Assembly: GCA_017613085.1 (NCBI GenBank)
Contig: JAGAEL010000039.1
Coordinates: 1 to 42,795, forward strand
Length of the DNA: 42,795 nucleotides
Direction of reading: 5' to 3'
Origin: Kiritimatiellia bacterium
GTDB lineage: Bacteria; Verrucomicrobiota; Kiritimatiellia; RFP12; UBA1067
In this document: in pieces, positions 1 to 42,795 of the stretch
How the letters are laid out: each line of letters opens with the position of its first letter
Numbering within the stretch: position 1 is the first letter of the stretch
The notes under the pieces: model-generated
What the model was told of the DNA's origin: nothing
The model's input: the letters and a program-made list of their open reading frames with translations, nothing else
Database searches by the model: none
Translations under genes and position numbers: made by a program

Positions 1-1
1 C

Positions 2-337
2 TACGCGGGCGCGGTGTACGGAACTACGGAGGGGCGGCCGCACGAGCTTTCCTACGCGCGCTGCCTGAAGTTCCTCCTGCAGGGGCAGGGGTTCCGCGTG
101 GAGCAGGAGGTGTCGCACGCGGGCGGGCGCACGGACATCGTCGCCGACCACCCCTGCGGCACGTACATCTTCGAGCTGAAGGTGGACAAGCCGCCGAAGG
201 TGGCGATGTCGCAGGCGCGGCGGAAGAAGTACGCGGCGCCGTACCGCGCCTCCGGCAAGCCGGTCTGGGCGGTCGGGCTTTCCTTCAACGGCAGGACGCG
301 CCAGTTCAAGGGCGGTGTCGCCGAGGTGGTAAAATGA
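2..337 (+). CDS. C-terminal PD-(D/E)XK nuclease domain of an AAA-ATPase-like/PDDEXK_9 protein (5' partial)
   Basis: Frame is open from the window edge. Motifs GRTDIV...YIFELK...AMSQ...KY...VGLSF are typical of PDDEXK_9 C-termini. Confidence 0.75.
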   Translation, partial: YAGAVYGTTEGRPHELSYARCLKFLLQGQGFRVEQEVSHAGGRTDIVADHPCGTYIFELKVDKPPKVAMSQARRKKYAAPYRASGKPVWAVGLSFNGRTRQFKGGVAEVVK

Positions 338-352
338 GGTGTTTCTTTATGC

Positions 353-381
353 TGGACAAGTGTCCGTAGCCCGTGTAGAAT
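353..381 (+). promoter_or_regulatory. sigma70-type promoter for the aldolase-like gene
   Basis: TGGACA(353-358)-N17-TAGAAT(376-381). Confidence 0.55.
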
Positions 382-424
382 GGCGCCTGTTTCTATGCAC
401 AAGAACAGAAAGAATGTGTCAGGT

Positions 425-1399
425 ATGAAAGAGCTGAAAAATCTGATGGGTTTCCGCGAATCGATTCGCGTCGTGGACGCGACGTTGCGCGACGGCGGAC
501 TCGTGAATGAGTTCCGTTTTTCCGATGAATTCGTCCGGGCGTTGTACCAGACGAACCTCCGCGCCGGCGTGGACTATATGGAGGTCGGGTACAAGGCGGA
601 CCGCGACATTTTCGATGTGGAACAGTACGGGAAATGGAAGTTCTGCGATGACGATGAAGTACGCAAGGTGCTCGACCCGCGCGACGACCGTTTGAAGTTG
701 GCGGTCATGGCGGATGTCGGGCGGTGCAATTTCCGGCGGGACATCCGTCCGAAGGATGAGTCCCCCTTCGATCTTATCCGCGTGGCGACCTACGCGCACC
801 AGATCCCCGGTGCGGTGGAGATGGTGGAGGATGCCAAGGAGAAGGGGTACGAAGTGACCTGTAACCTTATGGCGATTTCGGCGGCGCAGGAAAGCGACGT
901 CCGTGTCGCGCTGGAGATGCTGTGCCGGACGCCGGTGGACACGCTGTACATCGTTGACAGTTTCGGCGCGCTCTTCCCCGAGCAGATCGCGCGAATCGCC
1001 GAGTTATACATGGAGTTCGCGGAGAAATACGGGAAAAAGATCGGGATCCACGCCCACAACAACCTCCAGCTCGCTTTCGCGAACACCATCGAGGCCATCG
1101 GCGACGGCGTTGACTGGGCGGACGCGACCTATGCGGGCATGGGGCGGGGCGCGGGCAACTGCCCGATGGAGAATCTGCTGGGGTTCCTCCGTAACCCGAA
1201 GTACGAGTTCTATCCCGCCCTCCAGTTCTGCTCCAGCCAGATGCTCAAGCTGAAGGAAGACGGCGTGAAGTGGGGATACGACTGGCAGTACCTTGCGACG
1301 GGGCTTCAGAATGAACATCCCCGTTCCGCCATCGCCTTCACGAAAGCCGACCGCAGGGACTACCTTGAATTCTACCGGGAACTGGTCGTACACGATTGA
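425..1399 (+). CDS. DRE-TIM metallolyase (HMGL-like / 4-hydroxy-2-oxovalerate aldolase-like catalytic domain protein)
   Basis: DATLRDGG, HAHNN and GMGRGAGN motifs. Start moved to ATG 425 because ATG 380 overlaps the -10 box. Confidence 0.8.
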   Translation: MKELKNLMGFRESIRVVDATLRDGGLVNEFRFSDEFVRALYQTNLRAGVDYMEVGYKADRDIFDVEQYGKWKFCDDDEVRKVLDPRDDRLKLAVMADVGRCNFRRDIRPKDESPFDLIRVATYAHQIPGAVEMVEDAKEKGYEVTCNLMAISAAQESDVRVALEMLCRTPVDTLYIVDSFGALFPEQIARIAELYMEFAEKYGKKIGIHAHNNLQLAFANTIEAIGDGVDWADATYAGMGRGAGNCPMENLLGFLRNPKYEFYPALQFCSSQMLKLKEDGVKWGYDWQYLATGLQNEHPRSAIAFTKADRRDYLEFYRELVVHD

Positions 1400-1408
1400 A
1401 AATTTCCG

Positions 1409-1437
1409 TTGACACGGGTGACGGGTTCTGGTATACT
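1409..1437 (+). promoter_or_regulatory. strong sigma70 promoter of tRNA-Val
   Basis: TTGACA(1409-1414)-N17-TATACT(1432-1437) with an extended TGn. Confidence 0.85.
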
Positions 1438-1457
1438 GCCGCCCGTTTTCACCGCAC

Positions 1458-1534
1458 GGGGGATTAGCTCAGTTGGTTAGAGCACTTGCTTGACATGCAA
1501 GGGGTCGGTGGTTCGAGTCCACTATCTCCCACCA
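1458..1534 (+). tRNA. tRNA-Val(GAC)
   Basis: Acceptor GGGGGAT/ATCTCCC, D-arm GCTC-AGTTGGTTA-GAGC, anticodon stem CTTGC/GCAAG with loop TTGACAT, T-loop TTCGAGT, encoded CCA. Confidence 0.97.
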
Positions 1535-1538
1535 TTCG

Positions 1539-1588
1539 GAAATGCGTCTCACCCAGTCAGAAACGGGAGGGGCGCATTTCGCGTTTTT
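1539..1588 (+). terminator. probable intrinsic terminator after the tRNA
   Basis: GAAATGCGTCTC...GGGGCGCATTTC stem (with G-U pairs) followed by GCGTTTTT. Confidence 0.5.
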
Positions 1589-1595
1589 ATGTCGA

Positions 1596-1811
1596 GGGAG
1601 GGACGCGCTTCGTCGCGTCCGTTCCCATGCGGCGCGTGGGGACACGCGCCCTCCCGCACGACAGCCGACAGCCGACAGCCGACAGGCGCCATCCGGTCGC
1701 GACGGGACGCGACCCTCCCGCTCTTTTCTCTGCGTGAGATCATTTTCCCGTCGCGTCCGGAACGTGAAAACGCCAACAAGGGACAACACACAATTATACG
1801 ATTCGCGTTGC
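1596..1811. repeat. mosaic REP-like patch 1: three GGGAG-hairpin units, a (CGACAGC)n tract and blocks shared with patches 2 and 3
   Basis: Units at 1596-1620(+), 1631-1655(-) and 1695-1719(-); 7-mer x4 at 1659-1686; reverse complement matches 8654-8740 and 42682-42750. Confidence 0.85.
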
Positions 1812-1910
1812 TTTCGCCAAAGTTTAACCTTGTACGCGGAGGGGAATTGTGGTACGGTTTGCGTGTTGTGCTTTCCGTGTTGCGTAGTCGTCAACGTGAA
1901 AGGAGAAGAC

Positions 1911-2045
1911 ATGAAAACACAGTTGCTTCTGGTCGTCATCGGTCTGGTTCTGCTTGTTTGCGCGGGATGCGTCAGTAATCCCGAAGTCGGACAAGTGCTT
2001 TCCGGGGTCTTTACGGGTATCGGGGCGGGCTTGTCGGGGTTATGA
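1911..2045 (+). CDS. 44-aa predicted small lipoprotein
   Basis: AGGAGA RBS at 1901; MKTQLLLVVIGLVLLVCAGC signal with lipobox; Gly-rich tail. Confidence 0.65.
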   Translation: MKTQLLLVVIGLVLLVCAGCVSNPEVGQVLSGVFTGIGAGLSGL

Positions 2046-2113
2046 CCCGCACTGGAGAAAAGCTTTGCCCGGTAGGGCGTTAACTGGCATCGAGAGGGCA
2101 AAGGGGTACGGTT

Positions 2114-3325
2114 ATGAAAAAATTTTTGATTACGCTCGTTTTGTTGGCGGCCGCCGGGGGCGGCGCCTGGTATTGGCTTCAGCGGTCCAAGGGGCAGGCC
2201 GTTCCGGTCGCCCGCTTCCGCACGGAGGAGATCGCGAAGGGGAGCCTGGTCCAGGATGTGACGGCGACGGGGACGATCGCGCCGATCAAGGAGGTCGAGG
2301 TCGGCACCCAGGTCAACGGACCGATCCTCCACCTCTATGCCGATTTCAACTCGGTCGTGTCGAACGGCCAGGTTATCGCCGAGATCGACCCCGCCGTCTA
2401 CAACGCCGCCTACACGAAGGCGAAGGCGCAGTTGCGCTCGAACGAGGCGAACGTCGAGAACATCAAGGTGAAACTGGCGTTGGCGGAGAAGACGCTCCGG
2501 CGCAACCAGGAGCTTTCCAAGAAGCAGATGGTCGCGCAGTCCACGCTCGATAACGCGGAGGCGGAGGTCGGTTCCCTCAAGGCGCAGCTCAAGGTTGCGG
2601 AGGCGACGGTCGAACAGAGCCGTGCGAGCGCGTCCGAGGCGGAGACCAATCTCGGCTACTGCACCATCCGCTCTCCCGTCAACGGCGTGGTCATCTCCCG
2701 CGACGTGGACGAGGGGCAGACGGTCGTCTCCTCCATGTCCGCGCAGAAGCTCTTCACGATCGCGGTGGATCTGAAACGCATCCAGGTGGAGGCGAGCGTC
2801 CCCGAGGCGGATGTCGGCATGGTGAAGCTCAACCAGGTCGTGACGTTCACGGTGGACGCCTATCGCACGACGTTCAAAGGCACGGTGAAGCAGATCCGCC
2901 TGGCGTCGACGACGACCAGCAACGTCGTCACCTATCCCGTCATCATCGAGGCGGACAACCCCGACGAGAAGCTGTTCCCCGGCATGACCGCGAACATCTC
3001 CATCAAGGTGGCGGAGGCGAAGGACGCGGTGGTGATCCCCGCCTCGGCCCTCCGTTTCACGCCCGCCGGCTTTACGAGCGACATCAAGGGGCGCAAAATC
3101 TGGCTGCTCGGCGAGGACGGTATGCCGGAAGCGGTCGGGGTCCGCGTCGGCATCACAGACGGGACGCATTACGCCGTCCGTGAAGGGGGAGAGGAACTGC
3201 TCGGTCGCAAGGTCGTCACCGGCATGATGGCGGCGAAGAAAATCGACAACGAGACGAAAAACCCGTTCATGCCGCAGCGCCCGAATTCGGGTAAAAAGAA
3301 CAGCGGGCCGCCGCCGCGTATGTAG
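2114..3325 (+). CDS. macA: MacA-like efflux periplasmic adaptor subunit
   Basis: N-terminal TM anchor, VTATGTI..VEVGTQVNG, coiled hairpin, IRSPVNGVVI; lies upstream of ABC genes. Confidence 0.85.
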   Translation: MKKFLITLVLLAAAGGGAWYWLQRSKGQAVPVARFRTEEIAKGSLVQDVTATGTIAPIKEVEVGTQVNGPILHLYADFNSVVSNGQVIAEIDPAVYNAAYTKAKAQLRSNEANVENIKVKLALAEKTLRRNQELSKKQMVAQSTLDNAEAEVGSLKAQLKVAEATVEQSRASASEAETNLGYCTIRSPVNGVVISRDVDEGQTVVSSMSAQKLFTIAVDLKRIQVEASVPEADVGMVKLNQVVTFTVDAYRTTFKGTVKQIRLASTTTSNVVTYPVIIEADNPDEKLFPGMTANISIKVAEAKDAVVIPASALRFTPAGFTSDIKGRKIWLLGEDGMPEAVGVRVGITDGTHYAVREGGEELLGRKVVTGMMAAKKIDNETKNPFMPQRPNSGKKNSGPPPRM

Positions 3326-3338
3326 GGAAACACGCGCC

Positions 3339-4049
3339 ATGCTGATCGAAGTCAAAGATTTGGTGAAGTCCTACAAGGTCGGGGATATGGAGACCCACGC
3401 CTTGGACGGGGTTTCGCTCACAATCGATTACGGCGAGTTTGTCGCGATCATGGGGGCTTCCGGGTCCGGCAAAAGCACGCTTCTGAACATCCTCGGCTGC
3501 CTCGACGTTCCCACATCCGGCTCCTACCTGCTGGACGGTGTCCAGGTGAGCGGTATGTCGCGGAGCGAACTCGCGCACATCCGGAACCGCAAGCTGGGGT
3601 TCGTATTCCAGAGCTTCAACCTCCTCGCCCGCACGAGCGCCCTCGAAAACGTCGAACTCCCGACGTTCTACTACAAGGGGTTCCCCTCCGGCGAACGTCG
3701 TGCGCGGGCGACGAAACTGCTGGAGCGCGTCGGCCTCGGTTCGCGCATCATGAACACGCCGGGACAGCTTTCCGGCGGACAGCAGCAGCGCGTCGCCATC
3801 GCCCGCGCGCTCATGTGTTCCCCCCCCGTCCTCTTCGCCGACGAACCGACGGGAAACCTCGATACGAAGTCGAGCGTCGATATCATGAAGCTCTTCACGG
3901 AGCTGAACGAGGAGGGAATCACCATCGTCATGGTGACGCATGAAAACGACATCGCCCGCTACGCCAAGCGGCAGATCGTCGTGCGCGACGGGAAGATCAT
4001 TCATGGCGCGCGGTTCGAATCGGCGGATGATCCGGAGGCGCATACCTGA
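3339..4049 (+). CDS. ABC transporter ATP-binding protein (MacB/LolD family)
   Basis: GASGSGKST Walker A, LSGGQQQR signature, [12 protein letters not shown]. Confidence 0.95.
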
Positions 4050-5275
4050 TGAACTTCGTCATGATTTTGAAAGTCGCCCTGCGGGCCATCTGGCGGAACA
4101 AGACGCGGTCGCTGCTGACCGCGCTGGGCATCATTGTCGGTATCGCGGCCGTGATCGCGGTCGTCGCGATCGGGCAGGGCGCCTCCACCATGATGGTCAA
4201 GCAGATCAACAGCATGGGCAACAACCTGGTGATGGTCTTCCCCGCGAGCCGCAACCAGGGCGGCGTCCGCACGGGGGCCGGCGGCGCCCAGACGTTGACG
4301 GCGGAGGACGCCGAGGCCATCAAGCGCGAGATATCGCATTACGTCAGCAGCGTCACGCCGATCGTCCGCGCAGCCGGACAGGTCATCTATCAGGAGAACA
4401 ACTGGTCCACCTCCGTGCAGGGGTGTTCCGTCGATTTCATCGATGTCCGTAACTGGCAGCTCGCGCAGGGTATCTTTTTCGACAAGTCGCAGGAACGCAT
4501 GGGCAAGCGCGTCTGTATCCTGGGGAAGACCGTGGCGGACAACCTTTTCGGCGACCAGGATCCCGTCGGCAAGAGCATCCGCATCAAGAACATGCCGTTC
4601 AAAGTCCTGGGCGTCATGGAAAAGAAGGGGAGTAACAATTTCGGGCAGGATCAGGACGACATCATCCTGACCCCCTACACGACGGTCAAGCGCGTACTCC
4701 AGAAATCCATCTTCAACAACGTCAACATGATCTTCGTCAGCCTCTACAGCCTGGACGACACCGAGGCGGCGAAATAGGGCATTGCCGCGCTCCTGCGCCA
4801 GCGGCATAGGCTGGGGCCGCGCGCGGAGGAGGACTTCAACCTCCGCGACATGGCGGAGATCTCGCAGACCATCGGTTCGGTCTCCAGCATGATGACCATC
4901 CTGTTGACGACCGTGGCGGCGATCTCGCTGCTGGTCGGCGGTATCGGCATTATGAACATCATGCTCGTTTCGGTGACGGAGCGTACGCGCGAAATCGGCC
5001 TCCGTATGGCGATCGGTGCGACCCCCGCCGACATCTTGATGCAGTTCATCGCGGAGTCGATCCTGCTTTCCACGGTCGGCGGGTTGATCGGCGTGATTTT
5101 CGGGGTTACGGGGGCGGAAATCGTCGGGAACATCCAGCACTGGCCGATCTTGATTACGACCTCTTCCATCGTGGTCTCCTTCCTGTTCAGCGCGTTGGTC
5201 GGCGTGTTCTTCGGTTTCTATCCGGCGCTCCGCGCCTCCCGCTTGAATCCGATCGACTGCCTCCGGTACGAGTAA
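4049..5275 (+). pseudogene. macB: MacB-family ABC permease (408 codons) interrupted by one in-frame TAG at 4775-4777
   Basis: RSLLTALGIIVGIAAV N-terminus and SLLVGGIGIMNIMLVSVTERTREIG...PALRASRLNPIDCLRYE C-terminus lie in one frame. The linker after TAG reads GIAALLRQRH...DF, typical of the family. Confidence 0.85.
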
Positions 5276-5290
5276 TTCTTAGTTCGTGGC

Positions 5291-6163
5291 ATGAAAATGA
5301 AAATCGCATACCTCGCCGCCTTTCTCCTCCCGTTTGCGACTCCGGCCGCGGAGAACCATGCGGATTCTGTCGTGAAGGAAATCCTGTCCGCCGTCGCGGC
5401 GGTCAAGGCCGCCGTCCCCGACGCCGTGCCGATGGCGTTCTGGGATTTCGACGGGACGATCATCAAGGGAGATGTCACGGAAGGGCTTGAGGAAAACGGG
5501 GAACAACGTTTCAAAGGGCTTGTCGAGGAGACAACCTACGCCGGCCTCTGTTCCGTGTACAAAGGACGGGACGGGTGGTGGCAGTACAGCAAACGGGACT
5601 ATCCGCGTATGAACGAAATCGGACGCTGGCTGGCCTGGCCGTACAACGCGCAGTTGTTCGAGGGGCTTACGGTGGCGTCGCTCGACGCCTTCTGTGCGGA
5701 GAAATTCAAGTCGGTGTTCCGTAAGTGGTATTTCGTCTCTTCGCTCGCGATGCTGGACGCTCTGGAAAAGGCGGGGGTTGAAAACCACATTGTCTCGGCG
5801 AGTCCGGAACTGTTCGTGCGGAACGCGGCGGAGACGCTGGGGCTGCCGCGTTCGCGTTTCAACGGAATCCGGGTCGCGGAACACGGCGGCCGGTTCACGA
5901 CGCAGCTGGAGTACCCGATCCCGTACGCCGAGGGAAAGGTCGAAATCGTCCGACGGGTTCTCCTCTCCCGTCCGCACGGAATCGCCGTGGCGGGCTTCGG
6001 CAACAGCTATTCCACGGACGGCGCGTTTCTGTGTTACATCGTTTCGCAGCCTCTTCCCGGCGGTGCGCGCGGCACGGCGCTGATGATCAACGGCGGAAAG
6101 CCGAAGCCGGGATTCGAAGGTCTTTTCCGTTGCGTGGAACAGACCGACACCGCCGGACGGTAG
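5291..6163 (+). CDS. secreted HAD-superfamily hydrolase (phosphoserine-phosphatase-like)
   Basis: Signal peptide, WDFDGT motif I, IVSAS motif II, GK, GNSYSTD motif IV. Confidence 0.75.
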   Translation: MKMKIAYLAAFLLPFATPAAENHADSVVKEILSAVAAVKAAVPDAVPMAFWDFDGTIIKGDVTEGLEENGEQRFKGLVEETTYAGLCSVYKGRDGWWQYSKRDYPRMNEIGRWLAWPYNAQLFEGLTVASLDAFCAEKFKSVFRKWYFVSSLAMLDALEKAGVENHIVSASPELFVRNAAETLGLPRSRFNGIRVAEHGGRFTTQLEYPIPYAEGKVEIVRRVLLSRPHGIAVAGFGNSYSTDGAFLCYIVSQPLPGGARGTALMINGGKPKPGFEGLFRCVEQTDTAGR

Positions 6164-6203
6164 TTCCCGTTTGTGCCGCAAGGGTGTCAGGAAGGAAGCG
6201 TTT

Positions 6204-8528
6204 ATGAAGACCAGGATATCGTTCCTTATTTGTGCCGCGTTTGTTCTGGTTTTGTCTGTTTGTGCCGATTCATCCGATTCGTTCGCGTCGCAGCGGGCGG
6301 AGTTCGCGAAGTATTACAAACAGATCACCGGCAGGGACGCGCCCGAGGGCATGGTGCGGTTTGCCATCGATCCGAAGGTGTCGAAATCGGGCAGGGATGC
6401 GTACAGGATTGTGTCAATCGAAGGGGAGGGTCGCGCTTTGTCGCGGCCACTCGCCGAAAATGGCCGCGACGAAGCGCGGCCCTCCCGCGTCGCCATCACC
6501 GGTTCCAACCTGAGAAGTGTCTGGTACGGTCTCTACGACCTCCTTGAGCGGCGCGGCGGATGCCATTGGTTCTGGGACGGCGACGTGGTTCCGAAGAAGG
6601 AATCCATCGATCTCTCGAATCTTGACGTCCACGAGGAGGCGCACTTCGAGTACCGCGCCATCCGCTATTTCGCGCATCGAGGTCTTACGCGCTTCCAAGC
6701 GGAACAGTGGGGACCGGAGGACTGGAAACGTGAGATCGACTGGATTCTCAAACGCCGCCTCAATACGTTCATGCTCCGTATCGGTCAGGACGACCTTTTC
6801 CAGCGGGCGTTTCCCGACGTGTGCAAGTACCCCGATCCGTCGAAGCGGCTTCCCGGCGCGACCTCCAGCTACAACGACCGTACGCTCTTCTGGAGCCTGC
6901 AGTATCGCGGCAAGCTGCGCCAGAATATTCAGAAGTACGGATTCGAGCGCGGACTCATGGTGCCAGAGGATTTCGGCACCATGACGCACTGGTATTCGCG
7001 CACGCCCGAGGACTGGCTCGCGAACATGAAGCCGAAGTTCCTGCCGCAGGCGCACGGTTCGGCCGCCGGACGTAACGGCCTCGTCTGGGACATCCGCGAC
7101 GACAAGTGGGCGGAGGCGTACTGGAAGCTGACAAAGACGGCGGTGGAGCAGTACGGAGCGGGGGCTCCGGATCCGAGGCTTCTCCACACCATCGGACTGA
7201 GTGAACGCGGCGTGTACAAGGAACGGGACAAGAACATCGCACTCAAGATCGAAGCTCTTCGGAAATTCCTCGCCCTCGCTCGACGCGACTACCCTGACGC
7301 GAAGGTTCTGTTATCCGGCTGGGACTTCTACGGCGGCTGGAAGGCGGACGAGGTGCGCGCGTTCCTGCCGACGCTCGACAAGAACCATGTGATCCTCTGG
7401 GACTACGAGGCGGATTGTCAGGAGGAAAGGGATACCTTCGTCGATTGGGATGTAATCGGAAAGTTTCCCTACACCTATTCGACCATCCTTGCGTTTGAGG
7501 CGGCGCTCGACGCACGGGCGGACTACAAGTTCTTTGAAAAGCGGCAGCGGCTCGTGCAGGACGATCCGATGTGCGTGGGTTGGATACACTGGCCGGAGTC
7601 GGCCCACACGGATACGTTCTTCCTTGACTTCTTTACCGTGAACGCCTGGGCGGACAAGCCGGTTCCGCATGAGAAGGTTCTGGATGCCTTCTGCGTCGGA
7701 CGCTACGGCGGGAACGCGGAATGGATGAAATCCGTCTGGTCGGATGTGCTGGATGCCTCTGCGTTGCGCCGCTGGGACGAGTATTCGGAATCGAATCTCA
7801 ACTGCGCCCAGCACCTGATTTATCACGGCCTGTTGAAGAAGGGTTACGACAAGCGTCCTACGAAGTGGGGACCTCCCGTCGCGAAGGCGATGACGGCATT
7901 GCGGCGTCTTGAGGACGTGCCGTGGGATGATGCGTTCATCCGGCGGGACACGATCGATATCGTGCGCATGGTTCTCGACCGGTTGATCGTCCTGAAGATC
8001 GACGAACTGGGATGCGCTCTCGCCGCATGGCGCAATGGCAGGGATGACGGTGCGTCACTTGTTGCCCGCGCACATGAACTGGCTTTGCTCTTTGATCGCC
8101 TTGCCGATGTTCTTGCGCTGCACACCGACTACTCCCTCTGGGAGTCCTACCAGCGGCTTGACGCGATCGAGAAAATCCAGAATCCGAATTTCTCCAAGAC
8201 GCTCTTCGAGAATGGCGTCAACCAATACTGCCTGAGCCACCAATATGAGGCAATGCGGTACGTGGTCGCGCCGGTTGCGGCGGAGCTGGCGGAGCGGATC
8301 GCCAAGGCCGTGGCGTCCGGCGACCGTAAGGTCGGGTTCTCCGCCCGTCCAGTATTTGAGAAAATCCGCCAGGACGCGAAGGCGAAGCCGCTTGAATCGC
8401 TCAAGCCGGCTACGCCGCGAACCAAAGAGGAGTTCCGTAAGGTGATACGGAGTTTGTCGAAGGAGGACAGGGAAGGGGTATGCAGGGCGTATCCGCGAAT
8501 CCTGCAAAAGCGGCAAGAACGGGACTAG
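6204..8528 (+). CDS. secreted glycoside hydrolase, GH89 (alpha-N-acetylglucosaminidase)-like TIM-barrel protein
   Basis: Signal peptide; GH20/GH89-type N-domain (D.Y.I...ITG....VWYGLY); YR...W..EDWKREIDW...LN segment resembles the NAGLU barrel start. Family assignment is tentative. Confidence 0.55.
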   Translation: MKTRISFLICAAFVLVLSVCADSSDSFASQRAEFAKYYKQITGRDAPEGMVRFAIDPKVSKSGRDAYRIVSIEGEGRALSRPLAENGRDEARPSRVAITGSNLRSVWYGLYDLLERRGGCHWFWDGDVVPKKESIDLSNLDVHEEAHFEYRAIRYFAHRGLTRFQAEQWGPEDWKREIDWILKRRLNTFMLRIGQDDLFQRAFPDVCKYPDPSKRLPGATSSYNDRTLFWSLQYRGKLRQNIQKYGFERGLMVPEDFGTMTHWYSRTPEDWLANMKPKFLPQAHGSAAGRNGLVWDIRDDKWAEAYWKLTKTAVEQYGAGAPDPRLLHTIGLSERGVYKERDKNIALKIEALRKFLALARRDYPDAKVLLSGWDFYGGWKADEVRAFLPTLDKNHVILWDYEADCQEERDTFVDWDVIGKFPYTYSTILAFEAALDARADYKFFEKRQRLVQDDPMCVGWIHWPESAHTDTFFLDFFTVNAWADKPVPHEKVLDAFCVGRYGGNAEWMKSVWSDVLDASALRRWDEYSESNLNCAQHLIYHGLLKKGYDKRPTKWGPPVAKAMTALRRLEDVPWDDAFIRRDTIDIVRMVLDRLIVLKIDELGCALAAWRNGRDDGASLVARAHELALLFDRLADVLALHTDYSLWESYQRLDAIEKIQNPNFSKTLFENGVNQYCLSHQYEAMRYVVAPVAAELAERIAKAVASGDRKVGFSARPVFEKIRQDAKAKPLESLKPATPRTKEEFRKVIRSLSKEDREGVCRAYPRILQKRQERD
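6424..6486. repeat. intragenic REP doublet (63-bp palindrome, in frame)
   Basis: 26-nt arms GGGAGGGTCGCGCTTTGTCGCGGCCA / TGGCCGCGACGAAGCGCGGCCCTCCC with an 11-nt loop; same unit as in the intergenic patches. Confidence 0.9.
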
Positions 8529-8825
8529 TAAAAACAAACCACAAATTGACACAAATTGGTGCCCCGGCCACGTTCCCGTGAGCGGCGCGTGGGGACACGG
8601 AAGAAAGGGACAAACGAGACAAACAGGACAATCATTGTCCTTGTTGTCGTTTTATCTCACGCGGAGGAAAGAGCGGGAGGGTCGCGCCCCGTCGCGACCG
8701 GGTGGCGGCTGTCTGACGTCGGGTGTCGCCTGTCGTGCGGCGCGTGAGGACACGCGCCCTCCCGTGCGTGACATCCCCCCCGTTTCGCCTGTTTCCCGTG
8801 GTTACGTGTTCACACGATTCGCCCG
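8491..8825. repeat. mosaic REP-like patch 2
   Basis: Units at 8675-8699(+), 8739-8763(-) and a partial at 8584-8599; micro-repeats CACAAATTG x2, GACAAAC, CCTTGTTGT. Confidence 0.85.
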
Positions 8826-8848
8826 TCGGCAATCCCCAAACATTCTTA

Positions 8849-8877
8849 TAGACCCCGCAACTTTGTTATAGTACACT
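8849..8877 (+). promoter_or_regulatory. putative sigma70 promoter of mutS
   Basis: TAGACC-N17-TACACT. Confidence 0.5.
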
Positions 8878-8905
8878 AAGGGGCAACCGTTTTTGAAAGG
8901 ATGTC

Positions 8906-11404
8906 ATGGCTGACGAAGAACTGACCCCGATGATGCGCCAGTACCGGCGCATCAAGCAGGAACTGCCGCCCGATGTGATTCTGATGTTCCGGCTCGGGGA
9001 TTTTTATGAGATGTTTTTTGACGACGCGGTGGTCGCGGCCCCGATTCTGGGGCTGGTCTTGACCCGGCGCCAGAACTATCCGATGTGCGGTGTGCCTTAC
9101 CACGCGATCGATTCCTACCTCGCCAAATTCATCCGTGCGGGGAAAAAGGCCGCCATCTGTGAGCAGATGGAAGATCCCTCGCTCGCGAAGGGAATCGTCC
9201 GGCGCGAAATCACCCGCGTCGTCACGCCGGGTACCGTCACCGAGGAGAACATCCTCGAGGCGACGCGCAACAATTACCTTGCCGCCGTGTACGCCGGGAA
9301 ACAGGGGATGGGGTTGGCCCTCCTGGATCTCTCGACGGGTACGTTCACCACCGAGGAGACGGAGGATGCCCGTCAACTTGTCGAACTTCTCCGCCAGTAC
9401 GCGCCGAGCGAGTGCCTGACCGGAAAGGAGTCTGCGCAGGATCCGCGTATCTGCGACGTCATTGCCTCCGGTGCGGCAGGGACGATCACGAACATCGAGG
9501 ACTGGATGTTCGGCTACGACTGTGCGCGCGACACGTTGCTTCGCCACTTCCAAGTCCACTCGCTCGAAGGGTACGGATGCGAGGGCAACGCGCTGCTGGT
9601 CTGCCCCGCTGGCGCGCTGCTGCAGCACGTGCATGACGCGCTCCGCCATGCTGTCGACCACGTCAGGAGCTTGAAGGTCGGGCGAGGGGACGACCGCCTG
9701 GTGTTGGATGAGACGACCTGTTCGCATTTGGAGCTCTTGCCCAAGCGGGGCGGCGACGTTTCCCATTCCCTGTTCGGTGTGCTGGATAACACACAGACCC
9801 CAATGGGGGCAAGGCTTCTGCGGCAATGGCTCGTACGTCCACCCCGTCGGCGCGACGAGATCTGCGCCCGCCACGATGCCGTCGCGTTTTTTGTGAAGGA
9901 ACGCCTGACGCTCTCTTCGCTGCGCGACAAGCTCGGTGCCGTCCGCGACCTTGAACGGTTGATTGCCCGGCTCGGAACCGACCGCGGGAACGCCCGCGAG
10001 GCGCGCGCGCTTGCCGCCTCGCTTCTCCCCGTCCCGTTTCTGCGCGACGAACTCGCCGCCGCAGCAGGGGTGTCGGTTCTTGCCGAAATCGTGGGCGGGC
10101 TCCGTGCACTCCCGGAACTCGTCCGCCTTATCCAGACGGCGATCGACGACGAGCCCGCGACGGGGTTGAAGGAGGGAGGCATTATCCGGCCCGGATACAA
10201 CGCGGAGCTGGACGAATTGCGCGCGCTTGCCACGCAGGGGCACGAATGGCTCGCGCAGTATCAGGCGAAAGAACAGGAGCGTACCGGCATCAAGAACCTC
10301 AAAGTCCGCCACAACAAGGTATTCGGGTTCTACATCGAGATTTCCAAGGGGCAGGTCCCGCTCGTCCCGCCTGAATACGAACGCCGTCAGACGCTCGTCA
10401 ACGCCGAACGGTTCGTCACGCCGGAACTGAAGGAGTACGAGCAGAAGATTTTCGGCGCACAGGAAAAGTCGATGGCGATGGAGTATGAGCTTTTCTGCGC
10501 CGTCCGCCGCGAGATCGCCGCCCGCACCGCCGAGATTCAGGAAACGGCGGATGCCGTCGCCCGGTTGGACATCCTGCTTTCCTTCGCGGACCGCGCGCTC
10601 GCCCTCGGTTACGCTCGCCCTGTGATGACGGAGGGCGACACGCTGCGGATTGTCGACGGACGCCATCCGGTGATCGAACAGCTGCCGGATGCCGAGCCGT
10701 TCGTGCCGAACGACACGCTTCTCGATTGCGGCTTGAACCAGATCGCCCTGATTACCGGGCCGAATATGGCGGGGAAGTCCACCTACATCCGGCAGGTCGC
10801 GCTGATCGCGATTATGGCGCACGTGGGATCGTTCGTTCCCGCAAAGGAGGCGGAAGTCCCGTTGCTCGACCGCGTCTTCACCCGCGTCGGGGCAGGGGAC
10901 GACCTCGCCAAGGGACGCAGCACGTTCATGGTCGAAATGCAGGAGACGGCGAATATCCTCAACAACGCCACGGAGAGGAGCCTTATCGTCTTGGACGAGA
11001 TCGGTCGCGGCACCAGCACGTTCGACGGTATCAGCATCGCGTGGGCGGTCGCCGAGTATCTGCACAACACCGCCCGCGTCAAGGCGAAGACGCTCTTCGC
11101 GACGCACTATCACGAACTGACCGATCTTTCGCTCACCCTCGGCGGGGTGAAGAACTACACCGTGCAGGTGCGCGAGCGCGGGGACACCGTGGTTTTTCTC
11201 CGCCGGATCGCGCCGGGGTGCGCCGACAAGAGTTACGGCATCCAGGTGGCGCGGCTCGCCGGAATGCCGGCGGAGGTGATCGCGCGGTCGAAGGAGATCC
11301 TGCACAACCTGGAGGAGGGGGAGGTCGAAGGCGGCCTTCCCAAACTCGCCCGGACGGCCCGCCGCAAACAGGTGGACGCGCCGGGGCAGATGACGTTATT
11401 CTAA
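8906..11404 (+). CDS. mutS: DNA mismatch repair protein MutS
   Basis: TPMMRQY, FRLGDFYEMF, GPNMAGKSTYIRQ, DEIGRGTST, FATHYHEL, C-terminal clamp motif QMTLF. Confidence 0.98.
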   Translation: MADEELTPMMRQYRRIKQELPPDVILMFRLGDFYEMFFDDAVVAAPILGLVLTRRQNYPMCGVPYHAIDSYLAKFIRAGKKAAICEQMEDPSLAKGIVRREITRVVTPGTVTEENILEATRNNYLAAVYAGKQGMGLALLDLSTGTFTTEETEDARQLVELLRQYAPSECLTGKESAQDPRICDVIASGAAGTITNIEDWMFGYDCARDTLLRHFQVHSLEGYGCEGNALLVCPAGALLQHVHDALRHAVDHVRSLKVGRGDDRLVLDETTCSHLELLPKRGGDVSHSLFGVLDNTQTPMGARLLRQWLVRPPRRRDEICARHDAVAFFVKERLTLSSLRDKLGAVRDLERLIARLGTDRGNAREARALAASLLPVPFLRDELAAAAGVSVLAEIVGGLRALPELVRLIQTAIDDEPATGLKEGGIIRPGYNAELDELRALATQGHEWLAQYQAKEQERTGIKNLKVRHNKVFGFYIEISKGQVPLVPPEYERRQTLVNAERFVTPELKEYEQKIFGAQEKSMAMEYELFCAVRREIAARTAEIQETADAVARLDILLSFADRALALGYARPVMTEGDTLRIVDGRHPVIEQLPDAEPFVPNDTLLDCGLNQIALITGPNMAGKSTYIRQVALIAIMAHVGSFVPAKEAEVPLLDRVFTRVGAGDDLAKGRSTFMVEMQETANILNNATERSLIVLDEIGRGTSTFDGISIAWAVAEYLHNTARVKAKTLFATHYHELTDLSLTLGGVKNYTVQVRERGDTVVFLRRIAPGCADKSYGIQVARLAGMPAEVIARSKEILHNLEEGEVEGGLPKLARTARRKQVDAPGQMTLF

Positions 11405-11425
11405 CCGTTCGGAGAGGGCTTGCAC

Positions 11426-12652
11426 ATGGAACGACAGATTTTCCTCTACCTGCTTTGGGAGGAGGCGCGCGATCACGAAGAGGAAATCCTCGCCGACATC
11501 CGCGCGCATTTCAACGTCCTCAAGCGTTTCGAGGTGACGTGGCCGCAACGCGAATTCATCGAACATCTGGAGGCGTTCTACGGGCATACTTCCGCCATCT
11601 GGCGGGCGAAGGCGAACCGCGACGGGATGGGGAGTTTCCTGGTGATCCTGGTGGAAGACGAGCACCCGCGTTTCGAGAGGCGCAAGAGCCTTGGCGGTGT
11701 CGAGCAGGAGGTGGATGTCAACGTGTACGACGCGAAGAAGCGCTACCGTAAACTCCTTAAAAGCAAAGACCGCGTCCATTCCTCCGTCACGCTCGCCGAG
11801 ACGCGCCATAATTTCTGCCTCTTGACCGGACGGACGCTCGCCGATTGGCTGGCGGAGGAAAAAGCGGACGGTGCGCTGGTGCGGCTCGTCAGCGAACAGC
11901 CGCGTTACTGGGGGTGGAAGTCGCTGGAGCAGGTCTTCACCGTCCTCAACGAGTGCATGGACTACGTGGTGTTGCGTAATGCGGGCACGTTCGACGCGAT
12001 GGCGGCGGGCGACCATCCGGACATCGATATGCTGGTGTCGGGCGTGGACACCTTCGCGGCGATCACCGGCGCGACGCGGATGTCGCCCAAGCCCCGCCGT
12101 ACCGCGTATGCCCTGAAGGTCGGCGGGAAGGTGTTGAAGTTCGACCTCCGTGAACCCGGAGACGGCTACTACGATCCTTCTTTCGCGTCGGATATTCTCG
12201 CCCGGGCGGAGTGGATGGCGGTTGACGGATCGAAAACGAAACTCCGCGTCCCCGGCGGGGAGGACAGGCTCTATTCGCTGCTCTACCACGCGCTTTTGCA
12301 CAAGAAGGAGGTTTCGCCGGATTACGCCGCGTTTTTCGAGCGGAACGGACTTGCGCGTGAACAGTGGAAGGAGGCGCTTGCCGCATGGCTTTCGTCGAAA
12401 GGGTATGCCTACTGCCGCCCGCTCGATCCGAAGGTCGCGTTCAACGAGGCGAACCTTCTGCCGTCGCCGCCGTTGAAGAGATTGCCGCGTTCGTTCGCGC
12501 ACATCTGCTCCTTCGCGCTCTCGTTTAGCAAGTTGCGGCTCCACCTCTTCACGGGTACGGGGCTCCCGAATCTTTTCCGTCTCCAGTTACGGCTCGGCGG
12601 GCTTTTCAAGATTGACATCTGCGTCGGCCAGGTCAAGGAGATTGAGACATGA
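11426..12652 (+). CDS. hypothetical two-domain protein; C-half nucleotidyltransferase-like (YVVLRN...DIDMLV)
   Basis: Long ORF with GGAGAGG RBS; DxD motif; function inferred only. Confidence 0.55.
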   Translation: MERQIFLYLLWEEARDHEEEILADIRAHFNVLKRFEVTWPQREFIEHLEAFYGHTSAIWRAKANRDGMGSFLVILVEDEHPRFERRKSLGGVEQEVDVNVYDAKKRYRKLLKSKDRVHSSVTLAETRHNFCLLTGRTLADWLAEEKADGALVRLVSEQPRYWGWKSLEQVFTVLNECMDYVVLRNAGTFDAMAAGDHPDIDMLVSGVDTFAAITGATRMSPKPRRTAYALKVGGKVLKFDLREPGDGYYDPSFASDILARAEWMAVDGSKTKLRVPGGEDRLYSLLYHALLHKKEVSPDYAAFFERNGLAREQWKEALAAWLSSKGYAYCRPLDPKVAFNEANLLPSPPLKRLPRSFAHICSFALSFSKLRLHLFTGTGLPNLFRLQLRLGGLFKIDICVGQVKEIET

Positions 12653-13530
12653 AGTTCTACGGGTTCTTCAATCCCGCCGGACGCCTCCTCCGTGTCTTGA
12701 GCGAGCGTTTCGTGAACGAGCTGCCCGATCTCGCCGCCAAGCTCTCCCCCGTGCCGTTGGCGGAACTGCCCCGCTACGAGTTCCCCTCCGGGAAACCGCT
12801 CCATGTGCAGTTCACGCGGCGGAATTTCGACGGCGAGTTCGCCTGGATGTTCTATCCCGCGAAACGCGACAACGTCCAGACCGTCTTCTCCAACGTGGAC
12901 GGTGTGTGGCGTGTGGAAAAGCGCGTGTTGCGCCGCGCCCTCCGTTCCCCGTTCTGCCCCTTCCGCCAGCTCGCGCTCCCGCCGGAACCGCTCCTCCCCG
13001 GTATCACCGCCGATGTCGCGATGGCCGCAGACGTACAGGGCGGCGCGTGGAGCGAGGCGATGGTGCGGTTGGAGTCGTTCTTCAAGTCGCTTGTCTCGCA
13101 GTACCCGCTCGACAAGAAGGGACGCCTCCCCGCCGGAATGGTCGATGCCCTTCCGCGTAACGCTGTTGCAGGGGCCGAAGGCGGGCTTCGCTTTTTCGAT
13201 CTTGAATACGCCCGGCGCGGCGGTGTGCGCCTTTCTTTTTTACTATACAGGGCCATCAAGATGGACTTGCTCTTGCATCTTCCGAAAGCGGAACGCAGTC
13301 AGATCGACTTCAGGGGCAGTTATGAAGCGCTCTGCCTTTCCTTCGGAATGAAACCGCGTTTCCGGCGCGATGCCCGTGAATCGCGTGCGTTGAAGCGTTT
13401 CACCAGCGGTTCGTTGCGTCGTACCCTTTGCCGGTTCTTCCTCCTGTTCCTCCCGAAACGCGCCCGTCCCCGCCACGAATGGTGGAGCGGCGATTACCGT
13501 CTCCTTCCCAAGAAAGCCTCTGCGACATGA
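12649..13530 (+). CDS. hypothetical protein, possible kinase-like fold
   Basis: ATGA overlaps on both sides; DALPRN...FFDLEY motifs. Confidence 0.55.
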   Translation: MKFYGFFNPAGRLLRVLSERFVNELPDLAAKLSPVPLAELPRYEFPSGKPLHVQFTRRNFDGEFAWMFYPAKRDNVQTVFSNVDGVWRVEKRVLRRALRSPFCPFRQLALPPEPLLPGITADVAMAADVQGGAWSEAMVRLESFFKSLVSQYPLDKKGRLPAGMVDALPRNAVAGAEGGLRFFDLEYARRGGVRLSFLLYRAIKMDLLLHLPKAERSQIDFRGSYEALCLSFGMKPRFRRDARESRALKRFTSGSLRRTLCRFFLLFLPKRARPRHEWWSGDYRLLPKKASAT

Positions 13531-14525
13531 ACGCTTTTCCCCTCAGCCTTGTTCTCGCGGCCTCGCTCGTTGCGGCGGGGTGCGGAAACCGCACCCGCGC
13601 CATCGAGAAAGCGCCGGATCCCGCGCTTCCCGCCGTCACGAACTTTCCCGCCGCGAACGCTTCCAACGCGCTTGCGCGCACGGCGGATTTTATCCGTGAC
13701 TGTACCCCCCGCGATGCCGGGACGCCGGGCGCTGAAAAGGCTGCTCGTTGACTCGCCGCCTCCCTCGCGGCGGGAGGGTTCGAGGGAACGAACGTGCTGT
13801 CCTGTTTCTCCCCTGAGGGTGTTTCCGTCTGCGCCGTCGATACGTTCACGAACGCCACGCCGCACGGTTCTTGCGCGTTCCGGAACGTACTCGCCGCCGT
13901 CCCTGCCCGTGAACCTTCGGACAAATGGATTGTCCTGCTTTCGCACTTTGATACGAAATCCGGCATCGGTCCGCGTTTCGAGGGCGCGAACGACGGCGCG
14001 TCTTCCACCGGGCTTCTTCTGGAACTCGCCTCCTGGTTCCGCCGTCGCCCCCTGCGCGACGTGAACCTGTTCTTCGGATTCATGGACGGGGAGGAGTGTA
14101 TGTCCTTCTACGGCCCTTCCGACGGATTCCACGGCAGCAGGCGGCTTGCCAAACAACTGGAAGGTAAAAAGAAAAAGGTACGCGCCGTCATTCTGATGGA
14201 TATGGTGGGCGATGCCGATTTGCGCCTCACGATTCCCCGGAACTGCACGGGCGCGTTGCGTCTTCTTTCGCTTGAAGCGGCGGAGACGGTCGGTGTCCGC
14301 GACCGGATCGGGTTGTTCGACGGCTACGTCTACGATGACCACCACGCCTTTTTTGAGGCGGGCTTCCCGGCGGTGGATTTGATTGATTTTGAATACGGCA
14401 GTGCGCCGGGAGAGAACGACTACTGGCATACCGAGGCGGACACGTTCGACAAACTTTCCTCCGAAAGCCTGTATACGACCGCGAAAATCGTTCTTGAAAT
14501 GATCCGGCGCCTGGTCGCCCCCTGA
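13527..14525 (+). pseudogene. M28-family peptidase / glutaminyl-cyclase-like lipoprotein (332 codons) interrupted by one in-frame TGA at 13749-13751
   Basis: Lipobox AAGC and PRDAGTPG before the stop; SHFDTK, GANDGASSTG, DGEE, DMVGD, DDH, WHTEAD after it in the same frame. Confidence 0.85.
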
Positions 14526-14555
14526 TGCCGTCGATGGCTATCGGTGGCGATCGGT
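14524..14555. repeat. 10-nt tandem micro-repeat between convergent genes
   Basis: TCGATGGCTA-TCGGTGGCGA-TCGG; related to 26596-26619 and 22841-22852. Confidence 0.5.
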
Positions 14556-14560
14556 CTCCC

Positions 14561-15403
14561 TTAAACCGGTACGAATTCCCATTTGAACGGGCCTTCGGCG
14601 GGGATTTCCAGCATCCGGAAACCGTGGGGACGCTTGTCGAAATTCCGCGAGGTCGTTTCGGCGTTCAGCAACGGTGTCCGCCAGTACGTCCGGTTCTGCG
14701 TCCGGTGCGTGTGCCCGGCGAGGAAGAAACGGACGCCCGAATCGAGGCAGCGGTCGAGAAATTCATGGCGCGTCGCCAACGGGTAGTTCTGGTAGGAGTC
14801 CTTCTCGTCCGGTTGCCGGTCGAACGGCGGCTGGTGCGTCAGCCAGATGATGGGCAAACCCGCCTTTTTCGCCTCTTCCAGTTCGCGGTTGCGCCAGGCG
14901 TGGTAACTGGGATGCCGCCCGGGTGCGCGTTCAAACTGCCCGTTCGCCGCGATCAGCCTCCAGCCTTTCACCGTCTGCGCGGTGTAGACGTACCCGAACA
15001 CGGAGGTAAAAAGGTCGCGCTGCGTCTTGTTCCGGTCGTCCGGGATGTCGTGGTTGCCCGGCACGACAATCCACGGCACGTTGATCCGTTTCAACAGGCG
15101 CGGCCAGTCCTGCGAAAGTTCGTTCCACTTGTTGACCATATCCCCGCCGAAGAAGCAGATGTCCGGTTGCAGTTCATTGACCTTTTCGATCTCCTTCTCG
15201 GCACGGGCGAGGTCGTTTTTATACGCCTCTTTCCCTTTCCCGACGGGGCCGAATCCAAGCTGCGGGTCGCAACAGTGCGCGATCTGGATGGGCGGAAGTT
15301 TCCCGCCGTTTCCGGCGAACAGCTGCATCGCGCCAAGGGAGGCGATGCCTTGTAGAAACCCTCTTCTCGAAACACCTGTCAACGGACGGTACGAATCATT
15401 CAT
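14561..15403 (-). CDS. Tat-exported calcineurin-like metallophosphoesterase
   Basis: SRRGFL twin-arginine motif; DPQLG, GGD, GNHD, THQP, GHTH; RBS spacing favours ATG 15403. Confidence 0.85.
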   Translation of the reverse strand: MNDSYRPLTGVSRRGFLQGIASLGAMQLFAGNGGKLPPIQIAHCCDPQLGFGPVGKGKEAYKNDLARAEKEIEKVNELQPDICFFGGDMVNKWNELSQDWPRLLKRINVPWIVVPGNHDIPDDRNKTQRDLFTSVFGYVYTAQTVKGWRLIAANGQFERAPGRHPSYHAWRNRELEEAKKAGLPIIWLTHQPPFDRQPDEKDSYQNYPLATRHEFLDRCLDSGVRFFLAGHTHRTQNRTYWRTPLLNAETTSRNFDKRPHGFRMLEIPAEGPFKWEFVPV

Positions 15404-15471
15404 GGACATCTCCCTTTTTGTTGGAAACGGCTTTTAGTATGCCACATCCACATTCTCCCCGGCAAGACACT

Positions 15472-16818
15472 TTATTTCACGGGGGTACCGTCGATGTTGA
15501 ACACGTAGTTGTGATTTTTCCCGTACTTCCCGTATGAAACGTAGCCGTTGGCGCGCGGCTTGACCGTCTCGCCGTTGAACGTGCCGTCCTTGCCGACTGT
15601 CCAGAGGATACCGCTCTCGGCATTGTACTTCAGTTCTTTGCCCTGTGCATAGGGGTCTCGCGGCACGGCGGGAAGGAATTCCGGCACAAGTTCCGCCAAA
15701 TTCTTGGGGAACGCGCCCGTCTTCCGCTTGAACCTCGCCGCCGCCACGATCGTTTCGACGGCATGATGCTGGAAATCGGATCTTGCGATGGCTTCGCCCA
15801 GCGAGCGCCACGACGGGAGGCTCTCCAACAACATTCTTCTTCCGATAAAGTTCGGACCGAAACGCCAAGTGCTGCTGTTTTCCACCGCGATGTTAAACTC
15901 CTCTTCAAACTTGTCCCATGCCGCTTTGTCGTTGCCGAGCCGGTAGCCCTCCTTTATCTTTTCGAGGTAACGGGCGTAGGTCGTCCACGAACGGTTTTGA
16001 TGGTAGGCGTAGGAGCTGAGGAAGGGAATTCGCAGTCTCGGTACGCCAGACCTTCTGTTCGACATCTCCGTGAAGAATACTGTAAATTCGTTGTTCACCA
16101 TCCTCTGCACCCGTTCGGGACGGGATGCGATGTCAAACTGGCGTAAGGCATCTTGAAGGCGGCCAAGTTCCTCGTCCGTCGCCTTCCCAGACTTTATGAT
16201 TCTCTGGACAACACCGTTCCCGGCATAGTTCAGAATGCCTCCGGCCACCAGCCACCTGATGACGGATTCCGAGTCGTTCTCTATCTTCCGCGTGAGTAGG
16301 ATTATGTCGCGCACGTCTTCTATCGCCGCCCCGATCTCGTCGCGCTCTATATGCCGTCTGGCCTGGAGGTACACAAGTCTGCACAGGCGCAAGAACTCGT
16401 TGATTTTAGGGAACGCAAGTCGTTTCCCCGATGCCGGATCGATGGCGCACCATACCTTGCGCTGCACGACCTCGTGGAAGAGGGCGAGGGCTTTCGCGGA
16501 TTCGGCAAGGATCGCGTCCTTCTCCGCATCCGTCATGTCCTGCTTGGAAGCGGCGAATTTCGTCCATGCTTCATGATGCTTCTCGAACACGCTGGTCAGG
16601 ATGGGTAGGCCCGTTTGCTCGCTGACCACGTTTGTCACAGCGATCAGTCCGCAATAGACGTTGTCCGCTTCGGGGGGAACCTCGAAAGGATTGGTGAACG
16701 GGGTGAGATCCGGCGGTTCGCAGTCGAAGGAATTGAATCCGATGTATGCCGCCGCCGCCGTCAGGACGAGACCTGTGCTGACAGCTGTCCATTTGAGAAT
16801 CTTGCGTGTGTTCGTCAT
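15472..16818 (-). CDS. membrane-anchored hypothetical protein with C-terminal pseudopilin (GspG-like) motif
   Basis: AAGGAGG RBS at 16824-16830; N-terminal TM; C-terminal GAFPKNLAELVPEFLPAVPRDPY...WTVGKDG. Confidence 0.65.
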   Translation of the reverse strand: MTNTRKILKWTAVSTGLVLTAAAAYIGFNSFDCEPPDLTPFTNPFEVPPEADNVYCGLIAVTNVVSEQTGLPILTSVFEKHHEAWTKFAASKQDMTDAEKDAILAESAKALALFHEVVQRKVWCAIDPASGKRLAFPKINEFLRLCRLVYLQARRHIERDEIGAAIEDVRDIILLTRKIENDSESVIRWLVAGGILNYAGNGVVQRIIKSGKATDEELGRLQDALRQFDIASRPERVQRMVNNEFTVFFTEMSNRRSGVPRLRIPFLSSYAYHQNRSWTTYARYLEKIKEGYRLGNDKAAWDKFEEEFNIAVENSSTWRFGPNFIGRRMLLESLPSWRSLGEAIARSDFQHHAVETIVAAARFKRKTGAFPKNLAELVPEFLPAVPRDPYAQGKELKYNAESGILWTVGKDGTFNGETVKPRANGYVSYGKYGKNHNYVFNIDGTPVK

Positions 16819-16868
16819 TGTGACCTCCTTGTGTCTGGGTGGGTTAAGGTGAAATTGTCCATCAGGCG

Positions 16869-17291
16869 TCAGATGCTGTTCGCCATGCATACATTCGCCA
16901 GGTACTTTGTCGCCGCTTTCCGCGATACCTCCTTTTCCAGGAGTTTCACCATCCGTTCGCATCGGCTTCCGGCGTCGGTTGTAGCAGGGCCGGAATATAC
17001 GGTTGTCTCGGTGTTGTCCGGTTCCATGGTGTCGAGGACTGTGTTGAATACGATGGAGGAAAGGGACATCGTTACGGCGAGAACCGCGGCGATCTTCAGG
17101 AACGGCGACTTGACGAACGATCGGAACGGATGCATCTTCCGGTCTTCCTTGAGGAGTTCCGCCACACGAGCCGTACATCTTTCCTCGAAGTCGGCGTGGG
17201 GGATGGGCCATGCGGATGGGTCGCGTAGTGCCGCCGCGATGGTTGTGTCGAGATCGTCGGATTCCGTCTCTTTGCGATGGTTGTCATTCAT
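16869..17291 (-). CDS. putative anti-sigma factor (single TM)
   Basis: ATGA overlap with the ECF sigma; short cytoplasmic N-domain followed by KIAAVLAV TM. Confidence 0.6.
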   Translation of the reverse strand: MNDNHRKETESDDLDTTIAAALRDPSAWPIPHADFEERCTARVAELLKEDRKMHPFRSFVKSPFLKIAAVLAVTMSLSSIVFNTVLDTMEPDNTETTVYSGPATTDAGSRCERMVKLLEKEVSRKAATKYLANVCMANSI

Positions 17292-17875
17292 GGCCTTTTC
17301 TCCTTTCGTTTGGTTGGATGCACGATCGACGCATTCCCTTGGGTTCCCTTTGAAATTTTTTCGCGGATTATCTTCTTCGCCTCGTGAAGCCAGTAATACA
17401 CGGTTCCTTCCGGTTCGCCCAACGATTCTGCGATTGCCGGGACAGGCATTTCAGCGAAGTAGAAAAGTTCGACGACGACTCGTAGCTTTTCGGGAAGTGC
17501 CGCCACAGCCGTGCGCACTTTGTGTGCATCGTCCGCCCGTTCGGCGGATTCTGCGGGCGAGGGGCTTTCGTCCGCCCGTTCCGGTAACTCCTCCTGGAAC
17601 ACGAGGGAATTCGCGCCTTTCTTACGCAGATCCATCTTGAGGAAGTTCGCCATAATGGAACACTGCCAGGTGAAGAAGCCGGACTTTCCCTTGAACGAAC
17701 GGATGCTCTGGATCACACGCGCCAGTGTACGCGCGACGAGATCCTCCGCATCGGTCTCGTTTCGGCACATACGCATCGCCGCTGCAAAGAGGCGGTTTCC
17801 GTACGTACCCACGAGTCGTCGCGCCCCTTCCTCGGGACGTTCCCGCAACGCCTGTAGAATCTCGTTGTCGTCCAT
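17288..17875 (-). CDS. ECF sigma-70 factor
   Basis: Region 2 DAEDLV...F.GKS.F.TW; region 4 LPEKLR.VV.L.YF...IAE.LG.PEGTV. Confidence 0.9.
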   Translation of the reverse strand: MDDNEILQALRERPEEGARRLVGTYGNRLFAAAMRMCRNETDAEDLVARTLARVIQSIRSFKGKSGFFTWQCSIMANFLKMDLRKKGANSLVFQEELPERADESPSPAESAERADDAHKVRTAVAALPEKLRVVVELFYFAEMPVPAIAESLGEPEGTVYYWLHEAKKIIREKISKGTQGNASIVHPTKRKEKRP

Positions 17876-18054
17876 TATGGTTTTCCCGGTTGTTTATACG
17901 GGGTCTTGCCGTTCCACAAGACCCTGTTCAATCCGTATGATGCACCAAGCCGAAAATTCCTTGGCGCATTTTTACGGCTGCGGCCGCAAACCACGGATGA
18001 CGGACGAGGATCGCGTTCCTCCCATAGAAATACCGTTGTCTCGGTGTTTGGTGT

Positions 18055-19071
18055 TCAGGATGTTTTTTTGTCCGCGTAGAGCTGCGAGACGGCCGCCCCG
18101 TCCGGTCCCAGTACGTCGCGCTTCAACCCGCAGGTCTCCAACACTTGGTCGGTGGTCCGGAAGTGGCATTTGCAACAGTCGAGCAGTGCCTGCGGGCCGT
18201 GTTTCGTAACCAGTTCGACCCCTGTGTCGCGCACGTTGGTGGCGCCTTTCGGAATCTCCAGGTCGTAGGTTGCGCTCATCTTCGCAATGGCGCGCAGGAA
18301 GGTTGCGCGCGCCAGGATGGAGGCGGCGGCGACGGCGATGTCGGATTCCGCCTTGTGATGCTGGTCGAGCTTATACGCCCGGTTTTCAAGCCCCCGTTTC
18401 TTCAAGGCGCTCTTTAAGGCTGTCGCGATCAGTGTTTCGTCGCCGAACTGGTCGGCTACGGCGAGTTGTACGTCCGGGCGTGTGATGAACAGTTCCGCGA
18501 TGCACTGCGCGTGGATCCAGGCGAGGATCCGGTTCACGGAATGCATCTTCGCGTAAAGCTGGTTGTACCGGCGCACCCCCACCATGACCCGCTTGAAACA
18601 CCCGTTCCCAAGCAGGGTTTCCAGGCGTGAGGCGATGGCGAGACAGGTGATGTCCGTGAGTTGTTTGCAATCCTTCACGCCGATGTCGCGCATCTTTCCG
18701 GCAAGTTCCTTGTCGGCGTATGCGGCACAGGCGACGAGGGGGCCGAAAAAGTCGCCTTTCCCGCTCTCGTCGCTGCCGAGGTGCGGGACGCCCGTCGTCG
18801 CGTCCCATACATCTTCGTAACCGAGCGCGGCATGTTTGAGGATTTCCGGCTCCAGCGTGAAGAGGACGAAGTCCTCCGCCCCTCGTCCTTGGATCACGCA
18901 TTTCCCGCTGGTGTAGACGTTGATGATACAACGCGGACCTTCCACCGAGGCGACGGTGTACGGTACACCGGTACGACGCTTGTACCCGCGTTCGGCAAAA
19001 AGGAGGAGGAGCGAAGTCGCCTGTTCCTTCGTGAGCGGGTAGGTGAATGAGTTTTTCTTCTTGTCCGGCAT
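18055..19071 (-). CDS. rnhC: ribonuclease HIII
   Basis: N-terminal YTSGKCVIQG (TBP-like) domain; GSDESGKGDFFGP, VKDCK, DQF, AVAAASILAR. Confidence 0.92.
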   Translation of the reverse strand: MPDKKKNSFTYPLTKEQATSLLLLFAERGYKRRTGVPYTVASVEGPRCIINVYTSGKCVIQGRGAEDFVLFTLEPEILKHAALGYEDVWDATTGVPHLGSDESGKGDFFGPLVACAAYADKELAGKMRDIGVKDCKQLTDITCLAIASRLETLLGNGCFKRVMVGVRRYNQLYAKMHSVNRILAWIHAQCIAELFITRPDVQLAVADQFGDETLIATALKSALKKRGLENRAYKLDQHHKAESDIAVAAASILARATFLRAIAKMSATYDLEIPKGATNVRDTGVELVTKHGPQALLDCCKCHFRTTDQVLETCGLKRDVLGPDGAAVSQLYADKKTS

Positions 19072-19077
19072 GGATGC

Positions 19078-19842
19078 TTAAAGTTCTTTCACGCGGATGA
19101 AGCGGAAGTACGGTGCGGCTTTACCGTGGCGCCCTTGGAATCCGATTCGTCCGTGCGTCGGAATCTGCGACCAGGGGACGCTCAACCAGGAGGGGATGTC
19201 CGAACCGTCGGGATTTTTCTTCGCGTCTTTCCACACGGAGAGATCGGCGTCTACCGTGACTTCCCCGTTGACGGCCACACGGATCCGCTTGCCGACCGCC
19301 CAGACGGTCATGCGGTTCCACTCGCCGGCGGGTTTTGCGTTGTTGACTTTTGGCGCGAGGTGGCCGTAGAGGCCGCCGTTTCGTTCCGTCCCGTTCATCT
19401 TGCCGGGCTGGACCGCGTTGTCGTCGAGCAACTGGACTTCCACCGTTCCGGGGATCCAGTTCTTCTTGTTCACGCAGTAAACCAGGCAGCCGCTGTTCGC
19501 GCCGGGGTCGAGCTTGTACTCGAAATCGAGGATGAAGTTCTGGTAGTCGCGGTTCGACCAGATCGCGGAATCCTTGTTCGCGGTGAGGTCTCCTTCGTCA
19601 TTGATGAACCAGACGCCCTGTTCGAACTCCGCGTTCGCGAGGTCGAGGTCGAAGAGGGTGCGCCAGTTCGAGGAGTCGGGATGGACGCGGCGGGCCGGTT
19701 GCGCCCGTGCGGCGCGAACGACGTTTTCCGCCGTTACCGGGGCAGGCGTTTTTGCGGCGGGCTTCGTGTCGGCCGCAGGATTGTCGCCGACACATCCGGC
19801 GAGGATGAACGCGGTGGAGACGAACAGGGGAAGCGTTTTCAC
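19078..19842 (-). CDS. DUF1080 (3-keto-glycoside hydratase/hydrolase-like) lipoprotein
   Basis: ILAGC lipobox; NFILDFEYK..GANSG, EVQLLD, GEWN, GRIGFQ, FR.IRVKEL. Confidence 0.85.
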   Translation of the reverse strand: MKTLPLFVSTAFILAGCVGDNPAADTKPAAKTPAPVTAENVVRAARAQPARRVHPDSSNWRTLFDLDLANAEFEQGVWFINDEGDLTANKDSAIWSNRDYQNFILDFEYKLDPGANSGCLVYCVNKKNWIPGTVEVQLLDDNAVQPGKMNGTERNGGLYGHLAPKVNNAKPAGEWNRMTVWAVGKRIRVAVNGEVTVDADLSVWKDAKKNPDGSDIPSWLSVPWSQIPTHGRIGFQGRHGKAAPYFRFIRVKEL

Positions 19843-19860
19843 AGGTATACTCCTTTGCTC

Positions 19861-21885
19861 TTACTTACGGGTGAAGCGGGCGGTCCAGCCGCCGCCGGGG
19901 GCGAATTTGACGGGAAGCTTCTGCCCGGCATGGACGGTCACGGTCTTGTGCGCGTAGTCGGTCGCGTCGCGGTCCGCGTTCACGCCGTCGGCGAAAATCT
20001 CCGCGTTCCAGTCGCCCGCGCCGAGGAACGAGGTGTTGATCGCGATGGTCTTCTTGTTCCAGCCGCAGATCGCGGCGGCATACCAGGCTTCGCCCTTGCG
20101 GCGCGCGAGCGCGGCATACCCGTCCATCTCGCCCCCGAGCGCCTTGGTGTCGTCCCACGTGGTGGGCACCTGGCTCATGAAGTTGAAGCACTCCTGGTTG
20201 GCGAGATACTGCGAGGGGGAATCGCAGAGCATCTGCAACGGCGCTTCGAAAAGCGTCATCAGCGCCATCTGGTGGACGCGGGTGCCCGGTGCGCCGGGGG
20301 TGGCGGGCGTAGGCCGCCATTCCTTGCGGAGAATGTTGCGCATCGCGCCGGGGGTGTAGTCCATCGGCCCCGCGAGCATCCGCGTGAAGACGAGTGTGCA
20401 GTCTTTCACCGGCATGTACTCGCCACACGCTTGGCTCCACTTGCACTGTTCAAGGCCGTGTACCCCCTCGAAGTTGAGGACGTTCGGGTAACGGCGCTGG
20501 ATGCCCGACGGCTTGTACATACCGTGGTAGTCGATTAACAGCTTGTGGCGGGCGGCGACCGCCGCCATCTTCTCCAGGAAGTTGACCATCGCCTGGTCGT
20601 CGCGGTCCATGAAGTCGATCTTGAATCCCTTCACGCCCATCTTCGCGTAGTGCGCGGCAACCTCCTCTTCGCGACCGAGGAACTGCGCCCACGCCGCCCA
20701 GAGGATGATGCCGACGCCGCGCTCGTTCGCGTACTTCACGAGGTGCGGGACATCGACCTCCGGGTTGAACTCGAAAATCTGGAGATGCTTCGACCAGCCT
20801 TCGTCGAAGATGACGTACTCCACCCCCGTCTTCTTCGCGAAGTCGATGAAGTACTCGTAGGTTTTCGTGTTGCAGCCGGCGCGGAAATCCACGCCGATCA
20901 CGTTCCAGCGGTTCCACCAGTCCCAGGCGACCTTGCCCGGCTTGATCCAGTCGTCGTCCCCGATCACGCTCGGCGAAGCCAGCGCGTAGACGATGTCGGC
21001 TTCCACGAGTTTCGCCGTGCTGTCCGCCAGCATGAAGACGCGCCAGGGGAAGGTGCGTTCGCCGTCCGTTCCCGCGATGAACGCCTCTCTGGACTGGACG
21101 CGCTGGTAGCGCGTGGGGTGGTCGGTGTACTTCATCTGCCAGTCGTAGAAGCGCGTCTTCTTCGGATAGCGGGCGAAGACGCCGACAAGCTTCTTCGCGT
21201 CCTGCGCGTCGCGGACGTAGTTCCAGCCCGCGTAGTCGCGAAGGTCGGTCTCGGTGACGCACATTGCCGCGCCGTTGAACTCGAACGTGAGGGGCGCGTA
21301 CCAGATGTTCTTTGCGCTGTCCGTCGGCGCGGCTTCGACCGTCCGCCGTTCGTAGACGCCCTCCCAGCTGCACTGGAGCGGATCGTTCTCTCCGCCGCCG
21401 TTGTTGAACGCGGCGTAGACGCACTGCGAGGCGTCCGCGAACGCAACCTCCGCCGTTTCGTCAACCACCTTGATCCGCCCGTTCATCGACGTGAAGAAGC
21501 GGTAGGCGACACCGTCGTCGCGGGCGGTGAGGTCTATTCCCCAGTCGTCCTCAAAGATCAACCGCTTGCTCTGCGCGAGTTCGTCGATAGACGCCTTCTT
21601 ATAGACCGGCGTCGCGACGACTTTACCCTTGCACGACGTATCCTTCGTGCCTTGCAGCTTGGGGGCAATGCCGAGCGTGCCCTTCCCCGCGAGCGTGAGG
21701 GCGATGGCGTTCGGACCGGAAAGGCGTTTGCCGTTCCTCAAGATTTCACAGGAAAGGTTCGGCTCGGTGTTGACGCGGATCTCGTTCGCGCCGTCCGGGG
21801 ACTTGACGCTAACGGTTTCGGCAGAAAGCGTCCATGTAAACGCGGCGCCCAACGCCGCAACGAGATGGAATTTGTTGGTGGACAT
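19861..21885 (-). CDS. glycoside hydrolase family 97 (alpha-glucosidase/galactosidase)
   Basis: SPDG N-terminus, FPWRV, WIKPGKVAWDWW, GFKIDFMDRDDQ, EGVHGLE, GPMDYTPG. Confidence 0.93.
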   Translation of the reverse strand: MSTNKFHLVAALGAAFTWTLSAETVSVKSPDGANEIRVNTEPNLSCEILRNGKRLSGPNAIALTLAGKGTLGIAPKLQGTKDTSCKGKVVATPVYKKASIDELAQSKRLIFEDDWGIDLTARDDGVAYRFFTSMNGRIKVVDETAEVAFADASQCVYAAFNNGGGENDPLQCSWEGVYERRTVEAAPTDSAKNIWYAPLTFEFNGAAMCVTETDLRDYAGWNYVRDAQDAKKLVGVFARYPKKTRFYDWQMKYTDHPTRYQRVQSREAFIAGTDGERTFPWRVFMLADSTAKLVEADIVYALASPSVIGDDDWIKPGKVAWDWWNRWNVIGVDFRAGCNTKTYEYFIDFAKKTGVEYVIFDEGWSKHLQIFEFNPEVDVPHLVKYANERGVGIILWAAWAQFLGREEEVAAHYAKMGVKGFKIDFMDRDDQAMVNFLEKMAAVAARHKLLIDYHGMYKPSGIQRRYPNVLNFEGVHGLEQCKWSQACGEYMPVKDCTLVFTRMLAGPMDYTPGAMRNILRKEWRPTPATPGAPGTRVHQMALMTLFEAPLQMLCDSPSQYLANQECFNFMSQVPTTWDDTKALGGEMDGYAALARRKGEAWYAAAICGWNKKTIAINTSFLGAGDWNAEIFADGVNADRDATDYAHKTVTVHAGQKLPVKFAPGGGWTARFTRK

Positions 21886-21917
21886 GGGGATTCCTTTCTT
21901 GATTCGTAAACAAAAGG

Positions 21918-22724
21918 TTACTCGATTCCGGGAGGCGGCTGCGGCTGTTCGTTCTGTTCGCGCTCCAGCTCCTCCTCCTGACGCTGTTTTTCAATCTCCT
22001 GGAGGGCGGCCTGTTTCGCCATTTCGACCAGCTTCTTAGCCTGTTCCTCGTTCTGCTTCTTGGCCAGCGCCGCCTGTTCCTTGCGTTCACGTTCCGTACG
22101 CGCGGCACGTTCCTTCATGCGCTCCATGAAGGACGACCCGGCGGGGGGGATCGGGGCTGGCGGCAAACTGGAAGGCTGCCGGACGCTGCGCGGCGTGACG
22201 GCGGGCGAGGCGGGGGCGGCGGCCACGGAAACCGTGTTCGACATCGTGGCGCCTTTTGAACCGGCGGGGGCGTCGATCAACCCTTCGCCCAGCTTCATGG
22301 TGATTACGATATCGTCCTTCTTCAGCTGCGCCCACTCCTTGTCGTAGTCCGCATCGACGATCGACCAGCCCTTCCGCTCATCGCCCACCGCCATATAGAA
22401 GTTGATCGGGGGCTTTTCGTTCGTGTCCGTGAACCCGACCATCACTTCGCCATCGGGGTTGATATTCACGCAAGAGACCTTCACGCCCTTCGCCAGCTGT
22501 TGCTGTTCGACACGGACCTCCTCGGCGGTTTTCAACTCCTCCTCGGTCATCGCGGGAGCAGGCTCCGGATCGCCGTTCTCCGAGAAATTCGGGGGCAGCG
22601 GCCCGAACGGCATCCGGTCGAGAATCGACTGATAACGGTCGATGGTATACGGCTTGTAGGTCTGCGCCGCCGAAACGGCCCCGCAACACGCCAGGGCGGT
22701 CAAGATGGAAAACACAAATTTCAT
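21918..22724 (-). CDS. secreted hypothetical protein with Pro-rich linker and coiled-coil tail
   Basis: Signal peptide MKFVFSILTALACCGAVSA; biased coding frame. Confidence 0.65.
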   Translation of the reverse strand: MKFVFSILTALACCGAVSAAQTYKPYTIDRYQSILDRMPFGPLPPNFSENGDPEPAPAMTEEELKTAEEVRVEQQQLAKGVKVSCVNINPDGEVMVGFTDTNEKPPINFYMAVGDERKGWSIVDADYDKEWAQLKKDDIVITMKLGEGLIDAPAGSKGATMSNTVSVAAAPASPAVTPRSVRQPSSLPPAPIPPAGSSFMERMKERAARTERERKEQAALAKKQNEEQAKKLVEMAKQAALQEIEKQRQEEELEREQNEQPQPPPGIE

Positions 22725-22945
22725 GCCTGAAAGGATACCAGAAATTCCCCCTCCTGAAAAGCAAAAACACACGGGCAACGTAATGAAAAATACCTTGCCC
22801 CAATCGGCGGATTTCTGGTAACCTCCTTTTGACGGCTATCGAGAGGTGGGGCGCGCGGTAACGCGTCCTTACCGGATTTGTGCCCGCTGTCCCGTTTGTA
22901 CGATTCGCGGATGCATCGCCGTGAAATAGTTTGTTTCGGGATGGC

Positions 22946-22974
22946 TTGCTTTTCCGTAGAGAAAGCGGTATACT
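22946..22974 (+). promoter_or_regulatory. sigma70 promoter of the double-DUF1080 gene
   Basis: TTGCTT-N17-TATACT. Confidence 0.6.
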
Positions 22975-23029
22975 GGACGCCGTGATTGTTGAGGTGCGTA
23001 TCCTCAAAACAGGGACAAAGGAGTTAGAG

Positions 23030-24499
23030 ATGAAAACGTTATTGAGCACGTTGTTTTCCGCGGTCGTCTTCTCCGCGGTTGTTGCACAGGCCGCCGGATC
23101 GGCCTATCCCGCAGAACTGGATGACGAGGGTTTTGTCTCCCTCTTCAACGGCAAGGACCTCACGGGCTGGGTCGGCTCGAAGTCGTACGGTGTCGAAATC
23201 TGCACGAACAAACTCGCCAACGGTACGGTGAGCGTGTTCCCCGTGATCGCCTGCCAGCCAGGGAAGGGTAAAGGCGGGGGCGGTAACCTCTGCACGGAGA
23301 AGGAGTACGAGAACTTCATTCTGCGTTTTGAGTTCGTCATGCCGCCCAACGGCAATAATGGATTGGGTATCCGTATCTCCGATATCAACAAGGACGCCGC
23401 GTACTGGGCGATGTGCGAGCTGCAGCTTCTCGACGACGGCGGTCCTTCGTATTACGACAAGAAGGCGGGCAAGGACAAACTCAAACCCTATCAGTACACG
23501 GGGTCTATCTATGGCATCGTGCCGTCCCGCCGCGACAATACGGGCAAGCAGGTCTGGGGGAAGGATCGGAACTTCACAGGCGGCGGAAGCTACGTGCGTA
23601 AGCCCGGTATGTGGAACTTCGAGGAGGTGAAGGTGATCGGTAGCGAGATCGAGGTCTACCTCAACGGTTACCTCATCACCAAGGGCGATGTCTCGAAGTT
23701 CAAGGGGGACGGCGACACGCCCGACCATCGGAAGCACCCCGGCCTCCACAACAAGAAAGGGCGTATCGGCTGGCTCGGCCACGGGCATCACGTCATGTGG
23801 CGCAACATCCGCGTGAAGGAACTTCCGGCCGATGCGAAGATGGGCGCAGTCTGCCCGAAGCAGACCATGCCTTGCCCGGCTGGCTTCACGACGTACTTCG
23901 CCGGCAAGGAAGCCGATCTCGCCAATTGGAAGGGCGTGACGACCGAGAAGAAGTTCGACAACCCGGTCGTCCGCCAGGCGGCGACGCCAGAGCAGCGCGC
24001 CGAGATGCAGGCGGTCGCCGACAAGGGGATGCGCGAACATTGGCACGTCCGCAACGGCAATCTCTTCTTCGACGGGTACAAGGGCGGTTACTCGCTCGCC
24101 ACCAAGCGCGACTACAAGGACTTCGAGATGTGGGCCGACTGGCGCATCATGTCCATCACGGGCGACTCCGGCCTCTACCTTCGCGGTTCGCCGCAGGTGC
24201 AGATCTGGGACGCGCACAACCAGTGGGGCATCGGCTCCGGCGGTCTCTACAACAACAAGAAGAATCCCTCCAAGGCGCTTAAGATCGCGGACAAGCAGGT
24301 CGGCGACTGGAACCGCTTCCATGTGATTATGAGGGGCGAGAAGGTCACGGTGTGGCTGAACGGCGAACTCGTGGTCGATAACGTCACGCTGGAGAACTAC
24401 TGGGACCGCAAGCGTCCGATCTTCCCGGTGGAACAGATCGAACTGCAGTGCCACGGCGATCCGACCGAATGGCGCAACATCTTTATCCGCGAACTGTAA
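23030..24499 (+). CDS. secreted tandem DUF1080-domain protein
   Basis: AAGGAG RBS; LFNGKDLTGW, NNGLGIR, ELQLLD; second domain DSGLYLRG.PQVQIWD, IELQCHG, WRNIFIREL. Confidence 0.9.
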   Translation: MKTLLSTLFSAVVFSAVVAQAAGSAYPAELDDEGFVSLFNGKDLTGWVGSKSYGVEICTNKLANGTVSVFPVIACQPGKGKGGGGNLCTEKEYENFILRFEFVMPPNGNNGLGIRISDINKDAAYWAMCELQLLDDGGPSYYDKKAGKDKLKPYQYTGSIYGIVPSRRDNTGKQVWGKDRNFTGGGSYVRKPGMWNFEEVKVIGSEIEVYLNGYLITKGDVSKFKGDGDTPDHRKHPGLHNKKGRIGWLGHGHHVMWRNIRVKELPADAKMGAVCPKQTMPCPAGFTTYFAGKEADLANWKGVTTEKKFDNPVVRQAATPEQRAEMQAVADKGMREHWHVRNGNLFFDGYKGGYSLATKRDYKDFEMWADWRIMSITGDSGLYLRGSPQVQIWDAHNQWGIGSGGLYNNKKNPSKALKIADKQVGDWNRFHVIMRGEKVTVWLNGELVVDNVTLENYWDRKRPIFPVEQIELQCHGDPTEWRNIFIREL

Positions 24500-24506
24500 T
24501 CGTTCT

Positions 24507-25874
24507 ATGACGCAAGACGACCTCTTCCAGTTCTACGAAGGGGACGAGCAGCCGCACGCGGTCGAGAAATCGCCGCTGGAACAGCAGCCTCTCGCCGCAC
24601 GGATGCGCCCCGTCTCGCTGGACGAGGTCGTCGGCCAGGAGCATATCCTCGGACCGGGGAAGCTCCTGCGCCGGATTATCGAGGCGGATCGCCTCGCGAA
24701 TTTAATTTTTTACGGTCCGCCGGGGTGTGGCAAGACAACGCTCGCCGAGGTGATCGCGCATGTCACGATGCGCCGGTTCGAGCGGACGAGCGGGGTGTTG
24801 TCGAACGTCGCCCAGTTGCGCGACATCTGCGAACGGGCGAAACTGTACAACGGTGCGCGCGGCACCGTTTTGTTTGTCGATGAGATCCACCGTTTCAGCA
24901 AATCCCAGCAGGATGTGCTGTTGCCGTACGTCGAGAACGGGACGGTTACGCTGGTCGGGGCGACCACCCACAACCCGAATATTTTCGTCAACAGCCCGCT
25001 TACCTCGCGTTCGCTCGTGTTTGAGTTGCACGCCCTCTCGCCGGAGGCGATTAAACAGCTTCTGGCGCGGGCGCTGGCGGACGAAGGTCGCGGCCTGGGG
25101 AGTTTCCACGCGGTGCTGGATCCGGAAGCCGCCGATTTTCTCGCGGAGATCTGCGACGGCGACGCCCGCCGCGCGTTGACCGCGCTGGAGGTCGCCGTCC
25201 GTTCCACGCCGGCCTCCGAAGACGGGACGATTCACGTCACCCCCGCCGTGATGGAGGATTGCGTCCAGCGCAAGATGGTGCTGTATGACAAATCGGAAGA
25301 CGGGCATTACGACACGATTTCCGCATTTATCAAATCCGTGCGCGGTTCGGATCCCCACGCCGCCGTCTACTGGCTGGCGAAGATGCTGGAGGCGGGGGAA
25401 GATCCCCGTTTCATTGCGCGGCGGTTGATCATCCTCGCTTCCGAAGACATCGGCAACGCCGATCCGCGCGGTTTGAGCGTCGCCGTTGCCGCCATGCAGG
25501 CGGTCGAATTCATCGGAATGCCCGAAGGGCGCATTTCGCTTGCCCAGGCGACGACCTACCTTGCGACTGCGCCGAAAAGCAACGCCGCCTACCTCGCGGT
25601 GGACGAGGCGTTGCAGGATGTCCGTTCCGGCCGCGTCCTGGCGGTCCCGGAACATTTGAAAAACGTCCATGTCGAAGCGACGGGAAAAGAGACCGCGCAG
25701 GCGTACAAGTATCCGCACGATTTTGAAGGACACATCGTCCGGCAGGACTACCTTCCTGTTGACAAGACGTACTACCGTCCCACGGATCAGGGGTACGAGG
25801 CGACCATTGCGAAACGGATGGCGTGGTTCGCGGAACAAGCGAAGTCCCGCGAGGGCGAAGGGGAGGGGGCGTGA
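24507..25874 (+). CDS. rarA: replication-associated recombination protein A (RarA/MgsA)
   Basis: PLAARMRP, GPPGCGKTT, DEIHRF, GATT.NP, ISAFIKSVRGSDP, SEDIGNADP. Confidence 0.95.
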   Translation: MTQDDLFQFYEGDEQPHAVEKSPLEQQPLAARMRPVSLDEVVGQEHILGPGKLLRRIIEADRLANLIFYGPPGCGKTTLAEVIAHVTMRRFERTSGVLSNVAQLRDICERAKLYNGARGTVLFVDEIHRFSKSQQDVLLPYVENGTVTLVGATTHNPNIFVNSPLTSRSLVFELHALSPEAIKQLLARALADEGRGLGSFHAVLDPEAADFLAEICDGDARRALTALEVAVRSTPASEDGTIHVTPAVMEDCVQRKMVLYDKSEDGHYDTISAFIKSVRGSDPHAAVYWLAKMLEAGEDPRFIARRLIILASEDIGNADPRGLSVAVAAMQAVEFIGMPEGRISLAQATTYLATAPKSNAAYLAVDEALQDVRSGRVLAVPEHLKNVHVEATGKETAQAYKYPHDFEGHIVRQDYLPVDKTYYRPTDQGYEATIAKRMAWFAEQAKSREGEGEGA

Positions 25875-26578
25875 TGGATTCATTTTCGATGACGTTGGCG
25901 CTTCGGCTTTTGCTTGCGACCCTGTTCGGCGGGCTGATCGGGTTGGAGCGTGAATACCGGGCGAAAGAGGCGGGGTTGCGGACGCATTTCCTTGTCGCGC
26001 TGGGATCCGCGTTGTTTATGATCGTTTCGCAGTTCGGTTTCACCGGAACGCTGGAGATGATCCTTGCCAAGCAGGGCGCGGAGTTTCCGGTTCATGCGGA
26101 TGTCGGGCGCCTCGCCGCGCAGATTGTCACGGGGATCGGTTTCCTCGGTGCCGGGACGATTGTCCTGCACCGTCATTTCGTGGTCGGGCTGACGACGGCG
26201 GCTGCAATCTGGACGACTTCCGCGATCGGCGTTGCCGTCGGTGCGGGAATGTACACGCTCGGCGCGGTGGCTACCCTCCTCGCGTTGGCGGGACTTGAAT
26301 TATTTATTCTTGTGGACAAGCGTGTCAACAAGGTGCGCCGCGAATTGCAGGTCTCGCTGTGGGCGGAGAACGACGAAGCTGTGAGTGAAGCCGTCCGCGC
26401 ATTGACCGCGTACAAGGGCGCGATTCTCTCGGCCTATTCCGCACGGCGCCACAGCGGCGGCGGAATCACAGCGACCTTCACGCTGGCGGCCCCTGTCAAC
26501 TCGCTGACACCCTCCATGGTCTTGTCCACGCTCGGAAAAATCAAGGGCGTGGAAACCGAAACCGTCACGCAAGAGTGA
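25874..26578 (+). CDS. mgtC: MgtC/SapB family membrane protein
   Basis: GGLIGLERE, AGLRTH, RLAAQIVTGIGFLGAG, GLTTAA. Confidence 0.9.
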   Translation: MDSFSMTLALRLLLATLFGGLIGLEREYRAKEAGLRTHFLVALGSALFMIVSQFGFTGTLEMILAKQGAEFPVHADVGRLAAQIVTGIGFLGAGTIVLHRHFVVGLTTAAAIWTTSAIGVAVGAGMYTLGAVATLLALAGLELFILVDKRVNKVRRELQVSLWAENDEAVSEAVRALTAYKGAILSAYSARRHSGGGITATFTLAAPVNSLTPSMVLSTLGKIKGVETETVTQE

Positions 26579-26595
26579 CGGGTGATTGCTCGCGA

Positions 26596-26619
26596 TCGAT
26601 AGCCGTCGATAGCCGCCGA
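26596..26619. repeat. 10-nt tandem micro-repeat between convergent genes
   Basis: TCGATAGCCG x2 + CCGA. Confidence 0.5.
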
Positions 26620-26636
26620 AACACGACCTCCCGAAA

Positions 26637-27659
26637 TCACCGCGCGCGAGGCGGCGGGGTCTTCTTCGGGGCGGGACGGTTTTTCGGCGTTCCGCTCTTA
26701 CGTTTCATAAACGCTTCGGCCTGGCGGAGGTCTTGTTCGGAAACTTGGCCGATTTCGTGAAGCTGCATCGTTTTGCAAAGTCGCAGAAGCAATTTTGCGT
26801 TCAGGGGGAAATGGACGTGGACATCGTTCCCTTTCGCCGCGATGTGCGCGATCTTGGCGAGTTCCGCCAGTTCGTTCGGCTCTTTACGATACAGGAACAA
26901 CCCTTTCGCCGCGAACAACGCCTGTTGCATGCCCTGCGCCGCTTGCGGGGAGTCGGTGTGCAGTGTAATGCGGAAGTCGGCCCGGTCGTGTCCCGGCGCG
27001 TCAAGCGTCAACTCGGCAGACGTCGCCAGCGCGAGTCCGGCTGAAAGGATCGGGTTGACGGCGAATTGTTGCGGATTCCCCGTGTACATCGTGGCGATAC
27101 GCGACTTTGTACGGACAAGGGAACGGGCGGACGGGGCGGTCGGCGGAAGCCCCCGCCTTACTCCGGCTACACAGTCGATCGCGCGCAGGACGCCCTCTTT
27201 CCGCGATCCCGCGAGAACGATACCGGGTGTCGGTAACGCGAGGAAATACATACTTCCGTTCTGCATACGGTAGGTGTGGATGTCGGTTTTCCGGTAGACC
27301 TCTTTTCGTGTGCCGCGCATGGCGAGCGTCTGTGCGATAAGGCGGGCGTCGAACCGTCCTGTCACGTAGACGAGGTCGGGATCGTCCAGTTGGCGGTTGC
27401 CGAGGAAGATGACCTCTTCGAGATCCTGCGAGAGGTCGATCCCTGAATGGAGTTTGAACAGGCGGACACGTCTGGCGAGCGTTTCACGGTTGCGCGGGAA
27501 GAGGTTGTCCAGGAGACGGGAGATCAACGGCGAATCGCCGCCCGCATGGATGTCGAGCCGGACGGCCCAGTCGTATCCGGCAGGGATGCGGGAAAGGTCT
27601 GCCGCCCACGCGGCGGCGCAAAGGCAAAGCGCGGACAGGAGGATGGATAATTTTTTCAT
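26637..27659 (-). CDS. secreted hypothetical protein
   Basis: Signal peptide MKKLSILLSALCLCAAAWA; ATGA overlap with the rlmN stop. Confidence 0.7.
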   Translation of the reverse strand: MKKLSILLSALCLCAAAWAADLSRIPAGYDWAVRLDIHAGGDSPLISRLLDNLFPRNRETLARRVRLFKLHSGIDLSQDLEEVIFLGNRQLDDPDLVYVTGRFDARLIAQTLAMRGTRKEVYRKTDIHTYRMQNGSMYFLALPTPGIVLAGSRKEGVLRAIDCVAGVRRGLPPTAPSARSLVRTKSRIATMYTGNPQQFAVNPILSAGLALATSAELTLDAPGHDRADFRITLHTDSPQAAQGMQQALFAAKGLFLYRKEPNELAELAKIAHIAAKGNDVHVHFPLNAKLLLRLCKTMQLHEIGQVSEQDLRQAEAFMKRKSGTPKNRPAPKKTPPPRAR

Positions 27660-28765
27660 GGCGTGTTTCCCCCTTCTCCGGGAGAGGTTGTTGTGAGACG
27701 GCGGAGGCGGAGCTGGCCGCAGGCGGCATCGACATCGCCTCCGCGTGAGTTCCGCATGGTCGTGGGAATTTTCGCGCGCATCAGCTGGTCGAGGAAGGCG
27801 AGGCACGAAGCGTTGTCCGGGCGGCGTCCGGCGAACCCTTCGACGGGGCTGAGCGGGATGAGGTTGACCTTGCACGGGAGTGCGCGGAGAAGCGAAATGA
27901 GTTCGTCGGCGTGGTGTGGCTGGTCGTTGATCTGGCGGATGAGGGTGTATTCAAAGGTGACGAGCCTTCCCGTCGCCTTCGTGTATTCGGCACAGGCGGG
28001 GATGAGTTCTTCGAGCGGCCATTTCCGGCTCACCGGCATGAGTCCTTTCCGCAGCTCCTGGTTCGGCGCGTGGAGCGAGACGGAGAGTTCAAACTGCAAC
28101 CCCTCTCCGGCGAGACGGCGGATGCCGGGGACGACGCCGCAGGTGCTGAGTGTGATGTGGCGCGCGCCGACATCGAGTCCTTTCTGGGCGTTCAGGATTT
28201 TCAACGCCTTCAACACGTTGTCGTAGTTGTCGAACGGTTCGCCCATGCCCATCACGACGAGGTTGGAGGGGCGTGTGAACGTTCCCGCCCGTCCGCTCAG
28301 GAAGCGGACGGCCTCCATGACCTGTGCGACGATCTCCGCCGTCGTGAGGTCGCGCGTCTTGCCGAGGCGGCCGCTGGCGCAGAACGCGCAGCGGAAATTG
28401 CATCCGGCCTGTGTGGAGATGCATTGCGTCATCCGGTCTTTGGAGGGGATAAGGACGCTCTCGATCGTTTCGCCGTCGGAGGCACAGGCGAGCAGCAGTT
28501 TGACGGTGCCGTCCTGCGAAGGCTTCGCTTCGACGATCCGCATGGCCTCGATCGGCACCTGTGCGGCGAGCGTCTGGCGCAGGGGCGCGGGTAGGGTGGT
28601 GAACGCCTCCCAGTCGGACGCGGCCTCCTTGTAGAGCGACTTGAAAATCTGGTCGGCGCGGAAACGGGGCTGCCCGAAAACCTCTTTCAGGGCAAGCTGC
28701 CATTCCTCGTGGTTCAGCCCGTAGGCGGGGCAGGGGAAGTTCGGGAGCGTCGTGTTACTTTCCAT
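27656..28765 (-). CDS. rlmN: 23S rRNA/tRNA adenine C2-methyltransferase RlmN
   Basis: CNFRCAFC radical-SAM motif, MGMGEP, SLHAP, VNLIP, DVDAACGQL. Confidence 0.93.
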   Translation of the reverse strand: MESNTTLPNFPCPAYGLNHEEWQLALKEVFGQPRFRADQIFKSLYKEAASDWEAFTTLPAPLRQTLAAQVPIEAMRIVEAKPSQDGTVKLLLACASDGETIESVLIPSKDRMTQCISTQAGCNFRCAFCASGRLGKTRDLTTAEIVAQVMEAVRFLSGRAGTFTRPSNLVVMGMGEPFDNYDNVLKALKILNAQKGLDVGARHITLSTCGVVPGIRRLAGEGLQFELSVSLHAPNQELRKGLMPVSRKWPLEELIPACAEYTKATGRLVTFEYTLIRQINDQPHHADELISLLRALPCKVNLIPLSPVEGFAGRRPDNASCLAFLDQLMRAKIPTTMRNSRGGDVDAACGQLRLRRLTTTSPGEGGNTP

Positions 28766-29225
28766 TCAGGTGTTCCTCCTTGATTCCCTGGCGCGGCGTT
28801 AGCATCGGGTTGTAACCGTCGTCCTTTTTCGGCGGGGTGAAGGTTTTGTGACCCGCCTCGGGGGCTTTTTTCTCGTAGGGCTTATGTTCCTGGACATCCG
28901 CCGGATCGGTTTTGAACGTTTTGACGGAAGGGGCGTCTCGCGGGGTGAACGTCTGGGCGGGCGCCGTCCCCGCGTCCCCGTTGAAGGGACGGGCGGGTGC
29001 CGTCCGGCGGTCGTCCTGCACCTTCCACGTACCGGTGCGCGCGGGCGTGTACGGCGCGGCGCGCACGGCACCGGTGCGCGGTGAATAGGGCTTCGCCTCG
29101 TACGGTTTCGCCTCGAACGTCTTACGCGGTTCGTAGGTTTTCGCCTTGAACTTCACGTTCCGGTCGGCGAGGGCGGGAGAGACGGCGAGGAACGCGGCGG
29201 CAAGCAGGATGGGAAAAGATTTCAT
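28755..29225 (-). CDS. small secreted repetitive protein
   Basis: Signal peptide; recurrent K[TP][YF]x[PA] motifs; overlaps neighbours in an operon. Confidence 0.65.
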   Translation of the reverse strand: MKSFPILLAAAFLAVSPALADRNVKFKAKTYEPRKTFEAKPYEAKPYSPRTGAVRAAPYTPARTGTWKVQDDRRTAPARPFNGDAGTAPAQTFTPRDAPSVKTFKTDPADVQEHKPYEKKAPEAGHKTFTPPKKDDGYNPMLTPRQGIKEEHLNGK

Positions 29226-29821
29226 ACTTCCTCCTTCCGAAGGTTTTCGATGGTTGTGCGGAGCATCTTCTCCGAGAACGAATGGTCGGCGTTCTGCGTC
29301 AGGGTGAGCCGGAGAACGGCGGATTCCAGCTGCGCGTACAGGGCCTCCGTCATGAACTTCACGCCGAGGTCGCGTAGTTCGCCGTTGCGCACCCCCTCGA
29401 AGAGGAGCCGGTGCAGGATACGTTTGAGCCCGATGGTGTGCGCCGCGATGTCGCGGGCGACGGGGCGTCCGCCGCGTTGCGCGTCGATCAGGTAGTCGAA
29501 GATGACCGTCAGCATCGGGCGCTGCCGGTAGATCATCGCGAGAACCGCGCAGAGGAGCCGTTCCAGCCGTTGCGCCACGCTCGTGCGGGAGGAGAGGATG
29601 AAGGCGTAACGGTCTGTCAACTCGCGCGTGATCCGCCAGATCGCGGTGTTGAAAATGATCCCCTTGCTGGGGAAGTAGCGGTAGAGCGTCGTGCGCGCGA
29701 TGCCGCAGGCGTCGGCGATCTTCTGATACGTCACACCGCTGTATCCCTCTTTCGCGAAAAGCCCGACGGCTTTCGCGATGATTTCGCGCTTCCGCGCCTC
29801 ATGGTCAACCGATATTCCCAC
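29222..29821 (-). CDS. TetR/AcrR family transcriptional regulator
   Basis: LFAKEGYSGVT..IADACGIARTTLYRYFPSK HTH. Confidence 0.92.
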   Translation of the reverse strand: MGISVDHEARKREIIAKAVGLFAKEGYSGVTYQKIADACGIARTTLYRYFPSKGIIFNTAIWRITRELTDRYAFILSSRTSVAQRLERLLCAVLAMIYRQRPMLTVIFDYLIDAQRGGRPVARDIAAHTIGLKRILHRLLFEGVRNGELRDLGVKFMTEALYAQLESAVLRLTLTQNADHSFSEKMLRTTIENLRKEEV

Positions 29822-29912
29822 GTCTATTCCCTCCCGTTGGCATCACGCCTCTATTTTTCCCGAATTCCGTTCTTCCGTCAAGCGCGGATATATGCTAGAC
29901 TTTACTCCCGTC

Positions 29913-30401
29913 ATGGCGAACAAAAGGAAAAACGAGGACACACGCCCGTCTTGGGATGAATACTTCATGCGGATCGCAGAGGTGGTCGCGACGCGCGCCA
30001 ACTGTTCGCGGCGGAAAGTCGCGGCGGTCGTCGTCTCCGAACACCGTATCATTTCGACCGGCTACAACGGTACGCCGCGCGGCGTGAAGAACTGTTTTGA
30101 GGGCGGTTGCCCGCGTTGTTCCGGGAAGGCCCCTTCCGGCGCTTCGCTGGAGGAGTGCATCTGCGTCCACGCGGAGCAGAATGCGATCTGCCAGGCCGCG
30201 TATTACGGCATCCGCCTTGCCGGGGCCACGATCTACGTGACGATCAGCCCCTGCCTGACCTGTGCGAAATTGATTGTCAACGCGGGAATCCGCGAAGTTG
30301 TCTACGGCGGCGATTACGCCTTTTCCGGGCAGACGAAGAAGCTCCTGCGCGAGGCCGGGGTCGTCTGCCGCCGTTATGTAGCCCCCGCTTTGGAAGAGTG
30401 A
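29913..30401 (+). CDS. dCMP deaminase family protein (ComEB-like)
   Basis: [28 protein letters not shown]. Confidence 0.92.
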
Positions 30402-30403
30402 CC

Positions 30404-30970
30404 ATGAAAAACGTGAATCTTGAGAAAGTCGTCGGACTCGTCCGCGAACTCCTCCTTGAACTCGGCGAGGATGTCGAACGCGACGGGTTGAAAGGTACGC
30501 CCATGCGCGTCGCGAAGTCGCTTTCCTTCCTGACGTCGGGTTACGCCAAGACGCCGCGCAAGGTATTGAACAACGCCGTCTTCGACATCGGCATGAACCA
30601 CATGGTCGTCTTGCGCGACATCGAGGTCTACAGTCTCTGCGAACACCACCTGTTGCCGTTCTTCGGCAAATGCCATGTGGCGTACATCGCGCAGGGGAAG
30701 GTGCTGGGGGTGAGCAAGCTGGCGCGCATCGTCGATTGCTTCGCGCGCCGCCTGCAGATCCAGGAGCGGTTGACCGAGCAGATCGCCAACGCCGTCCTCG
30801 AGGCGTCCGGCGCGGAAGGGGTCGGCGTGGTGATGGAGTGCCGCCACCTCTGCATGATGATGCGGGGCGTCGAGAAGCAGAACGCGGTCATGTCCACCTC
30901 TGCCGTGCTGGGGTCTTTCCGCGACGATCCCGCCGTCCGGCAGGAATTCCTGAAATTGGCCGTCCCATGA
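30404..30970 (+). CDS. folE: GTP cyclohydrolase I
   Basis: [40 protein letters not shown]. Confidence 0.96.
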
Positions 30971-31914
30971 AACTTGCGCTTTCGACCAATTGGAACGCCC
31001 GCCGGCACGAGTTTGGCGAAGGTCTTGTCGATGACGCGCTGGAACTCGGTTTCGACGCGCTGGAGCTCGGTTACGATACGACCGAGCAGCAGGCGGACGG
31101 CGTTCGGCGGCGTATCGAGGAAGGGAAAATCGAGGTGGGGAGTGTGCATGCCTTCTGCCCCGTCCCCTTCAACGCGCCGCACGGATACCCGGAACTGCAC
31201 CTTCTGGCCTCGGAAGACGAGGACGAACGCGCGATGGCCGCCCTGCTTCTGAAGAAGACGCTCTCCTTCGCCCAGCGCATGGACGCGAAGGCCGTCGTCC
31301 TCCACGCCGGGCGCGTCTACCTCCGTTCCTTCTGGGGGGATCTCGGCTCGAACATACTGGTGGACCGGTTCGATGTCGAGGGGAAACTGGAAGCGAAACG
31401 GTATCAGCGTTACCTCAAAGCCGCCCTCCGCCGCCGCGCGCGGCGCGCGAAGAAGATCATGTCGCATTTTTGTGCCGCGCTGGAACCGATCCTCCCCCTT
31501 TTCGAGAAAGCGGGCGTCCAGCTCTGTCTGGAAAACCTTCCCTCCATCGAAGCCTATCCGGACGAGGAAGAGATCGCCGTCCTCATGGAACGTTTCAAAG
31601 GCTCGCCCCTCCGTTACTGGCACGACATCGGGCACGGCCAGATCCGCGCCAACATGGGGTGGAGCGGCGACCATCTGGAGACGGTCAGGAAACTGCTGCC
31701 GATCATCGGCGGAATCCACATCCACGATTGTGTGCCCCCGGCGAACGACGCGCATATCGCCGCCGGCGAGGGAGAGACGGATTTTGCGCAATTCGCGTTT
31801 TTCGGCGAGGCGGACATCCTCCGCGTCTTTGAACCCAGTCCGCGTGTGAGTTGGGAATCGTTGCAAAAATCCGTCGCCCTCATCCGGAAACTCTGGATCC
31901 CTCCGCAGGGGTAG
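30967..31914 (+). CDS. sugar-phosphate isomerase/epimerase (xylose-isomerase-like TIM barrel)
   Basis: ENLP, DIGH, HIHD, HI..GEG, FE metal motifs; ATGA overlap with folE. Confidence 0.8.
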
Positions 31915-32635
31915 GGGGGATCTTGGGCGAACCGAGCAACCGCGCCGCGAACAGGAGCGTGCCGAGGAAGAGGACGGCGAAACCGAGAAAAACCCAAAGT
32001 ACCCCCGGATCGCGGTTGAACTGCAGCACCGTGTAGCGGACGGGATTCCCCGCACGGTCGCGCGCCTCCCCCCAGCTCATCTGATAGATCCAGTAGCCGC
32101 AGACGCGCCCGGGATGGTTCACGCGGATGTCGAGCGGGTAGGGGGCTTTCCCCTCCTCGCCGATTGTCACATGGCTGCGGTATTCCTTTACCGGACTGTC
32201 CGCGTCGCCGTAGCGTTTAACGAAAAATTTTTCCAGTTCCACGCTGAACGGAATCCGTCCGGCGGGTATGTCCAGCATTTCACCCTTCCACAGCAGATCG
32301 CTCTTCTCGCCGTCGACGAGCGCCATCGACCCGGAAAACGGCCGTTCCGGCGACGCCGTGCGTTCGGCGATCCGTCCCGCGCACCAGCCGGACAGGATCA
32401 ACGCGCAACCGAGGTGCATTATCGCGGCGGCGGACTGTCGTCTCCGCCAGGAACGCCCCCCGCAGAAGAGCATCGCGGCGGCAATGGCCGCGACGGCGCC
32501 GATTATGACCGGATGGGACATGAAGGAGGCGGCGCGTTCTGCGCCGGGAAAGGCCAACGCAACGGCCGCGAGCGAGAGAAGTCCGCAGAACACGGCGGCG
32601 ACACGGAGCGAAAAAAACGTTGAAAGAAAAGACAT
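31880..32635 (-). CDS. ResB/CcsB-like cytochrome c biogenesis protein (short form)
   Basis: TM with conserved His (IMHLG), LEKFFV..Y, IRVNHP...GY.IYQ.SW, RDPG followed by a TM. Confidence 0.75.
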   Translation of the reverse strand: MSFLSTFFSLRVAAVFCGLLSLAAVALAFPGAERAASFMSHPVIIGAVAAIAAAMLFCGGRSWRRRQSAAAIMHLGCALILSGWCAGRIAERTASPERPFSGSMALVDGEKSDLLWKGEMLDIPAGRIPFSVELEKFFVKRYGDADSPVKEYRSHVTIGEEGKAPYPLDIRVNHPGRVCGYWIYQMSWGEARDRAGNPVRYTVLQFNRDPGVLWVFLGFAVLFLGTLLFAARLLGSPKIPPTPAEGSRVSG

Positions 32636-32641
32636 GGGGGA

Positions 32642-32670
32642 ATCCTAGCAGACGCGCCCTCCCGCCGCAA
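32642..32670 (-). promoter_or_regulatory. putative promoter of the resB-like gene
   Basis: TTGCGG-N17-TAGGAT with TGn on the minus strand, immediately before the start codon. Confidence 0.45.
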
Positions 32671-32801
32671 GAATCAAATGCCCCCCATTTTCTTCTTGCA
32701 ACGAGCCGATGGAAATGGTTTCATGGAGGCGTACCTGTCCGATGCGCAAGGGGAGAATCGCGTCGCGTCCAGGTCGTGATTGCTGGAAAGGGAGAAATCC
32801 G

Positions 32802-35726
32802 ATGAAATTCGTTCCTTTTGTTACGGCGTTGGCAAGTTCCTTGACCGTATGTGTTTCCGTTTCCGCCGAGACGGCGTGCGAGAAGGCGGGGAAGGCTGCC
32901 GCGCCCCCCGTTCCGCTTCGGCTGGAAGCGGAGAACGGTGAAATGCTGCCGAATGTAAAAGGCGAGAAACCCGGTCCGTACCAGCAGATCCCCGGTGTTT
33001 CAGGCGGGGCGATACTGGCCTTCTTTCAGCAGGGGAAAGGCGTCCGTTACGGCAAGCCGCCCGCCGCCGCGAAGTGGGTGGTCGCCTGTTTCGGGACGAA
33101 TAACGGCGGCAAGGACGCCAAGGTGCAGTTCTTCGACGGCGAGCGGTATCTCGGCGAGATGGTGTTTCCCGATACCGGCGACTTCCACCAGTTGCAGGAT
33201 TTCCAGGTTGCCCGTATCGAGATCCCGAAGGACGCGGACCTCCGTATCGTCGCGCCGGAGCTTCCGGTAAACATCGACTATTTCGACTTCTATGATACGG
33301 AGCAGCCGCCGGCACTTCCCAAACCGAATATCCCGCGTGTGGAGGAGCTTCGCGACAAACTCTTTGCCGGCGAGTACGGCACGTTCGACGAGATTATCTT
33401 TGCCACGCGCACCCACACGCCCGAACACTGGTACGCCAACTTCGGCTATTACTGCTACGACAGGAGTTTTACGATCCTCAACCGCCAGGGCCGTCTCGCC
33501 GCGTACAACCTCCGCACGCGGTCTTTCCGCAAGATTCTGGAGGATATCGCCGGCTCGGTCCGCGATCCGTGCGTCCACTACGATGGGCGGACGATCGTGT
33601 TCTCCTACCGTCCCGGCGATCAGGAACGTTACCACCTCTTCACCATCCAGTCCGACGGCACGGGGCTGAGGCAGCTCACGTTCGGCGAATACGACGACAT
33701 CGAACCGGCGTGGCTGCCCGACGGCGACATTGTGTTCGTCTCCGCCCGCGCGCGCCGTTGGGTGAACTGCTGGCTCACGCAGGTGGCGACGGTCTACCGC
33801 ATGAAGCCGGACGGTTCCGATATCCGTATGCTCTCCTCCAACATCGAGCACGATAACACGCCGTGGCCGCTCCACGACGGGCGTGTCGCCTATATGCGCT
33901 GGGAGTATGTCGATCGCCGTCAGGTGACGTTCCACCACCTCTGGACGATGAACCCCGACGGTACACAGCACCAGATCCTGCAAGGCAACACCTACCCCGA
34001 AAGCGTCTATATCGATGCGAAGCCGATCCCCGGTTCCGACGACATCGTGTTGATCGATTCCCCCGGTCACGGCAGGACGGAACACGGCGGGTTCCTCAGC
34101 GTCCTTTCCGTCAAGTCCGGTCCCGACAAGCGCTCCAACGTCCGCCACATCTCGAAAGGAAACAAGATTTGGTATGACTCGTGGGCGTTTTCTCCCGATC
34201 TCTTTATGGCGACCGATGGCGACGGCGTGTTCCTGATGAACCGCAGGGGAGAGACCGAGCGCCTCTTCGGGATGCCGCCCGAATACACGAAATTCGAAGG
34301 CATGATGCTGGGCAGCAGGATCAGCGAACCGCGTCCCCTCATGCCGCACAAACGGGAACGGCTCTTGGTGGACCGCACGGACCTCGCCTCCAAGACAGGC
34401 GAGTTCTATCTGGAGAACGTCATGATCAGCCGTAGTTTGCAGGGGGTGAAGCCCGGCACGATTAAGAAGCTGATGATCATGGAGTCGCTTCCCAAACCGA
34501 TTAACTACACGGGCGGCATGGATCCGCTCACCTACGGAGGTTCCTTCACGCTCACGCGCCAGCTAGGTTCGGTGCCGGTGGAGGAGGACGGCAGCGCCTA
34601 CTTCCGGGTGCCCGCGCTCCGCCCGCTCTTCTTCATCGCCCTCGACGCGGAAGGGCGCGCCGTGAAACGGATGCAGAGTTTCACGCAGGTGATGCCCGGC
34701 GAGAAGCAGGGGTGCGTGGGCTGCCACGAACGCAAGACGGAGAATACCGTACACCGCGTCGGCACGGTTTCGAAAGCTCTTTCGCGGGGACCCTCCGAAA
34801 TCGATCCCTCCAGCCTTGTGTTCGACGTGCCGGACTTCCCGCGTGACGTCCAGCCCGTCCTCGACCGTTCCTGCGTCCGTTGCCACAACCCGGACAAGCG
34901 CAGCGGCGGCGTCGATCTCTGCGGCGACCGGGGACCGATGTTCTCCCTTGCCTACTACAACCTCATCGCGCACAATCAGGTGTATGACGGCCGCAACTCC
35001 TCGCGGAGCGACTGGCCGCCCTACGAACGCGGCAGCGGCGGAAGCCCGCTGATGGAGAAGATTTCCGGCAAGCACCACGGTGCGACGGTGACACCCGCCG
35101 ACCGCAAGGTGATCATGCAATGGCTCGACACCTCCGCGCCGTATCCCGGCACGTACGGCGCGCTCGGTTGCGGTTCCATCGGCGGCTATCGCCAGAACAA
35201 GCAGATGGTGAACACCGATACGTTCCGCCCCGCCACGGTCGCCGCGCAGGAGGTGATCCGGCGCCGGTGTGATACCTGTCATACGTCTGCGATGCGTCTG
35301 CCCCATGCGGTCTCTGACGAGAACGGAATCAGTTTCTGGACGCCGAACTGGAACGATCCCCGCCTGACGAAATGGCACCGCCACATGCTTTTCAACCTGT
35401 CCCGTCCCGAAAAGTCGCTTTTCCTCAAGGCGCCCCTTGCGAAAGAAGCGGGTGGTCTCGGTATGGGAAAGGAGGGGAAATCCGTTTTCAAATCGACGGA
35501 AGACGCGGACTACAAGGCGATCCTCGCGATGATCCAGGACGGACACGACGTGCTGGAGAAGGAGAAGCGGTTCGATATGCAGGGCTTCCGTCCGCCGAAA
35601 CCGTATCTCCGCGAAATGAAGCGGTATGGGATTCTTCCGGCGTCTTTCGACCTCGACAAGGATCCCGCCGATCCCTACATCCTCGACCGCAAGTATTGGG
35701 CGCTCGACTGGACGCAGTTGAAATAA
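32802..35726 (+). CDS. secreted HZS-alpha (HzsA)-like protein: CBM-like N-domain, TolB-like propeller, three CxxCH motifs
   Basis: GGAGA RBS and signal peptide; LEAE...NIDYF CBM6/35-like domain; QLT..EYDDIEP.WLPDG.IVF propeller; VPVEEDGSAYF.VPA...GE..GCVGCHE; CVRCH; CDTCH. Confidence 0.8.
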   Translation: MKFVPFVTALASSLTVCVSVSAETACEKAGKAAAPPVPLRLEAENGEMLPNVKGEKPGPYQQIPGVSGGAILAFFQQGKGVRYGKPPAAAKWVVACFGTNNGGKDAKVQFFDGERYLGEMVFPDTGDFHQLQDFQVARIEIPKDADLRIVAPELPVNIDYFDFYDTEQPPALPKPNIPRVEELRDKLFAGEYGTFDEIIFATRTHTPEHWYANFGYYCYDRSFTILNRQGRLAAYNLRTRSFRKILEDIAGSVRDPCVHYDGRTIVFSYRPGDQERYHLFTIQSDGTGLRQLTFGEYDDIEPAWLPDGDIVFVSARARRWVNCWLTQVATVYRMKPDGSDIRMLSSNIEHDNTPWPLHDGRVAYMRWEYVDRRQVTFHHLWTMNPDGTQHQILQGNTYPESVYIDAKPIPGSDDIVLIDSPGHGRTEHGGFLSVLSVKSGPDKRSNVRHISKGNKIWYDSWAFSPDLFMATDGDGVFLMNRRGETERLFGMPPEYTKFEGMMLGSRISEPRPLMPHKRERLLVDRTDLASKTGEFYLENVMISRSLQGVKPGTIKKLMIMESLPKPINYTGGMDPLTYGGSFTLTRQLGSVPVEEDGSAYFRVPALRPLFFIALDAEGRAVKRMQSFTQVMPGEKQGCVGCHERKTENTVHRVGTVSKALSRGPSEIDPSSLVFDVPDFPRDVQPVLDRSCVRCHNPDKRSGGVDLCGDRGPMFSLAYYNLIAHNQVYDGRNSSRSDWPPYERGSGGSPLMEKISGKHHGATVTPADRKVIMQWLDTSAPYPGTYGALGCGSIGGYRQNKQMVNTDTFRPATVAAQEVIRRRCDTCHTSAMRLPHAVSDENGISFWTPNWNDPRLTKWHRHMLFNLSRPEKSLFLKAPLAKEAGGLGMGKEGKSVFKSTEDADYKAILAMIQDGHDVLEKEKRFDMQGFRPPKPYLREMKRYGILPASFDLDKDPADPYILDRKYWALDWTQLK

Positions 35727-35730
35727 CGTG

Positions 35731-36522
35731 CTACACGTCGATTGTCGGGACGGTGCCGATGTGCGCTTCGCCGCTGTAGACGGGAAGGATGCCTCCCGTG
35801 GTCTGGAGGCGCAACGCGCCGTCCTCCTGGATTCCGTCGGCGGTGCCGGTGACGATATCTCCCAGCCGGTCGATACTGATCGTTGTCCCGTAGAGCAGGT
35901 CGCGTTTCCGGATAGCCGGTAAGAACGGCGCGAGTCCTTCGGATTGCCAACGGGTGTAAAGCGGCTCAAAGCGGTTCAGGACGGCGGCCAGCACGTCCGT
36001 CCGGGCGAAGGAACGCCCCGTCTCCATGAAGAGCGAAGTCGCACGCGGATGGAGTTCTTCGGGAAGGGATTCCTCGCGTAGATTGACATTGAGTCCGATT
36101 CCCGTGATGATGGCGCGGACGTGCGCCGCTTCCGCCTGCATTTCACAGAGGATGCCGCAGACCTTCCTGCCGCCGATCAGGATGTCGTTCGGCCATTTGA
36201 TGCGCGGTTCGAGTCCGGCGTCGAGCGATTCAACCGCCTCGGCGACGGCAAGCCCCGCGACGAGCGGGAGGGAGGCGGCGCGGGCAAGTTCGACGTCCGG
36301 CCGCAGCAAGAGCGAGAAATAAAGGTTCACGCCTTTCGGCGAGAACCATTCGCGCGTCTGGCGGCCGCGCCCCGCAGTCTGGGTTTCGGCGATGACGACC
36401 ACGCCTTCCGGCGTACCTTCGTTTGCGAGTTTTTCGCAATCGCGGTTCGTCGATCCGGTCGATTCGCAGTAGCGCAAATCACGTCCGATTATTTTTGTTT
36501 GTAGCAACGGCAGGTCTTTCAT
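35731..36522 (-). CDS. birA: biotin--[acetyl-CoA-carboxylase] ligase (no HTH)
   Basis: STN, QTAGRGR..R.W.SP, KWPND, KVCGILCE, GIGLNV. Confidence 0.95.
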   Translation of the reverse strand: MKDLPLLQTKIIGRDLRYCESTGSTNRDCEKLANEGTPEGVVVIAETQTAGRGRQTREWFSPKGVNLYFSLLLRPDVELARAASLPLVAGLAVAEAVESLDAGLEPRIKWPNDILIGGRKVCGILCEMQAEAAHVRAIITGIGLNVNLREESLPEELHPRATSLFMETGRSFARTDVLAAVLNRFEPLYTRWQSEGLAPFLPAIRKRDLLYGTTISIDRLGDIVTGTADGIQEDGALRLQTTGGILPVYSGEAHIGTVPTIDV

Positions 36523-36524
36523 GG

Positions 36525-37475
36525 TCAGATGGAAAAATCGAACATCAACGGGAAGTGGTCGGATCCGGTCGGCGGGCCGCGCCGAAGGTCGATGGCGCGG
36601 AGGTCGCGTGAGTAAAGGCAGTGGTCGAGCGGGATCCGAAGGAAGAACGGGAAACCGGCGTGCCACGTGGGGAAGGGGAGTCGCCCGAGGTTCGCGTCGA
36701 TTAACCCGCTCACCCGTTCAAAGGCGCGGTAACCGTGCGTGTACGGTGTCGTGTTGAAGTCGCCCATGACGATGAAACGCGGTTTGCCGGCGGCGAAGCG
36801 GGCAATCTCGCCGAGTAGTTCATTCCGTCCCTGCCAGTCCTCCCGATTCCCCGGCGCAAGCGGGTGGATGCCGAGAAAGGTAACCGGACCGGCGGCGGTC
36901 GGGATGACGACGCGGGCGCAGGGGGATTGTTCCGCGTCGTGGAAATGCAGGATCTCCGCCTTGCCGGTTTTGGCAAAGGCGGCCGCGCCGAAATTATCCG
37001 TCCGCGCTTCCGAAGCGGCGACGGGGTAACGGTTCGTCAACGGGGCGAGCCGTTCCAGCCAGCTTTCATCCGTCTCCTGCAAAAGGATGACATCCGGCGA
37101 TTCCGTCTCGATAAGTTTCAACAGGCGCGTCGCGTCGCGGTTCCCGGTGAGGACGTTCGCCTGGAGTACGCGCAGGGGCTGACGCGCCGGCACGTCGTTT
37201 CGCGGCGGAGGGGAGAGGCGGGGCGCGACGAACGCGGCGTTGACCGCGCCGAGTGCAAAGGCACCCGCCGCAAACCAGATTCCGCGAGGACGGCGTTTCG
37301 CGGTGAAGAGACGGTAGAACCCGTATCCGAGGAAACAGACGGTGAGCTGCGGCGTGACGTGGGTGAAGATTTCCAGCGTCCAGTCCAGCGAACCGAGACA
37401 GGCGGCGAGGGTCATCCAGACGCCGGTGAAGGCTGCGGCATCGACAAGTCCAGAAAGGGATAGTTGACGTTTCAT
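36525..37475 (-). CDS. membrane-anchored endonuclease/exonuclease/phosphatase family protein
   Basis: Three N-terminal TMs; QANV, LQE, GDFN, LDH, GSDH. Confidence 0.88.
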   Translation of the reverse strand: MKRQLSLSGLVDAAAFTGVWMTLAACLGSLDWTLEIFTHVTPQLTVCFLGYGFYRLFTAKRRPRGIWFAAGAFALGAVNAAFVAPRLSPPPRNDVPARQPLRVLQANVLTGNRDATRLLKLIETESPDVILLQETDESWLERLAPLTNRYPVAASEARTDNFGAAAFAKTGKAEILHFHDAEQSPCARVVIPTAAGPVTFLGIHPLAPGNREDWQGRNELLGEIARFAAGKPRFIVMGDFNTTPYTHGYRAFERVSGLIDANLGRLPFPTWHAGFPFFLRIPLDHCLYSRDLRAIDLRRGPPTGSDHFPLMFDFSI

Positions 37476-37738
37476 GCGGCCGCCTCCTTTCGTGGACGAT
37501 AACGCATGTAGAGAATGAAATCGGCGAGTACTAACACAAGGTCAAGCGCATAAAGCCCGACAACCCAGTCGAGGTTATAAAGGAACTTGTGGGTGATTCC
37601 GCAAAGATACCCAACCATGACGATCACCATGAACGCGGGACTTTTCCCCTCCACCTTTTTTGTCCGCAAGCTTTTCGCGATGGAGAACGGCCACGAAAAA
37701 CCGAAACAAGCCAGCATACCGATTTCAAAAACACTCAT
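37472..37738 (-). CDS. small 3-TM membrane protein (PQ-loop/SemiSWEET-like)
   Basis: FEIGML.CFG.SWP.SI.KS...K..GKS; AAGGG RBS. Confidence 0.7.
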   Translation of the reverse strand: MSVFEIGMLACFGFSWPFSIAKSLRTKKVEGKSPAFMVIVMVGYLCGITHKFLYNLDWVVGLYALDLVLVLADFILYMRYRPRKEAAA

Positions 37739-37751
37739 GTCGAAACCCTTC

Positions 37752-39998
37752 TTAGCGTTCGAGTTTGATGCGGATGGAGGTACGTTGGTGCAAGGTCGCG
37801 CAAGAGATGATGTGGTCGCCGAGTGAGATTTCGCCGTCTTCAAGGAGGAACATTTCATTACCCTCCGTCTCGCCACGGGGAATTCCGTCCACATACCACC
37901 AGACGCGCTCGCCCGGGGGGACGTTCGCGGGTTTAACGGCGACCGCTTGCCCGGGGATTCCCTTCAACCACTTGTAGACGGAACGGTTGGCGGGCTGGAC
38001 GATGGTGAGTTTGTTTTCGTTCACGGATGTTGCGGTTGATTTTCGCCGTTCTTTGAGAAACGCCGCCACATCGGGGGGCCATACGGTCTCCAGGTTCCCT
38101 TCGAAATCACGCCGGTGGACGGGGCAGGGGCGTGGCGAACTTGCCTGTTTCAGGAAAAGTCCCTCCTCCGTTTCAGGGCAGTCCCCGTTCGGCGGATAAC
38201 CGGAGACGGAACAGACCGTGCGAGTACCGATACCTTCCGGTTTCACCGGCCAGGCGGTCTCTTCCCCGCGCAGCAGTTCGCGGAAGATGTTCCATGCCAC
38301 GGGGGCGGCGACTTTCGCGCCGACGAGACGTTTGTCGCCGAACTTCCCGATCTTGTGTCCGCACCAGACGGCGACGACGTAATTCGGCGTCCATGCCGCC
38401 GTCCAGGCATCGCGGTAGGCGGAGGAGGTTCCCGTCTTCCAGGCGATTTTCGGAAGTTTCGCATCCGCGATGTGTCCGATCGAACTGGCGGAGCGTTCCT
38501 CGCCCGAGAGGAAGTCGCTGATCAGCCAGCTCGCCTCGTTCGAGAAAAGCCGCGTCGCTTTTTCCTCCCGTTTCCATTTGTCCTTTTCAAGGAAGCGGTA
38601 GGGCTTGTAGACGCCGCGACGGGCGAAGACGGCGTAGGCGTTGGCAAGGTCGAGCAGACGGATGTCCACGTTGCCGACGGCGATGCCGAGTCCGTGTTTC
38701 TCCGGATCCGTCGGGATTGTCGTGAGGCCTGCGTCGCGAAGCAGCGAGTTGATTTCCTTCTTGCCGCATTTTTGTACAAGGTCGAGGAACGGGATGTTCA
38801 GTGAAAGGATCAAGGCGTCGCGGATGGGAAGCGTTCCGTGAAAGACGCGGTTGAAATTGACAGGGGTGAAATTCCCGTAGCGGCGCGGTACGTCCGCGAC
38901 GATTTCGGAAGGTGAGATGATGCCGGTGTCAAACGCCTTCGCGAGGATGAACGGCTTGAGCGTCGAACCGGCGGGACGCGGGGAGAGCGCCGTGTTCACC
39001 TGTCCCGAACTGGCGTCGAAATAACGGCCGGAACAGGTCAGGGCGCGGACGGCCCCGTTCGCCACTTCGATTACGACGGCTGCGACGGAACAGTCGAGTT
39101 GTTTCGCTTGGCGTTGTACCTGCTGGGTGACGATGGTCTGCATCCGGCGGTCGAGGGTGGTCGTGTAATCGCCCGACGATTCATTGATTTCGCCTGCCGC
39201 CCAGTCGCAGAAGAACGGTTCGAGGAAGGGGCGCGGGGATCTCGTCAGCTCGATGGGGGCTCGGTTTGCGCTTTGGACTTCCGCCTCCGTCGCGTAGCCG
39301 AGCTCCACCATCCGCCGGAAAACATAATTGCGCCGCCGCAGCGCGTTGGGAAGGCGGCGGTCCGGGCGGAAACGGCTGGGGGACTGCACCATGCCGGCAA
39401 GGAGCGCGGCCTCGCCGAGGGAGAGTTCGGCTGCGGGTTTCCCGAACCAGCCTTGGCTCGCCGCTTCCACACCGACAAGGTTTGAGGCGAACGGTGCGCG
39501 GTTCAGGTACTGCGAAAGGATCCATTCCTTCGACCGTACACGTTCCATGCGGAGGGCGGCGAACGCCTCGATCCATTTCCAGAAGAGGGAACGCGGATGT
39601 GGTTTGATGAGACGCACCGCCTGCATGGTGAGCGTGGACGCGCCGGAGATGCGGCGGAAACTCGAAACGTCCTGCCAGACGGCACGTATCACGCTTTTCA
39701 GACAGACGCCGTGATGCTCGTAAAAACGCCCGTCTTCGGAGGCGACGAGCGCCTTCACCACCCAGTCGTCACGGCTGGCTTTGTAGAACGGGCGGCAGTC
39801 GGAATCGTCCGGTCCCAGCCCGACACGCATCAACCGGCCGTCGCGGTCGCGCAGGATCACCCCCGAAGGATAGACCTCCGCCTCCTGAAGCGGCGGTGTA
39901 CAGAGAAGATAGGAAAGCACGACGGCGAGAAGCGCGAAAACCGCCGACGCGCCGGAAAAAACGACAAATCTTTTCTTCCATTTCGGGTTCAGTTTCAT
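37752..39998 (-). CDS. pbpC: penicillin-binding protein 1C
   Basis: Transglycosylase EDGRFYEHHGV and SGASTLTMQ; transpeptidase GSTLKPF, SLN, KTGTS; C-terminal CPVH...W.VDG BiPBP domain. Confidence 0.9.
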   Translation of the reverse strand: MKLNPKWKKRFVVFSGASAVFALLAVVLSYLLCTPPLQEAEVYPSGVILRDRDGRLMRVGLGPDDSDCRPFYKASRDDWVVKALVASEDGRFYEHHGVCLKSVIRAVWQDVSSFRRISGASTLTMQAVRLIKPHPRSLFWKWIEAFAALRMERVRSKEWILSQYLNRAPFASNLVGVEAASQGWFGKPAAELSLGEAALLAGMVQSPSRFRPDRRLPNALRRRNYVFRRMVELGYATEAEVQSANRAPIELTRSPRPFLEPFFCDWAAGEINESSGDYTTTLDRRMQTIVTQQVQRQAKQLDCSVAAVVIEVANGAVRALTCSGRYFDASSGQVNTALSPRPAGSTLKPFILAKAFDTGIISPSEIVADVPRRYGNFTPVNFNRVFHGTLPIRDALILSLNIPFLDLVQKCGKKEINSLLRDAGLTTIPTDPEKHGLGIAVGNVDIRLLDLANAYAVFARRGVYKPYRFLEKDKWKREEKATRLFSNEASWLISDFLSGEERSASSIGHIADAKLPKIAWKTGTSSAYRDAWTAAWTPNYVVAVWCGHKIGKFGDKRLVGAKVAAPVAWNIFRELLRGEETAWPVKPEGIGTRTVCSVSGYPPNGDCPETEEGLFLKQASSPRPCPVHRRDFEGNLETVWPPDVAAFLKERRKSTATSVNENKLTIVQPANRSVYKWLKGIPGQAVAVKPANVPPGERVWWYVDGIPRGETEGNEMFLLEDGEISLGDHIISCATLHQRTSIRIKLER

Positions 39999-40759
39999 GA
40001 CTTGCGCTGGCGCAGGATTTCGTAGAGGGCAATCGCGCCGGCGACCGCCGCGTTGAGGGATGCGACGCCTCCATGCATCGGGAGCGATCCGATGAAATCA
40101 CACGTCTGTCTGACGAGACGCGAAAGTCCGTCGCCTTCGGCTCCGACAACGAGTCCTGCCGCCCCCCGGAAATCGATTTCGGTATAAGGTTTCGTGTCTT
40201 TTGCCGGCATATCCAGCCCGGTCAGCCAGACGCCGTTTTTCTGGAGCGTCTGCATGGCGCGCGGCAGGTTTACGACGCGCGCGATCTGCAAATGTTCGGA
40301 AGCTCCCGCCGACGCGCGCACGGCGGCAGGGGTGACGCCGGACGCCCGGTCTTCCGGAAGGATCACCCCCGTCACACCGGCGGCATCCGCCGTCCGTAGG
40401 AGGGAGCCGACGTTTTGCGGATCCTCCAGATGGTCTAGCAGTAGGTAGAGCGGGTCTTTCGCGTCTCCTCCTGCGGAGAGAAGGTCTTCCAAATCGACGT
40501 AGGGGTAGGGGGAGGTGCGGAGGGCGATCGACTGGTGGTTGCCGCCGTCGCAGATGCGGTCGAGCTGTTCACGGGGCATACGGTGTACGGGAATACCGCC
40601 GGTGTTGAGCAGCGAAAGAATTTCATCCAGTTCGCCGCCCGTTCCCCGGAACGGCTGCGGCAAGACCGCCTCGTATACTTTCCGTCTGGCGGCTCGCAGG
40701 ACTTCGGCGACGGGGCGTCTGCCGAAAATCCACTCGCCGCGTCCTTCCGCGTTGCGCAT
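39995..40759 (-). CDS. rlmB: 23S rRNA (G2251)-2'-O-methyltransferase RlmB
   Basis: IFGR.PV.E, NHQ, DPQNVGSLLRTA, VGAEG.GL, SLNAAVA. Confidence 0.92.
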   Translation of the reverse strand: MRNAEGRGEWIFGRRPVAEVLRAARRKVYEAVLPQPFRGTGGELDEILSLLNTGGIPVHRMPREQLDRICDGGNHQSIALRTSPYPYVDLEDLLSAGGDAKDPLYLLLDHLEDPQNVGSLLRTADAAGVTGVILPEDRASGVTPAAVRASAGASEHLQIARVVNLPRAMQTLQKNGVWLTGLDMPAKDTKPYTEIDFRGAAGLVVGAEGDGLSRLVRQTCDFIGSLPMHGGVASLNAAVAGAIALYEILRQRKS

Positions 40760-40762
40760 GGC

Positions 40763-42166
40763 CTATCCCTGCTGTCCCTGGCGAAGCTGGTAGACGCGCT
40801 GGAACCGTTCGCCGATGTCCTCGTACCCGATGTCCGCGCCGTAGACGTCCTTGTAGTAGTTGAACGCCTTCTCCAGGTCGCCCGCCTTTTCGGCGAGGTC
40901 GCCGAGCGCGAAGACGACGCGCTTCTTCAAGTCGTCCATGATGTCGAGCTGGCCGTTCGCCGTTTCCAGCTGCATGACCGCCATATCGCGCTGGCCCTTG
41001 TTCGCGAAACACATCGCGAGGTAGTAGAGCGCTTCGATACGGAGTTTGGGACTGCGCTGCGCCTGTTGCATTTCGCTGACGGCTTCATCCCAGTACCCGT
41101 ATTTGTAGTACTGGAGACCCAGTTCGAAATGCAGGCCGAGGTCGTTAGGATAACGCTGGACGCGGTCGTAGAGGTTGTCGAATACGAACTGGTTGCGCTC
41201 CTGTTCCTTCGTGGCCGCGCCGTCTTCGTCGCCCTGCTCCTTGAGGGCGGCGATCTGCTGGTCGAAGAGGCTGACCTTCGCATTGGTGAGCGCCCGGTCC
41301 AGTTCGGGGTCGGAGGGGTTGACCTCGCGTGCGGCCTCGAACGTTTCGACGGCCTCGGCAAAACGCTTGTTCTGGGAGTAGATACGGGCGAGCGCGCGGT
41401 AGAGGTTGATGTTCTTCGGTTCGGCCTCGATTTTCGCCTTCGCCTCGGCGATCAACGATTCGGCGGCGTCGCCGGTCGCGAGTGTCATGTTCTTCTGGTC
41501 GAGCTTTGCGGCCTGTTCCTTGTCGCGGATCAAGTCGCGGAAGCCGCCCTTCTTGCCGGCGGCCTCTTCCCAGCCCGACGCCATGGTCGTCCGGGCCTCC
41601 GCGTCCTTCAACTTCTTGAGGATCACCATGTTGCCGGGGCGGGCGGAATCGAGCTTGACCAAGGCGTCGCGCGCCTTCGCATATTCACCGACGGCCATGT
41701 AGTAGTCGGCGGCGCGGCTCATCATCTCCAGGTCGTTCGGGTTGTTTTCCAACGCGGCTTCGACGGTGAAGAGCGCGGCGTCCGGCATGTTGCAGGCATC
41801 GGCGATTTCAATCGCGAGGTGGACGTTGTCGGCGTTGACGGGGTTCAGGTTCAGGAGCTTTTCACACTCCAGCAGCGCGGTCTCCTTCTTCCCCGCCTTG
41901 AGGAACCCCTGCACCTTGATACGGGCCATCTTGCACTTGAAATCGAGCATCTGCATTGCCAGCCCGCTCTTTTTCTGTGAACGGAAGCGGGCGATCTGCG
42001 CGGCGCGCAACACCTTGCGGGCCTTCGCGAACCCCGGCACGAGCGTCACGCACTGGAGGAGGAGGTCGATCGCGATGTCCCAGTTCCGCCGTTCAAACGC
42101 GGCGACACCCTTTGTGAAGAAGTTTTGCGCCTGCTGTGCGGCGACATCTTTGTTTTCAAGAGCCAT
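40763..42166 (-). CDS. tetratricopeptide repeat protein
   Basis: Repeated helical TPR-like units (LHFELGLQYY, ALYYLAMCF, VFALGDLAE); start placed at ATG 42166. Confidence 0.85.
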   Translation of the reverse strand: MALENKDVAAQQAQNFFTKGVAAFERRNWDIAIDLLLQCVTLVPGFAKARKVLRAAQIARFRSQKKSGLAMQMLDFKCKMARIKVQGFLKAGKKETALLECEKLLNLNPVNADNVHLAIEIADACNMPDAALFTVEAALENNPNDLEMMSRAADYYMAVGEYAKARDALVKLDSARPGNMVILKKLKDAEARTTMASGWEEAAGKKGGFRDLIRDKEQAAKLDQKNMTLATGDAAESLIAEAKAKIEAEPKNINLYRALARIYSQNKRFAEAVETFEAAREVNPSDPELDRALTNAKVSLFDQQIAALKEQGDEDGAATKEQERNQFVFDNLYDRVQRYPNDLGLHFELGLQYYKYGYWDEAVSEMQQAQRSPKLRIEALYYLAMCFANKGQRDMAVMQLETANGQLDIMDDLKKRVVFALGDLAEKAGDLEKAFNYYKDVYGADIGYEDIGERFQRVYQLRQGQQG

Positions 42167-42360
42167 AACCCGAAATCCTTTTCCCACGACGCTGCCGAAT
42201 ACATGGAGAAACGCAACGGAAGTTCCCCATGACCGGTATTGAAACCCGGAAGGGCGCCCCCTGTCGGTATCCCGCCCGCTCGGCGCGTTTGATTTCGGAT
42301 TATACCATCTGAAAAACCTCCGAAACAACCCCAAAAAACAACTTTTTTCTCAGGCGGGCA

Positions 42361-42795
42361 CATCCGCGAATCGTGCAATCGGTCTTTTGCCTCACGCGGA
42401 GGGAGGGTCGCGCCCCGTCGCGCCCTCCCGTGCGTGACGTCTCAGGGGAGGGACGGGCTTCGTCCCGTCCTTTCCCATACGGCGCGTGAGGACACGCGCC
42501 CTCCCGTGCGTGACGTCCCCTGGGAGGGTCGCGCCCCGTCGCGACCGGGTGGCGGCTGTCGGGTGTCGCCCGTCGTGCGGGGGCATATTCAGGCCGGGGA
42601 ACGGACGCGACGGGGCGCGTCCCTCCCGATCTCCGTGCCTCCTTGTTAAAGGAGACAACCAAGACAACCGAAGACAACTTTTGTGTTGTCCCTTGTTGTC
42701 CTTGTTGTCGTTTTCACATTCCGGATGCGACGGGGAAATTGTTTTACGCAGAGGCGCGGAGAGGCAGAGGGCGCAGAGCGAGACGACAGGGAGGC
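42361..42795. repeat. mosaic REP-like patch 3 (runs off the window)
   Basis: Units at 42446-42470(+), 42481-42505(-), 42522-42546(+), 42603-42627(-) and a fused partial at 42401-42429; AGACAAC x3, CCTTGTTGT x2, GCAGAG tract. Confidence 0.88.

What the first reader, a model, noticed from the sequence alone, without database searches (positions are those of the whole stretch)
6424..6486. REP doublet inserted in frame inside a glycoside hydrolase and translated as a 21-aa loop
Seen: a 63-bp palindrome of two inverted REP units (26-nt arms; both mismatches are G-U compatible) lies in the N-terminal domain of the 6204-8528 CDS. It keeps the frame and encodes about GEGRALSRPLAENGRDEARPS between the strands DAYRIVS and VAITGSN, where related domains normally have a short beta-turn. 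Known: coding palindromic insertions are documented mainly for Rickettsia RPEs, while REPs are typically extragenic. Inference: this repeat family is creating new protein sequence.
Basis: partly seen in the sequence, partly recalled or inferred. Interest (0 to 1): 0.75.

Follow-up and report, generated by a model that had tools for sequence, protein, structure and literature searches.

The report
REP hairpin pair translated inside glycosidase
A small hairpin-forming DNA repeat that normally lies between genes sits in frame in a loop of a sugar-cleaving enzyme of a rumen bacterium, and the same loop holds other such repeats in most related enzymes; repeats inside genes are already known, the repeatedly occupied loop is the unusual part.

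Summary
Window 6424-6486 is an inverted pair of 26-nt arms with an 11-nt spacer. It lies in frame in the intact 774-aa CDS 6204-8528, a distant GH89/NAGLU-like hydrolase of a rumen Kiritimatiellae MAG.

- **Repeat family:** the arms belong to a dispersed family, consensus GGGAGGGNCGCGCTTCGTCGCGNCC. It has 278 units in the 2.43-Mb draft and 0 in a shuffled genome.
- **Protein context:** the pair encodes residues 74-94, the low-confidence loop of a beta-hairpin (strands 65-72 and 95-100).
- **Assembly:** contigs from three DNA runs of three studies bridge it unchanged.
- **Genome-wide:** about 19 of 166 evaluable repeat clusters lie in frame in genes, including GH123, GH2, GH20, GH88, GH106, GH78 and an MmeI-like enzyme.
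- **Recurrence:** of 119 close homologs, 30 have a turn of 5 aa or less here and 70 carry 10-58 aa. At least nine other hairpin repeat types occupy the site. Insert type partly follows the genome, not the gene tree.

Translation is inferred, because no RNA or peptide evidence was obtained. In-frame REP dimers encoding 20-30 aa are already published (PMC3733652). This scan has also reported in-frame hairpins in other Kiritimatiellae genomes. The shared landing site is the new element, and its mechanism is unresolved.

The parts
6204..8528 (+). Intact CDS of 774 aa: secreted or lipoprotein-like, distant GH89/NAGLU-like glycoside hydrolase that hosts the insert
   Evidence: ORF. Pfam NAGLU TIM barrel 39.7 bits against a cut-off of 25.5. 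Foldseek to human NAGLU 4xwh gives TM 0.69/0.74, and it also matches CpGH89 2vca. 1133 homologs, the best at 75-82% identity over 94-98% of the length.
6396..6419 (+). Codons 65-72 (DAYRIVSI), the beta-strand before the insert
   Evidence: DSSP of the AlphaFold model, strand E65-72. The motif DAYxIxS is conserved in homologs.
6424..6449 (+). Left REP unit in forward orientation, read as GEGRALSRP. The unit is itself a small hairpin: GGTCGCG, loop CTTTGT, CGCGGCC.
6450..6460 (+). 11-nt spacer between the arms (CTCGCCGAAAA), the loop of the long hairpin
6461..6486 (-). Right REP unit in inverted orientation, an exact match to the subfamily consensus. On the + strand it is read as (N)GRDEARPS.
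6486..6503 (+). Codons 95-100 (RVAITG), the beta-strand after the insert
   Evidence: DSSP of the model, strand E95-100. The motif xVTITGSN is conserved.
1596..1621 (+). Another unit of the same REP family elsewhere in the window
   Evidence: 3 mismatches to the 26-mer..
1695..1719 (-). A further unit of the same family in inverted orientation, forming a spaced convergent pair with 1596-1621
   Evidence: hit list from the scan. One search shows a neighbouring inverted repeat, arms 1692-1707 and 1746-1761.

Best explanation
**What it is.** A compact inverted doublet (REPIN-like) of a genome-wide REP-type hairpin repeat became lodged in the DNA encoding the tight beta-turn of the N-terminal domain of a GH89-like hydrolase. 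Its unit head is GGGAG, and each unit is a 7-bp stem with a 6-nt loop.

**Why it is tolerated.** The unit has no stop codon in any of its six frames. The inserted length preserves the frame. The gene therefore stays open, and the repeat is most likely translated as a disordered surface loop about 20 aa longer than the ancestral 2-4 aa turn, tolerated rather than required.

**Shown here.**
- The palindrome, its family membership and the intact frame.
- The short turn in outgroup homologs and the loop position in the model.
- Presence of the doublet in independent assemblies.
- About 19 in-frame clusters of the same family in other genes.

**Inferred.**
- Translation.
- Neutrality.
- The way the repeat arrived.

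**The occupied turn.** In the rumen clade, at least nine other hairpin repeat families occupy this turn. Several were shown to be multi-copy in their own genomes. Paralogs within one genome often carry that genome's own family. My preferred account is a 'REP nest'. An early insertion made a permissive, hairpin-bearing site. Resident repeat families later overwrote, extended, partly deleted or re-seeded it, through hairpin-directed insertion or short-tract recombination.
For: **The repeat**
- Inverted repeat at the stated coordinates.
- 278 family units against 0 in a shuffled genome.
- Convergent pairs predominate: 44 of 81 adjacent pairs.
- The consensus has no conserved flanks.

**The gene**
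- Continuous ORF with full-length homologs.
- AlphaFold loop 73-94 lies between strands, with pLDDT below 50 for residues 75-89.
- All outgroup loci, and 34 of 59 sites overall, have a turn of 5 aa or less.
- Contigs from three DNA runs of three studies span 6424-6486 with no indel and no base difference inside it.
- Same-genus relatives hold the same REP unit elsewhere, but their GH89-like genes lack the doublet.

**Other in-frame copies**
- 17 of 166 evaluable clusters are in frame by a codon-usage model. WIN (this window's CDS 6204-8528) and PAR (its paralog on contig C194) bring the total to 19.
- Pfam domains confirm the host genes, and the encoded peptides are listed.
- A second case was checked against homologs. 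The GH88-like gene on C155 has an 18-aa REP insert where 13 of 16 homologs have a 4-aa turn.

**The hotspot**
- 70 of 119 homologs carry 10 aa or more at this turn.
- Their DNA forms hairpins.
- Four insert types give 9, 38, 8 and 9 copies in their own genomes, against 0 in controls.
- At least 19 changes of insert type are needed on a 55-row tree.
- The own-genome paralog on C194 carries one unit of the same rare subfamily at the same site.
Against: - **Expression.** No RNA or peptide evidence exists. The single RNA run laid covered only 6821-6921, at 90-95% likeness.
- **Hairpin cost.** A -61 kcal/mol hairpin inside an mRNA could impede translation or attract RNase III, so neutrality is an assumption.
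- **Transposase.** The only Y1-transposase-like ORF scores 26 bits on Pfam and 45 bits on NCBIfam's RAYT model, whose cut-off is 80. It has no unit of this family within 1.5 kb. The genome is only 67% complete.
- **The nest account is not demonstrated.**
  - Flanks of WIN and PAR are no more alike (0.77 and 0.80) than the next 270 nt (0.84). This argues against recent flank conversion.
  - Same-genome pairs overall are barely more alike than different-genome pairs: 0.775/0.856 against 0.755/0.840.
  - WIN and PAR nevertheless share an ATYGAA prefix that is not part of the family consensus.
- **Methods.**
  - The in-frame count rests on a home-made codon model, not on a gene caller.
  - The tree is a quick-search tree and could be disturbed by recombination.
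Confidence: 0.82

Rival explanations
1. Site-directed insertion. The DNA around this turn, whose flanks are conserved, is a preferred target for the machinery that moves REP-type hairpins. Each genome's family therefore landed there independently, many times.
For: - Insert type is polyphyletic on the gene tree, with at least 19 changes and 10 states on 55 rows.
- Paralogs in one genome share that genome's family: 4 of 4 in one MAG, 3 of 5 in another, and 2 of 2 in G000.
- WIN and PAR flanks show no raised identity.
- My arithmetic: about 199 clusters in 2.43 Mb gives roughly 1e-3 chance per 10-bp site, so two of two paralogs hit by chance is very unlikely.
- A GH88-like gene shows the same same-site recurrence.
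Against: - No conserved target motif flanks the 88 aligned units.
- Empty sites differ in sequence: GGGGAT, GGCGAA, GAAGGGAGC and GCGGGGAAG.
- Insert boundaries differ between types.
- No transposase was tied to the family.
Confidence: 0.25
2. Spread by short-tract gene conversion or recombination between paralogs, and between co-resident strains. The N-terminal region is 84-86% identical at the DNA level among paralogs, so one insertion per genome was copied into sister genes.
For: - DNA identity is high in this region between all paralog pairs: 0.84-0.86 downstream.
- WIN and PAR share the non-consensus prefix ATYGAA, and both units carry the CTTTGT loop variant and end in GGCCA, as few of the 88 aligned units do: T at unit position 16 in 18, A at position 26 in 15.
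- Two same-genome pairs with the same insert type have raised flank identity: L005-L016 at 0.90/0.95 and L024-L056 at 0.90/0.87.
- L017 carries a TASVQQQ piece otherwise seen in another paralog clade.
Against: - WIN and PAR differ at 5 of the 21 nt directly upstream and 3 of the 21 nt downstream of the insert.
- Mean flank identity is almost the same for same-genome and different-genome pairs.
- The same insert types also occur across different genomes and clades.
Confidence: 0.25
3. The hairpin is kept for an RNA-level or DNA-level function inside the gene, such as a translational pause after the signal peptide, mRNA stabilisation, or a protein-binding site. On this reading the peptide is a by-product.
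For: - The structure is very stable: -61 kcal/mol, z = -8.1.
- Both arm mismatches are G-U compatible on the sense strand.
- In three runs the palindrome is unchanged, while nearby positions 6366, 6380, 6394 and 6530 vary.
- The site is occupied by some hairpin in most close homologs.
Against: - Two G-U compatible mismatches out of two is weak evidence, roughly 1 in 4 for transitions by my own estimate.
- 30 of 119 close homologs and all outgroups lack any insert.
- Occupants range from single 25-nt hairpins to 126-nt arrays.
- The same family is read in at least three frames in unrelated proteins, with no common position.
- No terminator-like or promoter-like site was found there.
Confidence: 0.1
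4. The gene is a decaying pseudogene, or the palindrome is an assembly artefact.
For: MAG assemblies break and mis-join at repeats. 53 of 278 units lie within 300 nt of a contig end.
Against: - The ORF is uninterrupted and aligns over 94-98% of its length at 75-82% identity. Hundreds of columns are invariant in a 42-sequence alignment.
- Contigs from three independent DNA runs bridge the site with 0 gaps.
- The codon-model score and the fold are those of a normal enzyme.
Confidence: 0.03

Closest known systems
Intragenic REPs of the GTAG/CGTC-tagged palindrome families (Di Nocera et al. 2013, PMC3733652; abstract and passages read)
   Same: Both are 20-40 nt GC-rich hairpin units in high copy number. 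Both are mostly extragenic and often lie in inverted dimers. In both, a minority sits inside known genes in frame. The paper states that more than 50% of such inserts are dimers or groups encoding 20-30 aa, with the highest GTAG count in Opitutus terrae.
   Different: The unit head here is GGGAG, not GTAG or CGTC. The host is a rumen Kiritimatiellae MAG, and the host genes are mainly glycoside hydrolases rather than replication and repair genes. The passages I read do not describe the same protein loop being occupied by many different families across homologs. The paper's Additional file 3, which lists intragenic REPs, was not opened.
REPIN-RAYT systems (named from scan notes and search listings; PMC8049555 seen only as a listing and abstract start)
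   Same: Both are an inverted pair of REP units that can fold into one long hairpin. Both form a dispersed population within a genome, and related genomes carry the same family.
   Different: No RAYT was tied to this family. The one Y1-transposase-like ORF is below NCBIfam's RAYT cut-off and has no flanking units. The commonest doublets in this genome have 40-78 nt spacers, against 11-13 nt here.
Rickettsia palindromic elements, RPEs (Ogata et al. 2000 and 2002, as summarised in passages read in PMC10969869)
   Same: Both are palindromic repeats inserted in frame into unrelated genes. Both are translated as extra peptide segments judged compatible with the fold.
   Different: RPEs are about 100-150 bp, belong to Rickettsia and share no sequence with this element. 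Here the units are 25-26 nt REP-type hairpins, and the doublet is 63 bp. This is a resemblance in behaviour, not family membership.
Earlier reports of this scan on other Kiritimatiellae and CPR genomes
   Same: Both concern in-frame hairpin repeats in glycosidases and other genes of gut and rumen Kiritimatiellae.
   Different: Those reports concern other genomes and other DNA. No look-alike of this stretch is in the scan's index. None of the summaries shown mentions a shared site occupied by many families across a protein family.

Membership tests
REP (repetitive extragenic palindrome) sequences | Short (20-40 nt) imperfect palindrome able to form a stem-loop | tested here: met
   The unit is 25-26 nt, with stem GGNCGCG/CGCGNCC around a 6-nt loop. 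Positions 8 and 23 co-vary: A..T in 47 units, T..A and C..G in others.
REP (repetitive extragenic palindrome) sequences | High copy number, dispersed over the genome | tested here: met
   278 units in 199 clusters, spread over many of the 206 contigs, and 0 in a shuffled genome.
REP (repetitive extragenic palindrome) sequences | Predominantly extragenic location | tested here: met
   By a codon-usage model, 17 of 166 evaluable clusters are in frame in CDS, 19 with WIN and PAR. The other 149 are not. The model is home-made and no gene caller was available.
REP (repetitive extragenic palindrome) sequences | GTAG or CGTC tetranucleotide tag at one end (superfamilies of PMC3733652) | tested here: not met
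   The head is an invariant GGGAGGG, so GGAG stands where GTAG would be. Several inserts at the same site in other genomes do start with GTAG: L001, L003, L007 and L024.
REPIN / RAYT system | Units paired in inverted orientation as the common form | tested here: met
   44 of 81 adjacent pairs are convergent (+-), 7 divergent and 30 direct.
REPIN / RAYT system | A RAYT (Y1 HUH transposase) gene flanked by units of the family | tested here: inconclusive
   There is one Y1_Tnp hit, in the 407-aa ORF at L118:1291-2514 (match at C128:2036-2335), scoring 26.1 bits. NF047646 scores 45.1 bits against a cut-off of 80. There are 0 units within 1.5 kb. The genome is 66.9% complete, so a RAYT may be missing.
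Rickettsia palindromic elements (RPE) | 100-150 bp element of the named RPE families in Rickettsia | tested here: not met
   The insert is 63 bp, built of 26-nt units, and the host is Kiritimatiellae. Sequence likeness to RPEs was not tested, because no RPE sequence was at hand.
Glycoside hydrolase family 89 (alpha-N-acetylglucosaminidase, NAGLU) | Match to the NAGLU TIM-barrel model above its cut-off | tested here: met
   PF05089 scores 39.7 bits against a cut-off of 25.5. Only profile positions 208-335 of 336 match. There is no NCBIfam hit.
Glycoside hydrolase family 89 (alpha-N-acetylglucosaminidase, NAGLU) | Three-domain NAGLU fold | tested here: met
   Foldseek to 4xwh_A gives E 1.9e-18 and TM 0.69/0.74. 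It also matches 2vca and other CpGH89 entries. Sequence identity is 12-15%. Model mean pLDDT is 79.
Glycoside hydrolase family 89 (alpha-N-acetylglucosaminidase, NAGLU) | Conserved catalytic glutamate pair and alpha-GlcNAc-ase activity | not tested
   Residue-level superposition was not done, and activity cannot be tested with these tools.

The most novel reading that the evidence does not exclude
The beta-turn of this GH89-like family, and similar loops in other secreted glycosidases of rumen Kiritimatiellae, is a self-perpetuating landing pad for hairpin repeats. REP mobilisation would then be directed to pre-existing hairpins or to this conserved DNA. Each lineage would install its own repeat family there, and the result would be a lineage-specific hypervariable surface loop. 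That would make REP-type elements a regular, targeted source of protein loop diversity rather than rare accidents. It would also give a natural system for studying how REPs choose their targets.
Probability: 0.25. Interest if true: 0.7.

Novelty: new variant of a known kind. Interest (0 to 1): 0.5.

Why it matters
In-frame REP or RPE insertions are a known curiosity, and this case adds a new repeat family and host.

What could matter more is the scale and the recurrence. Roughly one in nine clusters of this family is coding. One beta-turn is occupied in 70 of 119 close homologs by at least nine different hairpin families.

If the recurrence reflects targeting or hairpin-seeded turnover, it bears on an open question: how REPs and REPINs move and where they land.

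There are also practical points:
- Such loops inflate apparent sequence divergence.
- They break assemblies: 53 of 278 units lie near contig ends.
- They create repeat-derived peptides that annotation pipelines and protein clustering may misread.

Tried and rejected
- **RNA evidence.** One RNA run (X20) was laid. It gave two contigs at 90-95% likeness on 6821-6921 only and none on the palindrome, so it says nothing about expression.
- **RAYT link.** The single Y1-transposase-like ORF is sub-threshold for the RAYT model and has no flanking units. I do not claim a RAYT.
- **Terminator or promoter reading.** No such sites lie in 6100-6700.
- **First codon model.** It was trained on all long ORFs and was contaminated by antisense ORFs. 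I retrained it from Pfam-confirmed genes.
- **Spanning ORFs.** 151 ORFs that merely span a unit are mostly spurious in this GC-rich genome. Only Pfam-supported or model-supported ones were counted.
- **Uncounted N-terminal cases.** C23 (DNA methylase), C38 (YgbB) and C206:929 (N6_N4 methylase) have the unit far upstream of the domain. It may lie before the true start, so they were not counted as coding.
- **Target motif.** Alignment of 88 units with 12-nt flanks gave none.
- **Flank-identity test for gene conversion.** The difference between same-genome and different-genome pairs was almost nil.
- **Intergenic region 8500-8920.** No inverted repeat was found at the settings used.
- **Scan index.** Nothing is recorded for this genome or for look-alike DNA.
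- **Literature.** The search was too loose to be useful. One search added nothing beyond PMC3733652.
Full report
**Abbreviations.** WIN is this window's CDS 6204-8528. PAR is its paralog on contig C194 of the same genome.

**1. The observation.**
- Window 6424-6449 and 6461-6486 form an inverted repeat with 26-nt arms, 92% complementary, and 11 nt between them.
- Both mismatches put a T in the left arm opposite a G in the right arm.
- The sense RNA folds into an unbroken stem of -61 kcal/mol. The z-score is -8.1, and 0 of 200 shuffles fold as well.
- The ORF 6204-8528 (774 aa from the ATG) reads through it as DAYRIVS-IEGEGRALSRPLAENGRDEARPS-RVAITGSN.

**2. The repeat family.** The window is contig C18 of a 2.43-Mb draft with 206 contigs, 61% GC and 66.9% completeness.
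- **Consensus.** The arm is one unit of a dispersed family. Alignment of 88 copies gives an invariant GGGAGGG, then a 7-bp stem (GGNCGCG/CGCGNCC, with co-varying positions 8 and 23) around the loop CTTCGT. The flanks are not conserved.
- **Copy number.** A degenerate pattern with up to 2 mismatches finds 278 units, against 0 in a shuffled genome.
- **Arrangement.**
  - The units fall into 197 clusters at a 150-nt gap limit and 199 at 110 nt.
  - Of 81 adjacent pairs, 44 are convergent, 30 direct and 7 divergent.
  - Spacers are mostly 40-78 nt, so the 11-13 nt spacer here is at the short end.
- **Reading frames.** The unit has no stop codon in any of six frames, as read from the consensus.
- **Distribution.** The same unit occurs in same-genus and same-family genomes: G005, G008, G010, G014 and G021.
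- **Classification.** By size, structure, copy number and pairing it is a REP/REPIN-type element. Its head is GGAG rather than the GTAG or CGTC of the published superfamilies.
- **Transposase.** No RAYT could be tied to it. There is one Y1_Tnp-like ORF at 26 bits. NCBIfam's RAYT model scores 45 bits against a cut-off of 80. No unit lies within 1.5 kb.

**3. The host gene.**
- Pfam finds only the end of the NAGLU TIM barrel, at 39.7 bits against a cut-off of 25.5.
- An AlphaFold model built on 42 homologs (mean pLDDT 79, pTM 0.81) matches human NAGLU 4xwh (TM 0.69/0.74) and Clostridium perfringens GH89, at 12-15% identity.
- It is therefore a distant GH89-like hydrolase. Catalytic residues were not checked.
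- The database holds 1133 homologs, and those that carry names are from Kiritimatiellae. Fetched loci come from rumen and gut MAGs.
- In the model, strands 65-72 and 95-100 flank a loop 73-94, whose residues 75-89 have pLDDT below 50.
- The palindrome covers codons 74-94, which is exactly that loop.

**4. Is it an insertion?**
- **Fetched loci.** Of 79 fetched loci, 55 gave 57 recognisable sites, and the two genes of this genome (WIN and PAR) bring the total to 59. Twenty-four loci gave none; most of these are distant or truncated.
  - 34 sites have a turn of 2-5 aa.
  - 3 sites have 7 aa.
  - 22 sites have 10 aa or more.
- **Outgroups.** All outgroup clades have a 3-4 aa turn.
- **Closest orthologs.** Three of the closest orthologs (L002, L004, L006) have a turn of 2-3 aa. 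L001, L003 and L005 carry other inserts.
- **Same-genus relatives.** Several of their GH89-like genes are about 60 nt shorter here, and others carry a different insert; none has this doublet.
- **Independent assemblies.** Contigs from three DNA runs of three studies span the palindrome with no gap and no difference inside it. They differ from the window at 6366, 6380, 6394 and 6530.
- **Conclusion.** The doublet is a real, lineage-specific insertion in an otherwise intact gene. It is neither an artefact nor a pseudogene.

**5. Does the family create protein sequence elsewhere?**
- A codon-usage model seeded on Pfam-confirmed genes classified 17 of 166 evaluable clusters as in frame within coding sequence. 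Another 33 clusters were too close to contig ends to judge.
- WIN and its paralog were missed because they lie near the gene start. With them the count is 19.
- Pfam confirms hosts for many of these:
  - GH123, with three units inside one domain match;
  - GH2, GH20, GH88 and GH78, plus two GH106 genes;
  - DUF4838 and peptidase C10;
  - an abhydrolase/GH5 protein;
  - an MmeI-like restriction-modification enzyme, with three units.
- The units are read in at least three frames, giving peptides such as GEGRASSRS, REGRASSRP, GRDEARPS, GGPRFVAA, DGTKPVPP and RTGQSPSLP.
- One further case was checked against homologs. The GH88-like gene on C155 has an 18-aa REP doublet where 13 of 16 homologs have a 4-aa turn. 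The other three carry different inserts at the same place.

**6. The unexpected part: a shared site.**
- **Occupancy.** Among the 120 best homologs, 119 have a recognisable site. Thirty have a turn of 5 aa or less, 19 have 6-9 aa, and 70 have 10-58 aa.
- **Nature of the inserts.**
  - They fall into at least nine types besides this one.
  - At the DNA level they are single hairpins, inverted pairs or tandem hairpin arrays.
  - Several have a GTAG head.
- **Multi-copy status.** Four types were searched in their own genomes. They gave 9, 38, 8 and 9 copies, against 0 for the reversed control pattern.
- **Tree.** On a 55-row tree built without the insert, the types need at least 19 changes, and occupancy needs at least 9.
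- **Type partly follows the genome.**
  - Four of four paralogs of one MAG carry the GWRAS type.
  - Three of five paralogs of another carry the AQAA type.
  - Both paralogs of this genome carry this family. The second one (C194, 62% aa identity) has a single unit of the same rare subfamily, plus a shared ATYGAA prefix.
  - Other genomes hold mixed types.
- **Second site.** A much weaker site lies near residues 612-618, where about 14 of 120 homologs have inserts, some with REP-type peptides.

**7. Mechanism of recurrence.** Chance plus tolerance alone seems insufficient. About 199 clusters in 2.43 Mb gives roughly 1e-3 per 10-bp site, by my arithmetic. Three accounts remain open.
- **Old insertion with turnover ('REP nest').** An early insertion is later replaced or eroded by resident families.
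- **Site-directed insertion.** Each family lands here independently.
- **Short-tract conversion between paralogs.**

The evidence bearing on these accounts is as follows:
- DNA identity near the site is high between all paralogs (0.84-0.86). It is hardly higher within genomes than between them, at 0.775/0.856 against 0.755/0.840.
- The WIN-PAR flanks (0.77 and 0.80) are not raised.
- No target motif was found.
- I favour the nest account, but only weakly.

**8. Comparison with what is known.**
- Passages read in PMC3733652 state that REPs inside genes occur in several species. Counts are highest in Opitutus terrae and R. conorii. More than half are dimers or groups encoding 20-30 aa.
- That paper judges such insertions likely neutral. 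It also warns that N-terminal cases may be annotation errors. That warning does not apply here, because the upstream part is conserved and carries the signal peptide.
- Passages read in PMC10969869 summarise the RPE work.
- This scan has already reported in-frame hairpins in other Kiritimatiellae and CPR genomes.
- The basic phenomenon is therefore known. New here are the GGAG-headed family, its roughly 11% coding share, and the repeatedly occupied turn.
- I found no description of such a shared site in the passages I read or in the listings of three literature searches. Additional file 3 of PMC3733652 was not opened and might bear on this point.

**9. Verdict.**
- Interest is moderate, at 0.5.

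Noticed in passing
G000 contig C194:14227-16467 (locus L113): This is a paralog of the window's GH89-like gene at 62% aa identity. It carries a single unit of the same rare REP subfamily at the same turn, read as IEGEGRALSRPP. It shares the non-consensus prefix ATYGAA with the window copy.
   Followed up: yes
Homolog alignment, query residues about 612-618 (window about 8037-8057): This is a second, weaker insertion site, in a loop between two long helices. About 14 of 120 homologs have 6-23 extra residues here. Some are clearly repeat-type, such as ADTARPEAAPY and TGTTGILPVDEKA. The window's gene has none.
   Followed up: partly
G000 contig C74:12832-15998 (locus L093): An MmeI-like restriction-modification enzyme has three REP units in frame, between and inside the methyltransferase and target-recognition domains. 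They are read as GGPRFVAA...TKPAPP...DGTKPVPP.
   Followed up: partly
G000 contig C44:14389-17466 (locus L087): A GH123-like protein has three REP units, one single and one compact doublet, inside a single Pfam domain match.
   Followed up: partly
G000 contig C128:1826-3049 (L118:1291-2514): A 407-aa ORF has an N-terminal HUH (DHFHGII) Y1-transposase-like domain and a long C-terminal extension of unknown kind. It scores below the RAYT cut-off and is not flanked by the GGGAG family.
   Followed up: partly
G000 contigs C12, C148, C169, C197 (for example C197:13060-13500): Extragenic units are often part of a longer composite repeat. The unit is followed by GAGTGGCGGCTGTCGG...TGTCGTGCGGGAGGGCGCGTGTCCCCACGC, and three such copies lie in a row on C197.
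   Followed up: no
G000, compact in-frame doublets on C44:15674-15725, C64:1440-1491, C155:10901-10952: Most coding doublets pair two different hairpins. One is GGCCGCG..CGCGGCC and the other GGACGGG..CCCGTCC, with 2 nt between them, enclosed by GGGAG...CTCCC. The window's doublet instead pairs two near-identical units and can form one long stem.
   Followed up: no
window 1596-1621 and 1695-1719: Two further units of the family lie at the 3' end region of a 628-aa minus-strand ORF (1469-3355) that has no Pfam match. Whether they are coding there was not settled.
   Followed up: no
window 8906-11404: An 832-aa ORF on the plus strand lies just downstream of the hydrolase. I took it for MutS-like from its sequence motifs only; no family search was run. 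It was used only as training data for the codon model.
   Followed up: no
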